From: Eledone cirrhosa
Taxonomy: Eukaryota
Length of the DNA: 64,000 nucleotides
Assembly (NCBI GenBank): GCA_964016885.1
Contig: OZ024740.1
Location: 184,388,001-184,452,000 of the forward strand
Direction of reading: 5' to 3'
Shown here: positions 1 through 64,000 of the stretch, one piece after another
How positions within the stretch are numbered: position 1 is the first letter of the stretch
How the letters are laid out: the number at the start of each line of letters is the position of its first letter
Translations under genes and position numbers: made by a program
Notes under the pieces: generated by a model
Told to the model about the DNA's origin: nothing
Database searches by the model: none
Seen by the model: the letters and a program-made list of their open reading frames with translations, nothing else

Positions 1-167
1 TGTCTACCTGTTATTATTCATTCTTTATATACACTCCGGAATACTGAAGGATCAGGAACTAAGTTTCTTGAGCAATTCTTCCATAACTCGTAGAGTAACA
101 TCTTACCGTACGTCAACCATATCCAGTGTAGTAATTAACCATCACTACATCTTGGATAATCCTATAC

Positions 168-169
<2 letters not shown>

Positions 170-237
<68 letters not shown>

Positions 238-273
238 TATACATATATATATATATATACATATATATATATG

Positions 274-323
<50 letters not shown>

Positions 324-835
324 AATATATATATGTATATAAATATAACTGTTTCTACTTTAGGCACAAGGCCAGCAATTACCCAGTGCATTACTGGTAC
401 TTTATGTTATCGACCCCGTAAGGATGAAAGGCAAAGTCAACCTCGGCGGGATTTGAACTCAGATCGTAAAGGGACGTAACTATGCTGGAAAGCATGGCGT
501 CCGACCCTCTACCGATACTGAGAATAAATATAACGGCGACGAATTAGTTTTGCGAGAGTTTTTATATGAAATCGTGTGTCGAAACAAATATTGTTATACT
601 TGTATATGTATATGTATATAAATATATATATACGTATATAAATATATGTATATAAATATAAATATATGTATATAAATATATATATATGTATATAAATATA
701 TATATGTATATATATATATATATATATATAAATATATATATTATATATAAATTTATATATATATATGTATATGTATATATATATATGCATATATTTATAT
801 ATTTATAAATGTATATATATGCATATATATATATA

Positions 836-879
<44 letters not shown>

Positions 880-970
880 ATTATATACATGTGTATATGT
901 ATATTATTTATATATATATATGTATATATATATGTATATATATATGTGTATATATATATATATATACTTT
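170..970. repeat. (TA)n-rich microsatellites; representative of dozens of (TA)n/(TG)n tracts in the window
   Basis: Direct inspection; these tracts produce the YI/CV/TH pseudo-ORFs. Confidence 0.95.
349..520 (-). mobile_element. tRNA-derived SINE, abundant family; further copies ~11372-11580(-), 12712-12895(+), 22560-22710(+), 25316-25465(-), 33400-33525(-), 44038-44240(-), 45721-45910(-), 49815-50020(-), 55620-55760(-), 56730-56905(-), 56917-57035(+), 57055-57192(+)
   Basis: All copies share a tRNA-like head (gagttcaaatcc B-box) and the central block gcctttcatccttacggggtcgataaaataaagtaccag; most end in ggccttgtgcc(t/a)aaagtagaaac. Confidence 0.85.
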
Positions 971-1099
971 AAGCTAATTTTTTATGTGTAAGTTTTATCT
1001 GTGTATATGTTATTTAACTGTAGTTGCTTGACTGTATAATTTCTAATTAATCCTAATTTTATAAATTTACTTGTTTCTCTTTCAATCTATCTGTCTAGT

Positions 1100-1132
<33 letters not shown>

Positions 1133-1714
1133 TTCTCTCTCTCCCTCTCTCTCTTTATATCTCTCTCTCTATCTCACACACACACATACACGCACACACA
1201 TACCCACACACACTACTATGATTGAAATCTGCTTGTAGATGTCTGAAGCACAATGACTGAAAGTTTAATGTGTAGATATACTATGCACGATGTGAGATCA
1301 ACATTTTTAAACACTATTGGTAAATTGAACAAAACTGTTTCCTTCATTCTGAACATAGTTTCTACCCATAATACCTAAAGAAGTGCAGTAAACTGTGGCC
1401 TGTTGCTCTGTGACTGGAGAGACTAGAATCTAGTGGAGTGATGCTCATGAATAACTGGGACTAAACATACTGTCAATGTGTATTGAATCTCTAGGTCGAC
1501 AGACCACTTTATAATGCTTCATCATCATCATCATCATCATCATTTCATTTTACGTCCGCTTTTACCCTGCTTGCAAGGTTGGGACGGGAACTGATTCTGG
1601 CTTGATTTCTACAGCTGGATGCCCTTCCTAACATCAACCTCATTTACAGTGAGTGCTGGGTGCCTTTTTGCCGTGGCACCTCCACGACCACTTTGGAGTG
1701 GAATGATATGGACC

Positions 1715-1865
1715 GCAGTCCCTATCATCTCATTTCTACAGCTGAGTAAACTGGAGCAACGTGAAATAAAGTGTCTAATTCAAGGAAACAACACATCACC
1801 CGGTCTGAGAATTGAACTCACAACCTTTTGATTGCAAGGCCAATGCTCTAACCACTAAGCCACCT
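1715..1865 (-). mobile_element. tRNA-derived SINE
   Basis: Reverse complement begins ggtggcttagtggttagagcattggcc...ggttgtgagttcaattctc, i.e. A-box/B-box tRNA-like head. Confidence 0.7.
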
Positions 1866-1949
1866 AAATGTTGTTATTGGTAATGGATCATCTAGGAGTA
1901 TTACCAATGAAACTGTATAACTTCTATTCAGATGAAGATTTATTTCTTG

Positions 1950-4900
1950 TCTGCTTTGTTTAACCTTATGATATCTGTGCTAAACATTGATTTCAATTAT
2001 CTCTATTTCAATTATCTCTATTTGGGGATTGGGCTGGTAGGCATCCACACCACATCCCTTTGTTCATTATTACTGAGACCCACCTTGACAACTCCCATTT
2101 GGAAGCCGAACTGAAAGTGAGGAATTTCACAACAATCCGTGCGGATCGTGTCGACAGGAGGAGGGGAGGAACTGCCATTTTCCTGCATGATTCCTTTAGG
2201 GCAGATAGAAATATCATACTCTTCAATGGCTACTGTAAATCAGTCACTGTGCACAACAAAGCAAATGACCTGGTAGTAGTTGGGCTCTCTAAGGCACCCC
2301 AAACACCCATACTGCGCTTTAAAGAATGCGTCAAAATCATTAAGTACTTTATTCAACAGTGTCATTTTGGTAACATACTTATGATGGGATATTTTAATCT
2401 ACCCTGTGCTGACTGGTCTGAAACAGTTTGAAATCAGGCACTCCAACCTCAACCACTGACAAAGAAGTAGTAGAGACTCTCCTCAACTTTATGAATGAGG
2501 TTTTCTTGTCCCAACTTGTCCTTGCACCAACAAGATATCAGAAGAAAATGTTAGAACTAGTGTTTAGTAACCACACTAACACTATACATATTGTTTTAGT
2601 GGAAAATCCCTTCTTTCAAACCATGATATGGCTCTCTGTAACCTGAGATTCCACCAGCTGAATGCTAATCCTAGTGACCTCTCTCCAGCCCTCCCATTTG
2701 ATAATCTGGATCTCTATAATGCCAACTGGGATGCAATCATAAATGAGCTATCACATGTTGATTGGTCTTTTACATACTCACATATCTCCACCAACATCAA
2801 AACATCATGGGGGATCTTTGTTGACACACATATGTGCAAAACACACCCCACCAAGACATGTGAACAAAACTGAATCCTGCACAAAAAGTGCAGAATCACC
2901 CAAAACAGAACAACTGTTATAACAAAAACAAAAAACAAACAAACAAACAAATTAACAAACTAAACTACTGCCAACAGCAACACACACATTTGACGGCTAT
3001 CACACTGCTTCAATAAAAAAAAATGTAATCTCTAACAATGCATGAAGACCATCATCAATAACCAAAGAAGAGCTGAGGAGAAATGGGCCATTGAGAAAAT
3101 CAAACCCAGCCCCAAAGTTTTCCTTTCATTTGCGAAAAAACATAAGGTCACTGTCTCCACTGTTGGCCCTCTAATTGATGAGGATAGCATTCTCCAAGAT
3201 AATGATAATGTCACAGTTACACTCAGGATGTAAAGAATTGGGACACAAATATTGCAAATGCATGGGTGAGATAATGTAGAAACAATACTACTCTGTTTTC
3301 AGCAATCATGATATGACTGATCTGGGCTGTATCAGTGATGTTAATCCCCAACACACTATATCAGACATAACGTTTGGTGCCCCTGATGTCTTAGCAGCAA
3401 TAAACACAATTAAGCACAATTCAGCAGTAGGCCCCGATAGGTTCCCTGCTTGTGTCCTGAAGGTGTCTCGACATCAACTTGCATCTCCTCTTGCTAATTT
3501 GTGGAGAGACTCACTGGAAGCTGGCTATATTCCCGAAAACTTTCTGTCCCAGTCTGTTGACCCAGTTTTCAAAATGTGAAACAAGTCCCTTGCAGTGAAC
3601 TACCATCCAATGTCACTCACTTCTTATATCATCAAGATATTTAAGAGGGTGGTGAGATCACGAATAACCCACTTTCTTGAAATCAACAGACTGCTGAACT
3701 CCAACCAACATGGGTTCCATAAGGGAAGGGACTGCCTAACGCAGCTCCTGCATCACTCTGATGACATTTTGAGAACTTTGGGAGAGGACACCAACACTGA
3801 TATCATCTATTTTGATTTCAGCAAGGCCTTTGACAGGGTTGATCACAACATTCTATTGAAACAACTATCCAAAATTGGTGTCTCTGGAAATTTACTGCAA
3901 TGTTTGCTGACAGACAAAGTCGAACATGTTTTAGTCGAAGGAGTAATATCAAGCCCAGCCAAAGTCAGTAGTGGCGTTCTGCAAGGCACTGTGTTGGGCC
4001 CACTTCTTTTCATCATCTACATTAATCAACATCTGACATTATCAAGCACATTATCATCTGACATTATCAAGCACATTAACATAAGAATCTTTGCAGATGA
4101 CTTCAACATCCAGAAGGTCATGAATGAAGTGGATGACTGGACATGCCTTCAGTCAGACCTATTGGCTGTTATCCAAAGAGCAGAAAAGAGAGATATGCTG
4201 CTGAACGAGGATAAATTTGAGTTAATCCACTTTGGAAATGAGGATGCCCTGAAACTCCCATACGCCCTTCATTCAGGTGAAACTCTCATGGCATCCAACA
4301 ACATCAGAGACTTGAGAGTAATGCGGACAACCACATAAGCTGGGCCACTCATATAAACAGCAAAGTTGATATGGCCCGCAGAATGTGCTCCTGGATTGTC
4401 AGAAACTTCCAGTTGAGAGATATCCACACCCTTATCTTTCTCTTCTCCACTTTTGCCGGACCCCACTTTGAATACTGTTGTCCACTGTAGTCTTCAAACA
4501 CAAAACAAAGTATCATAAAAATTGAAGGTCCTCAAAGGTCAATCAAGAAAAGGATATATTACATGTAAGGCCTTGTCTATTGGGGTCGACTAGAAAAACT
4601 CCAACTTTATTCTCTCTAATGTCACTGTGAGTGCTTCATCATCTGCATGATCTGGAAAATATTCCCTCAGCATTGCCCAAATGATGTTGGCATCACCTTT
4701 AAATTACTTCCAAGGCTTGGGCCCTGTTCTATCTGCCCACAACAAAAATAACATTCGCATCTCATAACAACAATACGGCACAATTATTTCACCTCAATTG
4801 GCCCCACTCTCTTTAACATTACACCAAAACACATTAAAACAGAAACAGACCCCATAAAGTTCAAGAAGATTTGGGACAAATTCCTTCAATAAAACCCGGT

Positions 4901-5057
4901 TAAACCTCCTACACCCGGATATTTCTCTGTAAACAATAACTCCCTACTTGAGTGGACCATGGTGCCTAAATCCTGATTTGAAAGACTTTGCCAGGTGGTG
5001 CTATTAAGTTAGACATGGCTTGGGCTAATACTGCCCAAAAGTTATCAAAGTTAAAGA
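1950..5057 (+). mobile_element. Decayed CR1/L2-like non-LTR retrotransposon (APE endonuclease + reverse transcriptase, many stops/frameshifts)
   Basis: ORF pieces 2060-2431 (ITETHL, RADRVDRRRGG, MGYFNLP: APE), 3313-3579 (SAVGPDRFP, PLANLW) and 3595-4338 (NQHGF, YFDFSKAFDRVDH, SGVLQGTVLGPLLFIIYIN, IFADD: RT); degenerate C-terminus continues to ~4980. Boundaries approximate. Confidence 0.9.
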
Positions 5058-5489
5058 TATGGTTGTGTTGTCAGCAACTGGGAAGATATTCCATCAAGAA
5101 GGCGGTCAGTACATTGTCACTCACCAGAACAAAATAGAAGACTATTCTACGTTGACCTACAATAATTTGCATGAGACTCTGCTTTGGCATACAAGAAATG
5201 CAACAATGTCTTGTTTGACGTTCAAAATATGTCAATAAGTGTTGACCATGTACCTAAATATTAGGAATTTTTCTAAGAGCAGAAACATGTTCACACGCAA
5301 GTTGTTCACACGCAAGTTGTTCACACGCAAGTTCTTATAGAAAAAACCAACAACTTCTCACCATTTCATGCTATCCATGTTGTACTAGGAACACGGACAC
5401 TTGTATACCACCTATTACTAATGTAGTCACAATTACACTCAGGATGTAAAGAATTGGGACAAAAATATTGCAATTGCATTTTGTGCTAT

Positions 5490-5588
<99 letters not shown>

Positions 5589-5749
5589 TATATGTATGTA
5601 TATATATATATTGTGGTATTTTCTTCGTGGTTATAAGAGGCTTAGCTCTGTTTCTCGACCGTTATATCGCGTGACTATCTCCCCCTCCGCCTTTTGGGAT
5701 TCGTTCTCACGTCGTGTAGACGCGTTCTTGAGACTAGTAAAATGAGGTA

Positions 5750-5837
5750 TCCTCTTGATAAGTCGGCAGACCTCGCAAGGACTCTATATCTTTGATATAT
5801 TGTTTTTGTTTATGCCACGAAACTACGTAGTCGAGGA
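5750..5837 (+). ncRNA. Type I hammerhead ribozyme motif, U3-A8 core variant
   Basis: tcctc-TTGATAA-gtcggca...tgccac-GAAA-ctacgtag-TC-gagga: helix I tcctc/gagga, helix II ggca/tgcc, palindromic helix III. Confidence 0.65.
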
Positions 5838-6068
5838 ATTTAGGAACAGTTTAGGTATGATACATTTTATTACTAATTATATCTAAATGTTTCTTCTCTC
5901 TTCATAATGTATTTTTAACTCTGATACTGGTTCAGTCTAGTTCAAACTGAATTGGTCTGTCCCAGTCATTCATTGAGCAACATCGGTGAAGTTGGCACCC
6001 TTAACTCACAGTTGGGTGCGGATGCGTTCATGTATATATGTGTGCGTCCGCATGTATCTGTGTGTTTC

Positions 6069-6141
<73 letters not shown>

Positions 6142-6304
6142 TTATCATCATCATCATTTTACGTCCGCTCTTCCCTGCTTGCAAGGGTGGGACTATATAT
6201 ATATGTTCGTACTGCCTCTCTGTTTTGTTCCCATTCCATTTTTCTCTATATATATATATCACACAAGAAAAGGAGAATCAGTGGTGCGACGAATAACATT
6301 TATT

Positions 6305-6401
6305 AGACATATTACAATCGTTTCTCTAGCGCCCAGCTCGAGGCACGATCGATGCAATGATCGAACCTGACTCTGAAATCGCAAGATCCTCAGATACGTC
6401 T
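6305..6401 (-). ncRNA. Type I hammerhead ribozyme motif with long helix II (inverted copy)
   Basis: Reverse complement: agacgtat-CTGAGGA-tcttgcg...cgctaga-GAAA-cgattg-TA-atatgtct. Confidence 0.75.
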
Positions 6402-6443
6402 CGATTCTACGATTCCAATTGGAAACTCTGCTTCGTAGAATCA

Positions 6444-6540
6444 AGACGTATCTGAGGATCTTGCGATTTCAGAGTCAGGTTCGATCATTGCATCAATCGT
6501 ACCTCCAGCTGGGCGCCAGTGAAACAATTGTAATATGTCT
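6444..6540 (+). ncRNA. Type I hammerhead ribozyme motif with long helix II
   Basis: agacgtat-CTGAGGA(6452-6458)-~62 nt-GAAA(6521)-caattg-TA-atatgtct; helix I agacgtat/atatgtct; palindromic helix III. Confidence 0.75.
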
Positions 6541-6689
6541 AATAAATGTTATTCGTCGCACCACTGATTCTTCATTTCTTATGTGATATTATACTCTGCT
6601 CTGTAAGAGAATCGAGTGCTCAAACAGCCTACGTCTTACGGATGCTTTAAGCATCCCACAACAATAATATATATATATATATGTATAAC

Positions 6690-7628
6690 CAATGTCTGGG
6701 AGGGTTCTGTAGAAACAGTAGAAATATTCTGCTACTTAGGTGACCAAATTAACAGCGGAGATGGGTGTTCGGAAACTACAATAACTAGGGTAAGAACGGG
6801 ATGGAAGAAGTTCAGGGAGCTACTGCCACTGCTAGCTGCAAAAGGCTTTTCCCTCAAAATTAAAGGCAGACTGTATGATGCGTGTATACGAACAGCAATG
6901 TTACATGGTAGTGAGACCTGGGCGCTGATGAAGGAAGACTTGCGTAGATTAGAAAGAAACGAAGCCTGCAGGCTCCGATGGATGTGTAATAGTAATATAC
7001 ACAAACGGCAAAGCATAAATGAATTGAGAGAGAGACTGAGCTTAAGAGGAATCAAATGATGTGTGCAGGAGAGGCGGTTGCGTTGGTATGGACATGTGAT
7101 GCGCATGAAGGATGACAGCTGCATAAAAAGGTGTAGAGCACTAGAAGTCGATGGAAGCCGTAGAATGAGGAAACCCAAGAAGACCTGGGATGAGGTGATA
7201 AAAGCCGACCTTACCCAATTACACCTCTCAAAAGCGATGACACATGACCATGCCCTCTGGCGTCACGCAGCAATACAGAAGACCTGACCCATCACGGGTA
7301 CAAGCCAAAGCTGAAGCATATAGACAATATGCCACCACACCCTCCCATTGCAAAGTGGTCGTGGAGGCGCTACGGCAAAAAAGCACCCAGCCCACACTGT
7401 AAAGTGGACGTGTTAGCACCACGGAAAAAAAGCACCCAGCACTCACTGTAAATGAGGTTGGTGTTAGGAAGGGCATCCAGCTGTAGAAATCAAGCCAGAC
7501 ACAGTTCCCGTATGAGCAAGACAAGGTCAGCCAACCAGACACTGCCCACAACGGGACAACACGTCTAACCCATGCTAGCATGGAAGAACGAATGTAAAAC
7601 GGTGATAATGATGATGATGATGATGACT
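6690..7628 (+). mobile_element. 5'-truncated RTE-clade LINE
   Basis: FCYLGD, RVRTGWKKFREL, LHGSETW, RRLRWYGHVMRM, KPKKTW; 3' UTR with ggtgttaggaagggcatccagc and (GAT)n tail; same family as 13030-15565. Confidence 0.9.
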
Positions 7629-7698
7629 ATGTAGCTAAAACTTGGGAATTTCTCTAAGAGCAGAAACATGTTCACATACATCTTCTTATAGAAAAAAC

Positions 7699-7751
<53 letters not shown>

Positions 7752-7806
7752 AATATTTGGAGAGGGTCATATTTCAATACACGATTTCATATCAAAAACC
7801 TTGCAA

Positions 7807-7869
<63 letters not shown>

Positions 7870-8055
7870 TTTGTGTTAGATCTCTGAAATAGCGATGTAT
7901 ACACGAATGCACGAGTGAGAAACAATCGTCAGTTATTTTTCTTTGTTTTTGCTGAAGCTATGTATGTGACTATAGTCACTGCCTTAAATTCATAGCAAAG
8001 GGCCTTAAAATGTTTTTAGATAAACATACAGTTTATTATTATATATACAATACCA

Positions 8056-8093
<38 letters not shown>

Positions 8094-8849
8094 CGTGTGT
8101 GCTTTCATGTATGTGTAAATATAGATATATATTTATTTACATATGCTTAGCATTGACAGTCATGAGAAAGATTACTCAAAACCGTAGCAGAGATAAATAT
8201 ATTCTTTATTATGGCCAAGATTAATAAAGAACTCACACACACACCCACACATATATCATCATCATCATCATTTTGCACCTGTTGTTCCGTCCTTGTATTG
8301 GTTTGGTGGGCCCTTCTCAGTACAGCGTCTTTCCACAGTATATATATATATATATATATATGCAATTTTTGTTAGCAAGGTAAGCTAACATTCATTGAAG
8401 GTGATGATATGTGTGTAAGTGCACAAGCATGTTTGTATGCACACACAAATGTACCTATTTAATTGTATACATTAAGAATAGTTACTCAAAACATGTGCTC
8501 ACCTGATCTGCTAAAATTTGCAACCAAATTTCTGCCATACCACACCCTATTGTCCTAATAAAATATGACTATTCAGTGATTAAGGTAATTCTATACTACA
8601 TCTAATAGAATGATGAGATGGCAATAATTCAGGTTTAATTAGCCAGAAGTGATCTGGGGATACATGTCAATCCACCACTACACTTTATTGATTTATTTTC
8701 TCTAAACTTCTGCACATATGTCTACATGGTCTCCATCAAAACGTCAAATTCCTGGTGAAGCTAGGGTGGAAGAGCAAGCAAGTCATTAATTCTCTGGAGC
8801 AATTTTATGGGGACAACAGCACAAAGAAATCAACAACCTACAAATAGAT

Positions 8850-9065
8850 AAGACATTTTAGAAGTGAAAGAGATGAGGTCAAAGATGTAAAAAAAGCTGC
8901 TTTGACATGGTTTTAATTGCATGACCCTCAGTTTTACACAGATAAACTTAAAGGATGCTATCAATGCTCGCAGAAGTTTATTGGCGTAGATGGAGCATAT
9001 ATTGAAAAATAAATATGACTTAAACCGTTTTTTCCAACTGTCCTTTTTCCATGAATATGTTAAGG
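8850..9065 (+). mobile_element. Mariner/Tc1 transposase C-terminal remnant
   Basis: Translates as DEVKDVKKAALTWF*LHDPQFYTDKLKGCYQCSQKFIGVDGAYIEK*, resembling the mariner C-terminal pattern (EVK..V..W...FY..GI...W.KC...G.YVEK). Confidence 0.65.
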
Positions 9066-10745
9066 CACGTTCTTATATGCGAGATGCAAGCCTCCATCTG
9101 AGAGGTCTGTAGCTCTATTTGAGTAGTAACTCAATGTATGATTACTTGCTCAATCATTACTAGCAGGATGTTAAATGGTGATGATGATAAGTACTTTTGC
9201 AATAAATAAAGTAACTTAACATTTCTTGATTATGTTCTGATCAACTCAGTTACTATTTCCAAAACAACATCAAAACATGTTCCAATTCCACTTCAGATTT
9301 CTGGAAGTTAGTGAGTTCAGTTTACAACTATATTGTGTCATGTTCAATCCAATACCACATCACCATGGGCAAGTATTTTCTATTATAGCCTCTTGCTACA
9401 ATGCCTAAACCATTGTGAGAGAAATTTAATGGATGGAGATTGAATAGAAGCCCATCAGAAGATCTATTGTTGCTTTTGGAAGTAGATTTAATCTACTACT
9501 CAATTTAACAGCACTATCATCATCTGCCAGGATTTGCAACCAGTAGCTAATATCACCAATGGAAAGACCAATGGAAACATAGATTTTGGCCCAATTTGAC
9601 AAATAGCATTCCACTCAGTAAGCAAATGAGGACTTGGATTTTCTCAATCGATTTATGTATCATCACTTGGCAGAGAGAAAGGTTTGAAGAGAAGAACTAG
9701 TATTGATATAATGATAGTTTATAGATATGAAAAGTATTAAAGCAAACTACATGTTGGCAGGATTGGAACTACATGCCTGGAGAACCAGAACTAATACTGC
9801 AAAGCCACCTCTCCCATAATTTAACAACTCTTCCATCACTTGATTATTTTAGAATGAACACAAACAGACTAAAAACAAGCAAGTATGAAACAAAATGAAA
9901 TATACAAACAATACTGATCTTGCTTTGTTTGCTTCTTCAAGAATGAATTATTGAAGATATCAATAAATCAGCATAAATTAGCATAAATTAATATGAGATC
10001 TGAAATAAATATTACTGTTATATAATGGATTGCTTCTATAGGTTGATGGATGAATTTTATCTTCAGCTCCAGATTTTTGCCAAATATAACATTCCAAAAT
10101 TATCATTCATTTTGGACTACATTTACTGAAATCTTGCTGATTCTTTAAATTTTGTCATCATTCATACAACAATTTATTGATAACTTTCTTTAAAATTTTC
10201 TTTTTCTTGCTCTCTCTTAATCATAAACATCATTGCTGTCATTAGCTAAGCTGTTTGAAAATAAAGAATGAATACATGTAAAATTTATGATAATGCATTC
10301 AATGATCAAATTTATCAATATTAACTTTTAATGTGGAATTCTTCAGCCTTATCTAAGAAACCCTGTTATATAGTTTTGTATTTCTTTCCTTATGATATTT
10401 TCCTTCATAACTCCATTGGTATCAAATGCAAAATAATCTAATGAAAATTCTCCATTTTATCAAATTTTTATACTATTTTATTAATATCCAAATAAATGTG
10501 ATTGTGTTGTTACTATTATTATTGGGGTTTAGCCTGGCAGGTTAGCTATGGATGAGAAGGCCTGTGATCAATGGCCTTCCAAACATGACCGCCCGATCTT
10601 TTTCATTCTATAAAATATAATGGGCCATTCCTTTTCAAAAATATTATGAGGTTATTTGATGGATATTTTGCTGCTATTTCTAATAAGTTAAGTGGCAAAA
10701 TAAAAGATCTTGTGTGTGTTTTTTTTTTCTATAGATATATCTATC

Positions 10746-10911
10746 CAGTGCTGGATTTAGGACAAATGAGGCCTGTGCTAGTTAAATTATGAGGCCACTT
10801 ACGTGGGCCCTGAAGGGGCCTCATACCTTTTCTTGGCTGGAAGATAGGCTCCACTGGCCAATGGGGCCCTGTACTTAAGCACACCTAAGAACAATAGTAA
10901 TTCCGGCACTG
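10746..10911. mobile_element. Short MITE-like element
   Basis: Terminal inverted repeats cagtgctgga / tccggcactg and internal ggccc motifs; no clear TSD. Confidence 0.5.
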
Positions 10912-11783
10912 TAATTATCTATGTATCTCTGTTTTCCACATTTGTCTATGTTCTGTGTCTGAATATAAAGGCTGGTTGTGATTCTTACAAAATAAATAGT
11001 CAAAGGAACCAACAAGTGGTCGGTTGGATATCTATATCCAACAACATCATTATCCAAAAGTGTGATAAAGAATGTAAACAATAAAAACAATAATAGTAGT
11101 GTAAACGTATTAGGAAGAATTATAAAAAATGCAGCACAATCAAATCAAAACACAATTGCTGATGTGGTAAGACTAATGATTGTATATAATTTTGCCTCAA
11201 GGCCAGTAATTTGGGAGCAGTGGAAACTTAATTATATCGAACCCCATGAAAAGCACAGCTGGCCTTGGCAGGAATTGAACTCAGAATGTAATGAGCCAGA
11301 ACAAATACTGTTATACATATGGTAGATGCTTTAATAACTGTTAAACTACTATTCTCTGTAGTGCTAATAATGGTTTCGGATTTAGGCACAAAGCCCACGA
11401 ACTGGGGGTAGGAGAATGTCGATTAAATAGACCCGAGTGTATTACTGGTACTTTATTTTGTTGACCCCGTAGGGATGAAAGGGTAAAGTAAACCTAAGCG
11501 AGATTTGAATTCAGAATATAAAGGGGTATAACTATATACCACAAAGCATGTTGTCCGAGTCTCTACCAATATTGAGAGTCCACTCCTCTTGTAGTGCTAA
11601 TAATGAAATATAAATACTTGTTATCAGTCATGTCTATTTAGTTGAAAGGTCTGCTTTGCAGTTGCAGGAATAAGGGTTCATTCCCACTGTCTTGGATCAA
11701 CATATTCTACTTCGGGCTGACCAATACTCTGTGAATGATATTGGTGAATTAGGTTTGTGCAGAACCCTATTGTGTATACATAC

Positions 11784-11880
<97 letters not shown>

Positions 11881-12987
11881 GCATTATGTATAATACATAC
11901 GCCATATTGATAATGTACATCATTTCAGTGAAGCTTCCCAAAGAGGATAGTATAGAACATGTCAAAGCACATTAATAATAATGGTTTATTTATTGCCTAG
12001 AGTGTCCCACCCCATAAAATACAAAATATTTTACACAAGGATTACAAAATGTGTTGGTGGTATAAATATATAATAAATGGTGATGGAACAAAACATAACA
12101 AAATATAAAAATATTAAAAAATCAAAAGCTAAATCACAATAGTACAAAAAAAGCATTAATAATGGGTTAGATACTGCCATTAAGGGAGAATCAAGGCAAC
12201 CAAATACCCCAATCTCCTCGCTTACACACTATTTCCTTTTCTCAATACAATCATCCAGGGAAATTTATTGACTGACTCTCTTACCTAACAAATTTATGAG
12301 TTGCACCCGCCTTTCATCAAATTTGCTTCAGGGCAGTACCTTCGTCTCCATTTTGAGAGAAATAAAAATAGCATAGCTGAAGTAAAATAATACATTAAAA
12401 ATAGATAGAACAGTGAAAATAAATTCAAGTACTTTACTTTAAATAGAGTGGTTCACAGCGCCAAGTGGGATAAACGACGAGACAAAAATATTCATTTTCA
12501 AAAGTTTTCACAATTTTAAAAATATAAATTGTGATTCCTACAAACTGCATTTTTGGTACTTCTTAAGCAAATAGTCCAAACGTTGTTTATATATTTCTCA
12601 AAGCATTATTTTTATATTGTAGATTTGTTAAAAATAATGTATATTTTATCTACTCTACTTAAGACATTGTGTGTAGTCATGAAAACAGTTTTATTATTAG
12701 TGAGTTTTAGGGCAGTGGATTGATAGTGTCGGTAGAGGGTCGGACGCATGCTTTGATGTATAGAGTTACGCCCCTTGCCATTTTGAGTTCAAATCCGCCG
12801 AGGTTAACTTTGCCTTTCATCCTTACGGCGTCGATAAAATAAAGTACCAGTAATGTACTAGGTAATTACTGGCCTAGTACCAAAAGTAAAAACAATTATT
12901 AATGAGTTTTAGTAGTTACCAAAGCAACAAAAGAATCATAAACAAACTAAATGTATCTAAAACATTCACACACAGGTAAATATATAA

Positions 12988-13020
<33 letters not shown>

Positions 13021-13029
13021 CATAGAGTC

Positions 13030-15563
13030 GTACAATATAGAGGAACAGTTGGTATTCCAGAAAGCTAATCTGCTGAAGGCGGCAGATGATGTCCGTGGCT
13101 GGAGCAGGCCTATGGGCAGGGGGAGAGTAACGTGGTGGTGGAACAGTAAGGTGGAGGAGTCAATTAAGGCCAAAAAGCAGCCTTGGAAAGTATGGCGGGA
13201 TGGGGGAAGTAGAGAAGACTATCAAGTGGCCAGGAGCGAAGCTAGGAGACAAGTGTACTTCGCAAGAAGGGAAGCAGAGGAAAAAAAGTTCAAGCATGTT
13301 CTACAAGGCGAGGACCAAAGACGTGAGGTGTTCAGGATTTTTCAGGCAATGTGTCAAGGAAAACAGTGATATTGTCAGGGAGAAGTGTGTCCTTAATGAT
13401 GATGGTGTACTTGCCATCACTGACGCTGATAAGAAGGTAGCTTGGAAGTGTCACTACGAAAGGCTACTAAATGAGGAGAATAATTGGGAGAAAGACAGTC
13501 TCTCCCACATCGATCCAATAGAGGGACCAGCAGTGCTAGGTGGAGGTAGTATAATAAGTAAGGCAACCAAAGATATGAAGACGGGTAAGGCGGCTGGGCC
13601 TTCAGAAATAGTTGCTGAAATGCTGAAATTATCTGGAACGGTGGGACACACTATGGTCACCCGGATAGTAAACCAAGTCATACAGAATGGGGTCGTTCCG
13701 AAGGACTGGCGTAGCAGCATCATCATTAACTGCTACAAGGGTAAAGGAGATGCCATAGATAGAGGTAACTATAGAGGTATTAAATTAATCGACCAGGTGA
13801 TGAAGGTCACAGAAAAAGTAATAGCGCAACTAATCAGAGAGCGAATTGACCTAGATGAAATGCAGTTCGGGTTTGTGTCAGGTAAAAGTACCACAGACGC
13901 TCATTTCATTGTACCACAACTACAGAAGAAGTACCTAGCTAAAGGTAAACCCCTATACTTAGCTTTTGTTGACTTGGAGAAAGTCTTTGACAGAGTCCCC
14001 CACTCCATTATCTGGTGGGTTCTTAGAAATCTAGGTGTTGATGAATGGCGTGTGGGAGCTATACAAGCCATGTATAAAGAAATAGTCAGCAAGGTTAGAA
14101 TTAACAACGAATATAGTGAAGAGTTTAGCGTAAAGGTTGGTGTTCATCAGGGCTCCGTCCTTAGCCTCCTCCTATTTATTATTGCCCCTCAGGCTATAAC
14201 AGAGGAGTTCAAGACCGGCTGCCCATGGGAACTCCTATACGCAGATGATCTAACGCTCATATCTGAATCAATGGCCGAACTAGAGAAGAAATTCCAAATA
14301 TGGAAGCATGGCCTAGAATCAAAAGGCCTTAAAATTAACCTGTCTAAGACTAAAGTTCTAGTTTGAAGGAAGGAAAATAGGGCACCAGTCCCATCTGGGA
14401 AATGGCCATGCTCAGTGTGTCGGAAAGGAGTAGGCAGAAACTCCATTTAAGGTCCCAAATGCAAACTATAAGTGCATAAAAGATGTAGTGGGATCACAGG
14501 TAAGCTAACTAAGAATATAGATTGTATATGTGGCCGTTGCTCTGGTGCAATAAGTAGCAGCAAGTGCTCACAGAATACTAGCTCATTCCATTGCACAGAT
14601 GGTTCTATAGAAATAGTGGACACCTTCCGTTACCTGGGTGACAAAATCAGCAGTGGTGGAGGGTGCTCTGAAAGTACAGTAGCTAGAGTCAGAACGGGAT
14701 GGAAAAAGTTCAGAGAGCTTATACCACTATTAGCCGCTAAAGAGTTCTCACTAAAAATGAAAGGCAGGCTGTATGATGCCTGCATACGAACAACAGTGTT
14801 GCATGTCAGTGAGACCTGGTCATTTTGTGGAGAGGATATACGCAGACTGGAGAGGAACGAAGCTTGCATGCTCCGTTGGATGTGTAATAATAATATACGT
14901 GAACGGCAAAGCATAAACGAACTAAAGGAGAAATTAAGAACAAGAGGGATTAGATGGTGTTTACTCGAGAGAAGACTACGTTGGTACGGTCACGTGATGC
15001 GCATGAAAGACGACAGCTGTATAAAAAAAAGTGCAGGGCGATAAAAATAGACGGTAGCCACGGAGTAGGCAGACACAGAAAAACCTGGGACGACTTGATA
15101 AATTCCGACCTTACACACAAGACAATGTCACTGGACCGAGATCTTTGGCGCTACACAGTAATACAGAAGATCCGACTTGCCCAAGTACAAAGAGAAACCT
15201 AGAGTCAGTAGACACCTCTAACAAAAATACACCCCGGCCCCACTAACCCCACCCCATATACACCACCCCTTCCAATGTAAAGTTATGTTGGTACCACAAC
15301 ATCCAGTCCGAAACAAATGAGGTCGTGTAGGTGTCACGACAAAAAAAACACAGCCCACGCTGTAATGTGGCTGTGTAGGGAACACGGTAAAAACCTCCCA
15401 GTCCACACTGAAAACGTGGTTGGTGTTAGGAAGGGCATCCAGCCGTAGAAAACACTCCAGACAGTCCTATACGAGCAAGACAACCAATCTTGCCTCAAGT
15501 GGGAAAATTCCCGTCCAAAACCATGCTAGCGTGGAAGATAGACGTTAAACGCTGATAATGATG

Positions 15564-15565
<2 letters not shown>
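13030..15565 (+). mobile_element. 5'-truncated RTE-clade LINE (RT with Cys/His finger insertion), pseudogenized
   Basis: ORFs 13049-13369, 13200-14366 (GKAAGPSE, NYRGIKL, MQFGF, FVDLEKVFD, GVHQGSVLS, LLYADDL) and 14472-15044; 3' UTR ends gataatgatgat before (TA)n. Confidence 0.92.
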
Positions 15566-15614
<49 letters not shown>

Positions 15615-16450
15615 AATACATATATATACATATATATACATATATATATATATTTGTATGCATGATTATAGATGTCTGTGTGTGTGTGTATTATCATTTA
15701 AAGATACATATTCAATAATTTTGTTTTTTTATTTCCATAACCTATATTTTAAAAATCAAATTCATTTATCTCACATTTTTTCTGATTTGATGTATCAAAT
15801 CATACATATTTTACTTTAAAACTGGCAAAATTAAACATTTTTTATGAGAATTTTCTTTTGAATTTGTAATTGTATATGTGATAACTGAAACATACTTTCT
15901 CTGTTTGATGTATCTTTTTTTATGTTGAACTAAATTCTAAATTATTTTCATATTTTATAAAATATATTTCGTCTCTTTATAATAGAAACTTTTCCTCTTT
16001 CAGATATCATGTTTACTCAGAAGAAATAAGATATGTAACGTTCTTTTCTGTCCTTCTTTATTTTGTTTTAAGTTAATCTTATTTTTAACACCTTTCCTCC
16101 CCAAATATTTTTCTTTAGAAAAGGATTTTTTGTTCCAAATAAAAACATATTTTCTGTTTATTCTCACGTATTATTTCTTTCTCATCAGCAATCTCTCTCC
16201 TACTCTATCTCTCTCTTTATGTATATATATATATATACGTGTGTGTGTGTGTGTGTGTGTGTGTGAGTTTATAATAATAGTAATTACGAAGACAAAAATC
16301 CGAAGTGGGCTCGATAAAGACTATATATATATACGTATGTTTCGGAAAATCCCGCAATAGGGTAAAAGCAGCGATTATTTGCTTAGACTTTAATCTGAAT
16401 GAACAATATATATATATGTATATATATATATACATATCCAGGGAGTGTAT

Positions 16451-16505
<55 letters not shown>

Positions 16506-16881
16506 TGTGGCGGACTGGCCAAGTTGTCAGGTTGCCCATTGGTAAGTGGGCCCCAATTACAAGAGCTTACAGTAGCATTGCAGGGCCCACTGTAGTGTTT
16601 TCGGGCCAATACTTTGCTTTCAAAAATACATGAAATCTAAGAGAAAGAATAATTTTTATTAAAAATAAATAAAACAATTGAGCAAAGCATTTGGTCAACC
16701 AATCTCCCAGGAAATTACTAGAAACCAAAATATTCGAAAATAGGTGGAATCAGTGGTACATTCTACTAAATCTAAAGCTTAGTGTATTCACACATGTATC
16801 GACGTAGATAGTATCTAAATACATATATAATTGAAATTCTCATCCTTGAAAACATACATATATAGACACAGCAACACAACC

Positions 16882-16912
<31 letters not shown>

Positions 16913-19900
16913 ATGATATCAATAAATGGAAACTATATTTATAAAACCATATTTATTCTATTATGTATATTTCAAGTGTACCAAAACTTTGGTATCAGAT
17001 AAATTACAAAATTCGTTTTATAAATAGTGATATACCCTGGAATCAGACCTTAATAGTTCAGGCTCTGTTTGGATAGTGACAGGATAGAGGGAAACAAAGA
17101 GGAAGAATGGAAAAGAATAAATATTTCAAATTATTTTCATGAATATGCAAATGAAGTTGAAGCGTTGGGCTGAAAAAATCGTTATTTTTAGACGCTAGGT
17201 AAATAATTATTAGGATATATAAAGAAGAAAGAGAAGCTCATATTAATATTAGAGTGTACGTGAATTTACAAATTAAACCGTCAAAAATTAAAATTTAAAA
17301 TTTTGTTGAAGTTTGTAGAATATCAATCAAGAAATTTAAAATATAACTAAAGCATGATTTATAATATTATATATATAATCATTATAATTAGATTATATGA
17401 GGAATTATGGTTGTAATTACTTTTTAACTTATTATATTACAACAGGTTATAAATATATAAATATCTATAAAGATAAATAAATATATAAATATAAATATTA
17501 TTGGTGATTATATATTCTGTTATTTTTAATAGATATATAAACACATTAATTTGTTTACATTTTCAATATATATTACGAAGGATGTTGAGTTTGCATTGTA
17601 AATATATAATTATGAAAGTGATGTAGTTCAACATTTTAGTATATAGGAAAAACATTTTGTACATTCAAATAGTTTCCTCAAAGATTGAAAATATTTAGAG
17701 AAAATTATTAAGTTGACGAAATTACATAGAATTTAGTATATATATTAAGAAGGATGTCTATGCTTGCTTCATTATAAAGGAAAAGATAACTCCAATATTA
17801 ATTGTTAAACTATTAACGTTAGATTTGTCGTATATTTAGAATTTACTTAGAAAATATGGAATGTATATAGTGTAAGGTCATAAGGTATTTTATATTACAT
17901 GTTTTCAAGGATGAGAATTTCAACTATATATGTATATAGATACTATCTACGTCGATACATGTGTGAACATTTTAAAGGAAGAAAAAATATTATTAGAGAT
18001 GCCATGAGTGTATTTAGAAAACTACCATAAAAAGAGGATACCATTCAAAATATCAATTAAAGAATATATCAATCTAAAAAAACAATATCATTGATAAAAA
18101 ATGTTAAATTAAGAAGAAAAAGGAAAAAATCATTTAAAAAAATCATTTTAAAAAAACCACTAAACATCGCCAGAAGCATTGTAAAGATATATAAGATGTG
18201 GTCAAGTGAAATGAATATTATAGATTAAAAATACTTTGGAAAGTCGATTTTTGACGATGTCTTCAAGAACTGAATATCTCATTTTTTTTAATTTATGGAA
18301 TTTTGGCAGTTAAGTATATAAAAAATTTCTTCAATACAAAAATGACCAATTCTTGAAAGAGCAATATTTCGGTATGCTGGTGCTTTCAAAATAGTTCCCC
18401 AAGAGATTGAATAGTCAATATTATTGTCCTTTAAATACCAGATTAGATGTGAAAGTGATGTGGAAGATTTTATATCGGATCTATTAAATGTATGTTTGTG
18501 ATTATACCAGCGTTCTTTGAATTTTGTAGAAGTTGCTCCTATATAGTTAAATATTTTTTCTCTAGTATTTACTGTGCATTTGTATATTAAGTTTTTATCC
18601 AGGCAATTGTTCTGTAAAGGGCAGTTTTATTCAATTCTACAGTTACATTTTCGAGAGTTATTGTTACTAGGAACAGTACTATTATTATTAGTATGAATAT
18701 TGTTATTAGAAATATCATTATTGTTATCTTGGTTTGTTTGGTTTGGGTTTAAATTTAAGTTTCTATTATTAATTCTATTTATATTTTGTGCTATGTTCAT
18801 AGTAGTAGAGTAAGATAGTTTAATTGTATGTCTGTTAAAAATGGAATGGTATCTGTGGGTTTTAGGAAAACACTTATCTAGTGCTTTGAAAAATAGTTTT
18901 GCTACAGATGTTATAACCCCTAATGATAATGGGGAGAGCACCAAATAATATTTCTTGTTCTAATTTTTTTGTTTGATTTACTATTTAAGTAGAAGTGTTT
19001 TTTATTATTATAGTGAATTTTAGGATGATTTTGCATATTAATGTTATCTAAGTATTTAATTTGATTCAAGTATCCGGCTCTATGTAAAGCTTCATTATAA
19101 TATTCCGCCTTATTATCAAATATATTTTTATTAGCTGAGATGCGTGAGATTCGTTGCTGGACACTATTGACTATAGTATTTTTTTATATTTCTAGGATGG
19201 GTAGAGTTGAAGCTTACGTAATTTAAGTTTTCATTAATTTTATGGAAAGGATAATATAGTTACGTCTAAGAAGTTAACAATGTTATTATTATTCTCTATT
19301 TCTAATTTAATGTTGTAGTTGTTGAAAAACTCTATGATGGATTTCTTTTTCCCATTAAGTTCACTGTTGCTATGGTTTTCGATTAAAAGTAACATATCGT
19401 CGCGATATAAACCTGCGGTCATCTCTGGCATTGTTCTATGTAGTATAATAAATAATCCAACGAGGTCCGTTACTTGAGCTGAATCAGATGATCCCATAGT
19501 GATATCGAAATTGTTTTGTCTATTAGCCCTTGTCCAGAGATGGTTATTAAATTATATTAGGGTTTTACGTGCGGTCTTCACTGGATAGGTCTGTATATTT
19601 ACAAGCGTAAATAAGTGCCTTATTAAGTAAGCTAGGGGTAATAGACGAATAGTAATTTTAAATATCCATTTGAATAAATGTTTTCTTATATTTTAATTTA
19701 ATGTCTGCAAACCAATCTATTACTTCATTTGTACCGTTCCATATTTTAAGGTGTGATTTTTGCATAAGTACTGGTTTAATACTATCTAGTATATGTTTGC
19801 TAATTATGCCTTGGTCAGATTTAGATGATGCAATGGGTCTGATTGGTAGATCAACTTCAAAATGTCTTTGTGGTCCTTAAAATTAATCTTCGGTTTTCTA

Positions 19901-20625
19901 GGTATAAAGGGTTCTGTCTTATTTTGAATGCCTAATTTATGAATAATTTCCGAAGCTTCTTTATTTAGGTTTGAAAGATCTTCATTTGATGTTTTTTTTA
20001 TAGTTTTTCCTAAATTCCTTCAGTATTAGGTTATTATACGCATCATTTTCAATACCATATAAATTATTGGTTTTGTCCGATTTTACAAGGATCTTCTTTG
20101 TTTTTTTCAGATTGACTATTTTGTTTTTGAGGCCTTTGAGGTACTCCAGGCCAATAAATTGGTTCCTTTTAAATTTAACGTTCTGTATGATGGAGATTAT
20201 TACATTTTCAAATTCGGTTAGTAATTTGTTGGAAGGTGGATTTTTCTTTGATTTGAAAATAAGATCAAAATTATACTTGGATTTATTTATTTCCTTTTCC
20301 GATTTCCTATCAAAATGGAAAGCGCGCCATCTAAGTTTCCTTAAAAAGGAATCGGATTTTTCTATAATTTGTTTTACGTATTCCTTATTTTTAGGTAAGG
20401 GTACATCCTTTAAAAAAGAAGAAATCTTTAAAAATTCCATTTTTAATTCCTCGCAATCTGTTATAGTTTAAAGTGCTCAACATTATAGGAGTTAAGCAAA
20501 TAGATAGTTTATATGTTGGTAATTCAACAAATATATTTATAACAGATTCGAAGCACTCGTCAGATTTTCTGGAATATAATATCAATCATATTAATAAATA
20601 GAAACTATATTTATAAAACCATATT

Positions 20626-20686
20626 TATTCTATTATATATATTTCAAGGGTACCAAAGCTTTAGTACGCTCTCATCAGATTAAATA
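20626..20686 (-). ncRNA. Type I hammerhead ribozyme in 5' pseudo-LTR of PLE
   Basis: Reverse complement: tatttaat-CTGATGA-gagcgtactaaagctttggtaccctt-GAAA-tatata-TA-atagaata. Confidence 0.85.
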
Positions 20687-21412
20687 CAAAATTTGTTTCA
20701 TAAATAGTGACATATCCAGGAATCAGACCTTAATAGCTCAGGTTCTGTTTGGATAGTGACAAGATAGGGTGTAAAAAAAGAGAAAAAAGAGGAAGAAAGG
20801 AAAAGAACAAATATTTCAAATTATTTTGATGAATATGCAAATGAAGTTGAAGCGTTGGGCTGAAAACATAGTGTGTTTATATATCTATTAAAAATAACAG
20901 AATATATAATCACCAATAATATTTATATTTATATATTTATTTATCTTTATAGATATTTATATATTTATAACCTGTTGTAATATAATAAGTTAAAACGTAC
21001 TTACACCCATAATTCCTCATATAATCTAATTATAATGATTATATATATATTATAACTCATGCTTTAGTTATATTTTAAATGTCTTGATTGATATTCTACC
21101 ACTTCAACAACATTTTAAATTTTAATTTTTAACGTTTTAATTTGTAAATTCACGTAGACTCAAACATTAATATAAACTTCTCTTTCTTCTTTATATATCC
21201 AAATAATTATTTAAATCTACCTAGCGTCAAAGAATAACGATTTTTTCAGCCCTACGCTTCAACTTCATTTGCATATTCATCAAAATAATTTGAAATATTT
21301 ATTCTTTTCCTTTCTTCCTCTTTTTTCTCCCCTATCTTATCACTATCCAAACAGAACCTGAACTATTAGGGTCTGATTCCTGGGTATGTCACTATTTATA
21401 AAACAAATTTTG

Positions 21413-21473
21413 TATTTTATCTGATGTGAGCGTACCAAAGTTTTGGTACCCTTGAAATATATATAATAGAATA
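21413..21473 (+). ncRNA. Hammerhead ribozyme copy in inverted pseudo-LTR, core mutated (CTGATGT)
   Basis: tattttat-CTGATGT-gagcgtaccaaagttttggtaccctt-GAAA-tatata-TA-atagaata. A third copy at ~16955-17005(-) has part of the core deleted. Confidence 0.7.
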
Positions 21474-21609
21474 AATGTTTTTTTATACATATAGTTTCCA
21501 TTTATTAATATCATTTATATTATACTCCAGAAAACTTGTCGAGTGCTTCGAATCTGTTATAAATATATTTGTGAAATTACCAACAAATTAAATATATCTA
21601 TGCTTATAC

Positions 21610-21767
<158 letters not shown>

Positions 21768-21805
21768 GTGTGTGTGTGCGTCTGTGTGTGTGTTTGTGTG
21801 TGTAT

Positions 21806-21894
21806 TACTTTGAAGGAGAAAACTCTTAGTGTGAAGTTTGGCTTTGAAATAAATCTTTTGTGACAAAAGTCCTGGAACTTTTCTGACACACATC

Positions 21895-21897
<3 letters not shown>
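21806..21897 (+). mobile_element. Mariner 3' end remnant
   Basis: tactttgaaggagaa (YFEGE, mariner C-terminus-like), then TIR-like gtcctggaacttttctgacacacatcg ending in TA. Confidence 0.55.
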
Positions 21898-21981
<84 letters not shown>

Positions 21982-22065
21982 AAAGGTAAACAGAAATAAC
22001 AACACAATCGTTACAGTATATGGAACGGATATATTTGGTTTACTCTTGATATAGCAGGAAGAGGG

Positions 22066-22101
22066 TCTTAACATTTCGGATGCTAATCCTTCATCAGAAG
22101 A
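22066..22101 (-). ncRNA. Minimal type I hammerhead motif (PLE-type, almost no helix III)
   Basis: Reverse complement: tctt-CTGATGA-aggattagcatcc-GAAA-tg-TT-aaga. Confidence 0.6.
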
Positions 22102-25100
22102 AAGGATGAAAAATAAGATAGATTGAGGGAACGGACAGGGTAGAATTGGAAAAAATGTCTTTAGATAAAAATAACAGGTCCATTCATGTTGACATCTCTT
22201 GCAAAACTGTTGGTTCTGGCGGTTTGTGTATGATTTATTTTTTTAGAAAAGTGGATGATGGAGCGCGTCTACCTGAACTGGAAAAAATATCGTTTTGTAA
22301 ACAGAGCTATACTTGTGCACGTGCGTGCATGTGTGCGTGTGTGTGTGTATGTGTGTGTATGCGTGTGTGTTTGTGTGTTAGTTATGCATGCAAGCCCAAT
22401 GGTCAAGCTTAAATCGCTTTGGCTAGTTAAATGAAAATTATACTATATTGCTTGTCTCACTAGGAGCACGTTTGGGATTGTGATTGTGGGATGGGCTATT
22501 AAAAGAATCACGAATAAGTAACAATAAATTTAGAGATTCATTAGATCTTGGTGTGAAACTGGCGGCGAATTGTCAGAGTCGTTAGAATGTTGATAGAGTG
22601 CTTTGTGTTATTCGTTCTGGTTCTCTGCTTTCTGTGTTCAAATGCCGCCGACGTCAACTTTGCCTTCCATCCTTTCGTGGTCGATAAAAAAAAATACCAG
22701 TCTAGTACTCGTAGTGTTGGATTAAGACCTTGGGGGCCCGGGGCATTTCAGATTTGAGGGGCCCCTCATACACAGAAAAGTAGAATACACGGCAAACCCA
22801 ATTTTACATGAAAATGTTAGCTTGGCTCAAGTAATTGGAATTGAAAAGTTATACATACAGGTATTAAATTTAAAAAAATGCTAACCATCCTGAAACTAAA
22901 AAGCCCAGCTGAGGGCACAAATACATGCCTATGCCCGTCGCTGGTTCCCCCTCACCCCACTGCATGAGACCTCGGGTAATTGCCACCTTTGCTCCCCATT
23001 AAATCCGACCCTGAGTATTGGGGTCGATTCTTCCTCTATATATCTTTCTCACTTCCTCTCTGTAACCTACTATCCTTTTCTGGAAGAATTCTGCTGTACT
23101 GTCCTGGAGAAAAATGGGCTCCGCCAGACATAAAAAGGAAAACGCTCAAGATACGCCGTATGTCCCTACGGTGCCCCTATGACTCCATCGGGAGTTACGG
23201 GAACATACCATACCAAGGTTGTCGAGACATCAAAGTTATAAAAACAGTTAGGTGTGGTGGGTTAGATTTTGACCAGTTTATACCCATTCCCTTGCCCAGC
23301 AGTTTCATAGGAATGCTAGAAGTTAATTGTATGGAATCATAGCCAAATGGTTAAGAATTTTGCTTTGCAATCATGTGTTGACAATGTGTGACATTTGAGA
23401 AAGTGTAATTTATCAAACTATTGTGTCAATCCGAATCTGGCGCGTGAAATGGCGTTATAGAAACTATTTGGAAATCTGCTGGATGGAGTTTATGAGTAAT
23501 TCAAAGGGCCGACCTTGTTACACACGGTCACACTGACTCTTTCCCCCAAATTATGTTGTATATCTTATATGGTACATCAATGAAAATATTATGACAGTAA
23601 TCAAACAATTGACAACCCACACCATCTAAGCTTGCGGAAATGCATTTCTTGTTCTCAATTTAATTGACAAATGCTTTCACTATACAAGATACTGCTTTAC
23701 GCCAGTAGTTGAAATGTGTAATGATTATATGGGAAAGCAGTGCAAAAATTAGAAGCATTTAACAGATAGATTCTTCTTTCTAGGTCTTTGTTTGTCTCCA
23801 CGCTGCAATCGATGGAAAGTATCACTGAAAAAAATTGACTTGATAAACACAACAATACCAAAAACCTAAATAACATTATCCCGCTATTTAATCGTAAAAA
23901 AGGACGCAACAACTGAATAGATATGCATGTCTGTAAAGTATGTAAATGTCTCCTAATTTCTAGAGAATGGTGTTTTCAATGTCTGAGGCTCAGTCAGGTT
24001 TTAGTGTATTAACGTTTAATGCTCTGGAACACATGAGATCGCATTAAAAAGGCACTCATGAAACAAATAAAACAACAACCTGTCAGCATTACATTAAATA
24101 TTCAAATGTTTCTCTAACACAGCAAGTTTTCATAATTTGTCCATTAGTAAAATTATTAGAAACATTTGAATTAAGATATCTATATTTAAAGATATTTTCT
24201 ACTGAATAATTACAAGATGCTAAGACTGTAGCAGTAATTAATTTCTCTTTTCAACGGAGTTGATTTTACACTGTCAAATCGCCCACCATGGAAACTGACC
24301 TCTGTAATCGCATAGATAAGTTTCCATTCTGAATGGCTTTCGAGTGCCAATGTCTGAGATTTTGAGATATCAAAACTTCATCTGTTTCTTCTCAAGTCTG
24401 GGAGACAAAGGAAGCGACATTCTTAAACAGACAGCCTTCAGACAACCAACACAGTTGAAGCATTTAATTCTAAGAGTGAACATGTAGTCTATTGCTTACA
24501 CAAAACAGACTCTCTGGGTCCTCTTCTCTCTCGGTCGCTCTCTCGACTAAACAGTGAAGTTCAACACATCCTCAAGGTTTTGGTAAATACAACTTAAATA
24601 ACACTTTTACAAACAAACAATACATCACACTCATCTTGAGAAATAACGTCACACAATTTATCTGTGTTTATTTGGTACTAGGGTATTTTCACGCAAGTTA
24701 TATTCAATATATAGTAATATAGCGGCTTTGTGTTATCGTATATTTTTCATATATTTCATTGCCTACGTGATCAAGGAAACATCATATCACCATCATCTTA
24801 ATGAACACTTAGTCACTTACTTGCACACATGCAACATCTGGTCGCACTTTATCAGGCGCATCAAATATTCTTGCCTGCACTCACACAACAGTGACCACAT
24901 CACTCAGTAATCTACAAGTGAGCACACACGCAACAAATGAATCGACACCACAACACAACCAAACATCCACAGAACTATTCGACCCGCTATAAGAGGTAAA
25001 CAGAAGGAATGGAAAACATTCTGTAAATAGAAGACCAGACTATTATCAGGGCGGTGGAGGCATTTCTGAATAGGGGAGCCGAATTTGGTCAATTTAGTTG

Positions 25101-25552
25101 TAGTGATTAGTTTTGCTCTTTGCACTCTAAAATGGTTAGAAAAATTCGCTATGCGATAAACAACATATACATAGATTGTGGTGCATATCCAAATAGATGT
25201 GTTTCCGTAGTTTGTGGAAAAAAGTATAATTATTGGGGGGGGGGGGGGCTCTACCCTCTCCCTACGACCACCGCCCCTATGTATATCTTTCCATATATAA
25301 ACTAAAAAATAATAATTGTTTCTACTTTAGGCACAAGGCCAGCAAATACCCAGTGCATTACTGGTACTTTATTGTATCTACCCCGTAAGGATGAAAGGCA
25401 AAGTCAACCACGGCGGGATTTGAACCCAGATCGTCCGACCCTCTACCGATACTGCCAATCCACCAATGCTCTGTACCCTTTCCTAAGTCGGTGATATATC
25501 GAGCTCCTTCGTATTTGGTAAAAAGCTGGTATTATATCCAATTTATTCCTCT

Positions 25553-25980
<428 letters not shown>

Positions 25981-25987
25981 CACACAC

Positions 25988-26055
<68 letters not shown>

Positions 26056-28429
26056 TTATTTATTATGTCTATTTTATTCTACGTTAACAAAACATTATAT
26101 ACGACAAAAAATAACATTACAAGAAATCCTATATTTACGAACGTAAATTATACAATTACCGATTTGCCCAGCTCTGTCATTACACGACACTATCTCTCCC
26201 AATCACCCTCTATATATCAATTACAACCAAATCCACCTCTCTATAATATCTGTTGAGGTACACCTTTAAATTCTTTATACTCACTTTGTACTGACATACT
26301 GCATATTTAATTTTACACATTCTATATGTACTTTTTCATTCTTTTTGTATTCGTTGCCAATACGTGTGTGGGGAAACACTGCTTCCTACATTTCAATAGT
26401 GTATCTGCAAATCTAGAAAATAGAAATAAGTTCTTCGCAAAAGAGTACCTATTCAGAATGTTCTGAAAACATGCAGCAATGCTTGAATGTAAGGTTCCTT
26501 GATAACACTCTACATTATTTTGTATTTGGTGCTTGCTTTTCGAAACAAACTATTTTCGTTGGCTGTAAATAAGCTATGCATTATCCTATCACCAAGTAAT
26601 CTAAGTTACTTAGATGACTTTTATTATTGTTCTGCAAACATCAGAAAACAAGAAATTAATAGAACTGAAAAGTACATTTCAATGTTTTAAAACATAATTA
26701 GTTTCATTGAACAGTTGTTATTCATGTTGAAAATTGAATATTTATAAACAGAATAAGATCGGAAATATATACAGGATAATAAAAATACATGAATTACAAA
26801 AGATTATACATTGTACAAAGATATTACTTGTCAGTGTAACATGTTATTGATATTTCTCTCCTCCGTCTGAAAACATTAATCAACATTAGGAAGAAACATT
26901 CGAAAGCCCCAATCAAAGTTAATATCGGAACCATCATTGTCGTATTAGATATCCATCTCGTGTTAGAAGGCTTATGCGAGTGGCGAGTTTAATTCAAAGG
27001 GAGCTATCTTACATCCAATGGAGGTGCGCGCCCGAGTATTCAGTGTTTTAACCCACCCTAGAATGTGCGCCCCAGATCATATTTGATAGGAAGCACAACG
27101 ATTGGGGGGCGGGGGTTATAACAATCTGTATTCCATGCTTAATTATTACACTGTTTTCAGTTAAGCAAATGTTTAAAAGGGAAGACAATATCAGTCTTGC
27201 ATTATAGAGTATACATAAATAATACAAAGTAAAAAAAGGAAAAGAGAGTAAACATCGGCTAATTTTGTTATAAAATTGAACAATTTCAAGTTCCAGTTTC
27301 AATCAATCCATAGGTTACACTGCTTGCACGGATCCCCTCTCTATCACTATCCAATTTTATTGTTCTCATATTCGGCAGGTCAGAGTGTGTGCAGTTCATA
27401 TCGTTGCAATTATTGGTCTTGGCTTGTCGTCCTCTGCTAGCTCTTCCTTGAGTAGGCTCCCGCAAAAGAACTTCACTAATAACCTCGTCTTTAGCTCTCC
27501 GTTAATGCCTTGCGAATCTGACTCTACGCTCCGAGATGATGTCTGATACCGGACAAAAGTTTCCATATAGTCGCTCATTGGTCAGAATACGGAAACGGCA
27601 ACATAAAACAGAACGATTGGGAATGCTGGCCTTGTGCCGAATATTCGAGCGATAAATATATTGATTACATTGGTATAACGATCTTTCTAGTCTGTGTTAG
27701 GTATGGAAAATACGACTGTTATATCGCAATGGAGTAGATTTTGTATTTCGATTCATATACTGTAGACTTCACAAGCAAATGAATATTTTGTATTAATATA
27801 TGAAAGGATATCATCTGCTTTTGTATCCTGTCAGTGGCGAGAGAGTCTATTGACATTCAAGCACCACAAATCTCTTTGCCGACACGAATGCTGTAAACTT
27901 TATACCTTCAACTGCACTATTATTCATGCAATTATTATACTATGCGACACGTGTAACATGTATGTACTACAAGGATCACTTGCAATCGACTACATCATTT
28001 AAAACGAAAGAAGAAAACATTAGAAAACTACACACTTACACTCTACACAATTCTCCACAAACAAACTTGTACTAATGATAGGATGAATTATCAAAACAAG
28101 AAAACATTACAATAAAAAGACATACACCATGCAGTAATACCATACAAAATTGTACAATCTACTGATGATGTATATATCTCACAGGTACAAATTGAAATTT
28201 GGATGACACAAATTGAAATTCAAATTCGGAAAAATTCAAATATGGATTTGATGCTGCATTCTATAGATGTCTAACAATTTACATCAACACCTCACCATCT
28301 AGAACATTAAACTATAAAATTCTCGAAATGTTGATGAAAAGAATTCATACGAGAATATGAAATACAAAAACGTTGATACAAAAGGTAAAGCTAGAATAGT
28401 CATATTTTCCATAGCAATACCACACACAC

Positions 28430-30056
28430 ATATAAGTATATACACACATTTAAAGAGAAATTCCCTAACCATACCTTTGGGCTTTATCGAGACGATGGTC
28501 TAATACTTTCCCATACCACTATAGGCCATAAATTAGATAGATTCAAGAAAAACTTAATAAAAACCATCGCTAGTTTTAATCTGAAAATTACCATTGACAC
28601 TAACCTTTCTAATGTTAATTTTCTAGATATAAACCTAGATCTGCCTACTGCTTCTTATAAACCGTACCATAAACCTAATGAAAATTTAAAATATATAAAT
28701 AAAGGCTCTTGCGATCCTCCTATAGTTTTTAAATATCCTATCCCTAATATTAGCCGTATGATCTCCACCCTCTCTTCCTCAGAAGCTATTTTCAATAAGG
28801 TATCCGCCTACTATAATAAAGCCCTTCAAAATAGCGGATTTAGCAAACCGATTAAGCACATACCCAACAATACTAACTCCTTTAAACATAATAATAGGAA
28901 AAGAAAAATAATCTGGTTCACTCCCCCTACTCTTTAGCAGTTAAAACTAATGTAGGCAAAAATTCTTAGAGCTCTTAGATAAACATTTCCCTAGAACACA
29001 TAGATACTATAAGATCTTCAATAGAAACTGTGTAAAAATCAGCTACTCCTGCGGTCTCCCTAATAAATCTTATATCTTCAATAAGAAAATACCCAGAGAA
29101 CATAAAAATTGATCCTGTAGAGTCAAAAGTGAATGCCCATTACAAGGTAAATGCAACACCAAAGCCATTGTATATGCGGCTAAAGTGACAACTACCAGCA
29201 ACAACCTACCAGCCACCAGCGAACGATATGTGGTTATGACACAAGACAAATTCAAAACGCGTTATTACTCACATGTCGCATCTTTCCCACATCCTGAAAA
29301 CAGATTTACAACAGCTCTGGCTAGCAGAATATGGGAATTGAAAGGCCAAGGTATCCAATATAAATTAGATTGGTCAATTTTGAACCAATCTGAAGAATAT
29401 GCAAGAGGAACAAGAAGATGCGCACTCTGCATAAGTGAAACATGTTGGATGTTACAGAACCTTAAATCACCAAAAACCTGCCTAAATGCAAAAACAGAAA
29501 TTTTCAACAGTTGCCCACACATAAAATCACACTTATTTTCCAGCTCATATAAACTTAATTCACTTTCAGATACTTATCCTCCATAAATTCCTGTTCTTCA
29601 CTTTCCTTAAATTACCCTCTTTACAGACTTCTCTTTCTGATTTACTTTTATTTTTATTTTTAACCTTATTTTTACTTCACATCCACCAGTGACCCCCCCC
29701 CCTGCTTTTTCATTCACTTACTTTATATCTTCACAATTTTTCATATTTTACTTCCTCATTTCCTTTCACTACCACTTGTCACTTGCGTTTTCAACTCCAG
29801 ATATATTCTGTTGTCTCTCAGCCGCTTTTATGTATGTTTACTTGCGTATAATTTGTACTCATTTATTCATACGGCTGGTTTTTATATTGTATCTATGCGT
29901 GTGAGCGTGCAAGTGTGTGTATGCGTGTGTGTATATGTGTACGAATGCATCCGTATGTGCGCGTGTGTGTGTATATGTGTGTGTGTATGTGTGTTTTTAT
30001 ATCTATGTTTTAAATATACTTATATATATATATGTATGTGTGTGGATATGTATATG

Positions 30057-30115
<59 letters not shown>

Positions 30116-30260
30116 ATGTGTGTATGTATATGTATATATATATATATATATATATTTATAGTCGCGTTCGTGCGTGTGATTAGATGTACATATATTGCTT
30201 CGTGTGTATGTATGCGCCCTTTTGTATATATGTCCGCATGTATGTGCTTTTGTCTGTACG

Positions 30261-30321
<61 letters not shown>

Positions 30322-31100
30322 ATGTACGTAACTATGTATGTTTTCTATTTTTCTAGTGTTACTTTATAATTGATAACCCCTCGCTCATACTTTCTCTTTG
30401 ATTTAATTTTTTTATTCTCATATATTTTTTCAATTTTTCATTGTTTTAAATGTATCGACCTTCAGCCTGACATTGCTTTGACTGATACATTCCCTTCCCT
30501 GTATATATCACTTGCATGTATGTGGTTGCACGTGTGTGTGTTTATACGCGTGCTTTCATGCCAGTATGTGTATATATTTCAATCCTTAGTACCTGAGTCT
30601 GGATGTACGTTAAATCTATTATCTTACAATTTCTTTTTCAACATATATTATATACGTATTTGTGGTCACACATACACTGATATGCTTGCCCTCATATATG
30701 TACTTACGCACACATTTTTTCACTATACACATGCATTTGTACATACACACATATGTACATTTGTGAGTGATTATACACACATTTATACACATACCCTATC
30801 TATATTTCCTTATTTTATTTTTATATATATCTTGTATTACTTTTATTGATATATTTTTTTGCTCGTTAAACTTTTGCCTTTCTTGAGGAGATTTTTCAAA
30901 TATTTCACTATGTTTGAAATTGCCTTATCTGACGAACGAATGAGGACGTTTCTTGTATTCGTTTTATTCGGGAAATCTCTGGTAATGAGGTAATTATATT
31001 GTATTGTTTATTATATATTAAATTTAGCTCTAGTACTTACATAGAGCACTCCTTACTCCTATGACTTTTTCAATTTTCAACGGAAACTTCAATACTTATA
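28430..31100 (+). mobile_element. 5'-truncated Penelope-like element (Naiad-like) with microsatellite-rich 3' UTR and HHR
   Basis: GLYRDDGL (~28480), VNFLDINL, KHFPRTHRYYKIFNRNCVKISYSC, N*SCRVKSECPLQGKC, IVYAAKV..YVVMT..FKTRYYSH, RRCALCISE, LNAKTEIFNSCPH (ORF 29185-29586). Confidence 0.9.
30920..30993 (+). ncRNA. Type I hammerhead ribozyme at 3' end of PLE
   Basis: ttgccttat-CTGACGA-acgaatgaggacg...cgttttattcgg-GAAA-tctctgg-TA^atgaggtaa; predicted cleavage after 30984. Confidence 0.85.
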
Positions 31101-32213
31101 TATATATATATATATATATATATGCCACCCAGGCAGACGAGAAGAAGGACGTGTTTTTTTGCCTGCGGTATGTCACAGAATCGGATTTTCTTCTGAAGAT
31201 GCCGTTCTCATAACAACAACAAATACATAAATTACATCTTGAATTGCATGAGAGACGAGTTGAAATAATTATTATGAATTAACAATTTATGTAACGTCAG
31301 CATCTTTTTTAATGTCATTCTTATTATATATATGCTAAGAATGTGATAGCGTGGTGATATATCAACACTAAGTCAACGAAAGACCAACTAAAAGCGAAGG
31401 CATAGGCTAGTATATGTATTGCTCCCCGGTGAATTGTGATTGAGTGAGTACACTATCTTCGACCAGAACACGAAACGCTACAGTAGAAGAATATATGCAA
31501 AAGTCGCAAAATGCATTTAATATAGAGTAAGTTTTAAACACCACAACAGAACTAAAGGTATTTCTATAATTGACAAAAGGTTTTCGAAACTATTTACTTA
31601 TAGAGTGTATATATATATATGAATGGATTCGGAATGGACCTGCATAGAATATATATTTTCCCTTTCACGTTAACAATATAATCCATTTTATTTCTGCAGC
31701 ATTGGCAATCCATCTAAAATTATTTCTGATTCAACCTTAATGCTCACAGTTTGTGAAGAAAGATATATATTTCTTCACAACAGTAAGCATTAAGGTTGAA
31801 CTTTTTACAGTATTGTTGTTGTTGTTGTTGTTTTTTTAATCATAGCAAAAGGAATCATGGAATACATATTGTTAAATCTGCTACAGGGTCAATCACATTC
31901 AAGAAGGCTATTTAAAAAAAAATCTTTCTGATTTCAATTCTAACTTCTGCTGATCCCCGCCACAAGGAAATGATTTTTTCTCTCAATAAATACATTAAAT
32001 ATAAGTCGAAGTGTGAAAAACATATATGTCGTTAAATACAAAATGTTCCATGTTATTTACATTTGTAATGAATTATGCTTCAATAGTTTTATTTGCATTT
32101 TTCACAATTTCCACGGATATTAATCCTGGAATATAGACACATACAACCACACACCCTCACATATGCTCACACATACATACATATTGGTCTCTTTCTCTCT
32201 ACCTCTCTCTCTC

Positions 32214-32278
<65 letters not shown>

Positions 32279-33523
32279 ATAGGAGGGCGTTGTAGTTTTG
32301 CTTAAATCATTGAGGAATATAAAAAATGGGTAACTTTAGAAAGCTGTGACAATGCAGGTGGCTTTGGAATACTAAGGCAACAAGGTCGGAAGAGAATTGA
32401 GAGGCGTTAGGCAGATCGCAAAGTGTGGGGAAAAGAAGAAAACAAAAGGACAAGAATAATTTATTGTTACCTTAGCAATTTGGTATTTCCAAAATTTGGG
32501 ATGCATCATCCACTATCAATGAATTCGGTGGGGAAACCCTTTGGGAAATCGGGGAGTATCTTTATTGGTCGCTATTACTTGTCAACTGTCGTTGCACTAT
32601 GGATTTGGGGATGGTGTTGAAAACGCGTAAATGTAAAAATAGGGCGATATAATATATTGGTAGGTGAAACTTCAGTGCTTATTTCAATCTAGTTGAGGTT
32701 CGAGTTAACATACGAAACAAAATATGAAACTTTCGGAGAGAAACACAAGATGCAGTAAACAGAATAAGACCAAAAAGAAGAGAAGTCACAGAAAAGAAGA
32801 ACTATTATTGTTGAGGACATCACTGGATGTGTGACGGAAGAGCTTTGACGAAATAACCAACACCTAACAAAATAGCTGAAGTGAAAGTCGAAGAGTGCAT
32901 GTGTTTTAATTCGTAACATGACCATCCCCCATCATAACAGTATCTATTTCAACTCACAATTTTACATCAAGAATCATACGAAACAAATACCTATATATAA
33001 ACTATCGTTCGTTTTTGTTTTGAAATGTTTTCGTTTACATTTGAAAAGAGAAGTAAGGACCTGAAATATCATGTTGAAAGATATAGGATAAGACATTACT
33101 TTGTTTTGTTTTATTTCTCATCACTTGCCCTTTATATATATATCTACCGCATTGTACCAGCTTACGGAAAGTTAACACTCATTTATTACATATCCCACAA
33201 TGGTTCGCATTAACTATACAAAAATATAAATACTCGCATAAATACTCGTAACACCTGATAGAGTTGTAGGGGCGCCGTACAGACATATGGCTGTTCTTGG
33301 GCAGTTTAATCCTGGTGGAGCCCATCCCTCTCCAGGTCTGAGTACAGATTTCTTCCAGACAGAGGAAGAATCTACCACGGTACTAGATTGTTTCTTTTTT
33401 TATTGACTTCGAAAGAATGAAAGGTAAAGTTGATCTCGGTGGGTTTTGAACTCAGTGAGCAGAGAGCCGGAACAAATACCATAAAATATTCTATCCGACG
33501 TTCTAACGACTGCCAATTCCCCG

Positions 33524-33609
<86 letters not shown>

Positions 33610-33630
33610 CGTGTGTGTACATGCACATAC

Positions 33631-33749
<119 letters not shown>

Positions 33750-33773
33750 CGTGTGTGTGTGTGTGTGTGTGTG

Positions 33774-33910
33774 TAATAAACAATACAATATAATTACCTC
33801 ATAAATGAGGTAATTATATTGTTTATTATACATTAAATATTTACCTCTGCAACTTACATAGAGCACTCTCCATTCCTCTGACTTTTTCAACGGAAAATTC
33901 AACACCTATA
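33774..33910 (+). mobile_element. Solo pseudo-LTR tail of the 28430-31100 PLE family with short 5' fold-back
   Basis: 33805-33908 is similar to 30985-31098; 33774-33802 is the reverse complement of 30985-31013. Confidence 0.8.
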
Positions 33911-33972
33911 TATATATATATAAAATAAAGTAAAATAAAAAGTCAAATGTTTAAAATTTAGCTTCGTTTATT

Positions 33973-34027
33973 ACTGCTATATATATTTCGGTCACAGCCA
34001 TCTTTGGCTGTGACCTCTTCAGGCAGT
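33973..34027 (-). ncRNA. Type I hammerhead ribozyme
   Basis: Reverse complement: actgc-CTGAAGA-ggtcacagcc-aaagat-ggctgtgacc-GAAA-tatata-TA-gcagt; 10-bp perfect helix II. Confidence 0.9.
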
Positions 34028-34313
34028 CCGAATTAATGTGGTATAGACAAGTACATATGTTGTTGAGGTGTATAATATTGTCAATACTCTGATATGCCCA
34101 GTTACTGGTTGGGTTGTTATTTCACTGAGGAACTGGAATCATATCATAGGTATATATATTACGGATACTATTTATGGTTATCTATATATTAAAACTTTTT
34201 ATAGTTATGTATATTTTAAACCCTAAACAGTGAAGGTCAGTAATTTATTACTACCTTATTACCAGTAAGAAAAATAGCTCAATGCAATAACATCAGTTGT
34301 TCTAGAGAGCAGT

Positions 34314-36597
34314 TATATAGAATTCACAAGAATCAAAGCTATATTATACTATACTATTTTTGTACAGCAATTCAAAATAAAAATAAAAATAAAAATTAAA
34401 ATCAAAATCAAAATTCAAATACATTCGGCAGATAACACAGATAATGCAAGAGGATAGTTTGATAGTCAGGTCTAGTAGGTAGTGTATGCGTTAGTTACAC
34501 GTGGAGCATGCAAATGTGTCTCATTTTTATACTATTATTGTGTGGCAGGGTGTTACACGTAATGCAAGCACTTTAAGCGGGTAAGCAAGATTATTATGGT
34601 GGTTGTAGTGGTAAGGTATTTTTTGTATAGAACAAAAAAGTATGTGTGCAGAAAAATAAAAAGAAAAAGAAGAAGCAAAAGAAAGTTATGGTTTTCGTAT
34701 CCACCATCATTTTCACATTCAGAAAAAGTAAGTTATCGTTGCTACATCCATCACATAAGTAACGATGATTCCGTATTGAATGTTTGATGCATTAAAAAAA
34801 TATATTTTAGCGTATTGAGGATCAGTGTTATTTAATCCAAGTTTATAGAATAGGTTGATTCTGCTGCGAGAATTTACAGCGGTTTATTACCCGGAAGTAT
34901 GTGTGTAATTAAGGGGAGTTAAAACATAACCTCCTTAATAAATAATCGGAAGTGTTTGCGTCGTGCCTGCAGCGCTTCCGGCACTCCTTCAAAAACTTTA
35001 AACCAAATATATAACAATGTCGGACTTGAACCCATCACCAATTCTAACTCCACACCTCAAGGGCACACCTTACACCATAACTCCACACTCTCTGATCCAC
35101 CCTATCTCGACACAAATAATTCCATCTATCTATAACTTTATACCCTAGAAATATCCCCATAAACACCTACTTTTAATATAACTACTTTCAATTACTTATA
35201 AATATATAATGATACAATACAGTCTTTATAAACTTTAAATACTAGATACGGCAATGAATTATTTATGCATTTGTAATTAAATGTATGGAGTGATAACATT
35301 GGATATATATATAAGATTAATTTATTAACATAAGAGATCTGTCTAACTTATATGTAGGGTGCTGCAATGAATTATGTATGAATTATATATGAATTATATA
35401 TGCAAGTATAACTTGATGGATAGATTAATGACATTGTAAATGAGGGATGTATTTGTCTGCCTTAGAGATGTATTTTGTGTTGCCATGCAAACAGCCATAC
35501 GCTGCTCCATAACTTGCCAGGGGTTATGTAGACAAAATTCTAATAGGTCTCCTGATATGTTCTGAGAGTAGACTGCTTTTACAGTGAACATTGATATAAA
35601 GGTATGGCACTTTGTATGGAATATTCAATTGTAGCACTATATAATAGGGAGTAATCAACTTAATATAGATACCTTTAGTACACCGTGATAGAGTAGACTG
35701 TATTTAAAATTGGAAACTAGATATAAATGTATAACCGTCTATATAAGGGACTCAATTGAGGCGCCTTATAATATATGTTAGAACAATGAATTTAGTTATG
35801 AGATTCGACTAGTTACCTCCCCTTACGCATTAACTCCCCTTAATTACACACATACTTCCGGGTAATAAACCGATGTAAATTTTCGCAACAGAATCAACCT
35901 ATTATATAAACTTGGATTAAATAACACTGATCCTCAATACGCTAAAATAATTTATTTTAATGCATAAAACATTCAATACGGAATTATTGTCACTTATGTG
36001 ATGGATGTAGAAACTATCCCTTACTTTTTCTGAATGTGAAAATGATGGTGGATACGAAAACCATAACTTTCTTTCGCTTCTTCTTTTTCGTTTTATTTTT
36101 CTGCACACATACTTTTTTGTTCTATACAAAATATACCCTACCACTACAACCACCATAATAATCTTGCTTACCCGCTTAAAGTGCTTGCATTACGTGTAAG
36201 ACCCTGCCACACAATAATAGTATAAAATATGATACACACTTGCATGCTCCACGTGTAACTAACGCATACACTACCTACTAGACCTGACTATCAAACTATC
36301 CTCTTGCATTATCTGTGTTATCTGCCGAATGTATTTGAATTTTAATTTTGATTTTTATTTTGAATTTGATTTTGAATTTGAATTGCTGTACAAAAATAGT
36401 ATAGTATAATATATGCGACTCCACTGTACATCAATATATATATATGTATCTGTATGTCTCTTACGTTGGAAAGGAGGTCAATTATGTGTACAAACATTGA
36501 AAAATGCTCCGAACACCCCAAGCCTTGGTTTGGATGAAACAATTGTAAGTGAATAAATGCTTTGAACATAGCTTTGATTCTTGTGAATTCTGTATAT
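34314..36597. repeat. Long inverted repeat (~590-bp arms 34340-34923 / 35830-36413, ~900-bp spacer), probably a PLE 3' UTR with its inverted copy
   Basis: Mirror ORFs 34596-34787(+) and 35917-36156(-) are near-identical; extra short match 34314-34342 / 36568-36597; the left arm runs towards the HHR at 33973. Confidence 0.85.
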
Positions 36598-37223
36598 GTA
36601 TATATATGCATATACATTTGTATACATATATTCAAATGCATGTAACATCATCATCATCGTTTAACGTGCCATTTTCGACGCTTGCATGGGTTAGCGGGTT
36701 GTCACGTTATGAAACCACGTTTTGCTCATACGGAGCTGTATTTTAAATTGGTTATACAGTATCGACTGGATGTTTTCCTAGGTCATGCTCTTTCCTAACC
36801 ACCAACAACATTGAGTGCCTTGTACCTATATATAAATCTGTCATCTTCCATATATATTAAATGTTAAAACTACCGGAACCTCGTCTCCTGTGCGCTGCTT
36901 CTGACTCCCTTATTTGCCTAAATTCTCTCCCAGTCCACGGTGCTTTGTCGATCATGTACACTACTATTAAACATACATCGGAGAATATTGGTTTCATTTC
37001 ATTCAAATCTTTGAAATTCTTCAGCACATATTGCCCAGGGCTCACTTCCAAACAGCATTGCTGTTAGTACACAAACTTCATACAACCTGCCTTTCATTTT
37101 GAGAAAAACCATCTTTAACTAACAGCAGTAGCAGTTCCCTGAAAAATGTCTATCCATTGGTTTACAAATACGAATAATAGCAGTGAGTGGTTTAACTGAC
37201 GTATTACCTGTAGCTATAACTAC

Positions 37224-37292
<69 letters not shown>

Positions 37293-37299
<7 letters not shown>

Positions 37300-38421
37300 G
37301 ACAGGGGGGAAAAAAAAATGGCTTCACTTGTGCTTTCAACAAATTTATTTTCTTCACGAAATCCAAAAAGAATTGTTCTTAAAAAAAAATTATCTTATAA
37401 ATTAAGTTGTTGGTTGTTGGTTAGGTCTTAGGAGTTCTTGGTTAACGTAGGAGGTATTGTTTCGTTTTTAGAAAGACCTTTCACGCTGAGGTGCGCTTGT
37501 CAAACTGATGTGTATGTGGTGTGTTGTTCTATATATAGGGATTTAACATGTCTGTGGTGTGGTGGGGGTTTCTTTTCTCCCCCTTTAATAAGTGCATGGG
37601 TGTCGGTGTGTTGAAAAAGTGTTCATAGCAGTAATGAGTTGAGACGGTGAGTAGAGTTGGGTGGGGAGAAGTGTAGCAAGTGCGGCCTGCCAAGGTCATT
37701 CTCGAAAAATTCCTTTATTTAGGGGAAAAAGCTTTTAGCATTGCTTTTGTGTTGAGAATGGTCACAGGCAAATCGCACCTGTCAAGTTTGTGAATAATTC
37801 TTTTTTTTTTTTTTTCCTGAAGAATTTTTCTCCGTCCATCCCAAAGTTAGTCCTTTGTTCAACACACACATATGTGTTCATATACATACATACACACACG
37901 GGCATATGCAGGAATATATAGGCACACACCATCAATCACACACCCATGTACAAATACATACACAAAAACATATAGAGACACATATGAAAACACACATACA
38001 CATACGTACACACACGAATATGTACTCATACCTCCACATGGGTATATATATATACATACATACATATATATATAAACATATATATACATACATATACACA
38101 TACAAACACATACACACACACACATATATATACATATATATATATACACACACACACACACATATATATATATACACACATACATACATATACATACATA
38201 CATATACATACATATACACACATAAAGATACATAACTAAATATACATATATACACATACACGCACACATACACACACACACACACACACGTGTATACACA
38301 CACACACACACATATACATATGTCCGTATATATACCCCTCCGTTCACACATACATGCATACATACACACACATACTCACATACATCTATATATATATACA
38401 CATATAAAGAGAGAGGCATAC

Positions 38422-38475
<54 letters not shown>

Positions 38476-38722
38476 TATATATATACACACACACATACAT
38501 ACACATACATATACACATATGTACACATAAATACATACAGACACATACACACATATACACATACATATACACATACATATATATCCATATACATATATAT
38601 ACACACATACATATACACATATATATATATATGTATATATATATACACATACATACACATACACATACACATACACATACAAGTACATACATACACACAT
38701 ACATACGTACACATACATGTAC

Positions 38723-38775
<53 letters not shown>

Positions 38776-39064
38776 TACATACATATATATATATATATAT
38801 ATACACATACACACATACACACATACATATATATATATGTGCGTATACACGAGCACATAAAGACACATATACACATACACATACATATACATATATATAC
38901 ACACATATACACATACATCTACATACATACATACATATACACAAACAGAAACATACACATATGTACACACATATATACATATATGCACATACATACACAC
39001 ACATACACATATATATATAGGTACATACACATATATACACACACACATAAACATACATATCTAT

Positions 39065-39141
<77 letters not shown>

Positions 39142-39198
39142 CACACACACACATATACAAACATACACATACATACATGTACATATACACATATATAC

Positions 39199-39245
<47 letters not shown>

Positions 39246-39301
39246 TATACATATATATATACACACACACATACAAACATACACACATCCATACATATAT
39301 G

Positions 39302-39358
<57 letters not shown>

Positions 39359-42300
39359 ATACCCACATAGATATATACCCATACGTACATACATCCATAC
39401 ATCCCTACACACATATATGTGTGTGTCTCACCGTTCATTCAGATATTCATGTGTATACATAAGAAGAGGGGGGTGGGTAGTGAAATGTAATTTTACCTCC
39501 GAGTGTTAATTCATTTTTTCGTGTTCAGTAGCGGTTTAAATTTTTCAATGAAGAATTCTTCTTTATATCTGCGGAAATGTTCGTTATCCGACCATATCTT
39601 GAAGAAAGGGAAGATTGTGAATTTTCCCTTCCCGCCTGATGCAAAGTGTGCGCTACATGTGGTATTTCTGACTGTGGTGTCTTTAATCTGTTGTTTATGT
39701 ACCCGGACTCTATCATGTAATCCCGTTCCGGTTTCCCCAATGTAATACTCTTTACACTGTGGACATGTTGCGCAATATATTAGGTTTTTCGTTTTGCAGT
39801 TCATGTTAGCATTGACCTTGAAATTATCATGGTTTTTGAATGACAACTGTTTGCCCTCTTCGATGAGTTCACAGGTTCCACATCTAGGGTCCCCGCATTT
39901 CGTCACTTGCGTTGATTCCATGTTGGTCGTCAATTTTGCCTTGTTAATTAGTTTTTTAAGGTTGGGTGCTTGGCGCCTGCTATAAATTATCTGTGTGTTT
40001 TTAAGAGTGCATTCATTTTGGTAGATTGCTGTAGAATCGGGAGATACTGCTTAGCAGTTTTCACAATGTTGATGTTCCCTGGGTTGTGAGTGATGACAAA
40101 AGAGATAGCAGGGTTTTCTTTTTTATGTTGTGGGTTTGGTTTTCTCAGTGTTGTTATTGGGATGTTCTTAGCCTTGGAGACGGCTGCGTTGATGAGTTTC
40201 ATCGGGTATTCTTGTTTTTTAAGGAATTTTTTCAGGTCACATAATCTTTTTTCTTGTAGTACGGGGTGTGTTGCTATAGTGCAGATGCGCCTTGCCATGT
40301 TGAAGGGAATGTTCCTTTTCGTATGTGAGGGGTGTGCTGACCGGAAATTTAAGTATTGGTGTGTGTCAGTGGGTTTACAAAATAGGTCCGTTATGATATT
40401 TTCCCCTTCTTTAATGATGAGGATATCTAGAAAGGGCTGTTCCTTTTCGTTACATTCCATAGTGAATTGTATAGCTTCATGAAGCCTGTTTAGGATCGAA
40501 TAACATTTTTTTTTATAGGTCTGTTTGGCTTCTGTTCCAGAAGATGAAGCAGTCATCTAGGTAACGTTTCCAGTTTTTATTAATGTAGAAGGCGAAGTCG
40601 TGACTAAATGTTATCTGTAGTTGGGAATATAATTTTGCCTCTAAGTGACCCATAACGAGCGTTGCATATGTAGGGGCCACTTTGGTACCCATGGCTGTTC
40701 CTTTTATTTGTAGATAAAGTTCGTTGTCAAAGAGGAAGTGGTTGTTTTCCAATACTAATTTAAGTCCTTCCAAGATGAATTCTTTGGGGAATCTTTCTGA
40801 AATGTGACTTGAGTGTTTTGTAATCCAGAAGTCCACAGCTTCAATCCCTAGGTCGTGTGGGATGTTAGTGTACAGGCTTATTACATCAAAACTGACTAGG
40901 ATTGTATCCTGGTGTACTTTTTGGGGATATAGTTAAGGAATTCCATATCATCTCTGATGTAGCTTGGAACTTTTTTACATAGGGGTTTGAGTATGATGTC
41001 TAATAGGTTGCTTAGACGTTGTGTGCTTGAGGATGGGCCAGCAATAATGGGGCGTAATTTTAAGTCTGTCGGTTTTGGCGCTTCGATGTATGATGTATTT
41101 TTCCCTTTTATGTTGTTTTGGATTTCTATGGATTTGTGAATTTTTGGTAATCCATAGAAATTGCTGGTTTTCATTTCGAAGTTGGTTAGGTAATCTACTT
41201 CTTTTGGTGTTAGGTTGTTTTGGTACTTTGTTGTTAGTTTGCCTATTTGGTTCCTCGATTTCCTTTCTTCGTTTTTAGTGATTTTCCTGTAGAAGTTTTC
41301 GTCATTCAAGTGTGCTAGGACCATATCTTTGTAGTGGTTTGTGTCCATGATGACGATTGCTCCACCTTTGTCCGCTTCTTTTATTATTATTGAGGAATCT
41401 CTGTGTAGCTTGTTCAATGCTAGTAGTTGGTCTGTAGGGATGTTGGATTTGTGTTTCGTCTCGGCCGTATTTGTACGTGCTGATCGGCGAAGGCAGGTTA
41501 TGTATTCCTCCAGATATTTATCTCTATTTAGCGGGGGGGGGTGAAGTTCTTTTTGTTTTTTACCAGTGATTCTTCCTCGTATTGTACACCCTGGAAGAAT
41601 TCTCCTAAGCGTAATTTTCGACAGTATTCTTCTGTGTCTTTTATAACATCGGCTGTGTCTGCTTTCGGAGTGGGAGTGAACTTCAGTCCATTTTCTAACA
41701 GTTGTATTTCTGGTTGTGTTAATTTCTTGGCTGATATATTGATTATTTTTGGTTCGATTGGTTCTTTCTCGTCAGGTGCCACTTGAAAGGTGGTGCTTTT
41801 TTCTTTTTTTCTTTCATTTGGTGCGAGGCCCCTAGTCCTAAAAAATGGGGGCCATTTGGGATAGGGGTATTTCTGTTGTGGTGAAACCTTTGGCGCGCCG
41901 GAACTTCATGTCGGTAACTGGTTGGGCGATAGACTCTTGCATGGCCATTGCTGTATGGGGCTCTGGTTCTTCTGTTGATTCGTTCAGTATTCATGTGTCT
42001 TTGATTTTGTCTCCGGTGATTGTTCTTGGTGTTATGGCAATGGTTGTATCTGGTTCTGGTGTTGAGTATTGGGTCTGTATGTAGTTGTGTGTTTGGGGTT
42101 ACCCAATATCTGGTTGTTGTTGGTTTATTGTGTGTGGGTGCTTCATTTCTTGTGTTGTTGTATTTTCCTGAGTTCTGGGGTTTCCTATGGGTTTGTTTTC
42201 TGGGTTTTATTTTGTCTTTCCCATAGTTATCTTCATATTATTGAAGCCATTGAGTTCTTGACTCCAAGATTTTCTTTGATTTTAACTCCTCTCTAGTTGT

Positions 42301-43120
42301 ATCTGTCTGCCATAGGTTAAGGAGTTTTTCACGTACATTGCCGCTGCTTCTTTTGTTTATTTCTTCTTGGATAGTGGTGTCGCATTTTTCAAATTTCTCT
42401 TTGAATTTTGGCACTCTTAGGCGGAGTAGGGTGATTTCGGTCTCAAGTGTTTGGAGTGCTAGATTTAGTCTTGTTGCAGTATCTTCCTTTGATTCCGATG
42501 GTATTTCTTTAATTCGGAATTTTCTCGGGAGGATAACTGGTTCCTTGCTAAGCCATATTTCGTATGTGTCTGCTAGGTTTTCACTCCTCAAGGCTTTCCA
42601 GTATGCCTGTTTCCTTTGATTTAATAAAGGGTTCCAAATGTTTTTCATTTGGTTTCTTTTTCTGTAGGCTTCTTTTTCTAGGTTCAGTTCATTCCATTCT
42701 TTGAATGCATTATTGGTGATGGAGTTCTGTTCATGTGTAGCTATTTCAGGAGAAAAGGTTTGTTCTCAACTCATTACTGCTATGAACACTTTTTCAACAC
42801 ACCCACACCCATGCACTTATTAAAGGGGGAGAAAAGAAACCCCCACCACACCACAGACATGTTAAATCCCTATATATAGAACAACACACCACATACACAT
42901 CAGTTTGAGAAGCGCACCTCAGCGTGAAAGGTCTTTCTAAAAACGAAACAATACCTCCTACGTTAACCAAGAACTCCTAAGACCTAACCAACAACCAACA
43001 ACTTAATTTATAAGATAATTTTTTTTAAGAAAAATTTTTTTTGGATTTTGTGAAGAAAATAAATTTGTTGAAAGCACAAGTGAAGCCATTTTTTCTCCCC
43101 CCCCCCCCCTGTCTTAATAT
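37293..43120 (-). mobile_element. Near full-length Penelope-like element (Neptune-like) with inverted terminal duplication
   Basis: ORF pieces 42238-42648, 41528-41782 (LLENGLKFTPTP), 40896-41417 (IKEADKGGAIVIMD, FYGLPKIHK, LRPIIAG), 40513-40836 (GTAMGTKVAPTYA, WKRYLDD), 39987-40556 (PFLDI, KPTDTHQYL), 39511-39933 (CGDPRCGTC, NLIYCATCPQCKEYYIGETG: GIY-YIG). Inverted arms 37293-37644 / 42764-43120. Confidence 0.93.
37855..39460. repeat. 1.6-kb compound (CA/TA) microsatellite inside the PLE 3' UTR
   Basis: Low-complexity acatat/acac tract between the ORF stop (39511) and the terminal repeat (37644). Confidence 0.9.
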
Positions 43121-43150
43121 ACCTAACTGTACCAAGGATTACACACATTT

Positions 43151-43190
<40 letters not shown>

Positions 43191-45894
43191 GATATGAGTG
43201 TAGTTATAGCTACAGGTAATAGGTCAGTTAAACCACTCACTGCTATTATTCGTATTTGTAAACCAATAGATAGACAATTTTCACGGAACTACTACTGCTG
43301 CTACATATATATATATATATATATACACACAAAACCACGCTCACATATCTATATATATATATATATATATATATGAGTGTGGTTTTGTGTGTGTGCTACA
43401 ATCTGAAATATATGTTACTTCATAGTTTGTTCGTTATTTAAATAAAATTCTCATGATGGGCTCATGAACGTGTGCGTGAATACATATGTGTAAGTGTGAC
43501 GTGTTTGGGCATAAATATCTGTGTGAAAAACGTATTTGTGAATGATAGATTATATTTATTTGTGTTGTTTTTGGAGCTATGAAAAGTTTGCTAAATGCAT
43601 TTTTGCGTCACTTGCAAATAATTTAGTAAAATTCTTTAATGTATCTATTGCTCTTTCACTGTGAAATTTTGAACCTATAGGCAGATTTCAGCTAAATTCC
43701 TCATAAATCGCTGTTTGATTCAAAATGTAAAGCAATGTTGTGAGATAATGTTTCTCGTTATTATTCACAAGTTAACAGTTTGTTTATTCCCCTTATAATT
43801 TTTAATGTTTCATTCTTTTTCTTTTAGCCAATAATTTTCTCTCTCTTTCTTACAAATAAGATATTGCTTAATTTATCTTATCGTATCAGTCAAGCAGTTT
43901 CAAAGAAATCATTTCCTTTATTGGCCACAAGGGCTCAATCTTTGCTGGCAGTACAAAAGTAGAATACATAGGAAAACAATAAGCAAGGCAGAATACGCGA
44001 TTTACATTGGATATATTGGGGAGTTTAGCCTATAATAATTGTTTCTACTTTGGGTTAAAATGGCATTAATGTAAAAGAAAGGGGTACGTCAATCAAATCA
44101 CTTCCAGTGCATTACTGATACTTTATTTTATCGACCTCGAAAAGATGAAAGGAAAGGTTAACCCCTCCACAAATTTAATAAAAACAATTAAAAGCCCGTA
44201 CTAAGACTAAACGTCTGTTCGATGCTCTAACAATTCTGTCATAGTTGATTAAAGAGGCTCATGTGTTTGGATGGTACTATATAATTTACCGAACCCTGTA
44301 GGATGAAAGACGAAATTGTTCTTGGTGATCGTGGCAGCCAGAACGTTAATGGACCCAAATAAACACTGCAAAACATCTTGTCTGGAACTTCACTGATTTT
44401 ACATTTGTTTTTGTTCTTACTGATATTTTTTTTCTTGGTCTCACCATTGCTTTTGTTGTTTTGACACCGTTTGTAAGGTTCATTTTCCCAAATATTCTCT
44501 TTGGGTGAGCCAAACTTCCGGCTCAGATGAATACCCAGGGTTATGGATCCTGGACTTTATCAAATGCTCACCTTACTCTATTAGTTGTTCATTAACACAG
44601 TCAATAAAATATTAAACCTTCGCTGCACAGTGGATCGTTGGCTGGTATAAAGACCGACGTTATTCTGGAGTTTCTGAGTGTCGATGAAGAGGAACAAGTT
44701 CCAGTCTTATGAGAGAAGGTAGGGTAAAAAATGAAGATAATATCTGAAAGATTGTAACAGATTGGGTTTCGTTAAAAGTATCTCAAATAATGCTGTTAAC
44801 CCAGGGAATATATTACATTTATCATAAAAACAAATTATAGTTCATCCTATGAGCTTCTGCACATTTTCTGTTTGGTAACGGAAGCTTTTTGCTTGAGAAA
44901 TTCTAATTGTCAGTGTGTCTGCATTCTAGTCACCAATGTGCTTCTGTGGATGTAGTTTACATTTTTATTATTGTGGAAGGTGAGCAACTAATTCAGTTTT
45001 GTGGTAGTTTCTAAGCGCTGAAGATAAAGCGTAGTTTTGTTACGTTCGTGTTTAAGCCTGGGTTATCACCGATCAAATAGCCATGTGATAGAAAATGATC
45101 CTTGCCATGATTATCCCATAACCTTATTTGGGTATATCGATTCATAGTATATCCAGACATAGTGTAGCCAAGAATATTGCCTCTAGAGCTGTGTTACCCA
45201 ATGTGCTGTACACTTTTTGATACAATAAAATATAATTTGAGGTGATTTAATAACTATTTCTAGCAGATCAAGTACTTGTGTTGATGTTCTTTCGTTAGCT
45301 TGCAACTCCTATGTACGGAGCTTTCGATTTGCTATGGATATAATATTTTTCCCTCATATTAGTTATAGATATAATAGTCATAGAAACCACATACATACTC
45401 TAGTTGTTTATACCCAGAATTAAATTATTAATGTTTTTATCTTCTTTAAGAAATCATGTGCCATTGTTAAAGGGTCGAACGACTATGGGGAAACTCTTTC
45501 TTTCTCTCATTTACATGTTTTTTTTCTATATTTCTAGGTACTCACAACATATCTAGGGTTATGCAATACAAGAGAACAACATCAGTTTTTATTGATGACA
45601 TAACTCGCTTATTCTTAGGTGTCATGTTTTATTATATATATAACGCTTAATGTAAGTATGACATAGCGTTATCCTATAATAATACAACAATACAAACATT
45701 TCAAAGACGTGTATATATAATTGTTTCTACATTTGGCACAAGGCCAGCAATTATCACAGTGTATTACTGGTACTTTATTTTATCGACCTCGTAAGGATGA
45801 AAGGCAAAGTTAACCTCGGCGGGATTTGAACTCAGATTATAAAGAGAGGTAACTCTATTCTACCAAGCATGGCGTCCGACCCTATACCGATACT

Positions 45895-46004
45895 GCCAAT
45901 CCACCGTAACCAGCCAATCTACCGTAACCGTGCCAATCTACCGTAACCGTGCCAATCTACCGTAACCAGTCAATCTACCGTAACCGTGCCAATCCACCGT
46001 AACC
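45895..46004. repeat. Six 18-19-bp tandem repeats at the 5' end of a SINE, inside a 20-bp TSD
   Basis: gccaatc(c/t)accgtaacc(gt/a) x6; caaagacgtgtatatataat at 45702-45721 and 46004-46023. Confidence 0.85.
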
Positions 46005-47299
46005 AAAGACGTGTATATATAATAATGTTTTTATTAGAAGTTTGCAGCGAAATATATAAATATCCTGAGCTAATCTAGTGTTTTTTTTTTCTTTTTTCGT
46101 TAATTAAACATGTGTGCTTGCCAAACATAAAGGTTGGTAATAATTGGTAGCAGTAAGATATGCACTTACTCACCAGTTTTACTCATGCACTTTATTGATT
46201 ATGCTGGCTGTCACTGTGCTATTTCTTTACTTACTAAAGAATTTCCTCAACTTTACTATAAAAACGCGAATAATATTTATTTCTCTTGCCATAAAATACG
46301 TTCTCTATTGCTTGGAATCATAAAATCTTGTCTCCCTGTAGGTTTTATAGAAATTGCAATGCCTCGTTTGCAAATTTATAAAAACGTTTGTTAAATTTAA
46401 CGCCTAACTAGTAATTTCTTATGAAAACTAATCTTGAATGTATGCTATCTTGTATTGCCATCAAATATTTTACAGCATATCTTAATATAAGCTTTCCTAA
46501 TAGAATTATAGGCTTTAAAAGAAATTAACGTTTTCGGCTGATAAACTATTAAAAAGCAAACGTATAAATGTTACCCGACTAAATGATAAAAACATATTAT
46601 GCGTTCAATGAGGCTGCTGAAAATAGCAGGCAAATTTACCTAAAATAACAACATACTGTTTTAAAGAAAGGATGAGACATGTGGTGTAGTCTAAGGTTGG
46701 TGGTACTGTCCTGGCTTATTGGGAGCATTCAAACTAAATCTGAAGATTACACGATATGCTCATATATTACTTCCTAGTACGGTAACCACACCAGTCTCAA
46801 ACTCTACAAAAGATCATTGGATGTGACCTTCTTACCTCGAATGAGCTCTAACAATAAATAGACTGTCTACAAAAATGGACTAGAACATCTTTGACTCCAA
46901 GTCTGGCTGATCAGATCTAATGCTAAATAACAATAACAACCACATTGCAAAATGCTTAAAGAACAAATATGGATACTAAGTAGTGAATTACGTTACTTTT
47001 GTAATTAGACGTAGCCCTTAATAGGTTGGTTTTTATTACTTAGTTGTGATGATATTTGAAAGTCCATCATCCTTTTCATGAACATCCAAGGTAAATTGGA
47101 GGAGTGAAGTAAACACCCTCACAACAGAGACCTAGCAGAATGTTTGCAAGAGATTGGACTCCAATAAAGGCAGCCAGGGACTACGCTGTGGGGTTACATT
47201 GGGCGAAGTGAAGTAAACCACGAGGATTTTAAACTTAAAACACAAAGAAATGGAACAGATGCCACACATTATTACTGCTCTAATTATGCTATCTGTGTA

Positions 47300-47620
47300 C
47301 GCAATGTGGCCGAATGGTTAAGTTTCTTTTATAAACATTAGGTCCCGGTTTCAATCCCACAATTTGACATTAAGGGCAAGTATCATCTACGAGACATACA
47401 GGTCGAGCCATGCCTTATGAGTGAAATTCGGTTGGCGAAAACTTTCTGGACTATGTCGGTAATTCGAAGGGCCAACCATGACACATAATGAGTCCCGCTG
47501 AATTTCTGTGACAATTACGTTAAAGATACAAACGTCTATGAAATGGTCAGCTACTTTCACGTTAATTTCATGAAAAGGCTATTCAATTTGATCGAACAAG
47601 AATTTTTATCATCAAAACCG
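47300..47620 (+). mobile_element. Second tRNA-derived SINE family (related copies ~23340-23640 and possibly ~9290-9480)
   Basis: gtggccgaatggttaag...ggtttcaatcccac head followed by gggcaagt; shared gtaattc(g/a)aagggcc block with ~23495. Confidence 0.55.
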
Positions 47621-49000
47621 ACAGATGTCTATTGCAATAATTTTGCCAGCCCAGTAGATATTAGTATAATGTGTATAGTACAGAATCAAACCCGGATTGT
47701 AGCTTTGCTCCACCTCAAATGAATCACATATAAATGTATGAATATTTTTCTTCACTCCTGAAATGGTTGTGGGAGGAGTGTCCTCAAACTCTCTGTTCAC
47801 CGGGACTGTCAGAAACAACAGTTAATCCGGCTAGATCCCCAAGCGAGAACAGTCGATTTCGTTGATGTTATCCAACCGTCTTGCTCCATGTCTACACCTG
47901 GGTTTCCCGCTGGTTGATTTTCCCAGCAAAATCTATCAAACGATTCTTTCCCGAGAAAGAGTGCGTAGCTTAGAGATTAGAGAGCTGGCATGAATTACAG
48001 ATATAAATAAGTAATTCAGTATTGATTTCTCTATTATTGAAAGAAATTAATTTCAAATTTACTGTGCATTTTTGTTGGAAATTTAATTTCATATAGCCGT
48101 ATGGTAAAGAAGTTCGAGTTTGGATCATGCTCAGTGTTAAAGTTTACATTTAAATTAGCTAAACAAAATTGAAGGAGCCGACTATATCAAAGGTTAACAT
48201 TGAGTTATCTGCTTGTATTCTTTTCTTGATTATCTTAAATTGAGTCTGGCAAACCCTGTTGTTAATAGTTAGTATTTTTTTCACCCTAGCGAATCTGGTC
48301 CCTTACGATTTGAATACATATATGTTTATATCTGTGTTTATCTTTCTTTTATATTCAATTATATTACAGGGCTCAGAAAAACCTCATTCTTTGAGCTATT
48401 TAATTGTCAGAGACTATTTTCTGTTTCTAACTCAATATATACCTTTCATATAGTCGACTCCTTCAATTTTTTTGAGCTAATTTAAATGTGTAAACTAATT
48501 TAAATGTGTAAACTTGGCTGCTAGTTTTAGTAGTATACGTTTATGAGACACGCTAGGTTCTGATGCCATGTGCGTTATTTTATATTCGCACACTATTCAG
48601 TCTTCTGAGATACTTAAAAGTGAAGGGTTTACTAATTTTACACCCACTGATAAGCAAAGAATTGGTAATTCCCTACGTTAAAATTGCGAAACAGCCTACC
48701 AAATGCTGTCTGGGTGTCTGGCAGTTGCCCAATATCGGTTTGTATTTCTTTTCTTGATTTATTATTTTAAATTGAGTCTGGCAAACCCTATTGTTAATAG
48801 TATTTTTTTCACCCTAGCCAATCTTGTCCCTTACTATTTGAAAATATATATGTTTATATCTGTGTTTATCTCTTTTATATTCAATTATATATATATATAA
48901 TTGAATAGCTCTGTACTATACATAGAGCCCTTTTCCTTCTAGAGAAATACTTCATTCATATATATATATATATATATGCTTATATATATATGTATATATG

Positions 49001-49034
<34 letters not shown>

Positions 49035-50037
49035 GTGTGTGTGCATGCGTGTGTGTGTGTATGTGAGTGTGTGCGTGTGTGTGTGTGTTGTATGTGTGTG
49101 TGTGGTGTATGTGTGTGTCTGTGTGTGTGATGTGTGTGTGTGCGTGTGTGTTGTATAATTCATGTATTATTTATCAGTAACTTTAATATAAAAATAATAA
49201 TCAAGTATAATTATTTTAAAATGTTTTAACCGATTTGTTTTAGAGAAAGGCTTCAAATTTCATATATGATAGGGCTTCAGCAAGTGAAAGCCTGGCTCTG
49301 CATCGGAGTACCGTGGTTGGGCTGTTTTCAATTGATCAGAGCCCCGCTGAAGCCAAGTTGTAAATATGTTCATGTATATTTTTGTTGTTGGCGTGATGGT
49401 GTCAGGGATATTTTTTTCATTGGCATTTGTCGAAAGTATGTCTTCTCTTTCGTTCGAAAAGAAAATGTTTTCGTTTAGGTCCTATTTTGCATTTTTAAGC
49501 AGCAAGGGTAGTTATGTCTCAAGCAATGTTAGAAATATGTCGTTGTAATGCCAGATAAAGAATGGTAAACGTGGTGTCATCTTTCGTCCCCCTCTTTCAC
49601 GTTGTTTGTTTGAGGCCATACGAAATAAAAACTCGGATAGAACAGATTTTCAATTGAGAAAACCGCCCCTCAGACCTTGGAATTTAGGGTCGATAACTTT
49701 ATAATAATTTACTTTTTGATTTTATTCGCGATATATGGTAATAATTGACAGGTGGCAAGTGACAAACCTCCAGAGATTTAATAACATATGTAATGCAAGT
49801 AAGTCCTATAATATTCATTTCCTATTAAGGCACAAGACGAACAATTTGGAGGGAGCGGAAGTCGATCAATTCGACCGTAGTGTGTTAATGGTACTTTATT
49901 TTATCAACCCCGTAAAGAGTAAAAGTAAAGCCGACTTCGGCGGGATTTGAACTCAGAACGTAAAGGGCTGTAACTATATGCCACAATGTATATTGACAAA
50001 CGCTCTACCGATACTGCACATGCATTATCCTTAGCAC

Positions 50038-50071
<34 letters not shown>

Positions 50072-50084
50072 TAATAATAATAAT

Positions 50085-53000
50085 GCTTTCTTTATTAATC
50101 ACAAGGGTTTACATAAAGTAGACATTAAGGAGAGTACAGGCAATACAGGACGATACAAATGGGCATTTCTGCGTGTAAAAAACAAAAACAGAGGATGTAA
50201 CCAAAAAATAACAATGAAAAATTCACCAATACGGGGGAAACTTCCGAGGGACATTCGTGGAGAAAGCCCATTAAAAAGCCACAGTGACCCTGACCACCAG
50301 GGCAAGTGCCTTCTCCCAGTGTTCCACCTTTAATTTACAGACACATACTCAGAGTAGGCCCATTCACTCGGGCCGTTCTTCCTCTCTCACCCATCTTTCA
50401 ACAAAATGCTGGGAAGAGAGCACTCCCCTCTCTACCCTGATTTTCCTTTTCAAATGAAACTTGAAAAAGTTAATCCGAGCATCACCGAAGAGGTAAGTGA
50501 TAGTCTTGAGCACTTTCAAACGTGTACACCATACTATCTCTTTCACCATGGCCACCAGACAGATAAGAATTGCCTGCCCTTCCCGGCTAAAAGAAGAGGG
50601 CGGGGCAATCCTCACGATGGACTCAGCTGATAGATGGATCCGTCCTACACGCGACAGCAGGTGTTCGACATAAAGCCACAAGTCAGCAATGCTCGGACAA
50701 TGGACGAGTGCGTGCAGGACGGTTTCGTCGCTCTGCGCGCATCTCGGACATGCCCGGCTGACGGCACCTCCATGCCTGTAGAGTTTATCCCGAACTGGCA
50801 AAGCTCCTCGGTAGCACTGCCAGGCCAGGGATTTCTGGAAGTTGTCCATAGGTCCCGGCCTGAAAGTTCTTCCGAAGAGATTGGCTAGTTGATTTTCGTC
50901 GACACCTAGAGTTTCCCCAAGTTCGTCGTCGCTCTTCCCCTCCACTAATGCTCTATAGAACGCCAAGTTGGAGTTTCCACCGATCACATTGCCCGATTGG
51001 TCGAGGGCTGTGAGCGCCTGAAGACATTCCAGTCTCAAAGCGCTCCCTCTCGGTCTTCGCTTGACACAGGACTGCAGCTCCGTCAAGGAGACGAGCTGGG
51101 GAAAGACGCGTCTAGCAAACGGCGACCACACCTGATCACCGTCGTGGAAGAGGTGGAGATTTCGTAGCCTAGGCGCGTGTCTGCGCATCATCAGCCACGG
51201 TATGCCCAGCCCTCCACGTAGCGGGTGTTGACAGCAGATAGACCGCCTTACCATCGGAGCGCGTCCCTTCCACAAAAGGCGAAAGAGCAAACGCTCCAGT
51301 GCAGTCAGGCGGGGCTTAACACAAGGTACGACGGTCAGGTGGTAGTAGATGACGGACGATGAGAGAAGCCACCCTGCTCGTGACCTCGTCCCAGTTTTTG
51401 TCCGCCCGGAGGTCCGGACCGAACCAGACCCCTAGCAATTTAACCAGTCCGGCCGTCCAGCGCCCGACGACACTGGTGGACGGCATGGACCTGCCTCTCC
51501 AGGTGTCCAGCTGCAGGCCCACTGACATTTCCTGGTTGATCATTGATTCTGTCACCGCTTCGTATTCTCTCAGTGTAGTGCCGACCGCCTCGATGCGTTT
51601 AGCGTTCGACAACACTACGGTTACATAGTCAGCATATACTGACACAGATCTTCCGCATTCTAGTTCGCGCGGGATCCCCCCCCCCCACCCCAACGTCTCC
51701 AGTTTGTGCAGTAATAGCTCGAGAGTCAATACGTACAAGAGGGACGAGAGGGGACATCCTTGGCGGAGCGAGCGCATGGTGTTAAACGGTTCCGAAAGGT
51801 GACCGTTCACACTCACCGCAGAGCAGATGTCACTGTGCATCGCAGCGATCCAGCCACTCGGGCCCATTGAAGGGCTTTCGTCCCCTCGTGTCTGAGAGCA
51901 CGCACCCTAGCTCTGACAACGCAACCTTCGTGCTTTGCATTGAAGAATTGGTCAAGGGCCAATTTCGGCGCAAGTGCGTCGGTCGCGATGCCTTTGCTAA
52001 GCGCCTCGTCTAATTTTCTAACTACTTCTCCCTCTGCTCTATATTTCTCTATAGCTAAAGCCTTGTTAAAACTAATGGACTCTATTCTAATCACTCTTTT
52101 CAGAGCAAACCACCACTTGTTGTTGACAATGGCCCCCGTCAAAGACCGCTCAACTAGTTCGCTAATTCGGTCTCTGTAGGCATTGCGCGCTGGTAAGGAC
52201 GCATTTAGCTTCCAGTAGCCGGGTCCTCGTCTATGAAGCCTATCTAAGTCAAGCACACAGATCACGAAATCGTGGTCCGTGTAGCTGACTATCTTGAATT
52301 GTGAACAGCCTATCCTAGACCTATCTATTTCCCTACAAAATACGCTATCTAGATATGATCTGGATGACCCGATGCGGTTTATCCAAGTCCACATTGGCAC
52401 ATTCTGGAAATCCAATCGGTACATGTCAGAGAGTTCAAAACGCCTGAGAAGGTTGGTGAGGCTCTTGCACCCTCCTCCCCTATCCGCCAATCCCACAGAG
52501 TCCCAGCGTGCATCTAAGATCCCGTTCCAGTCGCCCACTAACAATAAAGAGTGGTACCTTCCAAAAAAGGTCTCCAGGCGCTGGAAGAAATCAGGCCGCC
52601 CTGCTCCTGTCTGGGCATAGACGGCCACTAGCCTGAAAGCTTACCCGTCTTCGCTGGTCACGTCGAAGACCAACACCTTACCTTCTGGGTAGATCCAAAC
52701 TTCTCAGAAAAAGCACAGTAACTCCACCCCCGATCCAGGACGGGTGCGAGATGCGTACACATCGTAACCGCCGAAGATCGGTGCGAAGGCCCGTGCTTCG
52801 GAGGTTCTGGTGTCGCTGATGGCCACTGCATCTATGTTTAGTAACCTGAGGTCGTTGAGCAGGTGGCCCTGCCTCCATGACGACCCCAAGCCACGCGCAT
52901 TTATGCTGCCTTCTCTGAGTGAGGTCATGTTGAAATGGAGTGGAAAAGATGGCTAAGACCACTTACCTTACTTCTCGTAGAGGAAGGATGGTTTCTCAAT

Positions 53001-55378
53001 CCTTTTAACTGCTTGTGGCCTCCTCCGGAAGAATGTCCTTATAAATCCTCCTGAAGAGTGCTTGTCGGAAGTCTCCGATGTCTTTGGGGATTTTTTGTTT
53101 TAGTGTCGTGTACATTTTCTGTGTGATGCGAATGATTTGTATGTGTGGAGGTGGTGTGAACGTTTGGGGTGTTGTGTAGTCCTTTTCTGTGATGCTGGTG
53201 TTGTGTTGGATCTAGTGTAATAATTGGTTGTTGTTCAAATTTAATGCTGTCTAGTGTGTATCGTTTTGGTTGTTTTGTTTTGTTTGCGTTTGTTGTGGGT
53301 TTGTTTCTGTTTCGCTTTTTGATGACTTTTGTGGTGTTGGTGATGGTAGTGTTGGGGTTAATGATGGTGATGGTGTTGGTGTTTGTGGTGATGGGGTTGG
53401 TGATGCTGGTGTGGATGGTGGCATATCTGTCCTAACTTTTTTGTTTGATAGTTTATTTGTTTCCTTCTGTATTTTGTTTTTGGAGGGGGAAGGAAGAGTA
53501 TTTTTTTCTTTTATGGCTTCTTTTTCATTTTTTTCTTTTTTCTTGATACCGTTTCCCACTCTTCGTCGTTACAATCTGTCTCCAGTTGCGATAGGTCGGG
53601 GAGTGGAAAATCCTCCACAGGCGTTGGTTTTGAGAATTTTTTCTTTTTTGGTTTCTTTTTTTTTTTCCGGATATCGTTTCCCACTTCTCGTCGTCACAAT
53701 CTGTCTCCACTTGTGATAGGCCGGGGAGTGGAAAATCCTCCACAGCCGTTAGTTTTGGTTGTGGCGTGGTGAATGGTGTAGGCGCTGGTGCCAATTTGGG
53801 CGCGTTGGGTGGTGGTGGTGGTGGTGGTGGTGGTGGTGGTGGTGGTGTTTGTTTTGCTTCTGTTGCTGTGGTTGTTGCTGCTACAGTTGCTTCTGTTGTT
53901 GCTGCTACAGTTGCTTCTGTTATTGCTGCTACAGTTGTTGCTGCCATTTCTGCTGCTGGTGGTGTTGATGGTTTAGTCACTGGGGTGGGTAAGAAAGGTG
54001 GCCTCAACTTTTTAGCTGCTACAGTTGTTGCTGCCATTTCTGCTGCTGGTGGTGTTGATGTTTGAGTCACTGGGGTGGGTAAGAAAGGTGGCCTCAACTT
54101 TTTAGCCTCAGAAAGCCCTTAGGTGTGTTCCTTCAGCACAAACGACACACCTAGGCCTTCTACCCTCGGCGATTACGGTGAGGTGACTGCCGTCAGTGAG
54201 ATCTATTACTTCTGAGATCTCCTCAATGCTTTTTTGGTCCGCTTGGATCAGGAGCTCCATCCCAGATCCGGACCAGTTCTCCTGCTTTTCTTTTGCTATT
54301 TCTATTATTATTTGGGTGTTGGCCTCGATGCCGGCGAGGACGGCAGCCATTAGCCAGGGAATGTCGATGGCCGGTGGAACGTGGGTCACCCTGATCTTTA
54401 CGAGTCTCTGGCCACAATAGCTTGGGACGAGTGTGAAGTCGTCTCGCTTGTTACTGGGGCAATAGAGTGCTCTCTTGCCTCCTGTGGTGTTCCAAAGTAC
54501 ACGTCCACGGTTCCATATTTCTGCCCACGTCTGATGTGGCTTTTTTTTGCCCACACATGTCCCAATGCTTTTGGATTTGGGACTCGGATGCCCGTTTCAC
54601 TCGGCGCGATTTTATGTTAATCATCCGATAAGATACGGTGCATAAGCGCCGATGCTCCATTTTATTAGGTGGGGGGATTGAGGCTGACTCTTTGCCCATC
54701 TTTCTTTACCATCTCTTGGCTTCATCTAATTCCTCCTGAGTTACCTGGATTGTTTCGCATTTTTTGGCTGCTTTTGGCAAACGACACGGTATTGTTATTC
54801 TCATTGTTGTTGTTGCTGTTGTTGTTATTGTTATTTTTGTTATTGTTATTTTTAGTTTCAGTTGTGGTGGCGTCAGTGGTGTTCGGTGAGGAAGAGTCGA
54901 TTCTGGGTGAATCCATTTCGATGTCACGAGATAATTTTTTTCTGTTTCTGTTGTAGCTGTGGTGGCGGTGGGGGTGGTGGCTTCAACACCTGCAGCCATT
55001 GGTAATGGCGGGAAATAAATGCCTACATGAGACAAATTTAAATTATTGCTACTGCTTATATTTTTAGTGTTGGCAAACGTAGTAATATTTACAATGGTGG
55101 TGTTGGTGTGAGGTGTTAGTTTGTGAGGAAGGCTGTCAGCCTGGTGTAGCTGTGAGTCGTCCATATTGTTTTCAAACTAATTTTTTGTTTGATAATTATA
55201 TAAGTTTAAATTTTGGGCTCAAGGCCCCAATCTTTTTAAGTGTCCTTTTCTGAAAGCAAATTATGTGACCTTATAACCACTTAACAACAAACATTTTCCA
55301 TAAATGGCAATTTGAAACAACTGAAAACCACAAACCTTTCCGGCGCTCACGGTGATACGATTTCCTACGTAGGTCGCC
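50085..55378 (-). mobile_element. Tx1/L1-clade non-LTR retrotransposon, ORF1 + ORF2, decayed and internally deleted
   Basis: ORF1 pieces 54706-55164, 54108-54554 (EGRRPRC..C...H), Pro/Thr-rich 53525-54097. ORF2: GSINARGL (52928), VYAQ, VGDWN, SYLD, TDHD, GPGYWKLN (APE); RQGCPLS, VYAD (RT); CPRC..ETVLHALVHC (zinc finger). (AAT)n on both sides. Confidence 0.92.
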
Positions 55379-57211
55379 AATAATAATTTTAATAATAATA
55401 ATAATCATAATAATCTTATTAACCACAAGTTTCAGTGATTCCAGGAATTAATCTGAAATTATAAGGGATAAGATGATATCGCGTTCAGATACGGTTGGAG
55501 GGGGACTTAAAATTTCACCTTCTCTCCGGACTTCAAGGGAATTGGGGATAATTTGAAACCGCTTTATATTTTGTCTAGAATGTCCTAACGCTTCTCTTAC
55601 AGTAACTTCTTAGCAATTTCATGTTAGAATTTATACATTAATTGTTTCTACTTTTGGCACAAGGCCTACAATTACCCCATGCATTACTAGTGCTTTACGT
55701 GGTCTACCCCGTAAGGATGAAAGGCAGAGTTAACCTCGGTGCGATTTGAACTCAGAACGTATTTAATGTAAATCCTCCATTTATTTATACAATCGAAAAA
55801 ATACAGTGTTCTATTCTACTTTACCTATGTTCTCTGTATTATTTTATGACTACCACTAAATAATAAGATGCATATATTTTGTTTGTATCATTCATTTTAA
55901 CCTCTAATTATTTTGGCGGATATATTATCAATTACTTATATTTTATTATTCTTTATTGTTCTTTCTAAAGAATTTCCCTGGCTCCTTTTGCTTGTTACGT
56001 CTATTTTCTTCTCAACTGTTATGCATTGACTAGTTAAATTCAACACTACATACCTAGTTTTATTATTTGCTCAGTCCTCAAGCAGTCATTTGTATTTTAA
56101 ATATATATTCGTATTTTTCTTTCCTTTGTCTTTCTTAAATTTTTTTTTTGATATCAAGCCTATTAATTTGGACAAAGAAAAAATTAAATTAAAAAATATA
56201 TTCTTATAAGAATGGAAATATAATCGGAAGAAAATTGAAAAAAAAATCTGCTATAATTGTTATTTTTTCAATTTTCTTCCGATTATAATCCCAATAAATT
56301 TGGTCAGGTTATGTTCATAAATTAAAAAAAGTTTTAGTTTTCTGAATATTGTAATATTTCTCAAATAGATTTATTTTGAATACTTTTCATTTATTAAATT
56401 TCTTATATGTTTTTCACTTAGGTACAACAACAATATGCTTCTTTTTATGCATTATTCTTTTGTACATCACGCGGCAATTCCCATGCAACGAATCACTGAA
56501 AAGTGTTATTAAAAACAGGCTTGTCAACCTTCACACATGATGCAGGTATTTCCAACATTTCAGCGTATTTCTTTATTTATCTTTTGCTTAAACTGCTTCT
56601 GGTGAGGCTTTACATCCTATTATATACATGTTATACACAACTATATTACATCTTCTTGAATTTTGCCTGAGTCTGTTAAAACCGGCTGTAATTCTAAAAC
56701 AATTTGGTCTATATATATATATATATATAATTATTTCTACTTTTGGCACAAGGCCACCAATGATTCCAGTGCATTACTAGCACTTTATTTTATCGACCTC
56801 ATAAGGATGAAAGGCGGTATTTTAACTCAGATCTTAAAGGCCCGTAACTCCATGTTGCAAAGCATAGCGTCCGACCCACTAACGATACTGCCAATCCACT
56901 GCCATTATATATATTACGATCTGAGTTCAAATCATGCGAGGTTAACTTTGCCTTTCATCCTTACGGGGTCGATAAAATAAAGTACCAGTAATGTACTGGT
57001 TAATTGCTGGCCTTGTACCTAAAATAGAAACCATTATATATATATATATACCGCATAGAGTTACGGCCCTTGCCATTCTGAGCTCAAATCCCGCCGAGGT
57101 TAACTTTGCCTTTCAGCCTTATGGGGTCGATAAAATAAAGTAGCAGTAATACACTGGATAATTGCTGGCCTTGTGCCAAAAGAAGAAACAATTATATATA
57201 TATATATATAT

Positions 57212-57475
57212 ATAAATTGAAACAAAATGAAAACGAAATTTCATTTCTCACTCTTAGTATGGCACTTACTTAAATGTAAGTATGCATGTATACGTACATA
57301 CATATATGTATACAGACGTACAGTAGCATGCACATATATATATACATATACATATATACATACATATGCATACAGGTACACATACATATATGCACGTATC
57401 AGTTTAGCGGCGCTTATTATAACGTCGCTTTGTTCGTTTGTAAACAAACTGAACAGCCTGAATTTATGCCATACG
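57212..57475 (-). repeat. 264-bp inverted head of the 465-bp array
   Basis: Reverse complement of 57523-57786; preceded by (TA)n; 2-nt cg microhomology at the junction. Confidence 0.93.
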
Positions 57476-60049
57476 TTCCTGTGTCAGTGTTGAACAAAAA
57501 GGTGACGTGGTTGCCTTAACACCGTATGGCATAAATTCAGGCTGTTCAGTTTGTTTACAAACGAACAAAGCGACGTTATAATAAGCGCCGCTAAACTGAT
57601 ACGTGCATATATGTATGTGTACCTGTATGCATATGTATGTATATATGTATATGTATATATATATGTGCATGCTACTGTACGTCTGTATACATATATGTAT
57701 GTACGTATACATGCATACTTACATTTAAGTAAGTGCCATACTAAGAGTGAGAAATGAAATTTCGTTTTCATTTTGTTTCAATTTATCGTTTTCGGTATGC
57801 CTGACCGATTTAACTCACTCAATATGCAAATTAGGCTGCTCAGCCGTTAATTTTCATAAGGAAAGTATATACTTTCGAACGTTCAACTATCTGGCAGATG
57901 GGTAAACGGTGCTGATGATAGCTAACAAGCTTGAACATCGTTCCTGTGTCAGTGTTGAACAAAAAGGTGACGTGGTTGCCTTAACACCGTATGGCATAAA
58001 TTCAGGCTGTTCAGTTTGTTTACAAACGAACAAAGCGACGTTATAATAAGCGCCGCTAAACTGATACGTGCATATATGTATGTGTACCTGTATGCATATG
58101 TATGTATATATGTATATGTATATATATATGTGCATGCTACTGTACGTCTGTATACATATATGTATGTACGTATACATGCATACTTACATTTAAGTAAGTG
58201 CCATACTAAGAGTGAGAAATGAAATTTCGTTTTCATTTTGTTTCAATTTATCGTTTTCGGTATGCCTGACCGATTTAACTCACTCAATATGCAAATTAGG
58301 CTGCTCAGCCGTTAATTTTCATAAGGAAAGTATATACTTTCGAACGTTCAACTATCTGGCAGATGGGTAAACGGTGCTGATGATAGCTAACAAGCTTGAA
58401 CATCGTTCCTGTGTCAGTGTTGAACAAAAAGGTGACGTGGTTGCCTTAACACCGTATGGCATAAATTCAGGCTGTTCAGTTTGTTTACAAACGAACAAAG
58501 CGACGTTATAATAAGCGCCGCTAAACTGATACGTGCATATATGTATGTGTACCTGTATGCATATGTATGTATATATGTATATGTATATATATATGTGCAT
58601 GCTACTGTACGTCTGTATACATATATGTATGTACGTATACATGCATACTTACATTTAAGTAAGTGCCATACTAAGAGTGAGAAATGAAATTTCGTTTTCA
58701 TTTTGTTTCAATTTATCGTTTTCGGTATGCCTGACCGATTTAACTCACTCAATATGCAAATTAGGCTGCTCAGCCGTTAATTTTCATAAGGAAAGTATAT
58801 ACTTTCGAACGTTCAACTATCTGGCAGATGGGTAAACGGTGCTGATGATAGCTAACAAGCTTGAACATCGTTCCTGTGTCAGTGTTGAACAAAAAGGTGA
58901 CGTGGTTGCCTTAACACCGTATGGCATAAATTCAGGCTGTTCAGTTTGTTTACAAACGAACAAAGCGACGTTATAATAAGCGCCGCTAAACTGATACGTG
59001 CATATATGTATGTGTACCTGTATGCATATGTATGTATATATGTATATGTATATATATATGTGCATGCTACTGTACGTCTGTATACATATATGTATGTACG
59101 TATACATGCATACTTACATTTAAGTAAGTGCCATACTAAGAGTGAGAAATGAAATTTCGTTTTCATTTTGTTTCAATTTATCGTTTTCGGTATGCCTGAC
59201 CGATTTAACTCACTCAATATGCAAATTAGGCTGCTCAGCCGTTAATTTTCATAAGGAAAGTATATACTTTCGAACGTTCAACTATCTGGCAGATGGGTAA
59301 ACGGTGCTGATGATAGCTAACAAGCTTGAACATCGTTCCTGTGTCAGTGTTGAACAAAAAGGTGACGTGGTTGCCTTAACACCGTATGGCATAAATTCAG
59401 GCTGTTCAGTTTGTTTACAAACGAACAAAGCGACGTTATAATAAGCGCCGCTAAACTGATACGTGCATATATGTATGTGTACCTGTATGCATATGTATGT
59501 ATATATGTATATGTATATATATATGTGCATGCTACTGTACGTCTGTATACATATATGTATGTACGTATACATGCATACTTACATTTAAGTAAGTGCCATA
59601 CTAAGAGTGAGAAATGAAATTTCGTTTTCATTTTGTTTCAATTTATCGTTTTCGGTATGCCTGACCGATTTAACTCACTCAATATGCAAATTAGGCTGCT
59701 CAGCCGTTAATTTTCATAAGGAAAGTATATACTTTCGAACGTTCAACTATCTGGCAGATGGGTAAACGGTGCTGATGATAGCTAACAAGCTTGAACATCG
59801 TTCCTGTGTCAGTGTTGAACAAAAAGGTGACGTGGTTGCCTTAACACCGTATGGCATAAATTCAGGCTGTTCAGTTTGTTTACAAACGAACAAAGCGACG
59901 TTATAATAAGCGCCGCTAAACTGATACGTGCATATATGTATGTGTACCTGTATGCATATGTATGTATATATGTATATGTATATATATATGTGCATGCTAC
60001 TGTACGTCTGTATACATATATGTATGTACGTATACATGCATACTTACAT
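57474..60049 (+). repeat. Tandem array, 465-bp unit x ~5.5, apparently identical copies, hammerhead-like core in each full unit (candidate retrozyme)
   Basis: Unit starts at 57474, 57939, 58404, 58869, 59334, 59799 (ORF track repeats every 465 bp); CTGATGA at 57912, 58377, 58842, 59307, 59772; ends in (TA)n. Confidence refers to the array, not the retrozyme call. Confidence 0.95.
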
Positions 60050-60066
60050 ATATATATATATATATG

Positions 60067-60635
60067 AAGTAAGTCAAACATGTTAAATTTGGCTTCGTTT
60101 ATTATAAATTCTCTGCTATATATATTTCGGTGACAGCTATTATTGGCTGCGACCTCGTCAGGCAATACGAATTAATGTGGAAAAACAGGTGAACATGTTG
60201 CTGAAATGTGCTCCACTCTGTCAATTCATCGATATGTCCAGCTCCTGGGTGTGTTGTTAGTCCTCCGAGGAACTGGAATCATATCATTATATGAACTGGA
60301 ATCATATCAAGATATGATTCCAGTTCCTCGGAGGACTAACAACACACCCAGGAGCTGGACATATTGATGAATTGACAGAATGGAACACATTTCAGCAACA
60401 TGTTTACCTGTTTTTCCACATTAATTCGTACTGCCTGACGAGATCACAGCCAATAATAGCTGTCACTAAAATATATATAGCAGAGAATTTATAATAAACG
60501 AAGCCAAATTTAACATGTTTGACTTACTTATTTTACATTACTCCGGAGTAAACAAACCAACCTGCGTACTTCTTCGAGTGCTCCAATCTGCATACTGAGG
60601 TGTCGGTAAACAACCAAAATATACTCAAAATTTAT
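60067..60635. mobile_element. Fold-back PLE pseudo-LTR insertion (same family as 33925-34150) with an HHR in each arm
   Basis: 219-bp arms 60067-60285 / 60311-60529; HHR ~60113-60165(-) CTGACGA..GAAA-tatata-TA; copy 60431-60483(+) has lost the G of GAAA; 3' tail ttactcc...gagtgctcc. Confidence 0.85.
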
Positions 60636-60777
60636 ATATATATATATATATATGTAGGAGGTGAGTTTTATTGTAGTACAATAAAGCAATGCAGATATCG
60701 GATAAGAAGCACTCTACAGTTTGTGGGACTGGAGTATGCATAATATAAGATCAAAAGATGGTTAAAGGAGTTCCATA

Positions 60778-60848
60778 TATTTTATTATGCGCATTTCAAA
60801 AACAAACATCATCAAACAATAATATTTGTGTTTTCATCAGATAAAACA
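60778..60848 (-). ncRNA. Type I hammerhead ribozyme
   Basis: Reverse complement: tgttttat-CTGATGA-aaacacaaatattatt..gatgatgtttgttttt-GAAA-tgcgca-TA-ataaaata. Confidence 0.88.
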
Positions 60849-62331
60849 GGAGAACATGATATGAAGGCTAAAAAACACTTGTTGATAGTGCAGTTTTAAA
60901 TCAACATATGAAAAGTGGTTTTAGATTGATGTGTGATATTGGGAAAAAATATTTTATTTAGAGAGGGGGGGGGAGAAAAGGATGAAAAGGGAAGGAGATG
61001 AGAGGGAGAGATGGGTGATAGAGAGAAAGAGATAGTTTTTATAACTGAGAGGAGATATATTTTATATAGAGGGGTTGAAAACCGTTGGAAGATACTGTAT
61101 AAATTAAAAATTTTGAAAATTAACGAAGGGAGGATATGTGCGAGGAAAAAATATTTTATTTAGGGAGGGGGGGGGTGGAAAGGATGAAAAAAAGGGGAGG
61201 AGATGAGAGTGAAGGTGGAAAGGGAGAGATGGGTGATAGAGAGAAAGAGATAGTTTTTATAACTGAGAAAAAGATATAATGTTTTAATATAGAGAGGTTG
61301 GGAACCGTTGGAAGATAATGTATAAATTAAAGGAATTTGAAAATTAACGAAGGGAAATTATGTATGAAGATAGAGAGAAAAAAATAATAATTGTGGGTGA
61401 ATATTCTAACGTCAAAAGAAGAAATGTATGTATTGTGGGAATTTCAAAATTAGCAAAGAGAAAAATGTTAAGGTTTATGTGTAGAAGGATTTGAGAAAAA
61501 TAATGTGAAGTTAAAGTTTGTATATTGAATTCATATGTATTAATAATGAGTTCGTTGATGGGGAGAAAAAAATAATAATAATAAATTAAGGATGAAATTG
61601 AGATTAAAAAGATTTATGACGAACTCATTATTAATACATATGAATTCAATATACAAACTTTAACTTCACATTATTTTTCTCAAATCCTTCTACACATAAA
61701 CCTTAACATTTTTCTCTTTGCTAATTTTGAAATTCCCACAATACATACATTTCTTCTTTTGACGTTAGAATATTCACCCACAATTATTATTTTTTTCTCT
61801 CTATCTTCATACATAATTTCCCTTCGTTAATTTTCAAATTCCTTTAATTTATACATTATCTTCCAACGGTTTCCAACCTCTCTATATTAAAACATTATAT
61901 CTTTTTCTCAGTTATAAAAACTATCTCTTTCTCTCTATCACCCATCTCTCCCTTTCCACCTTCACTCTCATCTCCTCCCCTTTTTTTCATCCTTTCCACC
62001 ACCCCCCCTCCCTAAATAAAATATTTTTTCCTCGCACATATCCTCCCTTCGTTAATTTTCAAAATTTTTAATTTATACAGTATCTTCCAACGGTTTTCAA
62101 CCCCTCTATATAAAATATATCTCCTCTCAGTTATAAAAACTATCTCTTTCTCTCTATCACCCATCTCTCCCTCTCATCTCCTTCCCTTTTCATCCTTTTC
62201 TCCCCCCCCCCCCCCTCTCTAAATAAAATATTTTTTCCCAATATCACACATCAATCTAAAACCACTTTTCATATGTTGATTTAAAACTGCACTATCAACA
62301 AGTGTTTTTTAGCCTTCATATCATGTTCTCC

Positions 62332-62402
62332 TGTTTTATCTGATGAAAACACAAATATTATTGTTTGATGATGTTTGTTTTTGAAATGCGCATAATAAAA
62401 TA
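62332..62402 (+). ncRNA. Type I hammerhead ribozyme
   Basis: tgttttat-CTGATGA(62340)-helix II-GAAA(62383)-tgcgca-TA-ataaaata. Confidence 0.88.
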
Positions 62403-62432
62403 TATGGAACTCCTTTAACCATCTGTTGATCT

Positions 62433-62473
<41 letters not shown>

Positions 62474-62499
62474 GTGTGTGTCTGTGTGCGTGCATACAT

Positions 62500-63525
62500 A
62501 TGTGTATGAATCTAAAACACTTTTTTAACCGATCTGTTGAACGCCCTCCCTAAAATCATTAACAAAGACACTTTTATTGTATCATTTGTTTTAGTATACC
62601 TCTATATCACTGTTCCAAATCAACATGGACTACAGGCATTATGATTCTGTTTCGAAAATCTGTTTATGAAATTTTGGTCAAATTAGAAAAGGGATTCATC
62701 ACCTAAGTATTAAAATACATCCTACAAAATAATTTTTTAGACTTTAATGCCAGCATTTACAAAAACATATCTGGGAGCTGGATGGGTACAAAAGACTTAT
62801 GCTAATTTTGTTACAGCATACATGGAGGTCCACATATATGATCAATCTAGATTACGACTTCAACGTCCATAAATATTTGCTAGACAACTAGTAACGTTAC
62901 TTAGATGAGTGCCTAATTCTCAGGACCTTTTACAATCTCAAAGATTTCAAAACCCTAATTAACATCAAAAAGAATATTAACTTTGCAATGGAATTTAGTC
63001 AGAATCAATAAACAACGACTTCTAAACAATATTTGTTATTCTCTTATTGAACCAATAATACTTGAAAGACAGCCACCCTCAATGTTAATAGATAACGGAA
63101 TAGAAATACGAATAACAAAAAACACTTCAGATCCGCACAATACTATATACTTTATTACAACTCACAAACCAAAAAATACAGAGGCATAAAACATTATTCG
63201 CCAGAAGATTCCACTATTGAGACAAGACACTAGAACGATAAAAAAAACCACACTAGAAAAGCACAAAATAATGAAAAGCAAAAGATAACCAAGCTTTCTT
63301 TAAAATCTGCTGAGCACAAACCCGACACCTACAATCAAAATGTGTAGTCACCGTAATTGCGGTACTTGCATCAACATTATTGAAGTCTCATTGTATAAAT
63401 TTAAATCAGGACAAACTTTATCGTAAAAATAATTTCAACTGTTCGTCAAAATATTTAATATATGCTATTTGAATGTAAAGGATGTAATGAAGACTACATA
63501 GGACAAACAAAAACGACGATGAATT
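62500..63525 (+). pseudogene. Heavily decayed Neptune-like PLE RT/GIY-YIG fragment
   Basis: Residual motifs across frames: LYITVPNQHGLQA, GxWMGTK, RYLDEC, RNCGTC, NCSSKYLIYAI, CKGCNEDYIGQT. Confidence 0.75.
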
Positions 63526-64000
63526 AACTACCAGGTGCGACAATCGGCCGCACACATACATCATATGGTTTAACTAAAGACTTTGACACAAGCCAATACG
63601 CTCTCAGCATTGTCACGAGTGATGGCGGTCCTAAGGCGCTGAAACAACCAAGCACCCTCACGGGCATCATCTGATACATCAGTAAGGCGAGCTGCCAGCT
63701 ATGACAACAAACGTCTCGAACGCCACAGAGTGGAAAAAATAATTGCTGGATAAATTCAAGTATCTACGAATGTTATTCTGTTCGGCAAAATTTACTGTGT
63801 CGTTCATGATGAGGGCGGGCAAAAAAGAGTCACTGACTGTGGTGTCTCAGATGAGACACCTACCTCTTACCCTAAATTGATAAACTGAAAGTTATATTTC
63901 TGAAGATTTCAGTTCCAAATAATCTATTTATGAATTATTTTTCGATGCAGACCTACCCTACTCCTTCTGCAGTCAAGAGTCGCTCACTAATACGTTAACT

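Follow-up and report, generated by a model that had tools for sequence, protein, structure and literature searches.

A ribozyme-dead hammerhead array in the genome of Eledone cirrhosa and its probable origin by Penelope-type copying of one damaged retrozyme monomer

A 64,000-nt stretch of the Eledone cirrhosa genome (GenBank assembly GCA_964016885.1, contig OZ024740.1, positions 184,388,001 to 184,452,000, forward strand; hereafter the window, by whose positions features are numbered) contains a tandem array with an inverted head, which an earlier note made from the letters alone took for a candidate retrozyme with an atypical hammerhead ribozyme. The locus raises two questions: to which kind of element does the array belong, and how did more than five identical units, all with the same damaged ribozyme, come to lie in one place?

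Architecture of the array and its hammerhead lesion

The direct arm consists of five 465-nt periods, each identical at 465/465 positions, followed by a partial unit identical at 251/251, and the 264 nt of the inverted head are complementary to it at 100% (Table 1). The (TA)n tracts flank the array on both sides. The 5.5 identical units, the perfect inverted copy ahead of them, and the (TA)n borders described in the earlier note were thus confirmed. With unit positions (+n) numbered from the predicted cleavage site, the first base of the direct arm is +4, and the two arms overlap by 2 nt at the joint. The copy number of the array, like the 7-nt deletion described below, is known from the assembly only (3.0 Gb). 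GC content is 0.36 over positions 58001-60000. The longest ATG-started frames of the circularized unit, 96 and 95 amino acids, run through the TA/CA microsatellite; they are microsatellite-derived, and the unit has no credible ORF, as the earlier note had stated. Every unit carries the octamer ATGCAAAT (57825-57832 in the window) approximately 110 nt upstream of the cut site, and it is kept in most aligned units; we take it to be an octamer-type motif, and it is a possible promoter element.

Table 1 Features of the array in the window
Feature	Position	Strand	Remarks
Left (TA)n tract, inferred target	57193..57211	.	Sequence; family and Penelope-type 3' ends adjoin (TA)n
Inverted arm, unit +53 to +316, outer end "long" (+316), without ribozyme junction	57212..57475	-	
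Direct arm, from +4, five periods and 251 nt, outer end "short" (+254 to +257)	57474..60049	+	
TA/TG-rich self-complementary stretch of the unit, predicted long hairpin	57605..57720, limits approximate	+	
59-nt "tail" separating the preferred 3' ends +257 and +316, once per unit	57728..57786	+	Parallel with PMC11167929, as described there
First broken type I hammerhead	57906..57941	+	Repeats at +465, +930, +1395, +1860
Helix I 5' strand, first broken hammerhead	57906-57911	+	
CTGATGA, first broken hammerhead	57912-57918	+	
Helix II, first broken hammerhead	57919-57932	+	
GAA, then 7-nt deletion, first broken hammerhead	57933-57935	+	
Helix I 3' strand, first broken hammerhead	57936-57941	+	
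Right (TA)n tract, inferred target, adjoins a different two-armed insertion	60050..60065	.	

Homologous junctions elsewhere in the genome read CTGATGA-T-AGCT-AACA-AGCT-T-GAAA-CTAG-TA and then CATCGT, with which an upstream ACGGTG pairs. Judged by its sequence, the family ribozyme is a canonical type I hammerhead, with the cut predicted after GTA. An intact sibling junction aligned with the whole Rfam model Hammerhead_HH9 at 18.5 bits (E 0.03), below its gathering score of 52. None of the 147 Rfam matches obtained at E ≤ 10 over positions 56500-61000 was to a hammerhead, and the microRNA and snoRNA matches in the window, all under their gathering scores, were rejected as hairpin or microsatellite noise.

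The 465-nt unit matches a natural sibling unit of 472 nt exactly, except that the final 7 nt ahead of the cut site are absent; the breakpoints can move by one base. All five junctions of the array have lost an A from GAAA, the CTAG loop, and TA from the GTA triplet. With helix III and the cleavage triplet missing as well as this A, no self-cleavage is predicted for the window copy. The cut is predicted immediately 5' of CATCG (57936), and the direct arm begins 3 nt downstream of this predicted position. CTGATGA and helix II stand in each unit, as reported earlier, and a freshly mutated core, which the earlier note had offered as one option, is what the comparison with the intact sibling unit supports. 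The note saw GAA in place of GAAA; the lesion is 7 nt rather than a single missing A. Its other option, an atypical or non-canonical ribozyme, does not stand, since the family motif is canonical and both helix III and the triplet are missing from the window copy; likewise, the aac-atc-gtt hairpin fold with a cut at gtt^cc falls away because the homologues show that 7 nt are missing.

A dispersed family of retrozyme type

The intact 25-nt junction occurs in 16,662 exact copies genome-wide (0 for the reversed control), and a motif of the young subfamily occurs in 8,325 exact copies. The family was first retrieved by a DNA search that gave 43 matches from 40 scored candidates, and the stretch is present, whole or in part, in 20 of the 24 sequencing runs listed, under many organism codes. 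Across 206 ungapped copies taken from 109 loci, the six core positions of CTGANGA were each retained in 200-206 copies; the loci were partly picked by junction patterns, so that conservation from -26 to +9 is inflated. Common variation among these copies fell at N7, one loop-2 position, and the internal loop and included a G.U/A-U swap in helix I. U16.1 was rejected as a junction hot spot: 84 variants compared with 16,662 intact copies is background level, and its frequency in the first homologue set was a query bias.

Family units measure 466-550 nt, with 1 to 15 junctions per arm, ranging from monomers to multimers, and 77 of 90 arms (66 loci) have one junction only. No LTR-body-LTR layout was seen among the loci mapped. 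The circular monomer is predicted to be 68% paired (z about -8 compared with 40 shuffles), mainly through the TA hairpin; the parts of the unit outside this hairpin have a fold z of only about -1.5. The family thus appears to have the sequence traits of non-LTR retrozymes, namely a tandem unit, a hammerhead, no coding capacity, and GC below 50%. The window array itself has a complete hammerhead at 0 of its 5 junctions and is classed as a broken copy of the family; as stated in bioRxiv 10.64898/2026.07.22.740005, an "active" retrozyme requires two consecutive complete motifs. With a dispersed family and a canonical hammerhead per unit, the earlier assignment to a retrozyme-type element holds, and we place the array in such a family with high confidence.

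The family shares short, non-coding, low-GC tandem units with the metazoan non-LTR retrozymes described from coral, mussel, and axolotl (PMC7229834), as well as dispersed monomers to multimers; its own circle is predicted to be self-paired mainly through the TA hairpin. In ribozyme build, it comes closest to axolotl HHR_Amex2 of that description: helix II has a U.U mismatch at its base, and helix III is short and closed by a palindromic loop. The unit is slightly longer than the 150-450 nt given in PMC7229834 and lies inside the 51-972 nt of bioRxiv 10.64898/2026.07.22.740005. Unlike metazoan retrozymes as described, the family has an internal TA hairpin, fixed ends at +257 and +316, and head-to-head arms; the window copy additionally lacks helix III and the cleavage triplet. 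A count of 235 hammerhead matches in giant squid is given in PMC6962438, and the main texts of PMC7761336 and PMC7229834 contain no mention of octopus or cephalopods. At listing level, we found no description of the family, or of tail or array-fixed-variant evidence, in the octopus-ribozyme/Penelope and retrozyme literature; repeat catalogs such as Repbase and Dfam may already list it.

Two 3' ends, two arms, and the search for an autonomous partner

Terminal arms at 138 loci end near +257 in 103 cases, near +316 in 58, and elsewhere in 45, many of the last being blurred by microsatellite; both fixed ends run into (TA)n. The same loci contain 51 two-armed pairs, and the 32 callable ones comprise 28 that combine a long with a short end and 4 with two short ends, with none having two long ends. 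In the window insertion, the left arm has the long end and the right arm the short one. For arm pairs of one insertion (n = 72), a median of 3.3% of copies from other loci were equally close, and both arms thus come from near-identical templates.

In PMC8557442, 5'-truncated copies in inverted orientation and a tail on one of the two ends are given as features of Penelope, and in PMC11167929, the tail is the stretch between two internal reverse transcriptase (RT) start sites, AT-rich target DNA is cut on both strands, and ribozyme cleavage is dispensable in vitro, with uncleaved RNA as the main substrate. Like Penelope-like elements as described (PMC8557442; PAc/Poseidon, PMC11167929), the family has two 3' ends downstream of the hammerhead, a tail on one arm, an inverted 5'-truncated head, partial tandem copies, and an AT-rich/(TA)n target. 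The Penelope-like nature of the inverted head, proposed in the earlier note, agrees with the 28 long and short pairs and the (TA)n target, and we consider Penelope-type mobilization of the family very probable. Unlike these elements, the family has no ORF, and its hammerhead is canonical rather than minimal; none of the terminal repeats sampled showed homology to it, and its tail is 59 nt compared with 30-40 nt in Penelope-like elements and approximately 64 nt in the GIY-YIG elements of this genome. Chlamys MRC1 (PMC8557442) resembles the family as a non-autonomous Penelope passenger with multicopy head-to-tail insertions. However, Chlamys elements such as MRC1 are described as having 3' sequence in common with an autonomous partner, whereas no such homology was found for the family in the GIY-YIG loci sampled, and the clade of MRC1 is described as mostly without hammerheads, whereas the family hammerhead is canonical.

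The start of the array near the cut is real, at +4, but it does not reflect a family rule. Inversion junctions lay within 7 nt of the cut at 5 distinct loci compared with approximately 8.6 expected (176 noisy positions). With no enrichment, 5' ends at the cut site were ruled out as a rule of the family.

As described in PMC7761336, animal retrozymes show no motif indicating their helper, and in bioRxiv 10.64898/2026.07.22.740005, the link to Penelope is argued from co-occurrence and terminal-repeat trees, with DNA-level amplification allowed. The GIY-YIG elements of this genome, which we call Neptune-like from their CxxC linker, have two ends approximately 64 nt apart against (TA)n and minimal hammerheads of their own. 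Among 50 GIY-YIG loci, drawn from 150 scored of 10,596 candidates, none carried a terminal repeat with homology to the unit. Around the tail, the best of seven shuffle tests for similarity between the unit and these elements gave P 0.019, which is not significant after seven tests. A chimera screen of 197 loci yielded three head-to-head candidates, and L064 was added by eye. Chimeric insertions were rejected as proof of a partner, L241 being no fusion, L119 a nested insertion, and L082 ambiguous. L064 is the sole clean-looking fusion candidate: at L064:1060-1750, a retrozyme arm is joined 5'-to-5', without (TA)n, to an inverted Neptune-like terminal repeat, a possible co-insertion. Approximately 17 tail-adjacent neighbors indicate that independent insertion into a common (TA)n tract is frequent. 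A unit is also joined to a GIY-YIG fragment at L086 and L104.

Origin of the identical damaged units

The deleted junction has six matches in the genome, five in the window and one on C19, in an older subfamily. C1784 was ruled out as an allelic copy of the window locus, its flanks being different. Since the deleted junction occurs at only one other locus, no parent array carrying it is present in this assembly. Two gap searches beside the cut site (two 20-nt windows) gave 34 and 36 matches. Tandem neighbors with the same deletion were limited to the five in the window, with 0 among the 65 other deletion matches, which indicates that ordinary deletions do not spread along arrays. An intact same-strand junction lay within 1.5 kb at 14 of 55 deletion loci (10 matches without loci left out). 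Separately, where a deleted junction had an intact neighbor within approximately 630 nt, the deleted one was 5'-most at 10 of 13 loci (L184-L243). Deletion edges were not enriched at the cut site on either its 5' side (6/26, 6.3 expected) or its 3' side (1/30, 1.9 expected), and ligation scars were ruled out as a family trait. Given that neither deletion edges nor inversion junctions are enriched there, the position of the deletion and of the array start in the window could be due to chance.

The closest lineage, defined by an exact TA/TG microsatellite pattern, comprises 61 matches at 17 loci, 8 of which have at least two full units. Five of these eight arrays (C4:43.6, C9, C14, C17, and the window) have a private change fixed in every unit; of the remaining three, one has a fixed change common to other loci, and two have none. 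The private change is present on both inverted arms at C9, C14, and C21, and array-wide changes were also found at L132, L336, and L131. Fixation across the inversion means that, ahead of insertion, all units were derived from a single monomer sequence. This points to a one-monomer template copied repeatedly for these arrays, with circular RNA as the simplest form. Repeated copying of one template, as the earlier note proposed, is thus the best reading of the sibling changes, and the recent insertion that it inferred is supported as well, the copy being very recent. Two other young arrays are mosaic: L334 (G000:C1:69.58 Mb) has 17 full units and 15+4 junctions, with recurring unit types intermixed and one substitution shared by three units that lie scattered over both arms. 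L335 (C1:75.70 Mb) has 9 junctions, and five of its units form an identical block next to three that differ. Templates of several units, switching between templates, or turnover at the DNA level therefore also occur. A tandem pair at C1430 has a U16.1 substitution in common, which is compatible with a circle or a DNA-level model. No strand bias of the kind left by A-to-I editing was seen outside the microsatellite (9 A>G and 10 T>C distinct variants). In the window, the inverted head contains no junction, and the deletion therefore cannot be shown to be older than the insertion.

On balance, we think it likely that the window array is a very young, ribozyme-dead retrozyme copy made by a Penelope-type RT from one damaged monomer, and a single-monomer, circular template for it seems likely to a similar degree. 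In such a process, intact arrays would be transcribed and would self-cleave to 472-nt monomers, and a monomer minus its last 7 nt would be ligated into a circle or jumped end-to-end. In the window array, what every unit has lost is the final 7 nt at the 3' terminus of the predicted cleaved monomer, a loss consistent with ligation of trimmed RNA or with repeated end-to-end jumping. A Penelope-type protein would nick the (TA)n tract on both strands, and internal priming at +257 would give the direct arm, long in extent, and priming at +316 the short inverted arm. The damaged monomer would be copied about five and a half times into the tract, and the two 5'-truncated cDNAs would be joined through the 2-nt overlap. 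Circular RNA is proposed as the retrozyme template in PMC7229834 and PMC4209133. Several results speak against this reading: the mosaic arrays, the lack of enrichment of deletion edges and inversion junctions at the cut site, the inverted head without a junction, the failure to find a homologous terminal repeat in the 50 GIY-YIG loci, and the in vitro role of uncleaved RNA as main substrate in PMC11167929. The most specific version, in which a single circular RNA, wrongly ligated, was rolled 5.5 times by a Penelope-type RT and left the array as its record in DNA, has in our estimate an even chance of being correct.

The same Penelope-type insertion could have occurred without a circle. In one version, a short insertion lost 7 nt of DNA at its single junction and was then enlarged through slippage or unequal crossing-over; in the other, the template was a linear multimeric transcript from a parent array, not seen here, in which the deletion was already present. 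Deletions of 7-nt size are ordinary background, most arms (77/90) have a single junction, approximately 1.5 units suffices to seed an expansion, mosaic arrays exist (L334 and L335), and unequal crossover is proposed for local amplification in bioRxiv 10.64898/2026.07.22.740005. Yet several exchanges would be required, and the 5.5 units show zero substitutions or microsatellite slips; moreover, 0/65 other deletion matches are amplified, and the deleted parent array is absent from the assembly. The sibling private changes that span both inverted arms require a bottleneck before insertion, and unequal crossing-over would not put a private change on both of them. We regard an origin without a circle as a serious but unlikely alternative.

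It is improbable that one wrong consensus unit was spread by assembly or polishing over a genuine intact 472-nt array. The intact junction was seen in three sequencing runs (X1, X2, and X12), the deleted form was bridged by 0 of the 19 sequencing-run pieces listed, and one-base homopolymer errors occur at the junction on unplaced contigs. However, these runs are from unknown individuals, and contigs lose rare variants; polishing against >16,000 intact copies would favor the return of the 7 nt over their removal, and sibling arrays in the same assembly are resolved to single-unit differences. Finally, an active non-canonical hammerhead with GAA for GAAA that cuts at gtt^cc and founded its own lineage is hardly credible, because although CTGATGA, helix II, and helix I are still present, the variant differs from a canonical motif by the loss of 7 nt, failed to spread (6 matches compared with 16,662), lacks the A15.1-U16.1 pair with a complete GAAA, and has a predicted fold that closes helix I with no helix III.

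Copying of one damaged monomer by a Penelope-type RT bears on the retrozyme model of circular RNA, rolling-circle reverse transcription, and Penelope machinery, which in the sources cited is so far proposed rather than shown. The family has been active recently and adds two sharper signs, a tail rule at fixed positions and whole-array variants across the inversion. Most striking among these cases is the window array, in which the fixed variant takes away precisely the 3' end that the self-cleaved monomer is predicted to have, and it is useful as genomic evidence of rolling-circle retrotransposition in a new non-LTR retrozyme family. If this reading is true, the family, with its array-wide private changes on both arms and its strict pairing of long and short ends, would be direct genomic evidence that Penelope proteins prime animal retrozyme circles internally at two fixed sites and that such circles are inserted as more-than-unit-length cDNA, with coordinates defined for an in vitro test. 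The intact 472-nt and dead 465-nt units form a matched pair for cleavage, circularization, and priming assays.

Other elements of related kinds lie nearby. Directly to the right of the array, a 237-nt inverted repeat (60058-60538) has the appearance of a two-armed insertion from another family, each arm bearing a hammerhead-like core and one arm having the longer end; a motif related to it occurs at approximately 34022 on the minus strand. A large near-perfect palindrome between (TA)n tracts (60650-62430) is probably a two-armed insertion as well, and its terminal sequence also precedes the GIY-YIG fragment in L104. On the minus strand, positions 37500-43200 contain a frameshifted Neptune-like element with RT and GIY-YIG; its terminal repeats, both direct and inverted, have a minimal hammerhead of a U3-A8 variant form. 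Two further segments, 28395-29586 and 19982-20467, gave no Pfam match; they resemble fragments of Penelope-type RT and endonuclease of another clade. Elsewhere in the genome, L196:182-800 contains a different tandem repeat of approximately 310 nt with a hammerhead-like motif per unit, probably a second retrozyme-type family.
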